Source: Takakia lepidozioides (Eukaryota > Plantae > Bryophyta). From it: 64,000 bases of DNA. Below, piece by piece: positions 1-64,000 of this stretch. Under the pieces are notes generated by a model. That model worked only from the letters and a program-made list of their open reading frames with translations, did no database searches and was not told the DNA's origin. Each line of letters opens with the position of its first letter. Positions within the stretch are counted from its first letter, which is position 1. Both the position numbers and the translations under genes were made by a program. Location: positions 38,068,001-38,132,000 of the forward strand of contig CM060733.1 in NCBI GenBank assembly GCA_030704615.1, given 5' to 3'.

Positions 1-1193
1 ACTACTTCATAGGAAGCTACTTAGACAAGTTGAGAAGTTGTGAAACACATAAGGGAGAGAAGAATGACATTTATTTCGTTTACTGGATGCTGGAAGGGCA
101 TGTGGAACTAAAGGAAACTTTGAATGAGATTTCAAGACTTAAAGAGAAAAAAAGGGGAAAGAACAAAATAGTACCTCTCCCACAGGGCAGAAGAGTCCCA
201 TTACCATTCTGTAAAAGGAAAGAAAGATAGCAACTTTATGACGTCAACAGATGAGTTGGTTTTACTACATCCAAGTAGAAACAGAAGGGGGAAAAAGGAC
301 AATGTTAAGTCCACAGCGGAAGACCTCATTTGGCCCACAAGAAGCCGAAGTGCCTAACAAACCTTTCCAAGATCAAAGCGAGACTGCAGATCACTGCTGA
401 GCTTGCCTAACAATGCTGGGAGACAAAGTGCCTCGTGCATGTATGCTGTTAAACCTGTTCTGATCCTTATACCTGAAGGTTGCTGACAAAGTTTCTGAAA
501 ATACAGTAGTAAATTATCTGATCTCATAGTACCTCACTGGGCAGGAGCAAAGAATTGTGATTCTTTCTCCACCTGATCTAGGTTGCATATTGGACAGATA
601 TCCTTTTGAGGTGTTTCACCCCATCTACCTGTCTGGATCTGTGCATTGTCTTAACTGACTTTGAAATTGCCCAAACCCTCATGAGGGGCGAGCAACTAGG
701 GCATGAGGATGTTAGTATCTCTGAAATTTGTAATAGGATCTTTGGAAAAATGGACCTTTCAGACCCCCACTCTCCCTTGGATCTTGATCAGCCTTTTCCT
801 GTCCTGCCTTTGAGGAAAACGCCTTGGGGTCAATCAAAAGGTGGCATTGTTCCAGTATAGAGACCATGTGGGAAGACGGATTATCTGACTTGAGAACCAG
901 CATCCAGCATCCCGTGACCCCTGCGTTGCTGATCTCTTAGTCACTGCAAAGCCCTGGCAGCCAATATTCTGGTAGCAACCTAAGTCTGTTGAGGTTTGCT
1001 CGACACCTCTCTGCTGGTCTGTCGGTCTGTTACCTACCCTGCCAGGGTCGGCATTTCATGGAGTGCCAAGGCCTTGACCAAGGGTTTTGGTTTATAGAAG
1101 AAAGGAAGGAAGGGAGGATGACCATGGGAGGCCCAAGGGGCCCACTGGACACTGGATGACCTTAATAACCTTAGAACCGAATTGTGACTGCAG

Positions 1194-3276
1194 GAGAATT
1201 CACCAGGGCAGTAGCAGAGGTGCCAGAACTGGTGAAACTAGTGGCGAATTTGAAGATGGAAAGAGACCATCTCATCACCAAGCTTGAAGCTGTAGAAAGT
1301 GATAGAGATGAAGTTCACACACGGCTACAGGCAGAGAAGCATGAGCTAACGCAGATCTATTCAGGCTCACAGCAGGAAGCCCAAACCCTGAAGAAACACC
1401 TTGACAGTGCACATTCTTTGCTTCTTGCTCCACCTGCACTCTCTCATGATGAGCTTTTGAAACAGGTGAGGTGCACCACTCCAGGCCATGGTCTACTGCA
1501 TCAGTTCTATATTACATGCTATACATGCTAAGATCTAGCAAACAATTTGAGGAGACTGTAACCCCCCTACATCTATCTGTGTTGTTCTACTGGGTCCCAT
1601 GCGCCCTCTGGGCCTCCAATGGATGTAATAATTATCTTTCTCTCGAGCAATAGTTTTTGTTTTTGGCTCTGGTTTTGTTTCCTCTCTCATGTTTTCTTCC
1701 ATTTTGTCCCATAAGCTCTATGAGCTTTCCGCGGACATTATAAGCACCATTTCATGTCATTTCTCTGTGTAGGAACTTACCAAGTCCCTCAGAGCTTCAA
1801 ATCTGCAAATCTCGAACTACCTTTCAGTTCATTTGAGCTTTCTGCAGATGTTATAAAGTACCATTTCATTTCATCCCCGTAGGTTAGGGTCCTCCACGAA
1901 TAATTCTTTCTCTCTATCCTCACTCTGTTGTTAACAGTCCCCATGCACTCATATGTCAGAGACAGAGTATAACTGGAGCGTCGACTTCAGAGGAAGGAGA
2001 GTCTCCATCGCACCCAATAATAAAAGGCATTGCTCTTATGAAGAGAGAGTCTGTCCTCCTCCAAGCAAAACATGCCACAGAGGAGCGAAAAGTCCACGAA
2101 CTGAACCGCCAGGTTACAATACATCACAGAAAGAACGAAGATTTAGTTCGGCATATTACTGCAGCAGAAGGGAAAATCCGTGAGTTGAGCCAGCAATTAA
2201 CCGCAGTTGAGGGTTGGGCGGAAAATTTCAGCAGACAGGCATCTGCAGTGGATGATCAAGCACAGATTCTTGCAATGCAGATGGCCGCAGCAGAAAGTGC
2301 ACTGGAGAGTTTGTATGCATTGATATTCTCAGAGCCAAGGCCAACTCCTACACAGATGTCCGAAACTGCGAAGTCTAGCCTCAAGAGCACAGGCGGGGAT
2401 CTCAGTGACAAGATAAAGGAAGTGCACAGTAAAGTAGAGGAGGTAATTTTCTCTGTTAAAGCATCTGTAAGTTGATCTTGGGCATGGATTGCCCAGTAAG
2501 TCATGCCTTTGTCTCTACATTTTTCGTTATAAAGTACCATTTCATTTCTTTCTGAAGCTACCATCTGCAGTCTCCACTGTATCGAGACTATCTTGGTCAG
2601 CCAATCTGTAGCATGCACTCACAAGCTGGGCCCTTAAGCAGTCAGTCTCATCTGCCAATCCAGTAAAGAAGACTGTCCAATTGCTCAAAACATGACATCA
2701 TGCATATTTGGGTAATAGGTCCAAAAAGCAAAAGAGGCCGAGATACAGAGGCTTGCCAAGGCTGTGACCTCCTTGAAGTTGGAAATCGAGACCCTGGGCA
2801 GCAAAATGATTGAACAGGAAGGAAGTGCTGAGAAATCTAATTTGAAGGCCCAATATGTGGACAATTTGAAGAAAGAGGTCTTAAGGCTTGGAGGTATCAG
2901 ATATTGACCCACTCAAGTCTAACCCCTTCATTAGTACAGGGATAGTTGAGTGTTCGTCATTTAGGGCCAAATTTGCATGCCAACCTACAGATTTGGATTG
3001 AACTGAAAATCTTTGTATAAACTACATGAGGTTTTCTACTACAGATCGTCAGATTTGTGTCTTAAGGAGTACTTACTCGGTTGATTGGGTGAAGTAATGA
3101 TTGCGAATACAAAACTTTCCGCATCTAACGGAGGCTCAACTATATATATGTGCTCAGTTTTCGCTTGGAAGCAAGTGCTATGTTAGTGACAATGAACTCA
3201 TATCTCTTGTCCATGCGAAGGGTTTGATTTGTTGGACGAGCGAGAGAGATTAAGGAGGGACGATGCTGCTGAACGG
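1194..3276 (+). CDS. Partial multi-exon gene for an unidentified coiled-coil protein (ends not resolved)
   Basis: In-frame exons with AG/GT borders at approx. 1194-1465, 1960/1966-2442, 2719-2893 and 3221-3276. The translation is heptad-like and rich in E/K/L/Q (e.g. ELVKLVANLKMERDHLITKLEAVE, VQKAKEAEIQRLAKAVTSLKLEIE). No family recognised. Confidence 0.45.
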
Positions 3277-4397
3277 GTAAGATTGTTGATCTTGTGCCAA
3301 AAAGTTGCACTCTTCAGAACTACAGTTGCTAGGCGCACTGAGGGAGGAAACGACCTATCAATTGTTCGGAATTTTTGCGTTGTTGTCAAAAGCTCATTTC
3401 CTGATGTCCCTAGAATGGACAAGTGGCAAATGATCGTCTGCATCAATATGGTACTTTACTACTTGGATTTCAAGCAAGTGGGCATTCTTGGATTTTCAGG
3501 TTCACCTCGAGAATTCCAGGTAGGTGGCTGTGAATGATGGACAGAACTGTAGAATGCTACCATGAGACAAGTATGCCTTCCAGATTTCCCATTAAAATGC
3601 CTCCATCCAACAGGAAAAACCATACATTGTGAAAACACATCAAATGTGAGACCTCATTACCTTCCAATGTTGAATCAGAGATCTTCTGATTCCTTTTAAG
3701 TTGGGTCCAGGTAAGGGATATCATAAGCACAGCAGCTGTAGTGGAAAGAGGAACTATTCGACGGAGGAGTAGCGTCCCAGGGGTAAGTTGCTGTGCAATA
3801 GACGAGCTATTCTCTCATTTCGTTTGGTAATCTGATGTGGAACTTGCCTGTCCCTTCAGGCCTCCTGTGTACATCATACATTTCTTCTTCTTCCCTTTCT
3901 TCTTCTTCTCATTCTCCTCTCTCTTTCCTGTGTACGGAATAAATTTCTTTCCTTCTTTTTCGTTTTCTCTTCCATAAAAATATAGAGCTGTCCCAAGTCA
4001 AGACCATTGACAAACATATGCAGACGGCTGAGCCACTGAGCTTCGAACTATGACTTTCTTTCTACATCCAAGCAAGCACTACACAGCTGGAGAACTCCCA
4101 GTAAGAGTAGTTGTCCTCTTGCTTATATCTTTGGAAGTGTGTGCCCAGAGGAATGATCAAAGCCATGAATTTCCAGTCCCGGTGAATGTAATGAAGAAAG
4201 ATTGGCTGCTCCAAAAGAATCTCACCCTGAAAAGAATAACTTGGGAGCCACAGTTGGGGCAGGTGAAATCCTCTGTGCCAGCCAGTCCATTGCTTAAGCT
4301 TGCCACATTTCAAGTGGATCTTCTAGTAAACAGCAAGGTCAGACCCTTCTGTGCTAACTTTTCCTTACCTGTACAACTTGGAGAGGGAGGGAATAGA

Positions 4398-5390
4398 TTG
4401 TACTCATAAGACGTTGTTTGCCGTAGCCTTGTGGCCATTGACCCCGCGCCCAGTTTGAGCGGGAACAAAAGGGACAGAACCTACCTCTGTCAGGGGCTGA
4501 CGTTGGTAGTAAGACTTACCTCCATATAAAGAATTAATCCGGGTTTTCCAGATATCCTCTAGAAATCCCTTCACACAAGCATCAATCTGCTGTGTGTGAT
4601 TTGCCCAAAAACTAGGCCTCAGGAGGGCCTGGGCTTTTGGCTCAGCCTCGAGACTTTCAAAGTTGGTAAACAGGGGTACAGGCACAATTCCCTTAATAGA
4701 TTTGAAGAGAGCGTCTCTTTGGTGAGAGAACCCCGGACAGTGTATCAGAAAATGAATACTGTCTTCAGATTGCCCACACAACGGGCAATTGCACTCCCCT
4801 TTCCTCTCTGCTTCTGTTTGCTGTTCAAAGGTAGGCTTCCTGCCCTGAGTTTAAATTTCAGTCTAGTGCCGAGAGTGGGTAGACCCTTGAGGTCATCCAA
4901 GATGTCCTCCCCCATGTCACAGACTGGAAACAAGTTCAGGGAAGTTTTCTGCCTAACTTCATTTTCATCAGACAATCTCATGGCAACAGACATGGCTGAG
5001 GACACTACAGCCTCTAAGTCAGATTTATCCAGCAGGGTCAAGACTTGCGGATCCAGGTCCAGGTCCTTGAGGATCTCTTCTACTCTCTTCTGCCAGGACT
5101 TAGCCTGTTTGACAGGGCGGTCCTGTTTCCAAGATATAGAGTCGATTAATTTAGGATATCTGGTGTTGGGCATATGTTGCAGCTGACCCCACCATCTGAC
5201 CTTGAATTCATCTCGTCGGGAGCTTAAGGACGGAATGCCAAACTCACCCCGAACAGCCACATTGGCTGTTTTGGAGCATGCTGACATACACTCCTTAAGC
5301 ACCCCACTTGAATGGATTCTAGAGACTTAGCCTGGTTGGAGTTATCAACCCATATAGCAGATCCGTACTCCAAGGCAGGTCTAATAACGC
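4398..5390 (-). mobile_element. 5'-truncated non-LTR retrotransposon (RTE-X/I-group-like), 3' kb of ORF2
   Basis: Minus strand reads IRPALEYGSAIW...ANVAVRGEFGIPSLSSRR, then after a frameshift a CCHC knuckle CPLCGQSEDSIHFLIHC, ending ...ATANNVL*. A 13-bp TSD gggagggaataga lies at 4385-4397 and 5391-5403. Confidence 0.9.
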
Positions 5391-6769
5391 GGGAGGGAAT
5401 AGAGAAGGGGGAGAGGGGTGTGTACTTGTTTGATTTTTTTTTGTTGTAGCCTTCTGATGTATTCTTGCAACCAGTCTAAAAAGTCGGGGAAGTGGGCTTG
5501 GGGGGATGAAGAAAGAGAAGAGTGGCTTGCCAGCCAGCCAGGCTTGCTTCAGTATTTGGCACGTACCTCCATAGAGAGAGACAAGAGAGTTGGGGCTGGA
5601 TATGTGATCATTGTTTAGCTTTTGTGTTGCTTATCTTTGATTTATCAATGGAACCAGGCATGGGATATGAGTGGTAATGTCAAAGGTAATCTTGTCCACT
5701 CAACTCCAGAGACATATATATGGCAAAGTTGATTGGTCGTCTTTTCAGGTGTTTTACCTTCTGCTGAGGGGAGTAGAATGTTTACTTCATACGTGCTGCT
5801 GTAAATGTGGAACTGCCATAGGTCTCTTACAGCCAACAATGTGCTGGTACAAACTTCAGCTTCTAGATCATGTTAGACACAAGCTGAAAGTATTGGAGGG
5901 AGAGAGATTGAGAGAAAATGTCCCTGTCAAATTGACCATAAGTAGGAGCTCACTTCCAAAGTAAATATTCTCTTTGGGTGTGTGCCTCAACTGAGCACTA
6001 AAATAGTTAAGTATATCCTGCTGACCCAATCTCCTTCATCTTAACTGACCTCTCGTATCTGTGGAAATCAGGTGTATCAACCCCTCGAAGTTGGGGGCAA
6101 CCTCGGTGGGATATGCCAGGCGGCTGTCCACTATTTCCGGGTTGATGCCCAACAGGGTGGCATCACTTTTGAGAATGCAACACTCCCTGGATCCCAGTCT
6201 TCCAATCTGCTCATTGACTTGGTTCTCTCTCGCCACAGCTTGCTGTGCTGGCTCACTTTCTTTTCTGCAATGGTTATAAAGGAGTACTGGTTGTTCATTT
6301 TACTCAAGAGTGTGTAACGACGTGACTGCCATTGTGCAGATGCTTTTGCCTGTTGATGCAAAGAAATCATATGAGACAAAGGCAGGTGATATCCTTGGAC
6401 TTCACATACGGGTAACTCCGCTCCCCCTACAGTGTTGTTATGTACAACTAAGCGAATTGGTTCCTACGATTTTCTATGCATTTGATATTATATATATCTG
6501 AGTTTTGGGTCTGTGCAGAGACCATTGTCTTCCATGGAATCAATGAGTAACATGGAGAGTTGGTTTGCAGATGATGCAGGAACAAGCCACCCGTGAAGTT
6601 TTGTATAACAACAGTGTCGTCCACACTGATGAGGTTTCTCCTTACTTGTCTTCGCCCAGCTTACCTTCTCTCCTTTATCCATCTCCAGTCCGCGTTGTGA
6701 GACTGCAGATTTGGATGTCATTGACTGAGAGAGCTACAGCAGTTCCAGACTGAGATTGTCACCTAACCA

Positions 6770-7315
6770 ACGCTTGTGTAAGGGCTTTCTAGAGGAAATA
6801 TGGAAAGCCCAAACAAATTGTTTATATCAATGTTAAGTCCCACTACTGGAGTGAGCCCCTTGCTGGAGGTGTCAAGGCTATAGCCCTTGCACGGCACTCT
6901 GAGAACAGAAAGGGACGGGTAGCTCAGTGGTAGAGCACCCCACCGGAATGGGGGAGGTCCTAGGTTCAATCCCAAGCCCGACCATACGCCAGTGGTTTTC
7001 CAACATGGTATCAGAGTCAAGGTTGGGGCGGTGGTCAGAATGGGTGGGCATCAGCTATAAGGGCTATGCCTTGAGGGGGAGTGTTGGAGGTGTCAAGGCT
7101 ATAGCCCTTGCACGGCACTGTGAGAACAGAAAGGGACGGGTAGCTCAGTGGTAGAGCACCCCACCGGAATGGGGGAGGTCCTAGGTTCAATCCCTAGCCC
7201 GACCATACGCCAGTGGTTTTCCAACACCCCTCACAAAGGTAGTGTCTGTTTGCTCTTGTTCTTCCCAAACTGGGCACAGGGTCTATGGCCACGAAGCTAT
7301 GGCTTAATAGTACAT
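6770..7315 (+). mobile_element. Old degenerate 3' end of the same LINE family, interrupted by the TRIM
   Basis: 6771-6810 and 7227-7315 align with the reverse complement of 4400-4590 (gggctttctagagga...; aaactgggc...ggccac...agtaca). Confidence 0.7.
6861..7226 (+). mobile_element. TRIM (miniature LTR retrotransposon) with tRNA-like sequence in each LTR (Helenus-like)
   Basis: LTRs at 6861-7005 and 7082-7226 (145 bp, TG...CA, 3 differences). PBS tggtatcagag (tRNA-iMet type) at 7006, PPT gagggggag at 7073-7081, and 5-bp TSD cccct at 6856-6860 and 7227-7231. Each LTR has an A-box tagctcagtggtaga and a B-box ggttcaatcc. Confidence 0.95.
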
Positions 7316-8795
7316 TCTCTCACACTCTATCTATCCCTCCTGCAAGAAGATATGGGCCTCTGAGTACCGTGTACCTCCCTTGTACCAACGCTGCACTGAG
7401 TGAATTGCCAACCCAGAACCTGAAAACACAACATCGAGGGACGAATCCAAAAACAATCAGTCGAGTAAAACAGCATCTACCTCCCCAGACACGTAAACTG
7501 CCACCACTAGTATGAATACAATATACTTGCATTAAGTGGAGAATAAGAGAACGCGTGGTCGATACAGGTGTTGGAGGCAATTCATGGACAACCAATTGAC
7601 AGTTTCTCCCTTTGGCCTGATCTTGTTAGTAGCTGGCGCTGGGAACGCACATCCAAAAATAGGTGTGTGTCTGCCACCTGTGACTGGCCTGGATTTAAAC
7701 TGGGTGGATGTTGAAGCTGTAATTTTTGCCACCATGATGGGGACTGTGCCCTTGCTGCATCCCTCCATTTACCAGTTGATTCATAATTGTCTAAGGCACC
7801 ATCCAGTTGCCAACGCTGTTGCCTGTGAGAGAGAGGTGACCACCCAACTGAAAGGAGATATATCCATGGCCATAAGGCTACAGCATCTATGCAATGACAA
7901 AGAAAATACTTCATGATTGCATTTCCAGCTGCACCCTGAATTGGCAGCTCAGCTGTACAGAAAGTGCCCAGTAGGTTTGTAAGCTCTGCAACAACTGCAA
8001 GCAAGATGACGCCAAAAGATGACAGCATGCAATGTACCTTGCAGGTGGAGTTTGGTGTGTGTGAGGTGGCGTTTTCTATTCAAGAACATCTTCCCCGACC
8101 TCAGCGAGGCCCTCCAAACGCTGTGCATCACTGGCCCCATGCGCCCACGACAGAGCTCAGTGAGTCAGCAGCAACTGGAGAAGCAAAGCCAACCAGTGGC
8201 CTAGTAAGTAGGCATTGTGGACTCACATTTCAAATAATATTTAATAAATTGAAATTGGGACAAATCCGCCGCCGAAGTTGGTAAGGTGAGGGAGGATAAA
8301 TTACCTAGTAGAGGTAGAAAAAGGTTCCAAAACAATTCAATGGTGGTTTACAATATCGGTTCTGAAAAATGCAGGGGGTGTTTGTTAGGAGCAGTTCATC
8401 CTCACAAAGCACTGCCTGAAAATGGGCTAGATTACGTCGCTCTGCCCGGGCAATTCTGGATTCCCAGGGGCAATCTCATAATCCGATCAGGGGCAGAAGA
8501 AATATTTTAGTGGGCTTCATGCGCCTCTCAGATCCAGGAAAGTCAAGAATTTTTCTTACATATAACACACCTTTTGGGACATGGTTTGCTTAGGAGCAAA
8601 TGAGGTCTAGAAGGTCAAAAAATGCAGGGCAGCAAAAAATCTCACAAAGAATATTGCAATTCATCCGACATTTTCTAGGGATGCCCAACACCTTGTTTCA
8701 TATATTGTGGGGAAATCTCAATTTGTTTGGATGAAATCTATTGGGTATTGCATTGTGAGATGAAAGAGCTCCCTCTCAAACAATGGGTGGTTGGG

Positions 8796-9876
8796 TTCCC
8801 TTACTTGAGAAGCCAATAAGCGGTATCTGCTAGCCACACTAAACTATACACACAAAAATGGACACAATCCGGTGTACTCCATAACAAACTCTCGAACTAC
8901 TTCTGGCACTCCAAAGCAGCTACTGACGCCTAAATCAAACAGACACTTAAATTCCGATACGCACAATATATGGGACATCAACGTAAACACATATTCTGGC
9001 CACGCCTCTTCCCATCCCCGCACTGCCCCCTCTGTTCTCATACCCACCAGGAACGCGGACACCTGGCCACACCTTCTTAGCCAATGTACACATCCGGTCA
9101 TCCATGCGCTTCGTATAACCCGCCATAACCAAGCAGTCTGGCACATCCATAAACTCCTCCTCCATCGCGCCGAGACAAGATGGTTCTCGCTAATCAATGC
9201 TGGTACTTACCAAGGATGACCCCCAGACCACACCGTCCCCCACTGGATTCTCCCTTGTACTTGCTCCCACCCCCCGTGCACCTGCCCCACCAGACTATGC
9301 CCAGACATCTTGCTTGTACATGGCCTACCCCTAAACTCCCCCCCCCCACCCACCGCTCCAACCCCAAACCTCACCATCTACTTTATTGAATTTACATACT
9401 GCCATGATCGATATCCCGCTGATTCAACGCTAGACAAACGGCTTAAATACTCGCCACTTATCCTTGCGATTCGACATAAGGGCTGGGTCACTGGCCCTTT
9501 GACGGTTATCACGGCTGGCACTCGAGGAGGCATTCATAATGCCAGTATCGATGCACTACACTCTAACTTCAAACTCCCGATCCTCTCCATTCATAAATGT
9601 TTCAAAGCAACACACCTCACAACCCTCCGCTCCCTCATAGCCATTATTACTAACAAACGTAAACTTGAATCTAACCCTTCTCTGGCTCCCGGGATACCTC
9701 AGGTACCCTAGGTACCCTAGGTACCCCAGGTACCGTTGCTCCTCTAGACTCCTAGTGTCCTATGGACACCTTTTTTGAGAGGGCCCACCCCCGAGAGGGG
9801 GCAGTAGCCGTGAGGCGAAGTGGCTCTTAGTTACGTCAGCTTTGGCCGGAGTCTTCTCTCTCTCTCTCTCTCTCTC
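8796..9876 (+). mobile_element. 5'-truncated non-LTR retrotransposon with C-terminal restriction-like endonuclease (Dualen/RandI-like), degenerate
   Basis: Across stops and frameshifts it reads CPLC...DTWPHLLSQC (CCHC), RHNQAV, PDIL, IEFTYCHD, KRLKY and ITAGTRG. It has a (TC)n tail at 9855-9876 and a 10-bp TSD ggtggttggg at 8786-8795 and 9877-9886. Confidence 0.85.
9700..9734. repeat. 9-bp tandem repeat (aggtaccct) x~4 at the ORF stop of the RLE element
   Basis: caggtacccta ggtacccta ggtacccca ggtacc is visible directly. Confidence 0.85.
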
Positions 9877-9967
9877 GGTGGTTGGGCTTTGCCGCCCTCT
9901 GGTGTGGCTGGCTACCTGTTGCCCCAACTGAAAACTTGGGCACTTTACAACAACGTTTGGATGACAT

Positions 9968-10036
9968 AAAGAAAATTCCCCAAATACCTAGAAGAGAAAG
10001 AGTCATAGAAAATGTTAGATATTTTGCCAGATCCAT
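9968..10036 (-). pseudogene. nad4L: NUMT: 5' fragment of mitochondrial nad4L (flank to ~10330 probably also mtDNA-derived)
   Basis: MDLAKYLTFSMTLSLLGIWGIF matches the plant mitochondrial Nad4L N-terminus (MDLVKYLTFSMILFLLGIWGIF). Similarity stops abruptly after ~22 codons. Confidence 0.85.
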
Positions 10037-11689
10037 AGTACTGAAAGTCTTTTTGAAAGCCAGCTCGGTTTCAAGTCAGGCATACGCCGGTTCTGTAGCC
10101 AAACAATATCGCTTTGTATGGCAAGGACGATACGAACTGGAATTGGAACGATCGCCCCATAGTAGGGAGCAATGGAGCTAGTAATGAGTAACAATTCCGT
10201 CAGTATGGCAACTCTACATAATCAGTTACTGATAGCACCAAAAAACAAATGCATACACCGTCTCAAAGACGATTAGTAAATAATGGTCCAATTCAATGAC
10301 GAATTGCTGAAAAAGAAATATGTATATTTTTTTTTCCAGGTCTAAGTTGAGTCCGGCCTTTTGTCAAAGTTTGGCGACTTTTCCATATGCCCAAATAGAT
10401 TATTCGCGTTAGTACTTATCTGTCAGTTGGTAACAAAATTGTCCACTATACAAGTAGTGTAATAAACAACTCTGTTACCACACGTCCAAGCAAGCTAAAG
10501 GGTACATTATCTATCCATGTCGTGCGCCATTGTTAATTAACGGGACACAGTATAGTGGGACATCTCAATGTTGAGGTGATGAGTGGCCTACATGGAAGAT
10601 GTCATGTGATGGTTTTGTTTTTCTAAAGAAAATAGGAACGGAGGCCCTAAAAATCATATCAAGGGAGTCGATGAAAAAATAAACCATAAACCCCATGCCA
10701 ATGCCCTAAACCAGCCCAACCCAACAAGCTCACTAATGAAAGCTTGAAACCTTGTCAACGTAGCATAAGGATGGTTTTTCAAAGTAGTCATTGTCTTGAC
10801 TTCATATTGCACATTTTATGCGCCAGGTGAGACAAGAGAGAGAGATATGACTCCGTCCGGAGCACCAAAAGATTCACTTCACCTTGCGGCTAGGGGCGCG
10901 GTCTATCAAGTGATGCGTCAAAAATGGGATTGTGCCTTTAGGTGACATTGTCCAAAGCATCTCAATTAACACGAGAATTATAAATCTCTGTATTTGTAAT
11001 TATTTCAACTACATACTATCCTATTATTTTACTTTACTTTTAAAAAAACGGATGGAGGCCCTACAATCATATTGAAATTGATCATGGAAAAAAACAACCA
11101 TGAGTGAGGCAAACGAGGCTTACATTGAGATAGCACCAAAGTCACTAAATGCAAGCTCTAAAACAAACAACAAGTTCACTGTTATACAACAGTAAACAAT
11201 GCATGGAAATAAAACTAGGATGAGCCTTTCAGCTCTTCAACTTCTAAATCAAAAGCCAAAAAGTGTAACGCAAGAGAGGCGCAAGAGAAAGCTACGCTTG
11301 CTAAAAACGCACAATATGGAACTACATTGTCCTTAATCAAGAAGCTAAGAACAAGCAAGAATGAAGTTTGATAGGTAGAACGCAAATAGCTAGCAAGGAA
11401 ATCCACAAGAAATAAAGATATGAGTATAGGTTATCCACAATATAGCAACCTTGTGGATCTTGCAGCTGCCACATTGTGCAAGGGAAGAGTCACAATTTTG
11501 GACAATCCATAATCGTGCCGAAGAAGCATGGGGGACAAAGAGGGAGAGACAAAAAAATGTATGAGATGGAAAAATGCAGCTTTTGTGTAGAGCAGTGCTA
11601 GCTATTCATTAAAATGAGCATCCGCGTGGAACACGAAGCGTCTTAGATAACACAACCAGTTGCATGATAGACTAGAATTCATCGATAGT

Positions 11690-13695
11690 TGTCAGTGATA
11701 CAAGACATTGTCATCAGGTGGCTAGAGGGGAATTTGTGCCGCATTGAAGAAGCCTAGTCCATTTGACCAGCTCTTCTCTGTTTGCGTGATTGGAGGGGGA
11801 ACAAGAGTGGTGGATCCACTCCGAGACCCCACGCGTGATCAAATACAGTGGGCTCGCTCATCGTGGCTCTTTTGGTTTAAGATGAAACCCTTGGTGGAGT
11901 TGCCTTTTGACCCTGGGGAATGGTCTTTGGCCTGGGAATGTTCCATTCTCTTAAAAGAGTTATCCGTAAAGTAATCCCGAGTTTGGTGCCCTGTTTGGAT
12001 CCGAGTTACGGGTTTCATCCTGAGTTTGAGTTAATCCGTAAAGTGCAGAAAACTGGGCACGAAGTCAGAAAATTTGGCACCAAATCGTAAACTGGGGATG
12101 AGGGCAACGGCTGCTTCCTCTGACGATTGAGTGTTAGTGTAGTCCAATTCATCCTCGCAGTCCGCCACAGGTTAACACAAAGTTGCCCCCAAACCCTGTA
12201 AACGAAACAACCTGCAGCTGAGAGAAGAAGTCACCAAAACCCACCTGAGGACCAAAATGCATGAGTCTGAAAAGAAAGAAAACACCAGCCGCTGGCCACG
12301 ATTCCCCACCGCGCGCACTCCAATCTGCAAACGAGCACACCCAAATGGACAAAAAACGTGCTCCAACGATGCGCGACCTTCCTCCAGAAGCTTGCTATGG
12401 CGCAAGCTTGTGAGCTCTGACTCTCTTGGCCTTGACGACAAACAAAACTCGGCACCAAACTCCTTTCACCCCCATTTTCATGGTCCTGGCAGTTTGGTCC
12501 CGTGTTTTTTTCTAGTCGTACCGCTTGATCCCGTGTTTTGAGTTTCATGCCGAGTTTTGGCTAAACTCGGGGTTCTCATGCCGAGTTTAGGACCCTTTAC
12601 GGATAACTCTTTTAAGTACTCTGCAAAATTGGGGTACACTCTATCTCTTGGGCTGCCAATTCCAACTGCTAAATGGGCAGCCAAATGGTTGCATATCATG
12701 CCTTTCCAGGAGAATTGGGAAGCAATGGGGAAACATATCTGGCCCCCCCAACGGACTGCCAAGATCTCTGCTTTCTTGTGGAAAATTGGAAACAAAATTC
12801 TTCTGGTGGGGTCTTCCTTTGACCATCAATCTGACTGTATCACTTGCAGTGGGGGATTGGTTGAATCCTTGGAGCATTGTTTGTTCACTTGCAGTTTTGC
12901 TGTTTGTATTTGGTCCCGGGTCAGGGCATTATACCTTTGCTTGGAAGGCTGTTGATGCATCCAGTATCTCTCTCCACCTTCTTAACATCCAACAGGGCAG
13001 ATCTGGTCCAAATGTGCTATATGGGCTTGCCTTCTCTCCCTCTCTCTATGGCATATCTGGAAATCTCGATGTGCTAAGGTGTACTCTAACACTGCCCCTT
13101 CCATTCAAGCTTCCTTGCAAGCAATCTTCTTTAGTATGCTAACTGAATGTCACAACGCATGGGAGGTATTGGTTGTAGCTCTACTCAGATGTTCTGAAAC
13201 AAATCGTGGCAAGCTCATCAGGAACTTTGACTCCTCCTAGGGCTGGCGAGGGATCTTTTGCACTGGTTATTCCGACAGGGGCACAACCTGGGCCTCTTGC
13301 CTTCCCGCTTCCTAGTGCATCCCCTAATCACTGGCCTTCTCCGGCGGATCGTGGGGAAGACATCAACTGACGCCACCGCAAGCTTAGAAGCTCCAAGACT
13401 CGGGCTCATTTGGACTTTGAGGCTCCGAATGCTAATCGTTGAATTTGTTCTGATTAGGTTCTGAGCTTCTTGTGGTGTTGCTTGGTTTGTAAATGCTACT
13501 GTTGCTCTTACTCGCTTCTGGTAGTCCTCTACCATGATTACTTGCTGGGTTACAGATGCTTGTTTAGATCTGTGAACACTGTGGTCCTGAAGTGGCATGG
13601 CTGTGTGTCCTTATGGCCTCGAGATTATTTTTCCTCGATTTAATTTGATTAAAAGGGCCTCCGTTCCCTTTCTTTAAAAACAATTAAAAAAATAA
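11690..13695 (+). mobile_element. Degenerate L1-type LINE 3' region (zf-RVT domain), split by a DNA-element insertion
   Basis: Reads YSAKLGY...KISAFLWKIGNKILLVG...CITCSGGLVESLEHCLFTCSFAVCIW, typical of L1 C-terminal Zn-binding regions. An A-rich tail lies at ~13675-13695. Confidence 0.8.
11955..12611. mobile_element. Non-autonomous TIR DNA element with TTAA (or TA) TSD; possibly Kolobok-like
   Basis: Perfect inverted ends (ttaa)aagagttatccgtaaag at 11951-11971 and ctttacggataactctt(ttaa) at 12595-12615, with subterminal ccgagttt/aaactcgg repeats. It is inserted in the L1 remnant. Confidence 0.85.
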
Positions 13696-13924
13696 GTCGT
13701 AAATTATCTCAAATACTATTGTAATACGGTTTAAAATACGATTATACATTGGCAGATACGTATTATACTTGAGTCCAGATCAGCTGAAATAAAAATCAAT
13801 TGACCCAAAAAAAAAGACAGAAAAGGTAGCGAGGTGAGGGAAAGGTACTTCCTACGTAGTGCGAGAGAGGGAGGGGGGGAGAGGGCATGATCCAGGCAGC
13901 ACCCTGTTATGGCGCTCGGCCACC

Positions 13925-13955
13925 GCCGACCCTTACGTGGTCCAGCTGACGTACC
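13925..13955 (+). promoter_or_regulatory. Adjacent DRE/CRT core (GCCGAC) and ABRE-like (ACGTGG) motifs upstream of the Raf kinase gene
   Basis: gccgac at 13925-13930, acgtgg at 13935-13940 and a further tgacgt at ~13947. The motifs are short and could occur by chance. Confidence 0.35.
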
Positions 13956-14853
13956 GCTTGCCCTCCCCTCCTTGCCTTGAGCAGCACACCAGTACAGCTG
14001 CACATCTCCATCCACCAGTGACTTTATCCAGGAAGAGCCCTCGGTGTGCTTCTATTTTGCACACAGTCTCGATTCTTCAGTCCTACTTAGCAGCTGCTGT
14101 AAAGTCTGAAAAAGCAAGTGGATTTGATCACCTGCTGTGGACATGGAGGATCCGAAAAGGTTTAGATCTACATGGCTGGGTATTGCTGCTATTTTTGCTC
14201 GGCCGTCTTGCTGCCTGAGTGCCATGTCTGGCAGTGAGTGGTGACGCGGGGGGGCTCTCCCTAGGCAGTGACTGAGAGCTGAGAACTGTTACGGACAAAG
14301 TAGGACAGGTTTTACTGTGGGAGTGTTGTTCTCCACTGGCATTATGTTCCTCGCTGATACGAGCTCTGGTCTTTCGTTTTCTTGTGAGGACTTCTTCCTA
14401 TTCGGAGCTGTCGTTTTAGATAAGGATTTCGAAGATGGAGCATTTGCTTAAGGTTTCCTCGGCACATCCTGACAACCCTAAATCCATACTGGGTCGGTGT
14501 ACTGGTTGGCTTCAGACTTTGTGACGAGGAATCAAGGGTGTGAAGAATCCAAACTATCAGCTGGGAAGTTCTTGGGTGGGAAAAGTAGCGAGATTCTGAG
14601 TGTATGAGTGATTTCAAGACAAGTGATGGACGCAGCTCGGGGGTGGCCATTAGCGGAACTGGGTCCACTGCCCGTTGGATCGTTGGTGTCTTCAAGTGGA
14701 AGCCCTATGAGCCTCTCTCTTCTTTTGCAACGGAGTCTGAACTGGAATGAGAGGCTCCACGGCGGTGGCAAGCTGTTGTATACTTGAGTGCAGCTTTAGC
14801 GCAAGATGACGAACTCCTAGTTAGTATCTAGGCGAGTGGATGTCAGCCTGGAC

Positions 14854-17800
14854 ATGCTCGATTTATTGCAGGCATCTCCAGACTTACAGTCTGGAAACAT
14901 GTTCACAGCTTCTGGCGAGAGCGAGGATTCATCTGATTCTCATGGGTACCCAATGGCGGCAACAACTGAGAGGAGACAAGAAGTCGTTCGGAATACAGTT
15001 TTAGAAGATCGAGAAGGCTTGCTTCCCTTCTTGAGGGGTCAAGAAAACTGGATGCGGCGAACCACAAGTGATAGGCAGGTCTCCAAACCTTTGGAGCCAG
15101 AGTCAAATGAAGTTCAGGCTCCTAATGACGTCAGAATGAGGGAGAAGAGCAACCTAGGTCCTCGGGATAGACCAGAGTTGAGCAGAGAAAATGAGGCACA
15201 GGATGGTACTCGGATGATTGACTCTCTGGCCTTGGAAGATGCCGCGGCACTGGCCCCTGTTCATGCGTCTCGGACAACTTACGGGCCAGCTTTTTCCCGG
15301 ACCACAAATTTCAAGCAGCTCAACTTGCTGCAATCGCTTGGCCAAGCAGTTGTGTGCACTGATATTGGAGGCAACATCACTTACTGGTAGGCAGTCTCTT
15401 GAATTTCTTATGGTACTTGGGATTGTGGTGTTATTAGAGGATAAGCTAAGACTTTTACCTGACCAACAAATTCTGAATGATGTCTCCGAACTTTAGGGGA
15501 GTGGAGGTGTATTCTTGTGGGCTTCATAGGGGGGATAAATTTCATGGTGTCACATCATGTCCGTGTCACAGTGGGAGGGTTGTACGTTTGATGTGTGCTC
15601 CAGAAAGTGAATGGAGACGAAGGAGTTGTAGAGTGAACATTTGAGAATGGTGCCATGTGTGTAGGAGCGGTGACTTCATTGTATAGTGTTTGACGAAGTG
15701 ACTGTCTGAAGTTATGATACGGACCCTTGATTTGGTGCAGGAATCGGGCAGCTGAGTCCTTGTACCAATGGAAGGCAGAGGAGGTGATAGGAAAAAACAT
15801 AGTGGATCTTCTAATCCCCCCAAAACTAAGGCAGGGGTCAGTTGAGATTGTTGCACGAGTGGTTCAGGGTGAATCGTGGTCTGGACAGTACCCTTGCCTT
15901 CGGAGGGATGGAGTTATATTGAACACTGCGGTTACCAAAACACCCATTGTTGATGACAATCAGAATATTGTAGGTATAATAGGAATTTGTATAGATGTTG
16001 GTGCAATTTATGCTCCAAATAAAGGTATCATGAAAAGAAGCTTCTCAGATGAAGGGCTTGGCAGTGCAGTTGTGGAGGATGTCCTAGGCTCACAATTGAA
16101 GTGTGAATCAATTGAGGTGCCCCCACAGACTGCTGATGAAGAGTCAGGAGGGAGAAACTTATTGGTGAGTACATCGAGGAGAAATTGAGGGGGTTGAGAT
16201 TTTCCTTGACCTACAATGCTGCATTTTGGTTTGTTCAAGGTTTACTTCATTACAAGTTCTCGTTGTCAATGATCTACGATTTTTGTTCTATTAAGTCGTT
16301 GGAGAGACCTGAGCCTTAATCATTTTGACCATGTAGGAATTATCAGCTAAACTTTGACTTTGCTTCCTGCTTAATTTTGTATGCAATGAACCCATAATTG
16401 TGGGCATGGGAGGTCAGCAACTCTTTTGGAGTTTGTTGTGGGATTGAATCATGATGACGGAGCACAATTTTGAGTGTTGGAAGTGATTGGTTTGGCAACA
16501 GAAACTGGGGCGGAGCTCAGTTCAACAGCTGTTGCGGAAGCTTCACATTGGTGGGGGCAATCGATGGGAAGACGATGATTCTGCCAACCCCCGGCAGGTA
16601 CCCGAAAGGCAAATTTCTTGGGATTCTGAACAAGACGGTGCCGGTGAGTTGTTGCCTGAAACTGGACGAGGTTCACATGGGTCCCAAAGCTTGGTGCAGA
16701 ATGACGGATTGTCAGGCACTGATCCAAGTAGTGCTGACAGAGTTTCTCTTCCCCTTGTGATGGTTGGTCATGGAGCTGGGCCCTACATGATGGGAAGAGA
16801 TGCGGGGATTGAGGACCCTGCTGATCAAGTTTCAGCTTTTGGAGGATTTCAGGTCTATTTCACTTAACTATGACTCTGTCTCTGTCTCACACATTTGTCT
16901 ACTCCTGTACACAGCACATTTGTAAGGCAGAGTGCTAGAGCTGCAGTGCTGGAATCAACCACATGCTTTCCAATATGATGGCAACACTGTATGTTTTCTT
17001 TCTGGATTGTATTGGCTTTCCTGAACCCTATGGTAATTTCTGGTGACTCTCATAAACCTACTGGTGGTGGAAAGTGCATGTCATGGGATGGTCTATGTGG
17101 ACATCTCTCTGTCTTCCACACACATATGGAGACATGCCAATCATTTGGCTGGCATTATTTTGGAGACTGTGTTTGTTTCGAAAGTGTGAGGGGGAAGTGA
17201 ACTAACCAGACAATGCAGGTCCTAATATACTGTTTAAATGATTATAACAAAACAGTTAGATTCACCAGATCAGCAAGTCGATGGAGTGAAGATTGTGGAT
17301 TCGGATTGACGGCAGGGTTGCACTCATGACCTTTCGAGGGATACATGTCCAACAATTTGCACCAACAATACAGTATTTTTTACTATGCTTATGTGCCAAT
17401 CGACAAATAAATGAAGGGTGTCATTCAAAATACATGAACATGTATTGTTACAGGTCTAGGTCCAGTTCAAGATTCATGTAGGTATAAGAGCAGAAGGCAT
17501 AGTGAAACGGCGTCATTAGATTTGTTTCCTCATTTCAGGTACTTTCTAGGACGTCAAGCGGGAGCGCAGCTGGGTCTGTAACAGGTAGCCCTGTGGTAGC
17601 ATCGGTTCAGGGAAGTTCTGCAGAGAGTAACTCATTTGGAGTGGCCTCTTGGACTGGGCCTGGGGGTGGGATCAACTTCCAGCAAGCCGAAGAAGACTTC
17701 CAACTTCAGCTAGCCCTTGCCTTGAGGGTTGCAGCAGAGGCTGCGGCAGTCGATGACCCAGATTTGTCAGCCAACACAAGGGGTCCTCATGGAAGCACTC

Positions 17801-20800
17801 GGTTGATGCCAGGTATCAGCCGGGTAGAGGCTACTGCGTACCGATATTGGGTGAGTAGTGAATGAGGCGAACTTGAGTTTGAAATCATTGGTTCAGATTG
17901 GTGACTCGCCCTTTTTAAAGATGTTCATCCTAATGACTGCATTTCTGGACCACCTTTCAGTTCGTAGGAAGGTGTAATGTATTGTCTTTGAATTTTATGC
18001 GCTGACTGTCTATTTAGGTGTTGACTGTCTATTGAGGTGTTGGCGAGTAGCAGTCTTAGAACCGGAGAAGAGTTGTTTGGTAGAGTGAAAAAAGTCCTTC
18101 GCACCTCATTAACTAGGTGGGAGGTATAGATAGAGCAGGGTATGGCATGCCTCCGACAGCCACAGGGTGGTGGCAAGAAACGTATCTTCCGATCACTGAA
18201 CTAGATATTTTCTGCACAGGTGAGCAACTGCCTCGGCTACGACGACCGTATCGAGGATGGCTTCTACGAAGTATGGGGGATGAGCCCGTATGTTTGGTCC
18301 ATGTGCACGGATTCTAATGAGCTGGGGCGTATGCCTCCTTTGGAATCGCTCCGTTCTGTCAAGCCCGCAGAAGCCACTTTTGAGGTTGTCTTGGTAGACC
18401 GGCATGGAGATCCAGATCTGCGCGAACTCGAAGACAAGGCTGTGGGTCTTGCATATGATTCCCAGGAGGTATTGGACTTGGCAACCAGGTTGGCTCAAAT
18501 GGTTGCATCTGTCATGGGGGGCCCTGCTGCTTCTGACAATGACTTGATGGAGGCATGGCATATTAGTACTTCCAAAATGACACAGCTTTTAAGCAGCATT
18601 GTACTACCTATTGGGATTCTTCGGGCTGGACTGGGAAGACATCGTGCCTTGCTCTTCAAGGTATGAATGTCTGCATACACATGTTTTCCTTCTTTCCTTC
18701 TATCTAGCACATCATCCAGGAAGTCCAGCTCTAGAAGCCGTGCAAGGTGGTCAGACATCGCACTAAAGTTAGTAGACAGTGAAAGTGGCACGTGGATATT
18801 GAACTCATTCAGATGTCAGTTTGTGATCAACCTCTTCTGTGATCACTTGTGTGCTTCTAAAAGAGCTGTGATGTGTTGGTGGCATATAGGATGAAAATGG
18901 TGAAATGTGTTTGTTCCCAGGTAATGGCAGATAGTGTTGGACTACCTTGTCGCCTTGTGCGTGGGAGCGCTTATTGCAGTAAAGAGGATGATGCAATGGT
19001 GGTTGTTAAGTGTGGTGATGACAGGTAGCTTTTCCCGCAATCTTGTCCATGAGAGTTGTTGGCATTAAGGAAAGGAGATTACAGCTTTGGGTACTGAAAA
19101 CACCAGGTCCCTTGCAACCATTGATTCATATTGTTACCATGAAGTCAATCAGCTGTTCAGGTAGAAAGAAGTTATTTGGCTCCATGCATTTATAGAGGGG
19201 CTGGGTAGGTTAGCACCGTGCATTATGACCTTCCCGTAGCAACCTGTCAGTCAGTACTTACTGACAAGAATCATTTCCTTCAGGGAATGGATGGTGGATC
19301 TTCTTGCCAAGCCAGGGCTCATCATGGCCCCTGATGCTCGACTAGCTGCGCCACCCGCTGTAATTGCATCTCCGCTGCAGTTTGAGAGGCCTAGTCCATT
19401 TGCAGGTAGTAGCGTGTCAGTATTGGACTGGGCGCGAGGTGCAAGAGAGATTGGACACAGTGGAGGAGCCATAGGCAGTCGGCCCTGGGTTGCTGCTGAG
19501 CTTACTGCCAGCAGTGCTGTGTCAACAGTCCCTTTGAAGGCAGTGACTACTGAACCTATAAGGGTTGTGCCTGCAAGCTCTCCTGTTGCAGGAAATCCTC
19601 GCCCGTGGCGAGGGGGGATTCCATCACCACGTGGCCAGGTTTCTCCGCAACCACCCTTCGACTTCTCTCCATTGTTATTCGATGGTGCAGGGAGGAATAC
19701 TTCTTTGCAGGAAGGCAGTGAAGGCTCTCCGAATGAAAGGGGAGGTGTGCAGGCTCCAGTTGGTTCTGGCGGGCAGTCAGAGAACGAAGACAGTGGCAGA
19801 GCCAATGGGAGGGGCCTATCAAGTAGCCAGGGCGACGATCCAAGCCAGTACTCGAGAGGGAGATTGGCGGAGCATGCAGTCGCATTTGCTAAAGAGTTTG
19901 AAATTCCCTGGGAAGACTTGATGATCGGAGAGCGGATAGGACAAGGTGTGTGATTTTTGGGTCCCTAGATATGCCTCTTCATAGATTCTCCTTTCAACAG
20001 AATCAGCTGTTCTTCCACCTGTTCTTTGTGTCAAAGAGACCACAAGGTTTTCCTGAAAAAGATTGAACGATGTAAGCAGATCTAACAATCTAGTGGAATT
20101 AACTGTTACCTTACTACTGCTACAATTTTAGCAAGAGTGGACAATGTATTTCCTAGACTTTGACTTTCCTTCATACTTTATATGTCTGAGTAGATAGCCA
20201 TCTTTTTCTTGGCACAATCGCTAACAAAATGTGTATATGTCCAGCTCATGCTTCATGACTGAAATTTCCCCTTTAAATCTAGTGCATACTGCTACCGATG
20301 GGTGATGATGGTTGAGCCTCCAACTCATTAAAATTTTCTATTTCCAGCTCTATTGTTGCAAGTCCTAAGTTTGGCCTTTGTCAAGTACATCTGAAGTGGG
20401 TGGGTGATATACATGAAAGTTCTTACATTGTTCAGTAATGGATGCGTAATCGTGGTGTGATGAGTGGTGTTGCAGGCTCATATGGTAAGGTCTATCGCGC
20501 CGACTGGCAAGGCTCGGTGAGTGGCATAATTTCCAGCTTTTCTGAAGTTTTCGTAGTGTGTTGTTATCAAACTGGTTACGTCTTGGTCTATGCCTGTCTC
20601 TGGGTTTTTTTTCTTGTGTCACTTCTCTTGCTTTTTGTGTTACTTTGTCTCTTCTCTTTCTCTTGTCTCCACTGGTGCTGAAGCTCTATAGCCAGCTCCA
20701 GGAGTGTTTGTATCCCAGGATGAGGGATGCCAACCAAGGTTTTCAGGGAATAGCAAGCCTTTAAATAACTCTCTCTCTCTCTCACTCTCTCTGGGCTAGT

Positions 20801-23800
20801 TCCCGCTCAAACTGGGCGCGGGGTCAATGGCCACAAGGCTACGGCAAACAACGTCTTATGAGTACAATCTCTCTGGGCTAGGGCAAACAACGTCTTATGA
20901 GTACATTCTCTCTCTCTCTTCCACCCAAACTGGGGTTCCACAAACTGGGCGCTGGGTCTATAGCCACAAGGCTACAGAAAATGTCTCGTGAGTACTTTCT
21001 CTCTCTCCTGTGGAGGCTAGGAGCCAATGTTGGTAAATGTGCGGTGGTGGCCTTAATAAGATGGAGAAGGGGATCTCAAATGGACATGGGGCAGTGAAGA
21101 GATCCTGGACTGCCTTCCTACACATATCTTGGTGTCGAGTTTTCCTCCAGTTGTAACTGGGATGCATATACGAAAAGTGGTTCAAACAGCTAAACACAAA
21201 GTTTTGGGTCTCTCAATTTTTCCACTGTAGAGGGATTAACAAGCTAAAAGGTCCATACTTTGCAATGCCATTAGGCCCTTGGAGTATGCATCTGCCGCGT
21301 GGGTTGGCAACTCCAACCATACTAAAACTTTAATACCATTCAGCTTTCGTATTTGAAGAGAGCATGTCAGCATGCTCTAGAACAGCTATTGTGGCTGTTT
21401 GGGGCGAGTTTGGCGTACTACCCTTGAGCTCTCAACGAGATGAGGTCAGTTGAATCGCATGCCTAATATCAGATACCCTACGATGATCGGCTCTGTTTCT
21501 TGGAAGCAAGATCACAAGGTAGAGTCTGCTCCCTCTTGTTCCGTCTGAACTGGGTGTGGGGCCTATGGCTCCAAGGCTATGGGAAACAATATCTCATGAG
21601 TACAGTCTCTCTCTCCCTCGCTTTGATTCTCTGCCCCACCATTTCCACAGCTGCTCTTTGGGAGGTCCAAGGAAAGAGGCAGAGGTAGCATGATCCATCC
21701 ACAAGAGTAGACTCACAAAGGTGACCGAGTTGCAAGTCTTTGTGAGAAGCTTGGAACATGTTAGCCCACAAAGGGTGGGGGGGTTTATGGTTGATTGTGC
21801 TTGCAGGATGTTGCTGTGAAAGTGTTTTTAGATCAAGATTTGAAAATGGAGGCTCTTGAAGAGTTCAAGAGTGAGGTATTTCCCATTGGTGCCAGATTTT
21901 GTTCTTATTCACACGTTATTCATTGATTTTGTTTCCTCTTGCCAGAGAGGAGGTGACTGTTGATATTTCTATTAAGGGACAGACAACACAAGTAGTGGTT
22001 CTTTCGGAAAGGTTGTTACCGATCCTGCATCTCCATCAGTGAATATTTTTTTGTGTGAAATCAAGGTCAACATTTGACCAATCTAGTGTGGATGGGTGGA
22101 CATGGTTTTTGATGCAGGTGGCCATTATGAGGCGATTACGACATCCTAATGTTGTACTTTTCATGGGCGCTGTCACAAAACCTCCAAACTTGTCCATCAT
22201 AACTGAATTTTGTCCAAGGTTTGGCTTTGAATCTGCAGTCTTCAATTTTTTTCGTTTTGAGCAATGTTACATGGTCAGCACTTGTGGGTTCTGGGAAATT
22301 GAAGAACTTGAGGGAGTGAATGTTATATGAAATGATAGTTTACCATGAGTCCAGCTGCACAGGTGGCTAAGAAACTAGCTAATCTCCCCCATTCTGTGTA
22401 GGTGTCTTTTATTCCAGGTTTCAGTTCTGAACTCTTCCCAATTGTAGATACATGCTCTCTGATTGCTTTGTTCATTGTCATAAGTTCAGTGGAAACTTCA
22501 GTTTAGGCAAGTGAGAGAATGTCATGGTTGGTTGGACGCAGAGGAAGTCTCTACAGACTGCTGCATAGACCAAATCGGGAGCTAGATGAGCGGCGGCGCA
22601 TCCGCATGGCTTTGGATGTGGTCAGTGTCTTACTTCATTTGCTGAGATGCCAACGCATAGGGATGGGAAGTAGAAGGATGCGATGGCAAATGATGGAGGT
22701 CTAGAAAGGGGAATATTGCATCCATAGGCACTGTATTGCACAGCATATTGAGATCATTCTGCTAATTTCATCCGTTTATGGTTGGCCATTTGACTTGCTT
22801 TGTTTGCAGGTGAAGGGAATGAACTATTTGCATCGCTCCTCACCCCCCGTTGTACATAGGGATCTAAAATCTCCGAACTTGCTTGTTGATAAGAACTGGA
22901 CTGTGAAGGTAAGGTCTATCATCTTTGCCTTGCCCCTTTCTTAAAGTAATGAATTGCATCCAAGGTTGAGCTTTCCTTCAGCTGGTTTCAAGCTCAGGTG
23001 ATGCTGATTGTGTCACCGAGTATACTAGGGTGGTAATTTTCCAGCAATCTCTGCCACTCCCTGTATTTTTTATTCAAAACCATAGTGGTGTTATAGTAGC
23101 AATACCTCCAATGCTTGTCATCATCTAAGTGGAAGAGATTATGTGTTTTGCTATGAGGTACTCCGGGAATACAGGTTCCTCAGGATGATGGGCCTTTTGT
23201 GGCGGTTAAGAGAGAGACATCCGAGTGTTTGCTCAGTTGGGAGATCATGCTCCTGGGTTTGAGGTGACCACAAGTGATTGTCTGTGGACGGCCTACTTAA
23301 GGGATCCTCCCTGGTTGTGCTGAGGGTTGCATAGTGCATTACTTGGCTCTAGCCTCAACACCCTGTTTGGGATTAGAGGTTCCAATTTGACACGCTTTTG
23401 CCGAACCACTTTAAAACATGCCCATGTATGGAAGCTGGGCAATAAAGCAGAGCGCCATATCCAAGGGAGAGGAAAAGAAAGGTAGGGGACAGTGACTGGG
23501 GTAGTCGGTTAAAAGGAGGGGAGAAGGGAAAATGTACTGATGATGTGCTGCCTGCTATAGTCGTGCAGCAACGGAAACTGTGCTCGATTGGACAAGGCAA
23601 AGAAAGGGGAGGGGGAAGCGAGAATGTTGGATAGTAGGGGGGAGACACTTTAGACACCACTGGCTCACTCTGTAGTGAGACTTGCCAGGGTCTATGCAGA
23701 AAGGGGTGTACTCATTATCTGTCTGACACTTACAAAGAGGCTGCTTGTTGAGTAGGGCTACCCAGGCACTACGAAACATTTGCTATCCTCCACAGATGGA

Positions 23801-25595
23801 CAGAAGTTGATTTACTGTGTAGATGTAGGCAGCCTACTGTAGACACAGATGTCTGTAAACGTATTTTTTGCCCGCTTGAAAGCCGCTGACAGTGAAGCAT
23901 GTCTCTTCAGGTTTGTGATTTTGGACTTTCGCGGTTGAAGCATAGCACTTTCTTGTCTTCTAAATCAAGCGCTGGAACGGTAAGTACTCTTTCAGATCTG
24001 GAGGTTATCCTTGTTAGTGTACTTCCTTCCTGGCTGCTTATTCACCAGTCTCTCTTGTGAGGTACCGCAGTACATGCCTGATTTAGGTGGGTCCTCTCTG
24101 AAGACTGGTGTTTGATGTAGGAGACTAATTTCTCACAGAAGTGGTCAGTCATTCTGTGTGAAGAAAAAAGTGACCAAAATATCTGTTGATTGCCTTACTA
24201 CTGCAGAGGGTGAACATATATTTTTTTTCAGCCCATGATCATATTTTCTGCACTTGATACTGATGCAGTTAAGCAGTGAATGCACTCCCATACCCTAGTT
24301 GTAGGTCAGTATACCATTTTGTCCATGCAGAGTGGTGAGTTGAGTACTCCTATTCTCAAGGTAGGAACTACGATTGTTTTCCTGAAGTCAGTGCATGACG
24401 AGGTAGTGAGTGGAGGGGCTTCAATGTGGGTCTTTCAGGAAGAGCTGTGTTGGATATTTTGAAAACAGCTGTCACAGTGTCTCTGTATTGCCTGAAGGCA
24501 ACATGATGATAGGCAAGTGGCTTAACAAGTTGTCTCCTGTTTACTCTGCAGCCGGAGTGGATGGCACCTGAAGTCCTCCGCAATGAGCTCTCTGATGAAA
24601 AGTATGTCACCAACCTCATGATTTCATTTCTCAAATATCTTAGATTCTGTCATGTCCGTAGGTTATATGAATCAGTCAATCCGTTCCCTGTACAGGATCG
24701 AGGCTTAGTGGGTGGTGTGGTGGGTCTTGTATGGGACTCCAGATCGGACGTGTATAGTTTTGGTGTGATTCTGTGGGAGCTTGCTACCCTTCAGCAGCCA
24801 TGGTCCGGCATGAACCCTATACAGGTTTGCTTCATTTCTTTTTTCTTGCAAGATGTGGGAATTGCACACGTTCAAGATTTGTCTCTGTTGCACATGATCT
24901 TCCCAAGCTGGAGTAATACTCTTTGTTTTACTTCCATATACTTGGGTTGATCGATTTATTTACTCTTCTTTGTTTACTCTCTCAACAACAACTGACAAAT
25001 GTGCCTGAACAATAATTTAGAACTGTTCTCTTGTTTCAGGTGGTGGGGGCTGTTGGGTTCCAGCACCGGAGGCTTTCAATCCCTGAGAACATTGATCCAG
25101 CTGTTGCCAACATCATTCAAGCATGTTGGCGCATGTACATTTCGTTTCCTTGTGTACTTGCCTAAGTTTCCTGTCTTCTCATGTAACAAGGTGTTGTCTC
25201 TAACACCACTTCTATGTTCCTCTCAAACTGGGCGCGGGGTCAATGGCCACAAGGCTACGGCAAACAATGTCTTATGAGTACACTCTAACACCACTTCTTG
25301 GGAGGGGAGTACTATTCATCTATTCCATGGCATCCTGCTTGATGTGATCTTCCTTCTTGAAGTTACTCAAAAGTAATATTCTCTCAACCATCCATGAGGA
25401 GGGCTGTATTAGAAGTTATCTTCTTACTAGTGCATGTATGTGGTTGGCAGGGATCCAAGGCAGCGACCTACTTTCTCAGATATAATGCAGGAGCTGAAGG
25501 TCTTGACAAGACCTACAATGGCTCAGCCAGCTGCTGGTTCAGGAGCTCCTGTCCAACGAGCGAACCCTGCACATGAGGGGTTTGGGCATGATTAG
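14854..25595 (+). CDS. ARK: PAS-EDR1-kinase Raf-like MAPKKK (ANR/ARK/CTR1L type), 17 coding exons
   Basis: Exons 14854-15386, 15741-16164, 16502-16852, 17539-17850, 18220-18660, 18921-19024, 19284-19945, 20476-20516, 21807-21875, 22118-22218, 22542-22620, 22810-22908, 23911-23979, 24552-24601, 24743-24824, 25040-25134 and 25451-25595 join in frame. They encode PAS ([14 protein letters not shown]), EDR1 ([23 protein letters not shown]) and a kinase domain ([31 protein letters not shown]). The start codon is uncertain. Confidence 0.93.
20800..20995 (+). mobile_element. Cluster of 3 very short 3'-end copies of the LINE at 4398-5390 (intronic)
   Basis: 20800-20867 is flanked by the 14-bp TSD tctctctgggctag (20786-20799, 20868-20881). 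Further ...ttatgagtaca-type ends occur at ~20905 and ~20995. Confidence 0.9.
21010..21604 (+). mobile_element. Older internally deleted copy of the same LINE
   Basis: Contains [16 protein letters not shown] and an IRP.LEY.SA.W-like segment homologous to 5120-5385 (reverse complement), then jumps to the family 3' end (...ctcatgagtaca). Confidence 0.8.
25214..25282 (+). mobile_element. 69-bp 5'-truncated LINE copy in the last intron of the kinase gene
   Basis: Near-identical to the family 3' end, with a 16-bp TSD ctctaacaccacttct at 25198-25213 and 25283-25298. Confidence 0.92.
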
Positions 25596-26996
25596 GGTTG
25601 TGCGGCTTCTGTGACTCTCCTTGGGTCTTGCCAAAAAAAACACTCCAGAGGTAATTCTCTTGGGAGGTGCTTAGCCCAAAATCTGCAGACATATTGAAAA
25701 GGCTCTTAACTGACATCAGGATGGTTTTGAGTATCCAAAGACAGCTGTCATTCCTGATGGGCTAGTATGAAGAAGGTTGAGGTAGAACTGGTTTTGTGAA
25801 AGATCCACAGCAACAGCCTTTGTAATTTTATAGTAGGGAGTTCAGGAGTTAAGTGTAGATTGGTGTATTGCCGGTGAAATTTGGTGGGTTATTGTGTTGA
25901 CTGTTTAAAATTTACCTTGATAATTGCAAGGTAGTGTGTTTCTCAATCTTTATTAAGTTATTTAGCTGTCATATGAAAGGCGTCTTTTGCCATGAAAATG
26001 GGTTGGGTTGTTACATTTTTCATTGATTGTTTAGACCCTTGGCTCAGGTGTAGTGAGTTCAAAAATGTGCCAAGTTATCCATTCCTATTGCAGAACAACT
26101 GGCACTGTAGTTGAGATATTGAGGAATAGATGAAGGAAGTATGCGGCAGAAAGAATGTAGGCAGTGGCCTACACTTTTAGAAGAGGCTGGGCTCCAAGAA
26201 AAAGAGCTCATGGAAACTAAGTTCTGGTAACACTTTTTCAGACTTCTGTATTTGTATTTGGATGTTTTTCACTTTCATATTCTCTTTGTGATCTTTTGCC
26301 AACAGAATGAAAAATGGATAATAGCATGTGGATTTATGATATCAATGTAGTTGCAGTATGCTGATGAAGTTTTTTGGTTGGTAAGGACATTATATTTGTA
26401 GTTCAATGTGGTCACAAGGGAAGTCAAAAAAGTAAGTCTATTTTCTGTGTATGTTGGCAGTGAAGATGTACCAAGTTCTGTCGATGTATGGAGTGATTCG
26501 GATTGAAAGTCAACCATCAAATCAACAATTTCAGGGTATGGAAACATGCACAAAGGAACTTAGCAACACCCAACTTCTCAACCACCATGGTTAGGAATTT
26601 TTGGTGGCATGACTGTGTTGAAGCTGCTTGGCTTGTCCTTGACATGTGAAAGAAACAAGGCATATCTAAAATCTTCCTGGGCATGACAATACTTTTCCCA
26701 ACACATACAAAACTTGGGGAAAATGAGGGTGTACCATTGCTTACAGACGGCGCGCTTGTGAATGGCCTTGTCCAGGTGTCCATGCCAAAACCATCCTCGA
26801 GTACAAACGCGACACTCTCTTCATCCGTTGAGGCCAAGCTAGTGCCAAATTCCTGGCTACACTACCCACCATCAATACTGTCGTGGTGGGTACCATCATG
26901 CCTGCAATATTGTTCCCGGCTTGTGCAAAAGTAAGGACAATGACCTTCGCACCCTCAGTTAAATTCACGCAGTTTCTTTCAGGAATGTTGTTGGTT

Positions 26997-29972
26997 TCAC
27001 CAGTAATCACCACAGGAACAAACCCCATCTTGGAAGTGGTGAAAACGGGCAGCATCCCGCACAACAATTTCTCGACCAACAATCTTCGAGATGAACTTGC
27101 TGGCAGTGTGGCAGTCACCACACACCCGAAGGTTCTTGATGATCTGGACAGGCGTCCCAGGAGGCGTGCTGATGAGCCCAAACGCAATGGCCAGCTTCTC
27201 ACTGTGGTGGCAAAGAGAAAACTCCTTCAGCTCCTTTTCCACATCTTGCAATACAAAGCGTGTGTCAGGCACATACCCCACCTCCTTCATCTGTCCAGAC
27301 AATCTCTTAAGCTCCAGGTGGATCTCCTCAATTTGTGGGTGCAATTTGTCTTCAACAAGGAATGTATGCACCCGATTGCCGACCTCAATGCAGCTGTGAC
27401 CGGGCTCCTTCCTGACACCTCTGTCCTTCATCATTTTTCTAACGTTTGCTTGATCATCCCACCTGCCAGCTGCAGCATAGATGTTCGATAGCAGCACATA
27501 AGTTGGAGCATCGTGTGGATCCAACTTGAGACAGCATTTTGCCACACGTTCTGCTAGCTCCACATCCCCATGAATTTTGCATGCACCAAGCAAGGCCCCC
27601 CACACCGACCCATCGGCTTGAATTGGCATTTTCTTAATGAAATCCTCTGCCTCATCCAATTTTCCTACACGGCCAAGAAGGTCCACCATGCAGCCAAAAT
27701 GCTGGAGTGAAGGAGTGAGGCCATAATCTTGACTCATGCAATCAAAGTAGTGGTGGCCCTCATTTACCAGGCCCACATGGCTACATGCAGAGAGAAGGCA
27801 TATGAAAGTGATACCGTCTGGCTTCAAGCCTTCCTGTTGCATTTGTTCAAATAGGTGGAGGGCTTCCATACCACAGCCATGCTGAGCACATCCTGCCATC
27901 ATTGCATTCCACGAGATCACATTTCGTTCGGCCATATTGTTGAAAACTTGATGTGCATACCTCAGACTCCCACATTTGGCATACATGTCGACAAGAGTAT
28001 TCTCCAAAGTGATGTCTGGTATGATTCCAGCTTTAATGATTTCAGCATGTAGCTCTTTCCCCTTTCTGAGGGCTGCCACGCTGGCACATGCATTCAGAGC
28101 AGCAATGAATGTGACTTTGTTAGCCTTGACCCCTTCCCGTATCATTTGCTCATACATCTTAAAGGCCTCTATACCACAGCCATGCTGGGCATATCCTGCA
28201 ATCATTGCACTCCATGAGACCACATTTCGGTCAGCCATATTGTCAAACAAGTGACGTGCATCCTTCATGTTCCCACACTTGGCATACAAGGCAACCAGGG
28301 CAGTCTCCAGAATGACATCTGGCACAATTCCAGCTTCGAGGATGTCAGCATGGACCTTTTTGCCCTTTTCCAGGGCTGCAAGGTTGGCGCACACCTTCAG
28401 AATGGAAGTGAATGTGACTTTGTCTGGCATCACCTCTTCGAGTATCATTTGCTCATATATCTTCAAGGCCTCCCTACCATCCCCATGCTTCGCATATACT
28501 GCTATCATTGTGTTCCACACAAACATATCTCGTTCGGGCATGTTATCGAACACTTGGCGTGCATCCACCATGCTTCCACACTTGGCATACATGTTGTGAA
28601 GAGTATTAAGTAAAAACAAGTTTGGCTTGAATCCAATTTTGATTATATGGGCATGCACCTGCTTTCCCTCCGTCAGGCCTTGCATGTTAATGCACTCCTG
28701 CAAGAGAGAGACATAAGTATTGGAGTCTGCCCAAATGTCTCCTTCATTCAAAATCTGCAGGGCCTCTTTCAGTTGTCCTGCTTTACATAGTGTCCTCACA
28801 TCACCACAATGTGCTTGACCTTGAAACATGGCAGCTAGCCCTGCTTTCACCCAGGGAGGGGTTGACCAACCATCAACCCAAAGAGCCTCCTTAGTGCACT
28901 TATGCCTGAAATCTGGTGATCTTGGACTTCTCTGTGACAGCCACCAGTAGGCAGCTGAGCAGCCATAGCTTAAACCACTGCAGAGATCATCAAGCATCTT
29001 TCAAATAAAAGGAAACAATCTTAAGCAACACGTTTTAGTGCCTTGTTACAACCTCCTGGTAGAAACATCTGTCTTTGCTTCATTGTTGAGACAAAGAGCA
29101 AAAATATCTGATGTGAGCACTGGAGGTGGCACACAACATCATCATGACAGCTTCAGTCATGAGCCCTCCTCGGCAACTCTTTGTGTGCTGAATGAAGAGT
29201 AGCCTCACCTTATCAATCCTGTTGTCCCACCACTGTGAAGGATCTAAGAAGAACTCCTGCCAGAGCTGATCCTCGCTCATGGTTTGGCCTGCATGCAGAC
29301 GCCTCCTAGATACAATCGTTACCAACTCCTAATTGATAGCAGTCTTAGTCTATGATCTTAGAGCAGCGTTTTATAATTCTCACACACACGCACTGCACTG
29401 CAACAACCATATGTGTTATCTCTGTGTCGGATTGGGGGTTCCTAGGAAACGTTCAATGTGTACACCTCTCTGGGGAAAATTTAACGCTGCATTTGCTCCA
29501 GAGGGACTATCTGTGGTAATCAGCGACCCAAGTGTGAACTTGTCGTGGGCTGTGACCTATCTCTCTCCCATACACCAAATGGCAGAGAAACTGATGGGAG
29601 TAGGGCTACACTCTTCTATGACCACAAAGCAAATTAACTGACAAAAACGGGTGTAGTTTCCGTAGAAACAGGAGTAAATGGAGCCTGCATCTGCACCAAG
29701 CTTGCATACCCAACAAAATGCATGGAGCCTTCCATATCTATACCTTTCTCTGGTTCCCCTCGAGAGAGGTGAGGCATCATAGCCATCGCTTGGGCAGGCC
29801 GGGGCCTCGACTTTGCCAAGCAGGATACGCATCTCAGCTCCACAGCCTGACCCGTTGATCTGTCGCATGCTGTCAAAATTCCCACCCGCTCAACGCAAGA
29901 AGAATTAAGGGCCTTGGCTATGGCCTCTCGGAGAGGGTGCGCGTTCAGTAGAGCAGGAGAGCCCGCTTCCAT
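26997..29972 (-). CDS. PLS-class PPR protein with E1/E2/DYW (C-to-U editing factor) and N-terminal OSB-like PDF motif
   Basis: Exons 29972-29744, 29288-29209 and 28931-26997 splice in frame (GT-AG). The protein has 11 PPR motifs (L-S-P...P2-L2-S2), a PG box KEPGHSCIE, HSEKLA, CGDCH and a terminal DYW. The exon 2/3 junction gives LWQEFFLDPSQWWDNRIDK|RSPRSPDFRHKCTKEALWVDGWSTPPWV. Confidence 0.92.
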
Positions 29973-30592
29973 CCCTGGGCCTGCGACACATAAAAAAATA
30001 AGCGGCAGCAATAAGAGAGTGGCAAACGAAAGCAAAACTATTCGTGCTTGTTTCAAGTATTCAAACAATCTCTGTCTACTAAGCAGTAGAAAAAGGGCTC
30101 AGGCATGCTTAGAACATCACTCCTCAACATGCTCAATCTCGTCCTCTTTTCCCAAGATTTACCATTTGTAGCTCTGACGGAGGTGCTACCCAGTTGTGGC
30201 ATTCATGCAAAGAGCCTGAAGAATCCAAGACGCAGGCCGCATCTGATTTTGAAAAACTTCTTGTATGAGAGAATGGGTCCAGCGATCTGTCTTGTCTCGT
30301 CTCTCTCTTTCTCGCTCTCAAAGAATTCCTGGAGCAGTGCAGCACCACGTTGTCAACGGGCTTGAAGGCAGTTAGGGTCCCCGTTACACAAACGGCACTA
30401 TAACGGAAGCCTGTATTTCGCTAATTATTTCCGTCACGTAACAGGTGCGGAATGAAAAAGAACGAACGAGAAAAAGAGAACGAACAGAAAACGACCAGTC
30501 CCAACTGGTTCCCTCGTTCCCACCTCCAGCCCCAGCTCCTTCCTGCCCGTCCCAGTCCTCCTTCCTGCCCGAGGCCGCCTGTTGTCCGGGCC

Positions 30593-30666
30593 CGCCCATC
30601 TTAACCCTCTAACTGAGCTGACCTGAGCTGACCTAACCATGACCCTGACCCTAAGCCGACCTAACC
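30593..30666 (-). repeat. ggttagg-rich element-end motif (also at 35745-35797 and 62111-62151)
   Basis: Shared core ggttaggtcag...ttag.gggttaag.tgggcg at three places. Confidence 0.7.
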
Positions 30667-30695
30667 AGCATTGGGAGGGTATATTGATTTTTCCT

Positions 30696-30835
30696 ACCCT
30701 CAGGATAAGGGTATATATGATTTTGGGGGTCAAACTTATCCTCAGGGTAAAGGTATAATGTATTTTTTTGAAAATATTTAACCCCCGGATAAGGATATAT
30801 AATTTTTTTGGTAAACACTTATCCTGGGGGGGTTT
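30696..30835. repeat. Two tandem imperfect hairpin units (ggataag...cttatcc)
   Basis: accctcaggataag at 30696-30709 pairs with cttatcctcagggt at 30735-30748. acccccggataag at 30781-30793 pairs with cttatcctggggggg at ~30818-30832. Confidence 0.75.
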
Positions 30836-32289
30836 AAGGGTATTGGGTGCCACATATACCATGAGGGTAAGGGTAATTGTAGGATAATGGTACCATTTTG
30901 ATATCCTTGGATATCCCAGGGTAATTATAAAGGGTGAATTAATTTAATTAATTTAATAATTTTATTAAATACTTAGAATAAAGCATTTCAATTGTGTAAC
31001 ATCCCCATTATATAGAATTTAACGGGCTATGCCTTTTATTTAGTTGCAATGTTTACTAGACAACACTAATGTGTGACTATGTGCATGAATGTAGTCCTAA
31101 GTCATGATAACATATTGGATTATTTTATTGATGGTTTTAGGGTCTATAGATTGGTTTAGGTTGTTCCGACTCCTTCCCTCTATGAAAATTCTTCTGTCTC
31201 TATTGTGAGTTATAATCCCGAGGAACATGAAACCGCACATGAAGATAGTGCAGCTCAAATAATGGAAGATCATGTTGCTTCTGCTAATCATGGTCAAGGT
31301 TGTGGTCGAGGTCGAAGTCATGCCCATGCTCGTGTCACCTCACTAAGTACACAACCCCATACAAGAGTAATATCCACTCCTGAACAACTCGTATCGATGG
31401 GATTTACTTTTGAATCTCAATATTTTGCTAGCAGGGTGATGGCATTGGGGCTTGCATTCTTAAGAGAACTAGGGGATAATGTGCAAGCAAGATCACTCAA
31501 GACAGTTGTATTAGCATGTCACATACATATATGTATGCAATCCAAGACATTTGAACTCTTATGTGCGAATTGACAGGTAGTTAGACATATTCTTAAGTCT
31601 TTTTAAACTTTGTCACTATCCACATAAAGGTAAAGCTTAAGTTTCAGGTTTATGGGCTTGACTGTACTACCTACTAATAGGTACTTGTGCTATCCCAATC
31701 GTTATCCATTTTGTCTTTGTTTTTTTAAATCGCCTTCAGAAAAGTAGTCAAAACATTCATCACTCACTATTATAAAAATGGATTGCATGGAGTAACAAGA
31801 CTACCTATACAATTAAGTCCTCTAGAACATATACTAAAGCACTTCCTTAATGTGGGTAGTGACAAAGTTCACAAACACTTAAGAATAAATACTGAATGTT
31901 TAACTACCTTGGGTCTACAAATAAGAATTGAAATATCTTGGAATGCATACATATATGTATATAACGTGCTAATACAACTGTCTTGAGTGATCTTGCTTGG
32001 AAATTTATCCCCTAGTTTTCCTAACAATGCAAGCTGCCCCAATGTCATCACCATGTTAGTAAATATATTGAGATTCAGAAGTAAATCCCATTGATACGAG
32101 TTGTTCACGAGTGGTTGTTACTTTCGTATGAGGTCGTGTACTTAGTGAGGTGACACGAGCATGGGCACGACTTCGACCTCAACCTCAACCACAACCTCGA
32201 CCAACAAAAGCAATATGATCTTCTATTATTTGGGCTGCACTTTGGATTTTCAATTCATATGTCAATATCAATTCATAGTATTATGCAGA

Positions 32290-33315
32290 TTTCTTCTGGG
32301 ACACATGTTTGCAACAGCTGCAGGTCAGAGACAAGCAAGACCAATGCAGAATGCGTTTTTGAAATATTTGCGTAAGGCTATCTTATCAGTGGACAGTGTG
32401 TTGCGGCTTGGTATTCAATAGCTTCCTTGGAATTCCCAGTCTTGGAAACAACGTCTTTGTGCGAGAGTGCTACCATGGACTGGTGCAAAAAGTGAACGAG
32501 TATTTTCAGAGTGGGGACTCCGGCATCATCATCGCGAGGAACCTAGGTGAACCACTGGTCATAGTGAACCTAAAAATGTTTAGTCTCACTTTCCACTGCC
32601 ACTCAATAGCATCAATAGCACCTCAATACCAACAAACAATTTTAGTGGTTTTTTTTTTTTCAAATTAATTTTCTAAATTTGGCTTTGTAACACATCATTT
32701 GAGGAACCATCCTATTGTATTGTAAGAGAACTTTGCTTGCTCGGGTGGGTGGGGTGCAGGGATTGGGAAGAGTATGTTGGGGTATTACCTGCTCTACTTG
32801 TGGGCAAAAGAAGGCCGAAACGTTGTGTTAGTGAGGAATTGGTCACGCAAACCAATGCTCTTCAGCAACGACTGCATTTTCCAGCTCGACGACGAGTCTA
32901 TAGAAGAGGAGCTCCAGAACGAAATCAAGGTTCTTGGCTGTGGATGCATGATGTTGTAGTATATCACCTATAGAAAAAGATAGAGATCTCACATTGTTTG
33001 CACGTTTCTACTTGATGCGGTAAATCTAATGAAGTATGGGGGATCCGTGACAAAGATGGTGTTCGTGACTTCACCTAAAAGGGATATCTATTGGATGAGT
33101 TTTTGTGACGCGGATTATGGAATAAACAAGACGTTGTTGTGAATTCTTTGTATTATTTTGATGTGCATTTTAAACTATTGCACATGTCTGAATAAAGATT
33201 TTTGTGTTGTGGTGCACGAAGTTCTCAAGCGCAAAGGCTATGAAATCATGTACATGGACACGTGGAGCCTTGCGGAGCTGGAAAGCTGTCGAGCAACCAT
33301 ACACAAGGAGATTCA
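32290..33315 (+). pseudogene. Crinkler/RHS-like P-loop NTPase gene fragment
   Basis: Reads FLGIPSLGNNVFVRECY...IIIARNL|GIGKSMLGYYLLYLWAKEG (spliced 32546/32760), then ...VFVTSPK... and ...MYMDTWSLAELESCR. The motif order is typical of CRN-family NTPase domains; Walker A is degenerate and stops are present. Confidence 0.7.
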
Positions 33316-33399
33316 GTGTTTTGCTAGTTTTGTAGTGGCTGTGGTTGCCCATGATGGCTCTCTCTGTGAAATTTGAAGTTTTTGATGTTTTGATGTGTG

Positions 33400-34135
33400 G
33401 CCCTCCAGCTGTGGTGATCTTCAATGGGGTGAGAGATATTCAGAAAGATCATCAAGTGCAGAGGATTTCTCGTAGAGCTGCGGATGCTGACAAGTTGCTG
33501 ATTGGAGAGTCTGCGGTCAGGATCAAGAGGTCGGGGCCATCATTTGAAGATCTTCTCAAGACAATTGGAGATTTGTCCCAAGAGGTTGACTCGCATTTCA
33601 GAACTCCAAGCAGAAGTTTCAGAATACCAAACAGGAGCTGACCATGAAGCTTGAAAAGGTCGAGAAGGAGTTGGCAACAATCTTCGCCCATGTGACAATA
33701 CGAGAGATTTTGAATTCTTGGAAGAAGACAGTGGACCGAGCTGTGGATAAACAATTTTTGGAGGAGGTTTTTACTCTGAATCTCTTTGGATTGATGCTTT
33801 GAGTTATGGAGTGAATAATTTGAAAGAATCCATGTTTGAATTAATTGAGTGTATCCTACTGACTGAATTGTTGTTTTGGGTTTCCAGGTGAAGGTTAAGT
33901 AGGATTAGCGGACACTGCATTGGTATTCTTTGGATGCTTTACGCTGGGAGGCTTTATTTGACAGATGAGGTTCGTGCCCTCATGCATGAGCTGAAGTCCG
34001 TGAACAGCCTGCTTGAGGATAAGCACCCGGAATTTGCAGATAGCACTGTAAAGCACACCAATATAGTGGAATGTTTGAGTATCTGTGAGCAAGTGGTTTT
34101 ATCTTACCAGGCTTGGGCTCCATGGAGAACCCAAT
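33400..34135 (+). pseudogene. Fragment of an unidentified coiled-coil gene
   Basis: Frameshifted ORF pieces (QELTMKLEKVEKELATIFAH..., ECLSICEQVVLSY) with an intron at ~33767-33887. Confidence 0.4.
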
Positions 34136-37100
34136 TCTGGAACTTTTTAAACTTTGTCACTATCCACATGAAGGTAAAGCTTAAGTTTCAGGTTTATGGG
34201 CTTGACTGTACTACCTACAAACAGATAGTTCTGCTATCCCAATTGTTATCCATTTTGTCTTTGTTTTTTTAAATCACCTTCAGAACAGTAGTCAAAACAT
34301 TCATTACTAACTATTATAAAAATAGATTGCATGGATTAATAATACTACCTATACAATTAAGTCCTCTAGAGCATACACTAAAGCACTACCTTAATTTGGA
34401 TAGTGACAAAGTTCACAAACACTTAAGAATAAATACTGAATGTTTAACTACCTTGGGTCCACAAATAAGAATTGAAATATCTTGGAATGCATACATATTG
34501 TATATAATGTGCTAATACAACTGTCTTGAGTGATCTTGCTTAGACATTTATCCCCTAGTTTTCCTAACAATGCAAGCCCCAATGTCATCACCATGTTAAA
34601 AAATATATTGAGATTCAGAAGTAAATCCCATTGATACGAGTTGTTCACGAGTGGTTGTTACTCTTGCACGAGGTCGTGTACTTAGTGAGGTGACACGAGC
34701 ATGGGCACGACTTCGACCTCGACCACAACCTCGACCAACAAAAGCAATATGATCTTCTAATATTTGGGCTGCACTATGCACTATCTTCATATGTGGTTTC
34801 ATGTTCCTTGGGATTGTAACTACAATAGGGAGAGAGTTTTCATAGATGGAAGGAGTCGGAACAACCTAAATCAATCTATAAACCCTAAAACCCTCAATGA
34901 ACTAGTCCAGTATGAATGTTATCATGATTGAGCACTACATCCATGCACATAATCATACATTATTGTTGTCTAATAAACATTACAACTATAATACGTAGTT
35001 TTTTAATCCTATGTTATACTATATATATGAGGGAATGACTAAGTGAGAGAGAAAAAGAAGAATATCCATCTTGGAAGTATCATAGCATGAACACTTGTTA
35101 AATGTATATGTCCTGAGTAAGCACCATCCCTAAACCCTACATCATTATGGTTGTTTGTTAAACTCATTATTAATAGATATTTTTCATTCTATGTTATACT
35201 ATATATAGAGAGAAAGAGAGAGACAATTCAAAGAATATGTACAAGTAGATAGTCCACAAACAAAACATCATAATTAAAACATCATAATTATTATGTAGTT
35301 TTACATTCTATGCTATACTATGAATGAGAGTGAGAGTAAGAAAGAGAGATGAAGATATAGATAAAGATTCTTTAACGTCCAGTGAATTTACAGAGCCTAC
35401 TGCTCAACACACACGCCATCGAGGGCCCAATGGACGGTCTGAAGGCACATGTTGAAGGATTGAACCCAGGATCATCTAGGTTATGCACAGGCAAGGCACA
35501 AAGTTGAATCAAAATAAATATCTACAAATAGTCAACACAAAATAAGGAAAAGAATCAGGACCTAACTTTATATTGGGGTTTTTGTTTTCTCCTCTTCTTC
35601 CACTTCCTCTTTTACCTCATATTTCATCTTCTCCTTCCTCTTGTGAACTAATAGAATCCTATGCAAGAAGGTGAAAGCTGCTGGAGCTTACAAAATTAAG
35701 GATTTCAATTGTTTAAAATAGCAATAGTTTAAAATTGGACTATGTCAAGGGTCAAGGTTGTGGTTAGGTCAGGTTAGTTAGGGGGTTAAGGTGGGCGTGG
35801 GGCGAGCTGGGGGTATGAGGGAGGGCTCGGGCAGCAGGGCTGGGCAGAGCGGCCAGAAAAAAGTTGGTGACAGGAGGTCCTTGTACCTCTGCAGACAAAA
35901 TTCAGAGGCGGACTAGTAGTTAGGGGGAAAGAGGGGGAGAGATTGAGAGATTCGAGGAGGAGACAAGTGGGTGAAAGAGAGGAAGAGATGGGGAGAAGTA
36001 TGAGTAGACATCAGGAGAAATCTCCGAACTCAAGATGTTTTGTAGGTGTGGGCTGTACATTCTGTACCAGCCCTTGCATTTTCAAAACCGCTCTGCATTG
36101 AGATTGCAGTGGAGGCCAGGAGAGGAGGAGAGCTCAACGGACTGGGAGATGGGCAAGTCTTTCACCCGGAGGAGGAGAGCAATGGATGGCCACGTCCGCC
36201 TTTGGTGGATGCATATTTCCACAACAACGGCATTCCTCAAAAAGTTTACCAAGGCCAGTGTTAATTCTATCAGTCCTTCAACCTCACTCCGCATCCTAAA
36301 TGAAACAGCGGGTCGCATCTGTCAGGATTCTAGGAAGGATGAGCATTGCTTCTGAATTCTTAGCAGCCTTTCTGCAGAGTTTTTCCACCTAACATATGCA
36401 GGGATTTTTATTTCTTTGCATGTCTCTCACCTACGCACATGTCCTGTTGGACTTGGGGTTGTTTTTGGTTAATCAAAATTTCACCCTTGCAGATCACTAT
36501 ATCGTGGAAGGAAACGTCATCGGGGGTGTGGGACACAAATTTGGAGGTCCTGGCTGTGGGCTAGTGTCACGTGGGAGAGGAACCAGAGAATTCAGGTTGC
36601 CCTTCCTTTACCCTCGATGCTCCCTCCGCACTGTGCTTGGGGGCTATGGTCGCAATGCATACGGAAACTAATTGATGTGTATCCATGTCTCTCTCGCAAT
36701 TCCTAGAGAAGTCGGTGTGGTCTACGTTAGAAGGCCTGCTTAGAGCAGAGAGACCGTAGTGCCCAATAATATATTCTCCTAGAATGCGAGTGGTTTCTGC
36801 AGCCTTCTTAACAATCCGATGATGATATGCCACATGAGGCTGTGACTGCACTAGCAGTCACACTTGCTTTGAGAAAGGGGGGAGAGAGGTGAGAATTTAA
36901 TAGAGGGCGTACATTAGCCTCCTCAATAAGCCCCCCATCAAATCATCTATGATTGAGCAATAGGCCTCCGGAGCAAAAGCTGGCAAAGTCTCATGGCCTT
37001 GTCCTTGCATACAGGTCAAGCACAGAGCAAGGAACCGGTCTGCCAAGAGCTGTTCTCAGATCCTTCACAGTTGTGTGACAACAGCTTTGATAAGGTGGTT

Positions 37101-37672
37101 CTATCTTTATTTACTCTGTGAATGGGGTTTGTAAAGGAGGATTTTTAACTGATGCTTAAATAGTTGATAATTTCTCTTTTCGTGAGAATTTAACAACAAA
37201 AGCGGAACTTACCACTCCTGAAAGTAGGTAGGTTGTTAAAGATTGGTCCCTGTTCTTTGAAAACTGCTTGGAGCGCTGGTGATTGGTATGGTCTATGTGT
37301 GGCTGTGGTTTTAGCTATGGCTGCTCAGCTGCCCACAGGTGAGTTTCACAGAGAAGATGTGGGATGTCAAAAATTCATTGGACCAAGTTATGCAGCTTCG
37401 TATCCATTATCACAATCGTTGCTCAATTTAAGGAATGGCATTATCTCAATATGCGGAATGGCCTTTCTGTTTTCTTTGACATGTCAATTTATTTGTAACT
37501 TGGTTTGAAAGATATATTTCAACCGGGTCCTTTGCTAATTTGCATGAGATTCCAGGTGCCCTATGCTATTGTGTTGGAGCTCGCCCTTGTGAGGTCACAG
37601 CCCCTGTCCCACCATTGTGGCATATGTGTCGCCCAGGGTTAGAAGAAATTTCAATGCAAATAACAAACCGGA

Positions 37673-39865
37673 ATGACAGGCAAATATCTTTTGATAAGGA
37701 CGCTCTTCGGTCATACTATCCTGTCAAGATCACCCAATTTCAAACGGAAGCACTCAAACCAGGCCCTTTGGATTGAGGGTTGCTCAAGACGTTCTTGGGT
37801 GATAGCAGCCCTAGCTGCCATGATACAAGGTCGAGTACAATCTGGTGATGGAGTCAACAATAACTCTTCTGGCTCTTGTGGGGATGTGAGGACACTATGT
37901 AAGGCAGGACGACTTAAAGAGGCGCTGCACATTTTGATCAAACAAGGCATTTCGGCAGACACCAATTCCTATGTCTGTTTTCTGGGGGAGTGCATCAGAA
38001 GGCAAAACCTTGACATGGGAAAGCAGGTGCATGTGCACATTATCCAACACCAAGTCAATCCAAACTTATTTCTTCTGAACAACCTTGTCAACATGTATGT
38101 CAAGTGTGAAAGTGTGGTAGATGCACGCCTAGTGTTTGACAAAATGCCTGAACGAGATGTGTTTACATGGACCATAATGATGGCAGGATATGCTCAGCAC
38201 GGGTTGGGCAAGGAGGCTTTCGAGGTTTATAAGCAAATGATACAGGAAGGAGTGCCGCCCAACAACGTTACTTTCATTTGTGCCCTCAAGGCATGTGCTA
38301 GCCTAGGATCCCTGGAAAAGGGCAAAGAGGTCCATGCTGACATCATCAAAGCCGAAGTCTCACCAGATATCATTCTGGAGACTGCCCTTGCTGCCATGTA
38401 TGCCAAATGTGGGAACGTGATGGATGCACGTAAAGTTTTCAACAATATGGCTAGACGAAATGTGGTCTCATGGAGTACAATGATCGCAGGATATGTGCAG
38501 CATGGATGTGATAGGGAGGCTTTCGAAGTCTATGAGCAAATGCTACAGGAAGGGGTGACACCCAACAAAGTCACATTCATTTGTGTTCTGAATGCATGTG
38601 CCGGCCTGGCGGTCCTGGAAAAGGGCAAAGAGGTCCATGCTAGCATCATTAAAGCTGGAATTAAACCGGATGTCATTCTGGAGACTGCCCTTGTCGACAT
38701 GTATTGCAAATGTGGAAATATGAAGGATGCGCATCAAGTGTTTGGTGACATGGCTCAACGAAATGTTATCTCATGGAATACAATGATCACAGGATATGCT
38801 ATGCACGGGCGTGGGAGGGACTCCTTTGACCTCTATGAGCAAATGATACGCGAAGGGGTGACACCCAACAAGGTCACCTTCATTTGCATTCTCAATGCAT
38901 GTGTCAGCCTGGCAGCCCTTGAAAAGGGCAAGGAGGTTCATTCAGACATTATCAAGTCTGGGATTGCATCATACATGAATTTGGAGAATACCCTTGTTAA
39001 CATGTATGCCAAATGTGGAAGCATGAAGGATGCACGTCAAGTGTTCGACAATATGATTAAACAGGATGTGGTCTCTTGGAACACCATGATCACAGGATAT
39101 AGTCAGCATGGGAGTGGTAGCGAGCCTTTTGAGATGTATGAGCAAATGGTATGGGAAGGGGTGCTTCCTGATGAGGTCACATTCATTTGTCTTCTCAATA
39201 TGTGTGCCAGGATGACTGCCCTGGAAAAGGGCCGAGATATCCATGCCGACATCATCAAATCTCAAATTGCATCATTTATTAATCTGGAAAATACACTTAT
39301 GAACATGTATGCCAAATGTGGAAGCATGAAGGACGCACGTCATGTATTTGACAGTATGGCTAAACAAAATGTGGTCTCATGGAGTGTGATCATATCAGGA
39401 TATGGTCAGAATGGGTGTGGTAGGGAGGCCTTCGAACTATTTGAACAAATGCAACATGAAGGCTTGAAGCCAAATGGTATTACATTCATGTCTCTTCTCT
39501 CTGCCTGTAGCCATATGGGCCTACTGGACGAAGGCCGTCACTACTTCAATGCCATGAGCCAAGAATACGGCCTCACTCCTACAGCGGACCATTTTGGTTG
39601 CATGGTGGACCTTCTTGGCCGGGCAGGGCGACTGGAGGAGGCAGAGGACTTCATTAACAAGATGCCAATCAGTCCAGGTGCTTTCGTGTGGGGGGCGTTG
39701 CTTGGTGCCTCCAGAATTCATGGCCGTGTAAAGATAGCTGAGCGTGCGGCAAGATGTCTTCTTGAGTGCGATCCACAGGATGCTTCAACTTATGTGCTGC
39801 TATCAAACATATATGTTGTGGGTGACAGGTGGGACAATACGGCAGGGTTAGATAATGATAGATGA
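37673..39865 (+). CDS. PLS-class PPR protein (17 repeats), E-truncated, no DYW; paralogue of 26997-29972
   Basis: Intact 730-aa ORF of L-S-P repeats ending in E1/partial E2, with a decayed PDF motif (SRSPNFKRKHSNQALWIEG). Upstream exon homologues occur at ~36550-36594 and ~37015-37094. The true start is uncertain. Confidence 0.85.
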   Translation: MTGKYLLIRTLFGHTILSRSPNFKRKHSNQALWIEGCSRRSWVIAALAAMIQGRVQSGDGVNNNSSGSCGDVRTLCKAGRLKEALHILIKQGISADTNSYVCFLGECIRRQNLDMGKQVHVHIIQHQVNPNLFLLNNLVNMYVKCESVVDARLVFDKMPERDVFTWTIMMAGYAQHGLGKEAFEVYKQMIQEGVPPNNVTFICALKACASLGSLEKGKEVHADIIKAEVSPDIILETALAAMYAKCGNVMDARKVFNNMARRNVVSWSTMIAGYVQHGCDREAFEVYEQMLQEGVTPNKVTFICVLNACAGLAVLEKGKEVHASIIKAGIKPDVILETALVDMYCKCGNMKDAHQVFGDMAQRNVISWNTMITGYAMHGRGRDSFDLYEQMIREGVTPNKVTFICILNACVSLAALEKGKEVHSDIIKSGIASYMNLENTLVNMYAKCGSMKDARQVFDNMIKQDVVSWNTMITGYSQHGSGSEPFEMYEQMVWEGVLPDEVTFICLLNMCARMTALEKGRDIHADIIKSQIASFINLENTLMNMYAKCGSMKDARHVFDSMAKQNVVSWSVIISGYGQNGCGREAFELFEQMQHEGLKPNGITFMSLLSACSHMGLLDEGRHYFNAMSQEYGLTPTADHFGCMVDLLGRAGRLEEAEDFINKMPISPGAFVWGALLGASRIHGRVKIAERAARCLLECDPQDASTYVLLSNIYVVGDRWDNTAGLDNDR

Positions 39866-40340
39866 CAGGTATAACAATGAGTGAGGGCCCAGCTGCATTG
39901 GGATGGACAGCTGGGAATATGCATGGGTTGTAGAAGACGAATTGCATCCCAATATTGCTGAAATCCATGCTGAGCGGAAGGTTGTTGATGAAGGAACTGC
40001 TTTCACCACTGAGTAGCTCCCTCCCAACAATTAAGGTAGAAAAACCTAAAATAGACATTTTAGGTAGTTTGCATGGATAGAATGATCAAAAAAATGATCA
40101 GTTTGTCCACCATTCTCTTCATCTTATCCATCGTTGTCTCCAGCTGTAATGTGTAGTCTAAAGTGATGTACATCTCAAGAGTCTGAGGAGTCTGAAAAAT
40201 TGGAAGCACTTTTTAGGCAGAGAGAATGGAGTAACAGTCAAAGTGAAGGTGGGTACACCATGTTTTCTGAGTATTTGGGACAGCATCTGAGAGTGCAATC
40301 CTTGCAGTGTGGTATAGCAGCAAACATTCTCCTTAGTTAA

Positions 40341-41571
40341 CCCTTAAGTGTCAAAACTCATTTTCACCCTCTCGTAGAAAAACATGACCCTGGCCCACCA
40401 AAAAAAAACTTATCTATAGAATCTCTGTGTCCCTGTAAAACTGACCGTTGGAATTACTTCCCACCTACCCCACCTCCTACCACAAAAAGTTTCACCAAAA
40501 TCCAACTGCCAGATCTGAAGATTATGAAGTATAGAGTGGGGACAAAAAAAAATCTCCATTGAGAACTAGGTGCCAAAAAAAAGCAGTTTTTTGCTCGTAT
40601 TGGGCATTTTTAATTTTTTCTGTTCGAGAGTCTCAAGAATGTTGTTACATAACTGATAACACACATTCTCATAAAATTTCAGTTTTTTCTGAAATGTTCT
40701 CAAGTGGGCTCCTTTGTAGTGACAAATTGGGGGGTCAAAATATGCCATTTTCTTTGGGCAGGCCAAAATATCTCTTCCTAAAATTATACAAACAAATTCA
40801 GCCGTTCAATTCCTAATCCCTCCGGTTGAAGTGTCATGAACATCCATATGAGATCCCAAAAAAAGTTTGGAACCAATCGGTAACTGCCCTTACATCTTTA
40901 GGTTCCCTGCCCAAGACTTCAAATGGCACACCTATGTTATAGCCTGCAGGCCTAGGATATTTGGAGCCATAGCCCAGAAGGGCACGGGGCTTGGGATCTC
41001 CTTTGGCTTACCCGGCCCTGCTTTCATGGGGGGCCACACCACTCTCAACCCTCTCAAACCCCCGCCCTAGGTTTGGCCCACACCTCGTGGCGTTTTTCTG
41101 GAGCCCCGAGCTCTGCCGCTATCGCGGCTGCACTCCATCCAGCCCGCCCTGCACGGCGTTCGTCGGAGCTTCCATCGCCGTCGATTCAGGCTAGGGCCCA
41201 GGCCTGGGAATGCCCAGACCTGCGCCGGGCGCCATGCCCCTGCCGGGCAATCAAGGAGATTGGGGGAGCGTGCCGCCCTAACCTTTATGGGGTATCTTTC
41301 AGTCACCCTAACCTGACCGCAGTTGCCATGTCAGCAACTTGGGCAGCTTAGGGGGGCCAATTTGGCCTCAAAAAGCTGAGTGTGCCCCCTTCCAATTGGT
41401 CCAGACCCATAACCCTTCAGGCATTGACCAATTGGCCAATGCCATATGAAGGGGGACCCGATTATCTGTCGATTGAGCTAAAAAAAAAGCAAATCAGCCT
41501 TAACCACAGGAAGTTATGGCTGGTTAGAGAAACCTAACCGACCCAAAACGGGTCGGTTTGACACTTAAGGG
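40341..41571. mobile_element. Non-autonomous piggyBac-like element
   Basis: TTAA TSD at 40337-40340 and 41572-41575. Perfect 15-bp TIRs cccttaagtgtcaaa / tttgacacttaaggg beginning CCC. No transposase ORF. Confidence 0.88.
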
Positions 41572-42314
41572 TTAAAAAGAGGTGGCTATGGCTGCTCACA
41601 GTTCACATTCCCATACTAACCTCATCAGCTTCACCATTGGTGTTCATCTCAGATTAACTATTTTGTAGTCAGGATGCTGTGCCCAAAGCCCTTCAAAAAG
41701 ATGCCATGACCAGAACCATCAGCCACCAACTATATATGTCATGGTGAAGAGACTCAGACTAAGGTTTAAAATCAGTTAAAAGATGGCTTCTGAGTTCTGG
41801 ATGTCACAACTGCAGAGGCCCATTGGAATCTTGATTTCATTCCATTGCACCAACCAAGCAAGCTACATTACAGGTTACCACTTCTTTCTTTTCCACATTT
41901 GTGAGGAAAAGTAATTTCCGTTACAAATAGAAAGACCCACTGTAACATACATGTCTCATCACAACAATCTCGACACAAGCCAATAAGGTGCTCAGGTAAC
42001 CATTTGCAGATTTTCAAAGCTTCAACAAACACAGCACCAACCCTTTCAGCATACTGCCACTGATTTTGACAGAAATTAGGACCAAAGCATAGCCCTTGAT
42101 CTCTCTACCCTACTTTGCAAGAAAGGTCAAACATGCTAAAGACAGCAGTTGTCACTGTACATATGTCCCACACAACTTAAAGTTCTTCCAGCGTTTCCCA
42201 TACTAAGAGAGCCCCTGCCACCTGTTCCCACACTAAACAATCTACAACTCACCTGGAAGCACCCCAGATGATCTACAATTTCAACGACAACTGTACTACC
42301 AAGTACACTTTCCT

Positions 42315-45300
42315 TCAGCCAGATATCAACTTTGCTTCAGCTGTGCGTGTTCCCAGAGTCTGGCGGCGAGGAATTCCAATCTCACAGGCGTTTACCTTGG
42401 CTGCGAATCGGAGGGAACACAGAGATTCATTCAAGGACTTTGAATCTGGCGAGATGTTGACAAACATCAGTGTCTTTGAATCTCCTCCCAGGCAAGGCTG
42501 CACGATTCAATGCCAAGACACCAGCAAGATCTTGAATCGTTAATACTGCAGGATTACATGGACATTCTTCAAGAAACAACCCTGTTCTCGCAAAAAAGGC
42601 ACTGAAATATCAGGTAAAACATTATTCAGGTTTCCACACTACTGCATCTAAAATAACACAACATGCACGACACAAAATATGGCAAGAAAGTAGAACACAA
42701 TCGTCCAAAGATCAGAGTCCAGAAACCCTATGACAAAGAAACCAGGTTAGGAATGAAGAGTGGAGAAAATAAAAAAATACTTGGAGCAGGTATGTGAGCT
42801 TCGAGTTGCGGTATGGCACATGGGGGTCCTTGTTGGCAATTGACAAAATCACATCTCCAAGACTCGACAGGCTCTTGTTAATGGCCTGCCAAAACATTCA
42901 ACCCCTGCTCTTAATTCTCTGTGGCCTTATTTCCTCATATATGATCTCTTGTTGTGCTTGAACTGATGTAACACATGCACCGAAGAATATTTACGGACCT
43001 TGTCACTACGTTACTACTACTGTTGGAGACGGAATATCCACAGAACTACAAAAATCACACCTGAGTTTCCTTGAGTCGGTCACCAGTTGCCCCACTACGG
43101 GAAAGGCGCTCGCTTCCCGCCAGATCAATGAGATTGAGAACTCCATGCACCTGTTGCTCTGTACTCTGCATAGCATGAATACCTGTTCAGGAACACTCTT
43201 ATCCAGGAGCTTCCTCCTAGAAAGTAAATGACAGATAGACCCAGTACAGGGAGGGAAGTACCTCATTTACGCCTGAAATTCGGAGGGTGAAGACACAGTG
43301 GCTTCGTGATGATTGCTCATTCATGGCCGTCTTTCCTACAGATCTGCAAGCATCCCAGACAGTTCAAACTCTGTTATGAAGCGACAAATAAGAAAATCCT
43401 TGCTTGTAGGCATCTTGCTGCAGAGAAGGACAGAGGACAGGGGAAATAGAGAGGAGGGTCAGAAAGACCAATACCCAATAGTTTCCAACACTAAAGAACC
43501 GGGTATGGGGCTAAGAAATTAACCAAGAGTAGGCTAGTAAGCACCTGCTTTGAGATGCACGTTGAAGAAGGGAGGAGACCTCCTTCCAGTTGCTGACATC
43601 AACAAGAGTCAGATCTGACACGCTAGTATTCCCATTCAGGTCATGTTTCACTACATAAAGTTGCTTTGAATTGTCAGTGATGATGGGCCCTTTGACCAGC
43701 AAATCCCGAATCGTCTCATTGTAGATTTCCAGCATTGACGCCTGCAAAGTTGAGAATACATGGAGTAAGATTTGTCAAAACAACCTGAAAATTCTATCAA
43801 GCAATAGATATGCAGCCCATACAATTAAATTATGTCTTACTATGTCATAAAATGATGCTCTCTTCCAGAAACCTGGAAAGTCAACTTCACTCTTTAACCC
43901 AGTAGGACCCTTCTCTGGTGCAAAACAGCAGGTTCGGAGTTCTACCTCAAAGAGGTATCATGTATTTCTGAGTCAAACTCCTGGACAACCAGAACTGATA
44001 CCAATGCTTCTACAATGATGCATATGCCACCCCACACCGAGTTTCTTCTAGTCTGATGTCATCTTCCTGCTAACTCTCTCATATATCCATATATCCATAT
44101 ATTCCTTCTGAGCCAAATGCATCAGCACTTTCTGAATTTCAGGTTGACTCTGATATACTGTCAAGGGGCTTAAGGAGATTCACACAGAGCTAAACCAGGT
44201 TGAAGGAAATGGCAAAACCAAGTTAGAATATGACAGTTAATCAATAGGCTCTGACAAGATCAGCCTAAAAAGGACCAAAAGATACATTCAAGCCCCAAAT
44301 CACAAGAACCAATACAAGGTCACACCTGCATACGGAAGCTCCAACCCTGATCACTAAGAGCCTGGCTTGACTGGAACACTTGTTCTAGTGAACGAGGAAT
44401 AACCCCCCTCTCCTCAGGAACCTCGGGATTCCCCAGCATAGTATGGGTTTTCCCCGACCCCGTCTGCCCATATGCAAATATACACACCTGCCACACCAAG
44501 GAAGCCCCACTGTCACCACCCATCCACCTTGGCTGCCATGCAGTCCCATAAATGCAGACCCCAGATACTGGAGAATACCAAAGGCTGGAGTTAACACCTT
44601 ATAGCCATCAAGGGCGCTCTGGACAAGTTGTGAGATCTCGACAAATACATCTTCTTGCTTCACTTCAGGTCCAAAAACCTTGTCAAATGAGAAACAGTGC
44701 TTTTGCCCTGGTACCAAACCACACCCAAATCATACTTCAAAGGGTTGGTTATGGTGTCGAGTTCCCAAAAAGAAACAAAAATGGAAATAGACGCAAGGTG
44801 GTCACAGACATAATCACTGGTGCAAAAAATTCTGCCCCAACTGATCTGTGAGAAGCAACTCACTAAGAGGTGGAATAGGAAAACAATGGAATACAGACGA
44901 CTCTTATATACAGTGGGCAAGTATGGCCTTTCCAGCAGTGGGACAGAGGACAGACACAAAGTCATGGACAAAAACAAACAGCAATCATCGCACCTAAGGA
45001 TTGAACAAGCTCAATGCCACGACCCAGAAGTTCAGTGGAGGTCGGGTACTGCACAACTTCTGACTCTTCAATGTCCTCGTCATCGGCCAGCAGTGGGCGC
45101 ACTCTACAGAATACCCGAATGTTCCCTTTGAGCTCCTGAATTCCCCGTGGCCAACCCCCCCAACGACTATTTAGAACTTTGACAGAGCACTAACACCTCT
45201 GAATCAGTTTTAGCCAAGAGACTACCCAGTGACACAATCATGTTAGCGCAGCACACGTCCCCTGGTGCTGCTTGGACTCCTCCCAGCCAGATTGTTTCTT

Positions 45301-48300
45301 TCCTTCTCCTCCCATATATATCTTTGTTTCCAGCCACATGAGTAGCAGTGCTGGAAACCTAGCCATTAGATGGACATTGAAGCCCCTGCTCTTGTTGATT
45401 GTGGGTAGCTACACCATCCATCTGACATTCATACATAGGCCTAGCCACATTCAGACACAAAAGTCAGATGGGAAGACCCACCAGGATGGTGTTATGCAGC
45501 TTCCGACGAAGAAGGTCACCCTCTTGTATGCGTTGCTCTGCTTCAGCCAAACGCCCTTGCACCTCCTCCATTTGCTGTCTCTGCTCGGCGCTATCATTTC
45601 TTTGTTGAGCCAACTGGGCTTCTGCAACCTGCATAGCACACAATAGACCCCCGGTCAACCAGCTTTCAGTCAGTCTATGAGCAGTCCATTTGATACTGAC
45701 ACTTTACTGGTTCATCTGACAGCTGTCCACTCGCTGTCAATCTTTTTGGCGCCATTTGAAATCGGTTTCCTTTCGACATACCTCTGCTTACACCCCAATA
45801 CCAGGTAGTACGACCATGATCACCAGGACATGTGAATTGAGGATTGAAGCGAGCCTACCTGCAGCTTGTGTCGGGCAAGGTCAAGTTGTTGACGGAGGGC
45901 CATAATGTGCTCATTTGCTGACGTAAAGCTCTCCTGCATTTCATCCCATGTCAAAAAGCTCAGAGAACATTCTACAAAACATAGAACTCATTGCCCTTCT
46001 ACCCCATCAGACCTTCAATTCTCTTGCTTTCTGTGACAGAGATACACATTAACATGCGGACAGCGTGACCACCATTGTGACCTCAAGTCCTGTAAAATAT
46101 ACCTCAAGGGCAACAGCCTTGCTGCTCAGAAGCTCCATTTCAGCCGCAGACTTCCCAGTGCATTCCTTGTACAATGCATTCTCTGCTGCAAGTGCTTGCA
46201 CCTGCCAGAAGGAAAGAGCACTCGGATAAGTCTTTCTCTAATAGTTTCACTCTCTGAACCGGGATAAGCATGCTAGAAGTTCTCCAATCCTCCAAAGACC
46301 ATGCTCACCATCTTCAGTCAATTGAACACTTACTATTGTGCTCAACAAGTAGCATGGAAATGGAGTAGAACTGTACCTGATTGGCTCTGTCATCACGATC
46401 CTCAGAAATACGCTGGAGCTCTATACGTAGGCGGTCAATCTCCTGAGTCAACACTTTGCTTTGTGTCATACTATCCTGGAAATTTCCCTGTGAAGAGCCA
46501 CACCTCACTTCAGAGATTTGTAGAGAGAAACGATATAGCCAGACCCAAGGATGTCCATGATATTGGAGCCAAGATGTACGATCCAGGTAACACAACATAA
46601 ACCAATGGTTGGATCAGTCACTCGGTCCCAAGCAGTTTACTTGCTTGTGTTCAACACAGGAAAAGCGGCATGTCCAGCTTCAAGCGCAAAACTAGGTGGG
46701 CAAGTAAAGGAGAAAGACAATACAGCACAAATTTAAAGGCAGGGCCACAAACGCAAGAGCTCGAGGGGTTTCATGTGTGAGAAGAGAAGAGAGCACTGTG
46801 GTTAGGGCTCTTTCCACAGACATGTAGCTTGCCTTGGCAGTATCAAGCTGGGCTTTGAGGGAAGTTGAGTGTCCACGGAGAGTACTTAGATTCTCCATCA
46901 TTGCAGCCTTCTCTTTTTGTGTGCGAGATATGGCTTCAGCTGCACTACTGGCTTCACCCTGCAGTTTGCTATTATATTGTTGCAGACTGGTGTTGTACTC
47001 CTGCAGCCGCTTGCTGATGTCTTGCAATAACCCCACCTGGTTATGCAGTTACGATACTCAGCCAACCCGTTGAACAAATTGTTACATCTATAACACCCAT
47101 GGCACTGATAGTAGAGTTTTTTCCCAGTTCAAATTGCTTCAGCAACTTCCTAGTAGAAACTGTTGTACATCGCGGCGACAAATAGGACACCAAGACACAG
47201 ATAAAGACCACTATTTGCTATAGACTATTCATAGTGTAGCCAGGTGGCCAAGATTGTAGCTTACTACTAATGTAAGACTTACTTGTAACTAATTCTGTGA
47301 TAAAGCCAAAGAGGATGCCTGCTAATAAGTTATTTATTGCAATCTATCCAGTGACACTTGGCACAAGCTGGACACAGAAGACATTCCTGCATTGCACCTA
47401 AAAGATGAAATCAGGCAACGGAAGCCTGTAATAATGTAGACGTAACTACACAGCAGTCCCCCACCTAAGATGAGACAAACAGGATAGAGATGGAGGAAAA
47501 GTAAGGAGCGACCTACTTGCTGTGCAGAGGCAGCAAGCTCCTTTGCCAGTTTGCCAATTTGGTCCTGAAGTTGGTTCTGCACTTTCTCACTTGCCCGAAG
47601 AGCTTCAGCATCTTTCTCCCGTGCCAGGATGAGCACCTTCGATATGCAGACCCATAAAACCCTCAGTCAGGGCACCTAGACACTTCTAAAATAGATGCTT
47701 CCTATCCCTTGAGTCTGCAAGCACATAAGAGTGTGATTCCCTCTATTACATTTTAAGGTCCTGGAGTTCCCTCTGCATACATAAAACAACTTAACATGTG
47801 CATCTGCAGTAAGATTTTCAAAGATGGTAGCAAGCCAAAGCTGGATTGATGCTTTGTGTCTCAAACACCATTCAGGAAAGATGTTACATCGTCAGGATGG
47901 AGAGTAACTGGGAATGCCATAGAGCTAGAACAAGGAGATCACATTGTGATATCCACAACAGAAGTGTCAAACCAACATCAAAACAAGGTGAATTGGAAAG
48001 ACCTCTTTCTCTGCCTCCACATGTGCAAGTCGGTCCTTGAGACCTGAGCACATAGACTTGAGCTCCAACAGCCCAGCCTCCAGCTCCTGCTGCTTGCTTG
48101 TCAGGCTGGCCTCTGTGACAACCCAAGTATCTGACCCACAATCAGAACTGTCGACGATACTTTGTAGATTGGAATGAGCTACATGCAAACTTTCACTCAA
48201 GCATCTGCCAGTCTGTGAGTCAAAGTGCTTTACATCGCTGCTTCAAGTAGGAGATCATGGACCTAACATGCCAGAGATGTCTACCCGACACACCTAACAC

Positions 48301-49367
48301 TGTAACCGCCACATGTGCGGTCTCCCCTAGTAGATAACATGAGAAATATCGAAGTATTTCGCTTCAAGCAGGGATTTGACAGTCAACTCTGGGCCAGTCC
48401 CTACAGATATTGATTTGCAAGTGCTCTAAAAACACCCCAACACTAACATGGACTTTTCACTTGGAAGTATTCCCTGCAAGGATGTGCTCGAAGAGCTCAA
48501 TAAAGAGAGAGAAAGGGGGGACTACCAGTCTCACTGTGTCTCTGTTTTTCGCCATCAAGTTGCTGCATTAGCTCCTCCTTTTCACGAACATGGGTTGCAT
48601 CCAGCTCCTGGAATGCTCGAATGCACGCACGTAGTTTTTTTATGTAGTCCATCATCTGTTCACTCTTACCCTGCTTGGACAAAGCCAACCCAGCAAATAT
48701 ACTTCTCTTAAGACAGCACACTGAACATTCTGCAATGGAAAACGTATGCCCCAACCTTGATCGTCCTGGCGTGTCTATGATCTGTTCACTCTTACCTTTG
48801 TGCTTTCGGACCCATGGGTAAGCCTCATAAGTTGAGAACGGCCCAAGCCACCGGAGCTTTTGTTGTGGCAAAATTCTAGAGCCATACGAGAAAGAATAAT
48901 GAATAAAAACATACCTGCGTGCAGAAAGGCCTCCGCTCATTGACGACGTATTCAGTTGAAGATTAGGAGGGAGAGAATGATCAGTTGGTACTTATGGTCT
49001 AAGCATCGTAAGACATGGGACTGGGTGATATGTCCCGGACCTGTGGCAGAAACCATACCTTAAAATCAAACTTGGTCTTCCCTATCATCTTCATACTCAA
49101 AAGAGAGTCCACATCTGCGCTCGCCGTCGACACTCCATTGCCTACTGCATTCTTGGACGCTGAATCGGGAGTTCGTACTTGCCCTGATCTCCCTGCCGGG
49201 CTCGATTCCGCCCGCATGTTCACCAATGAGAAGGCCTGCCGGGGTCGCAGCTTGATCCCAGAACCTTCTTTCGTAGCCAGTTTCCTCTTCTTTTCCGACG
49301 GAGCGTCGTGTAAATTCTCCTTCTGTTGCCCCCAAGGTGTCGTTTTCCGACTGCTTTGTGACGCCAT
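42315..49367 (-). CDS. Kinesin-14 (C-terminal motor, ATK1/KATA-like), 17 coding exons
   Basis: Exons 49367-49059, 48670-48526, 48112-48003, 47636-47517, 47036-46833, 46487-46377, 46201-46103, 45933-45859, 45628-45482, 45135-44994, 44707-44598, 44487-44326, 43741-43545, 43343-43262, 43165-43061, 42885-42781 and 42497-42315. Motifs: neck [24 protein letters not shown]-loop [19 protein letters not shown] and [10 protein letters not shown]. Confidence 0.95.
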
Positions 49368-50203
49368 CTCCCGTGAGACCACCCCACTTCCAGACCTACA
49401 CTCTACCTACATATTTCCATGGCCGACGCTTCAGACCCTTTGCCATTGCAGGCACACCCCATTCGCTTCAGCAGCTTATTCACGATATTTTCTCCGAGGG
49501 AAGTCAGGAGTTCATCGCTATGTTAAAATGCTTAGGGACACGCTCCCTCTACTGTGCATCCAAGCGGGATCCCCGAGAAAGCAACATGAAGAGCGTAAGA
49601 GCTACACCAAAAACACAGCACAGAGACGAGACTGGGAGGATGGAAGCCACAACCCAGACTCCTCCTCACACCCGACCACAGACAAACTCCTTTCTAAAGC
49701 TCTTACCACGATCCCACAAATTGAATAAGCAGCAGAGAGAGTGATGAGGTGAGCAGACAGACAGGCAGGGCCGAGAGAGAAGGCATGAAAGAAGGTCAGA
49801 GCGCAACGGTCACACTGTCGCCCTAACTTTCAAATTTCCTCGTTTGCAGGAGCTCTTTGTGGCGCTCCCTGTTGGTACTTTATTCATCCACATCCAGGAT
49901 GACAATCTTTCTGTTTTTCGTTTTCTTTGTTTGAACGGGACTCCCTGAGAGCGGAACGGTAAGTATTGTACGAGTAACGGTCAGGGGCGGGCTATTCTCC
50001 ACCTTCGCTGCCCGAACTGAATTTTTGGCTCGCATCGTGCTATGGTCAGCTAGAGAAACTGCCCAAAAGGTGGAGTACCATCCTGCTACCTTACTCAGGC
50101 ATTCTACAAGCTACGGGCAAATATGGCAAAAAAACCACCTCCTGACCCATACAAAAAACTTACCTCTAGAAAGGCCACAAACCTTACAAAGTGGCAACCT
50201 CTC

Positions 50204-50409
50204 TCTAGTGATGAGGAAGCTAGTTTAGCATAGAGCAGGAATAGGGTGCCATAGTGCCACATCATCGTCACCACGTTTCGTCGTCGTCAATTTTCGTCGG
50301 ACCTGCCCGGATTGCCCGAAAATGTCGTTGCAGCGCGAGGAAGGGATGACGGTACCCGGCATCCTTGAGCGCGGAGGGGTTTCACGCAATGTGGTGAGGG
50401 CACCTTCTA
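50204..50409. repeat. ~200-bp repeat, inverted copy at 60322-60556
   Basis: agctagtttagc...ggaatagggtgccatagtgcca...ggaggggtttcacgcaatgtggtgagggcaccttct is the reverse complement of 60322-60534. Confidence 0.85.
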
Positions 50410-50679
50410 TTTTTAATATGTGCCCGAACTGCCCGAAAACTGAACTTGAACTGTCTGATCTAGCTGACCCTTTCTCTCTCTCCCTCTCGATCTTTTGTCT
50501 TGGGCTTTCCTACGGCATCCTGCCTGTAATGCCTGAAAAAACCAAAAGTAACTGCTTGGGCTGTCTGAAGCTCAAGCTCAAGTGCGGTGTTTCATGGACA
50601 GAAGAAGGGTCGCACCACCACCATCACTACTGCTTTTGAAACAAGACGAAGAGAGCTAGTCAATAGGAACCCTTCGAGT

Positions 50680-50978
50680 GCCTGTGAGGACGTGAGGGCA
50701 CTCTGTAAGGAAGGACGACTGAAGAGGCGATGCACATTGTGAACCAAGGAGGCGATGGGGCACACTATAATAATTATGTTTTTGTCTTGCAGGAGTGCAT
50801 CAACAAGAGAGACCTAGCAGAAGGTAGACAGGTTCATGCCCACATTATGCAAAGTGGATTTCAGCCAAACATCTTTCTACTCAACACCCTTGTTACCATG
50901 TACGCCAAATGTGGGAGCTTGAAGGATGCACGTCAAGTATTTGAAAAAATGCCAGATCGCAATGTGGTCTCATGGAGT
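50680..50978 (+). pseudogene. Truncated PLS-PPR stub (first L-S repeats only)
   Basis: CEDVRALCKEGRLK, then a frameshift, then MHIVNQ...YVFVLQECINKRDLAEGRQVHAHIMQSGFQPNIFLLNTLVTMYAKCGSLKDARQVFEKMPDRNVVSWS, followed by unrelated sequence. Confidence 0.85.
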
Positions 50979-52892
50979 TGGCAGTTGGCAGTTGGCATCC
51001 TGGGCTCCTCTGCAAATGAACACCCAATCATCAAGTCTTGCAAGCGTTTGCCTATCTTCTTGTATGTCTACCGCCCCTTGGCCATGGCTGGACCAAGTTG
51101 ATTGAAATCATGTTGCTGATTCGAACCTGTCAGCCTTTTCCATACTTGCGACATGAAAAGCAGCCTGACAAGTTTGAAGGGATTCCTGAATTTAGGTCAG
51201 TTGCTAGAGGTATAGGGAGGGACTTGGCCTTGCAGTGATTGACGTAAACACAAGGAGTTTCCATGTGTATTGTTTACTGTTCTTGAAATTGACCTCGTAA
51301 TCACATCAGTTTTGCAGCATAGTGTGAGGATCACGTGTTAACCTCTTGACATCCTCAGATATGATTTGTGAGACCTAGTATGATGCTGATGCCAACCAAA
51401 AATTATGGCGAGGGGGAAGTGATGCAGAAGAGTATGGTGAAGTGTGGAAGTGTCTAATCCTATACCTCCAATAATGATGCTGCCATCTAAGTCAGACTGG
51501 AATAGGGAACTTGTAACATATATATAATCTTTTATATTTCTGACAAGTTGAAAATTTTGAGCAGAAGCTCAAGCAACATGGGATTTGAATGTTTGGGGTC
51601 GTTTCAACAGAGACATGAACTACCACTGCAGTCTAATTAGAAGTGTTGTGGTGTGTCGGATTGAGTGTTGGGTGTTCATCTTGATTGGTGGTCCGAATTG
51701 TGCAGTACAAACTACACTAGAGATCAGCTCATAAGTGAACTGGCAAATGGAACCAAGGTGGTGTTCTCGATGGGCCTTGCAGTTAGCACTGTAGTAGCAG
51801 CTGGTGTTCTAAGCTATGCCATCATCAAGTACATGCCTACTTTTTTTGTTTTTGTTACACCATCACCATATATCGTGCTGGGGCCTCAATAAAAGAAAGG
51901 ATGGGTCTTGTGGGATTGATATGCTTTGTCACAATGTTGCTCTGTCTCTCCAGTCAGCCCATTCAGAGTATATGACAATAAAGTACAATGTTGTAGCTTG
52001 CCTTGCCCCTTACAAGCCTTGCATTGTAAAGAGGAAGTGCTTTTGTCTCGAGCAGCCAAAATCTCAACCTTCTGAAGCCACCCTGAACTCCATCTTTCCC
52101 TCTCCTGTTATATGGAGATCCATGGGTGTTCTATGTTAGACCAAGAGCCCAGTGTGCCCCATTCACTACACTCACAAGGCATACTAATGGGAAATAATGC
52201 AATTGCAAGCCCTATCCTATGGAATTTTTTCTACAGAAACAGCTCCTACATCTATATGTCAACTTCAGCATTTTTGTGCTGGAACAAACGTAAGTTTCAG
52301 ATTTCATGTCAATCCTCACTAACTTTGAGTGTCATTGGCTGTGCACTAAAACAATTCTATGTCTGACCCACCTGCTTGAACATCAAAGTGAGAGTCATGG
52401 GATATTCAAGTCCTAAGAAAATCCGTGAGAATTACAGTACGTACTATAGTTGGTAGCTTTCAGAAACATGAAGGACCTTTCTCAACAATCCTGGAGAGAA
52501 CAAGAGACAAGAACTACAAAACAAGCACAGGGAACCAGTTGTATTATCGTTACCCAACCCTCATCTTTTGCTTGTGTAACCCTGCAGTATTACTCAGCTC
52601 TCATTTCATGTTCTGAAGAGCACCTAGGACAACCAAAGGCCATGCTAGCACTCTGTAATTCTTATGCAGACTAGTTCAAGTGCTGGTGTAAACCACGCTT
52701 CCCCTTGGCAACCTGGCGTTGGCCACCACCAGTTACTTCCCTACTGGTTCCTGGTCCTCACCAGTCAAGCGCTCTTCGATGCAGGCATGGCATATTCTGT
52801 CTTGGTCAACAGCCAATTCATCGCCTCTACATTTGGGACCACCTTCAGGCTTCTCCAGTCCGGTGGGCTTCTACACTCACATTGAAACCTCA

Positions 52893-53670
52893 CTACTTGA
52901 AGGCGGGGGGAAACCCAATCTTGAACTTGTCGTAGGAAGAAATAATGCTTGCTTGGTGCAGAATTGTCCCGCACAGGTCCAGGAAAACCCTCAAAGAATC
53001 CAAACAATCTTCGACGCCCACATCCAACGCCGTGAGCGTTTGGAAATGGGCCTCCTCATCTCGTGCCAAGAGGCAGGCAAGAGGCACGTTCTTGCAATTT
53101 GCTTATACTTAAACGTAGACATCTCCAATATACCGGCCCCCACCTGCAAGACAACACAACAAGTTCAGAAAAACTAAACTAAAACTAAAACCGAAGATGG
53201 AAAGAAGGAAAATAAGGAGAGGAAATTACCTTGACTTGCTTCGTGAACTGAGCACTGTATATTAGCCAGCCCTGCCTCCCCACTGTCCACTTAAGGATCT
53301 TGGCGGCACAAATGGTGAGCTGTTTTCTGCACTGACGCCTTGAAATACTACTCAAGTCGTTCACTTGCCCTTGCAAGCGAGATAATATCCCTTCCATTGC
53401 AGCAAACTTTTCATCCACGGTTAACTTGGGTTTTACAATGGTCTTTGTTGACGGTCCTGCAAGTGGAGGAAAGTCCTCCTGCAAGTGAAGGCACACGAGG
53501 ATCAGTACATACTACAAAGCCAACAAACGATACAATGACTGAAAAAATCAAGCACGGAGAGAGAGAATTACCTCATTCAGGAGGTTATTAGATCTAGCCA
53601 AGAATGCCACCTTTGCAGTTTGGTCCTCCACCAATGAGGAGCAAGCACTGTTGTCCCCAACATAGCACCA
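52893..53670 (-). pseudogene. 3' exons of an unidentified gene (frameshifted)
   Basis: Exon-like blocks at ~53670-53571, 53478-53230 and 53143-52893 with AG/GT borders (EDFPPLAGP...MEGILSRLQGQV...; ...IISSYDKFKIGFPPAFK*). Confidence 0.45.
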
Positions 53671-56160
53671 CAACACAAATTCCTTTCTATTCAATACCTA
53701 ACGGAAGATGATCTCATACAATATCCATGCATTTGAAAGCCATATGAAAGATCATGGGACCAAACATTCATAGGTCACATGAAAGCTCCTTGCAAGGCTA
53801 ACTGAATGAATCAGCAGTAACGACCCACAACCTCTTTGAGCAACAAAGAGAATCTGGGAGGGTTTCAAAAAGATCTTCCCTCAAAAAAAGGGTTCTAAAC
53901 CTGTGCACATACATTGGGTACCCAACTTCATATCTACTAGGGTAGCTAGGGTTGCCTGTGCCGTTGGCCCAAGTGAGCTATATGATTACTTCCACAATTA
54001 CATCGTGTAAAGCGTCTGGAGTACCAGCCGACACAGGGTTCTGGAAGTATAGCATCAAGTCAAAAGAGGCATTCACGGAATCCAACTTTACCCTGTCTGT
54101 AGGTGTCCGTCGGGAAGGTTTGGATTCTGCACAATTGCTTTGATCGCATCTCCCGCCGCATCTGTTCCCAGACCACTTTTCATTAAAACACTTGTTTAAA
54201 GGCAATCATACCTCATATCCCTTGTGCCCTACATCCCTAAACTAGCTTACGAGTGCAACAGCATGGAATACCAACCTGTACCTGAAGCACGGCTCTGCCA
54301 CTACAATCAGTGGAAAATCCTTGTTGTTTATTGCCTTACACTGAACAGGAGGGATGGCTTCTCTTTGATGCAATACAAGTGGAGGTTTTATTTTTCAGTT
54401 TTGCACCAGTCTTGAAGCCTGTATTATTGGGTTGGAGCTTTGCAGTTGACGAGCAAGCATTGTTGTCCCCGACATAGCCCCACAACACAAATTCCTTTCT
54501 ATTCAATACCCAACCGAAGATGATCTCATACAATATCCATGCATTTGAAAGCCATCTGAAAGATCCTGGGGACCAAACATTCATAGGTCACATGAAAGGT
54601 CCTTGCAAGGCTAACCAAATGAATCAGCAGTAATGACCCACAACCTCTCTAAGCAACAAAGAGAACCTCGGAGGGTTTCAAAAACATCTTCCCTCAAAAA
54701 AAGGGTTCTGAACTTGTGCACATACATTGGGTACCCAACTTCATATCTACTAGGGTAGCTAGGGTTGCCTGTGTCGTTGGCCCAAGTGAGCTATATGATT
54801 ACTTCCTCAATTACATCGTTTAAAGCGTCTGGAGTACCAGCCGACACAGGGTTCTGGAAGTATAGCGTCAAGTCAGAAGAGGCATTCACGGAATCCAGCT
54901 TCACCCTGTCTGCAGATATCCGTGGGGAAGGTTTGGATTCAGCTCAATTGCTTTGATCGCATTTGCCACCACATCTGTTCCCATACCATCTTTCATTAAA
55001 ACACTTGTTTAAAAAGCAATCATACCTCGTATCCTTTGTGCCCTATATCCCTAAACTAGCTTACGAGTGCAACAACAACCTGTACCTGAAGCATGGCTCT
55101 GCCACTACAGTCAGTGGAAAATCCTTGCTGTTTATTGTCTTACACTGAACAGGAGGGATGGCTTCTTCTCTTTGATGCAACACAAGTGGATGTTTTATCT
55201 TTCAGTTTTGCACCAGTCTTGAAGCCTGTATTATTGGGTTGGAGCTTTGCAGTCTGGTCCTCCATTGAGGAGCAAGCACTGCTGTCCCCGACATAGCACC
55301 ACAACACAAAATCCCTTCTATTCAATACCCGATGGAAGATGATCTCATACAATATCCATGCATTTGAAAGCCATCTGAAAGATTCTGGGACCAAACATTC
55401 GTAGGTCACATGAAAGCTCCTTGCAAGGCTAACCGAATGAATCAACAGTAATGACCCACAACCTCTCTAAGCAACAAAGAGAACCTGGGGGGGTTTCAAA
55501 AAGATCTTCCTTCAGAAAAAGGTTTCTAAACCTGTGCACATACCTTGGGTACACAACTTCATATCTATTAGGGTAGCTAGGATAGCCTGTGCCGTTGGCC
55601 AAGTTAGCTATATGATTACTTCCGCAATTACATCGTTTAAAGCGTCTGGAGTACCAGCCGACACAGGGTTCTGGAAGTATAGCGTCAAGTCAGAAGAGGC
55701 ATTCACGGAATCCAGCTTCACCCTGTCTGCAGATATCCGTGGGGAAGGTTTGGATTCAGCTCAATTGCTTTGATCGCATCTGCCACCGCATCTGTTCCCA
55801 GACCATCTTTCATTAAAACACTTGTTTAAAAGCAATCATACCTCGTATCCTTTGTGCCCTATATCCCTAAACTAGCTTACGAGTGCAACAACAACCTGTA
55901 CCTGAAGCATGGCTCTGCCACTACAGTCAGTGGAAAATCCTTGCTGTTTATTGTCTTACACTGAACAGGAGGGATGGCTTCTTCTCTTTGATGCAACACA
56001 AGTGGATGTTTTATCTTTCAGTTTTGCACCAGTCTTGAAGCCTATATTATTGGGTTGGAGCTTTGCAGTCTAGTCCTCCATTGAGGAGCAAGCACTGCTG
56101 TCCCCGACATAGCACCACAACACAAATTCTTTTCTATTCAATAGCCAACGGAAGATGATC
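53611..56160. repeat. Tandem array of ~810-830-bp units (~3.1 copies), with partial copies at 56350-56560 and (inverted) 61772-61868
   Basis: The unit landmark ctttgcagt recurs at ~53611, 54438, 55245 and 56061. The same ORF fragments are repeated (ASGVPADTGFWKYS). Confidence 0.92.
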
Positions 56161-56261
56161 TGATACCCACTTGAATCAGGCTTGCACGGGATAAGACAAC
56201 CTGAAATGTATCTGATTACTTACTAACACTATTTTAACTCTACAAACCCTAAACCCAAAGA

Positions 56262-56318
56262 ATGTACTCATAAGATGTTGTTTGCCGTAGCCTTGTGGCC
56301 ATAGACCCCGAGCCCAAT
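56262..56318 (-). mobile_element. 57-bp 3'-end copy of the TCT-targeting LINE
   Basis: tgtactcataagatgttgtttgccgtagccttgtggcc is the reverse complement of the family end. A 14-bp TSD cctaa(a/g)cccaaaga lies at 56248-56261 and 56319-56332. Confidence 0.88.
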
Positions 56319-56579
56319 CCTAAGCCCAAAGAGAGAGATAGAGAGAGCACTATATGATTACTTCCGCTATTACATCGTTTAAAGCGTCTGGAGTACCAAC
56401 CGACGTAGGGTTCTGGAAGTATAGCATCAAGTCAAAAGAGGCATTCACGGAATCCAGCTTAACCTTTTCTGCAGATATCCGTGGGGAAGGTTCGGATTCA
56501 GCTCAATTGCTTTGATCGCATCTGCCGCCGCATCTGTTCCCAGCCCATCTTTCATTCAAACACAAGTTTTTTTATGGTG

Positions 56580-58534
56580 TGTATGTATCTCTCTCTTTCT
56601 CTCTCTCTATAGTATAGAATGCAAAACTACCTAATAATTATGATGGTTTGTTTATTTTGTATTAACTACCTACTTAGAGAGATTCATTTGAATTCAACTT
56701 TAGATTGGATGTGTCTTTTTCTTTTTCTTTTTCTTTCTATTTCTCTCTCTCACACACATTTTCATAGTATAACTAGAATGAAAAATTACCTAATAGTTAT
56801 GATGTTTTGTATTGTGTGGACTACATACTTATACATATTCATTTTAATTCAACTTTGGATTGTATCTCCTCTTTCACTCTCACATATAGTATAACATAGA
56901 ATGAAAAAGTGCCTATTAATATGTATGAAGTTTAACAAACAACCATAATGATGAAGGGTTTGGGGATGATGCTTACTTAGGAGATGTACACTAATAAATG
57001 TTCATGCAATGATACTTCCCATAGGGATCTCTTTCTCTTCCTCTCTCATTCAGTCACTCCCTCACTTGTAGTATAACATAGGATGAAAAACTACGTATTA
57101 TAGTTGTAATGTTTATTAGACAACACTAATATATGACTATATGCATGGATGTAGTGCTAAGATATGATAACATTCATATTGGATTATTTTCTTCAGGAGA
57201 GTTTATAGATTGGTTTAGGTTATTCCGACTCCTTCCATCTATGAAAATTCTTGAGTCTCTATTGTGAGTTACAATCCTGAGGAACATGAAATCGCACATC
57301 ATGAAGATAGTGCAACCCAAATAGTGGAAGATCATGTTGCTTATGGTAGTCATGGTCGAGGTTGTGGTCGGGGTTGAAGTCGTGCCCATGCTCGTGTCAC
57401 CTCACTAAGTACACCATGACCTCATACAGGAGTAATACCCACTCGTGAATAACTAGTATCGATGGGATTTACTTCTGAATCTCAATATTTTGCCAGCATG
57501 GTGATGGCATTGGGGCTTGCATTCTTAACAGAACTAGGGGGATAATGTGCAAGCAAGATCAATCAAGATAGTTGTATTAGCATGTTGTATACATATATGT
57601 ATGCATTCCAAGACATTTCAATTCTTATTTGTGTATTGAGCTGTTCAGGCAGGTAGTCAGACATTCATTATTAACTATCGTAATAATGGACTACATGGAG
57701 TAACAAGGCTACCTATATAATTAAGTCCTCTAGACCATAAACTAAAGCACTACCTTACTGTGGGTAGTGACAAAGTTCACAAAGGCTTAAGAATAAATAT
57801 TGAATGTTTGACTACCTTTGGTCAATACACAATCAAGAATTGAAATATCTTGGAGTGCATACATACATATATGTATGTGCTAATACAACTGTCTTGAGTG
57901 ATCTTGCTTGGACATTATCCCTTAGTTCTCCTCAGAATGCAAGCCTCAATGTCATCACGATGCTAGTAAATATATTGAGATTCAGAAGTAAATCCCATTG
58001 ATACGAGTTGTTCACGAGTGGTTGTTACTCCCGTATGAGGTTATGTATTTAGTGAGGTGACACGAGCATGGGCACGACTTCGACCTCGACCTCGACTAGC
58101 AAAAGCAATACGATCTTCTAATATTTGGGCTGCACTATCTTCATGTGTTGTTTCATGTTCCTTGGAATTGTAACTCACAATAGGGATAGAAGAGTTTTCA
58201 TGGATAGAAGGAGTCGGAAAAACCTAAATCAATCTATAAACTCTAAAACCTTCAAGGAAATTGAGCACTAGATCCATGCACACAGTCATACATTATTGTT
58301 GTTTAATAAACATTACAGTTATAATACGTAGTTTTTCATCCTATGTTATAAATACTACATATGAGGGAATGACTGAGTGAGAGAGAAAGAGAAGGAAATC
58401 CCTCTTGGAAGTATCATAGTATGAACACTTGCTAATGTACATGTCCTGAGTAAGCACCATCCCTAAACCCTCCATCATTATGATTGTTTGTTGAACTCAT
58501 TATTAATAGATATTTTTTTCACTCTATGTTATAC
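56580..58534. mobile_element. Foldback element (arms 56885-57667 / 57801-58534), same family as 31045-35330
   Basis: ~750-bp imperfect inverted arms around a ~130-bp spacer, with tandem subrepeats tatagtat..aatg.aaaa at 56600-57090. Confidence 0.85.
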
Positions 58535-58569
58535 ACCGGCTTGGTCTCATGATTTTTGGACTGGCGGTG

Positions 58570-59040
58570 TGGGAGATATGGAATTTCAAGTGCTTTGGGT
58601 CGCTGAAAATTTGGGAAAAATAGCAAAGTGGACTTTCCTGGAGCAATGATTGGCCCTTCATGTGGGAGATTTGGAATTTCAAGTACTTTTGGTTGTTGGA
58701 AATTCGTGAAAAATAGCAAAGTGGATATATCAATATAAGAAGCCTCGACAGGGGAGATTGCAAAAATACCAAACTATGATTTGCTGGAACAATGACGTGG
58801 AGATCTCCCAAACTGTAGGATCTCTGCATACATAGGGGATTACACTTGGACTTAGATGACATTGGACACTTCTGGAGGTTGCATTTGGGCCTCTACATGG
58901 GATAAACACTTGGATACATAGAAGATTGCACTTGGGCTTAGATGACAGTGGGGATTGCTAGTCCGTGAGCGGCTCACGTGAGCGGAAAGATACGTGAGCG
59001 AGAAGATGTCAATCTGTGAGCGGAAAGATGCTCACGTAAT
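58570..59040. repeat. Cluster of short direct repeats (~93-bp period pair; cgtgagcgg motifs)
   Basis: gtgggagat.tggaatttcaagt...aaatagcaaagtgga occurs at 58570 and 58662, cacttgg.cttagatgaca occurs twice, and (c/t)gtgagcg occurs four times at 58964-59025. Confidence 0.7.
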
Positions 59041-59730
59041 AGGGTGCATGGGCCTACAATCGCGGATGGGGAAGCCCCAAGATTTCCGCGGGAATGAGTG
59101 TACATATCATGTGTACTTGGATGACTGTTGGATGAATGATGGATGAATAATTCATGAATGGTTGAATGCAAGATGGCTGATGGATAGACATATGCTTCGC
59201 AATGCATGAACAATGGATGAGTGGATGGTTAAAGACTGGATATATTATCGAGGGTCATCGCTCAGGTACTTCCCTGGAATGAGGATATGGTAGACGTACC
59301 TGAACCATACATTTAGAAAACACAGATGCAGCAAGTGCTTGTTAACTCCAGTTAAAACCCCTTGTAATAAATGTCGCGTTGATGCAAGGTTGATCCCTGA
59401 ACTTCCCAAAAGACTAGAAGACATGAAACACTAAGCAAGACGAAGATTTATCTCTTTGTGGTCATGGTTGAGGTGCCTGATTTCAGCAAAGGTGCCGCTG
59501 CAGCTGCTACCTTTAGGTGACCATCAACCAATGCAGGTTTCTTATAGCTATTGATCCATAGGGAATCATAGGTAATTTGGAGCTTGAAGTTCTAGGAAAC
59601 ACCCAACTCAACTTATCACACTAGTTCGTATGCTCAATTGCATCTGTTACTCTCTGTAATCCAACATGCATTCACATTTTTGCCTCGGTTGTCCCACCAT
59701 TAATTGGGGCCAGAAAAAGTATTCATTACA

Positions 59731-60270
59731 CAGCTTCTCCTCAGCTCTGTTACCTGTTTCTGGATACTTTCCTGTTGTCATATTGGCAATATCATGTCAT
59801 TCACTCCAAACTATCAAAGGTTTACTCAACTAGCTAATTTGCAAAATTCAACACGGAAATTTAGGGCCGACTCTGATAAGAGGGAAAAATAGGGTGAAAT
59901 GTATTGAAGAAGATGTCTTCATTAGTAGTGTCTGACCGCTGCCGTTGCGGGTTGCAGTTGACCATCTATCCTTGCTCCTTCAGCTATCTGTGCAGAGAGC
60001 CTCTGTCAGTCAGTCTGCCTCTTCACATGCGCAGAAGTGCCAGAAGAGGCATTGTGGATTCCCTCTCTTGATCATCTTTCAGAAGCTGCGGTCATCGTTG
60101 AGGTGAGCATTCCAGAGCTTCTCCTCGTCTTTATTATCAATTTTTCGATTATTTCCTATTGCCACATTGGCAGTAACATGTCAAAATCACTCCAAAACCA
60201 CCATAGATCCACCAACGAGCTAACTTGCAGAGTTCAACATCAAAATTTAGGGACAACTCTGATAACAGGA
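59731..60270 (+). repeat. Diverged ~160-bp direct repeat pair (59731-59893, 60115-60270)
   Basis: agcttctcctc...attggca...catgtca...cactccaaa...agctaa.ttgca...ttcaaca...aaatttaggg...actctgataa is present in both copies. Confidence 0.7.
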
Positions 60271-62295
60271 TCTCAGGGCCAAGTCTGATGAAAGGCAAAA
60301 CAGACTAAAATAGGTCGAATGAGAAGGTGCCCTCACCACATTGCGTGAAACCCCTCCGCACTCGAGCACGACCTTCCCCGCGCTGCTTTGCGGGCATTTC
60401 GGGCAGGTTCCAAAGAAATTGACGACGACGATGATGTGTCCACGATGACCTAGCTATGATGACGTGTCTACGAAACGTGGCGACGATGATATGGCACTAT
60501 GGCACCCTATTCCTGTTCTACGCTAAACTAGCTTTCGACCTTCGGTCGTCGCTAGAACTAATATCAAGTGCTCAAGGACCCCAGGTAATCCTGGTTACAA
60601 TATAAAACTGCTGTTTAAAAAAATTAAAATCTGATGATCTGTGTCTCCGATCTTGTTAACATTAGAGCCTATAGAGAGTATTATCTTAATTCTCTGCGAT
60701 CCAATAACTCTATCATGAAAATCCTCCGAGGTGAATACACTAGGCCAATTCGATTTTTGCCCAAAACAATCCAGACTCAATGTGCCAAAACTTAGTTAAA
60801 AACGGAACTCCGACTCTGAAATCAACTCACCGACTCCAGAGTTAGCAGCGGGAAGAAAACGATACAACATCTGCTTAGCTCTAGATCTACCAACAAAAAT
60901 TAATCCCCAAAAAGTTAGCAAAGAACCCAAGATCCGTATCAGTAATCATCTGCAAACCCCCAAACCCAACAAATACGATTTGGCAGAAATTAATCGACAG
61001 TGTTGTGGATCGGGAAGTAGATATGAAGTACTAAAAGAATGCGTAAGCTGGCATATACAAAAGGGTCAATGTAAGCAAGCCACGACACGGCGGATGACGA
61101 ATAGACAGACTACCACAAAGAAACCTGAAATGCAGACCGTTCTCCTGGTGAAAAAGTGATGGAGTTCGACCAAAAGCAAAAAAAGAGTACACATACTAAG
61201 CAAACTCCCTCAAAGTGGAACTTGCTAGGGCACAAACAAAGAAGAGACAGAGGGAAAGGCATTGAACACTAAATTCAAAACAAGAGAGAGAAACCCCACA
61301 GGAAAATCTGTGGAGAAGAGACAGATCTACTCATGAAAGCACCCAACAAAACGTCGAAGAAAGAGCTTGCACCTTGCTCACCCGCGATCGCAATCGCTCC
61401 GCTGCCACACTTGTGAAACAGACGTCCTACAACTTTTAGAGCAGTCCACCAGAGTCTTTCTTTTTTATCTTTCTCGTTATTTTAAACTATACGTTAAAAT
61501 CCTAAATTAGTCTGGTCCTAAATTTTGAACCCATTCGAAAATTCGATTACTAAGGAAAAGGGTTTACCTGCGGGCTGGTAGCTCAGCTCGATAGTGCACT
61601 GTGCGTCACCCTGGTAGTTCGGGGTTAGAACGTTAGAACCCTGCAGCTGTGTCCTGCGGGTATTTGTTTCGCCTTGCTATGAGAGAGAGAGAGGAGGGAG
61701 AGAGAGAAAGCATCGCGGACGAGTTGGAGAAGAAAGGGCACGCTGACAAGGACTACGATGATGCTTCATCGTTCAGGTTAGGTTGTGGTATTCCGTGCTG
61801 TTGCACTCGTAAGCTAGTTTAGGGATATAGGGCACAAATGACGTGAGGTGTGATTGCTTTTAAAACAAAGAGTTTTGGATTAGGTAATCCAACCTAAAGT
61901 TGAATCAAAATAAATATCTACAAGTAGGTAGTCAAGATAAAACAAAAAGAAAAGAACCTTGTACTGTGGTTTTTGTCTCGAGCTTGGAGGCAGAGCTCGT
62001 TGACGAGGTCGACGTTGATGGAGCACAAAAACAAATTAGGGATTTCAATTGTTTTAGTATGGGTTAGGTTTAGGTCGGGTTAACATTGGATTAGAGATCA
62101 GGTTAGGGGAGAGGGTTAGGTCAGGTTAGTTAGGGGGTTAAGATGGGCGGGTCAGGCAAGCCTGGGGATGGAGGTGGCAAACCCGCAAGCGAATGCGGAG
62201 GCCTCTATCTCTGCCTCTAGCTCTGCCTCTAACTTATTCCCTTCTCTAGTTTTCTCTGGCCCCCTCCTCTACGCTTCATCGTCGTCCGTCGACTT

Positions 62296-62822
62296 CAGTT
62301 GGGACTTGTCGTTTTCTGTTCGTTCTCTTTTTCTCGTTCGTTCTTTTTCATTCCGCACCCGTTACGTAACGGAAATCATGAGGGAAATACAGGCCTCCGT
62401 TACTGTGCCGTTTGTGTAACGGGGACCGTAACTGCCTTCAAGTCCGTTGACAAGGTGGTGCACTGCTCTAGGAATTCTTTGAGAGCGATAAGAGAGAGAC
62501 GAGACAAGAGAGATCGCTGGACCCCATCCTCTCAGACAAGAAGTTTTTCAAAATTGGCCTGGGTCTTAGAATTTTCAGGCTCTTTGCATGAATGCCACAT
62601 TGACTGGGTGGCACCGTGCAAGGGCTATAGCCTTGACACCTCCAACAACCTTCGTCATAGCTACAAATGGTAAATCTTGGGAAAAGAGGACGAGATTGAG
62701 CATGGTGGGGAGAAGTGCTGTTCTTAGAAGCATGCCTGAGCCCTTTTTCTACTGCTTAGTAGACATAGATTGTTTGAATACTTGAAACAAGCATGAATAG
62801 TTCATTTGCCACTCTCTTATTG
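62296..62822 (+). repeat. Inverted duplicate of the PPR-DYW gene 5' region (30008-30507)
   Basis: Continuous similarity from cagttgggac.tgtcgttttctgttcg to tttgccactctcttattg with the reverse complement of 30008-30507. Confidence 0.9.
62614..62647 (-). mobile_element. 34-bp remnant of the tRNA-TRIM LTR 5' end
   Basis: ccgtgcaagggctatagccttgacacctccaaca is the exact reverse complement of the LTR start at 7082-7115. It is absent from the paralogous site at ~30185. Confidence 0.9.
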
Positions 62823-64000
62823 AATTCTTATTGAATTTCCAGAATTGAGCTGGGGAAGCCCATTCTAGTGAATCCTTCTGCATGTAAGTAAACAGAACCT
62901 CGTATGCTCATGACCAAGGGCAACTAGATGGTATTCATGTACATTTCTTAGTTGCTTTCCCAGGTGTGGTTGTAGGCCCCTCAAATCAGGGCGAAGTAGG
63001 GCTCACCAGCTGTATACATTCCAGCAATCTCAAGTTGGCTGTAAAAGACTAGTTCACATGTAAAGAGAGGGAACTGACAACTAACCCTAGCACAACGCCT
63101 TCTGACTGAAAGAAAGTAACCAAAAAGGTCTTCCAAATGTAGAGAATATTAATGCAGATATATTTCATAATAGCCACCTCTAGATCCACAATAAGGCACA
63201 ATGTTTGGGGAGAAACTTCAAATGTGAGTGACTCCAGTGTTTCATCTGTAAGTATAGATTAAATATACACTATAAAGGTTGGGCACCATTTCATACATTT
63301 CGTTAAAGACTTGAGTGCCGCACCGATAGTTGGACCGGTTGACCTCATGATATACTACATAAGGGTCTACACAGTGCTAGTGGAAATGTTTGTGATGATG
63401 CCTTGTTTAAAAGTTGTATTGTCCTTTCTTGTTTTGGCAAGACAAACCTTATATTCTTACTGTGTTTTCCAGTATACATCGTGGTTGATATACATATCAT
63501 CACTTAATATTTCTTCTTTTTTTTTATAGACTTGGTCTATAACTTATCATTTGGCTTGGATGATTGTGATTCCAGATCGTTGGCAAACATGCACCAGATT
63601 GGGTTGTGGGATTTTCACGATCTTGTCTAGCAGTTGGACAATGAATCAAGAAGAGTGACACACCCTCCACCATGGGCGTCGGTCCACTGAACTCCAACTC
63701 CATCATATCTCCCATCTCCGAGATTCGCAAATGCGAGGGTCGATTCCACTTCGTCGAATGCAGGTGGCACCACGACATGACTGCATCTTGCAACTTCAGG
63801 CGGAAGAGCGATATCGATAGACAACTGGAGGACGAGAGACAAGAGAACCATAAATACCCCAACTTCTGGTTTGTAATGCAATTTCCTCTCTCTGAAACCC
63901 ACAACGGCTATGCGCACAACGGCTATTCTCACATTCTGTACATTTTTTTCAATAAGTCCTGACGCATTTCCACTGTGACATCTTCGTTCTATAGTGTACA

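Follow-up and report, generated by a model that had tools for sequence, protein, structure and literature searches.

Editing factors of the PLS-DYW class recognise a short stretch of RNA through their PLS array and use their DYW domain to deaminate the cytidine that lies four positions past the last repeat. A gene of this class in Takakia lepidozioides carries, in front of its array, a motif known from the organellar single-stranded DNA-binding (OSB) proteins. This raises the question of how a DNA-maintenance module came to stand on an RNA editing enzyme, and what it may do there. The locus was analysed within a stretch of 64,000 nucleotides (the window), to which all coordinates refer.

The whole gene is on the minus strand. 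Its exons 29972-29744, 29288-29209 and 28931-26997 are open and form a single frame down to the stop codon (26999-26997). As read from the sequence, both boundary pairs (29744/29288 and 29209/28931) are of GT..AG type, with phases 1 and then 0, and leaving out the 80-nt exon shifts the frame. The original prediction had named these three exons, which indeed stand in frame, but exon 1 starts at 29980 and a further upstream exon, ending at 30163, had been missed. It had also pointed out that the open reading frame track splits the motif, and this is correct: the ORF starts at 28997, within intron 2, and lacks the first motif half. This start was rejected. Exons were searched one by one, and natural homologues were used for folding and alignment of the module and of the fusion. 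The gene has the following features:

30163..30314, minus strand: upstream exon, the upper end being a minimum (contig pieces and depth arithmetic)
29744..29980, minus strand: exon 1, N-terminal region, with the originally predicted ATG 29972 (contig ends)
29289..29743, minus strand: intron 1, 455 nt, GT..AG, phase 1 (contig end at 29743; little or no depth inside)
29209..29288, minus strand: 80-nt exon, first PDF-motif half, ending in WWDNRxxK (46.6 bits on the PDF profile)
28932..29208, minus strand: intron 2, 277 nt, GT..AG, phase 0, within the PDF motif (joint in contigs)
28833..28931, minus strand: second PDF-motif half, with PDF, ALW and PPWV (54.1 bits on the PDF profile)
27612..28724, minus strand: PLS array of 11 repeats, with a partial P-like repeat in front (Pfam and repeat reading)
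27408..27611, minus strand: E1 and E2 motifs (PF20431, E 6.5e-19)
26997..27407, minus strand: DYW deaminase domain, PG type, 136 aa, with HSE at 27206, CxxC at 27122 and the terminal DYW (PF14432, 1-93 of 93)
26460..26996, minus strand: transcribed 3' region, presumed 3' UTR (contigs with 1 and 4 differences over 26460/26534-27039)

The proposed junctions were checked in transcript contigs from two runs of separate studies; the contigs skip GT..AG introns, and their RNA nature is presumed. The 277-nt intron (29208-28932) is spliced out: the joint 28931-29209 occurs together with the intron ends in three contigs of one run and nine of the other, part of which probably derive from paralogues, and contig depth within the intron is zero. 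The joint of intron 1 (29744/29288) is itself not among the contig matches listed, and this intron is supported indirectly, by contig ends. Contigs with 0 and 3 differences stop exactly at 29743 and 29979 and carry extra letters beyond both ends; since this piece is flanked on both sides, there is another exon upstream. Near-identical contig pieces, with 0-4 differences, exist for the 3' region, for parts of exon 3 and for 29743-29979, and on the 80-nt exon sit 33 and 87 paralogous contigs, with a common variant. One contig inside intron 1 (29425-29634, depth 6) may represent unspliced RNA or DNA. With the runs taken, by guess, to be RNA, the editor gene is expressed, spliced and open in frame.

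For the upstream exon, a donor at 30163 predicts depths of 1.80, 13.2 and 18.2, and the observed values are 1.8, 13.2 and 18.2. A donor at 30190 was discarded because contig pieces and depths fit 30163 instead. This exon contains an in-frame ATG at 30202 (phase 1) and out-of-frame ATGs at 30242, 30206 and 30165, the last being the final codon of the leader exon and the start of a short frame that overlaps ATG 29972. The start codon of the editor may be either 30202 or 29972. The product of exon 1, presumably a targeting peptide and a linker, is poorly conserved and has no Pfam match; the 76-aa exon encodes 7 S, 12 A, 10 R/K and 7 D/E.

The enzyme part most likely acts on organellar RNA as other PLS-DYW editors do. 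Exon 3 contains seven PPR stretches, E, E+ and a full-length DYW domain (E 1e-43) according to Pfam, and the array reads L1-S1-P1-L1-S1-P1-L1-S1-P2-L2-S2, followed by E1 and E2. The DYW domain is complete, with PG box, HSE, CxxC and terminal DYW, and it matches solved domains (PDB 9kfx, E 7.8e-71; 7o4e, E 2.4e-41). Splicing thus joins the motif, in frame, to a complete PLS-DYW protein with both HSE and CxxC kept, as had been predicted. U-to-C (DYW:KP) factors have a KP-type domain that lacks the PG box and is altered at HxE and at the C-terminus; the presence of PG box, HSE and DYW rules out that the gene encodes such a factor. A target of the form U-U-n-A-A-n-Y-U at positions -13 to -6 had also been proposed. 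The fifth and last repeat residues had been read correctly, but the target is too short to be specific: six informative positions lead to about 95-195 expected chance matches per 150-kb organelle genome, so that no target can be named.

To judge from sequence and predicted models, this is a genuine PDF module of the OSB type, in agreement with the original assignment of the motif. It has about 50 residues with the conserved W, WWDNR, PDF, LW and PxWV, and its halves score separately on a profile of PPR-fused homologues (46.6 and 54.1 bits). This profile, built from PPR-fused copies only, retrieves 1247 representatives at E <= 0.001, and among its best matches are SSB-domain OSB proteins, one of them named OSB3-like. 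Across land plants, eight motif positions are invariant and six near-invariant, and the Takakia copy keeps all 14. Between 162 PPR-fused and 159 OSB-type copies, there is no difference in how well the W, D, R, K, PDF and W residues are conserved. For the module, the homologue from Ceratodon yields a predicted model with pLDDT 90.8, which superimposes on an OSB cluster with TM 0.88 and rmsd 1.0, and on three PPR clusters with TM 0.81-0.87 (all predicted models); for this homologue, the predicted fold is that of the OSB module. In the model of a natural Sphagnum fusion, PPR, E and DYW regions are confident, while the module has a pLDDT below 50 where the alignment is shallow. Neither by sequence nor by fold does any solved structure resemble the module (best Z 2.3), and a guess that it has a PC4/Whirly-like fold was dropped when the comparison with solved structures gave no support. 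The protein as a whole is not an OSB protein, which would have an N-terminal SSB/OB fold and C-terminal PDF motifs; Pfam finds no SSB match in any exon.

The PDF fold is also matched by unnamed phage proteins (TM 0.74 and 0.66) and weakly by a bacterial Rad52/22-family cluster (0.45), and these predicted models hint at a prokaryotic, recombination-related origin of the fold. A dinoflagellate (Effrenium) protein has about eight PDF repeats, in contrast to a review which states that the motif is limited to green plants (PMC4166229).

The gene had been viewed as a special case; it is instead one member of a large PDF-PPR family. In a profile scan, the module was found in 123 of 236 retrieved proteins and in each of them lies on the N-terminal side of the repeats, with one copy in 79 proteins, two in 38 and three in 6. 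Both catalytic motifs (HSE and CxxC) are present in 45 of these 123 proteins, and 75 have neither. The set comes from lycophytes, mosses and liverworts, mostly from Diphasiastrum and also from Sphagnum, Ceratodon and Calypogeia, and one fern example was found in Adiantum, which bears out the original statement on similar fusions in seed-free plants. In Sphagnum and Calypogeia, the module directly adjoins the first repeat. None of 91 gymnosperm PPR proteins has the module, a count that has to be read with the caution that gene models can miss 5' parts. A homologue search with the first 45 residues of exon 3 alone, which offer too few shared words, returned nothing. The PDF-PPR combination is ancient and is common in seedless land plants. 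For Takakia, 2,016 PPR genes are given in a recent survey (PMC13386178).

A second PDF-PPR paralogue is found in the window at 37014-39865 (plus strand), 7 kb from the editor gene. It is 74% identical in the array and has the same small exon and intron ends, while WWDNR is changed to LCDNS and PDF to PNF. Right behind the acceptor at 37351 there is an insertion of about 360 nt, and the reading frame breaks off in E2, without a DYW domain. This is probably a decaying copy. Other traces are an 81% copy of the gene's 5' leader (30400-30010, including donor 30163) at 62405-62822 (plus strand), with no PPR gene behind it within the window; a PPR fragment at 50683-50978 (plus strand) with partial P, L and S repeats, 75% identical to the array start and then broken; and a faint, stop-broken PDF-motif remnant at 59699-59510 (minus strand; halves with E 0.016 and 0.25), which may be a relic or due to chance. 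At 14800-25600 (plus strand), a multi-exon gene has the look of a Raf-like kinase (PAS-like and EDR1/CTR1-like regions, kinase exons) and is arranged tail to tail with the editor gene, whose 3' end is about 1 kb away.

The module was captured at the DNA level from an OSB gene that had the intron, since this intron is common to five fusion lineages and an OSB gene of the liverwort Riccia fluitans. In Ceratodon, Sphagnum, Calypogeia, Diphasiastrum (both copies) and Adiantum, it is a phase-0 intron that follows the same lysine of the motif; in Adiantum, this is clear for the second copy, and greedy mapping places the first within one codon. The small exon has about 80 nt in most fusion genes compared. 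In the Riccia OSB gene, the same phase-0 intron lies within the PDF motif, and the exon likewise begins in phase 1; the two angiosperm OSB genes that were checked (Chenopodium, Sinapis) lack the intron. At first, the shared intron seemed to prove that the fusion had happened only once. This argument was abandoned, because the Riccia OSB gene has the intron and repeated captures would carry it too; by itself, the intron does not give the number of captures. A tree was computed from 307 C-terminal columns of 59 proteins with an intact DYW end; it has no root, and its bootstrap values had not yet converged. One clade (starred, 100/100) unites fusions from Sphagnum, Calypogeia and Diphasiastrum and, as it thus comprises moss, liverwort and lycophyte proteins, at least one fusion occurred before the split of bryophytes and vascular plants. 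The module label changes three times on this tree, with at least two changes forced, which fits one gain with losses as well as several gains; part of the metagenome rows that lack the label may stem from truncated gene calls. The module might have been present in the early land-plant PLS-DYW editor, as a link between C-to-U editing and the nucleoid or nascent RNA, and might have been lost in seed plants as MORF helpers appeared. Three changes are compatible with this scenario, as they fit one gain and two losses, and we nevertheless consider it rather unlikely.

As to the present role of the module, we tentatively favour an ordinary C-to-U RNA editor with an accessory ssDNA or nucleoid tether. 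The nuclear gene would code for an editing factor that is imported into an organelle, and the PDF module would outlast presequence cleavage and remain attached as a small folded domain. It would bind ssDNA irrespective of sequence, in the manner of OSB proteins, and in this way hold the editor at the nucleoid, close to nascent transcripts. The efficiency or timing of editing would be raised, while catalysis would be independent of the module. This reading is based on the match to OSB in profile, fold, conserved residues and intron, and on the finding that the PDF motif alone suffices for ssDNA binding in AtOSB1 (PMC6963530); OSB1 and OSB2 prefer ssDNA over dsDNA or RNA (PMC4166229). Two points count against it. 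A single module, unlike the OSB2 tetramer (PMC6963530), may bind weakly. Also, the moss editor PPR56 edits well in E. coli and in tobacco cytosol when cut to 14 residues before the first repeat (PMC10482289), from which it follows that an N-terminal module is no general need for catalysis.

It is less probable, though worth consideration, that the module has shifted to RNA. It would then bind ssRNA of any sequence on the upstream side of the PPR footprint and keep the target open, as a built-in helper in plants without MORFs. Being N-terminal, it faces the 5' side of the bound RNA, with the close spacing to the first repeat in Sphagnum and Calypogeia, and editing is known to be inhibited by RNA structure and enhanced by upstream sequence (PMC10482289). 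However, the ssDNA preference of OSB proteins (PMC4166229) speaks against this, and the fused and OSB-type motifs show no clear change in consensus. MORFs are confined to seed plants (PMC13386178), complementary to the absence of the module from the gymnosperm set, but this distribution comes from limited sampling.

The retention of those residues that are conserved in OSB copies also bears on the possibility that the module does not bind nucleic acid here and is a protein-contact or folding aid, serving oligomerisation, contact with OSB proteins or the transcription machinery, or solubility of the PLS array. Such a role is improbable given this retention, and ssDNA binding is the sole activity of the motif that has been tested (PMC6963530). 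In its favour, the motif contains much tryptophan, and its net charge is near +1 (the halves of the Takakia copy have 8 basic and 9 acidic residues), and recombinant editors depend on their N-terminal make-up (PMC9508816).

We give little credence to the module being a mere passenger, copied along as the family grew after an ancestral PPR gene had taken an OSB 5' region for its promoter and targeting signal. The decayed, insertion-bearing motif of the paralogue at 36.5-39.9 kb and the gymnosperm editors that lack the module would fit this. However, the 14 invariant or near-invariant positions contrast with an unconserved sequence in front of them, tandem module copies have been kept in 44 of 123 proteins, and the Riccia OSB protein has its motif at the C-terminal end, a long way from the targeting signal. 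Weakest is the original suggestion of deamination of cytosine in organellar ssDNA with the PDF module supplying the substrate: despite an ssDNA-binding-type module and an intact deaminase on one chain, and bacterial DYW-like toxins that, according to paper abstracts, act on ssDNA, we regard it as very unlikely and found no evidence in its support, as the array has ordinary RNA-code residues and the DYW domain is of the ordinary PG type, 75 of the 123 PDF-PPR proteins lack HSE and CxxC so that the module does not go together with a deaminase of its own, and many such enzymes per genome would presumably be mutagenic.

Editors are usually described as a PPR array with E and DYW domains, and in the papers searched a DNA-maintenance module on a large share of seedless-plant editors is absent from this picture. 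The literature searched, which leaves most subscription papers aside, contains no publication on a PDF-PPR fusion; this agrees with the original statement that no functional description is known, and an earlier mention is possible. The additional PPR domains listed in a review of Physcomitrium PPR proteins do not include the PDF module (PMC9459714), and PDF-PPR does not occur in those passages of the 2026 kingdom-wide survey that deal with fusions (PMC13386178). Pfam has no model for the module, which an intron divides, and since the heterologous PPR56 assay strips everything upstream of the repeats, such a module would escape testing there. While the Takakia copy is one of many and nothing special by itself, the module provides a handle on a possible coupling of organellar editing to nucleoid and transcription, and on how plants without MORFs edit efficiently.

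In comparison with known systems, the gene shares its enzyme part with PLS-class DYW editors of the PG type such as Physcomitrium PPR56 and PPR65 and Arabidopsis OTP86 (array end P2-L2-S2, E1, E2, and a 136-aa DYW domain with PG box, HSE, CxxC and terminal DYW) but differs from them by an OSB PDF module that precedes the array and is coded across a conserved intron. With the OSB proteins (AtOSB1-4; Riccia fluitans R1flu_021735) it has the PDF motif in common by sequence and predicted fold, and with the Riccia gene also the position and phase of the intron; in contrast to them, it has no SSB/OB fold, and the motif is N-terminal to PPR-DYW, whereas in OSB proteins it is C-terminal to the OB fold. 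Further counterparts are the PDF-PPR proteins of Ceratodon (M758_3G008300, M758_8G001900), Sphagnum, Calypogeia, Diphasiastrum and Adiantum, with the same architecture and the same motif split. The Takakia copy has one module and a short 11-repeat array, while the others have one to three modules and longer arrays, and many of them stop with the E domain. PPR fusions with RRM, SMR, LAGLIDADG or MORF likewise join an extra nucleic-acid-binding domain to a PPR array, but these are mostly P-class or rare, whereas the PDF-PPR proteins represent a large PLS subfamily whose partner comes from DNA maintenance.
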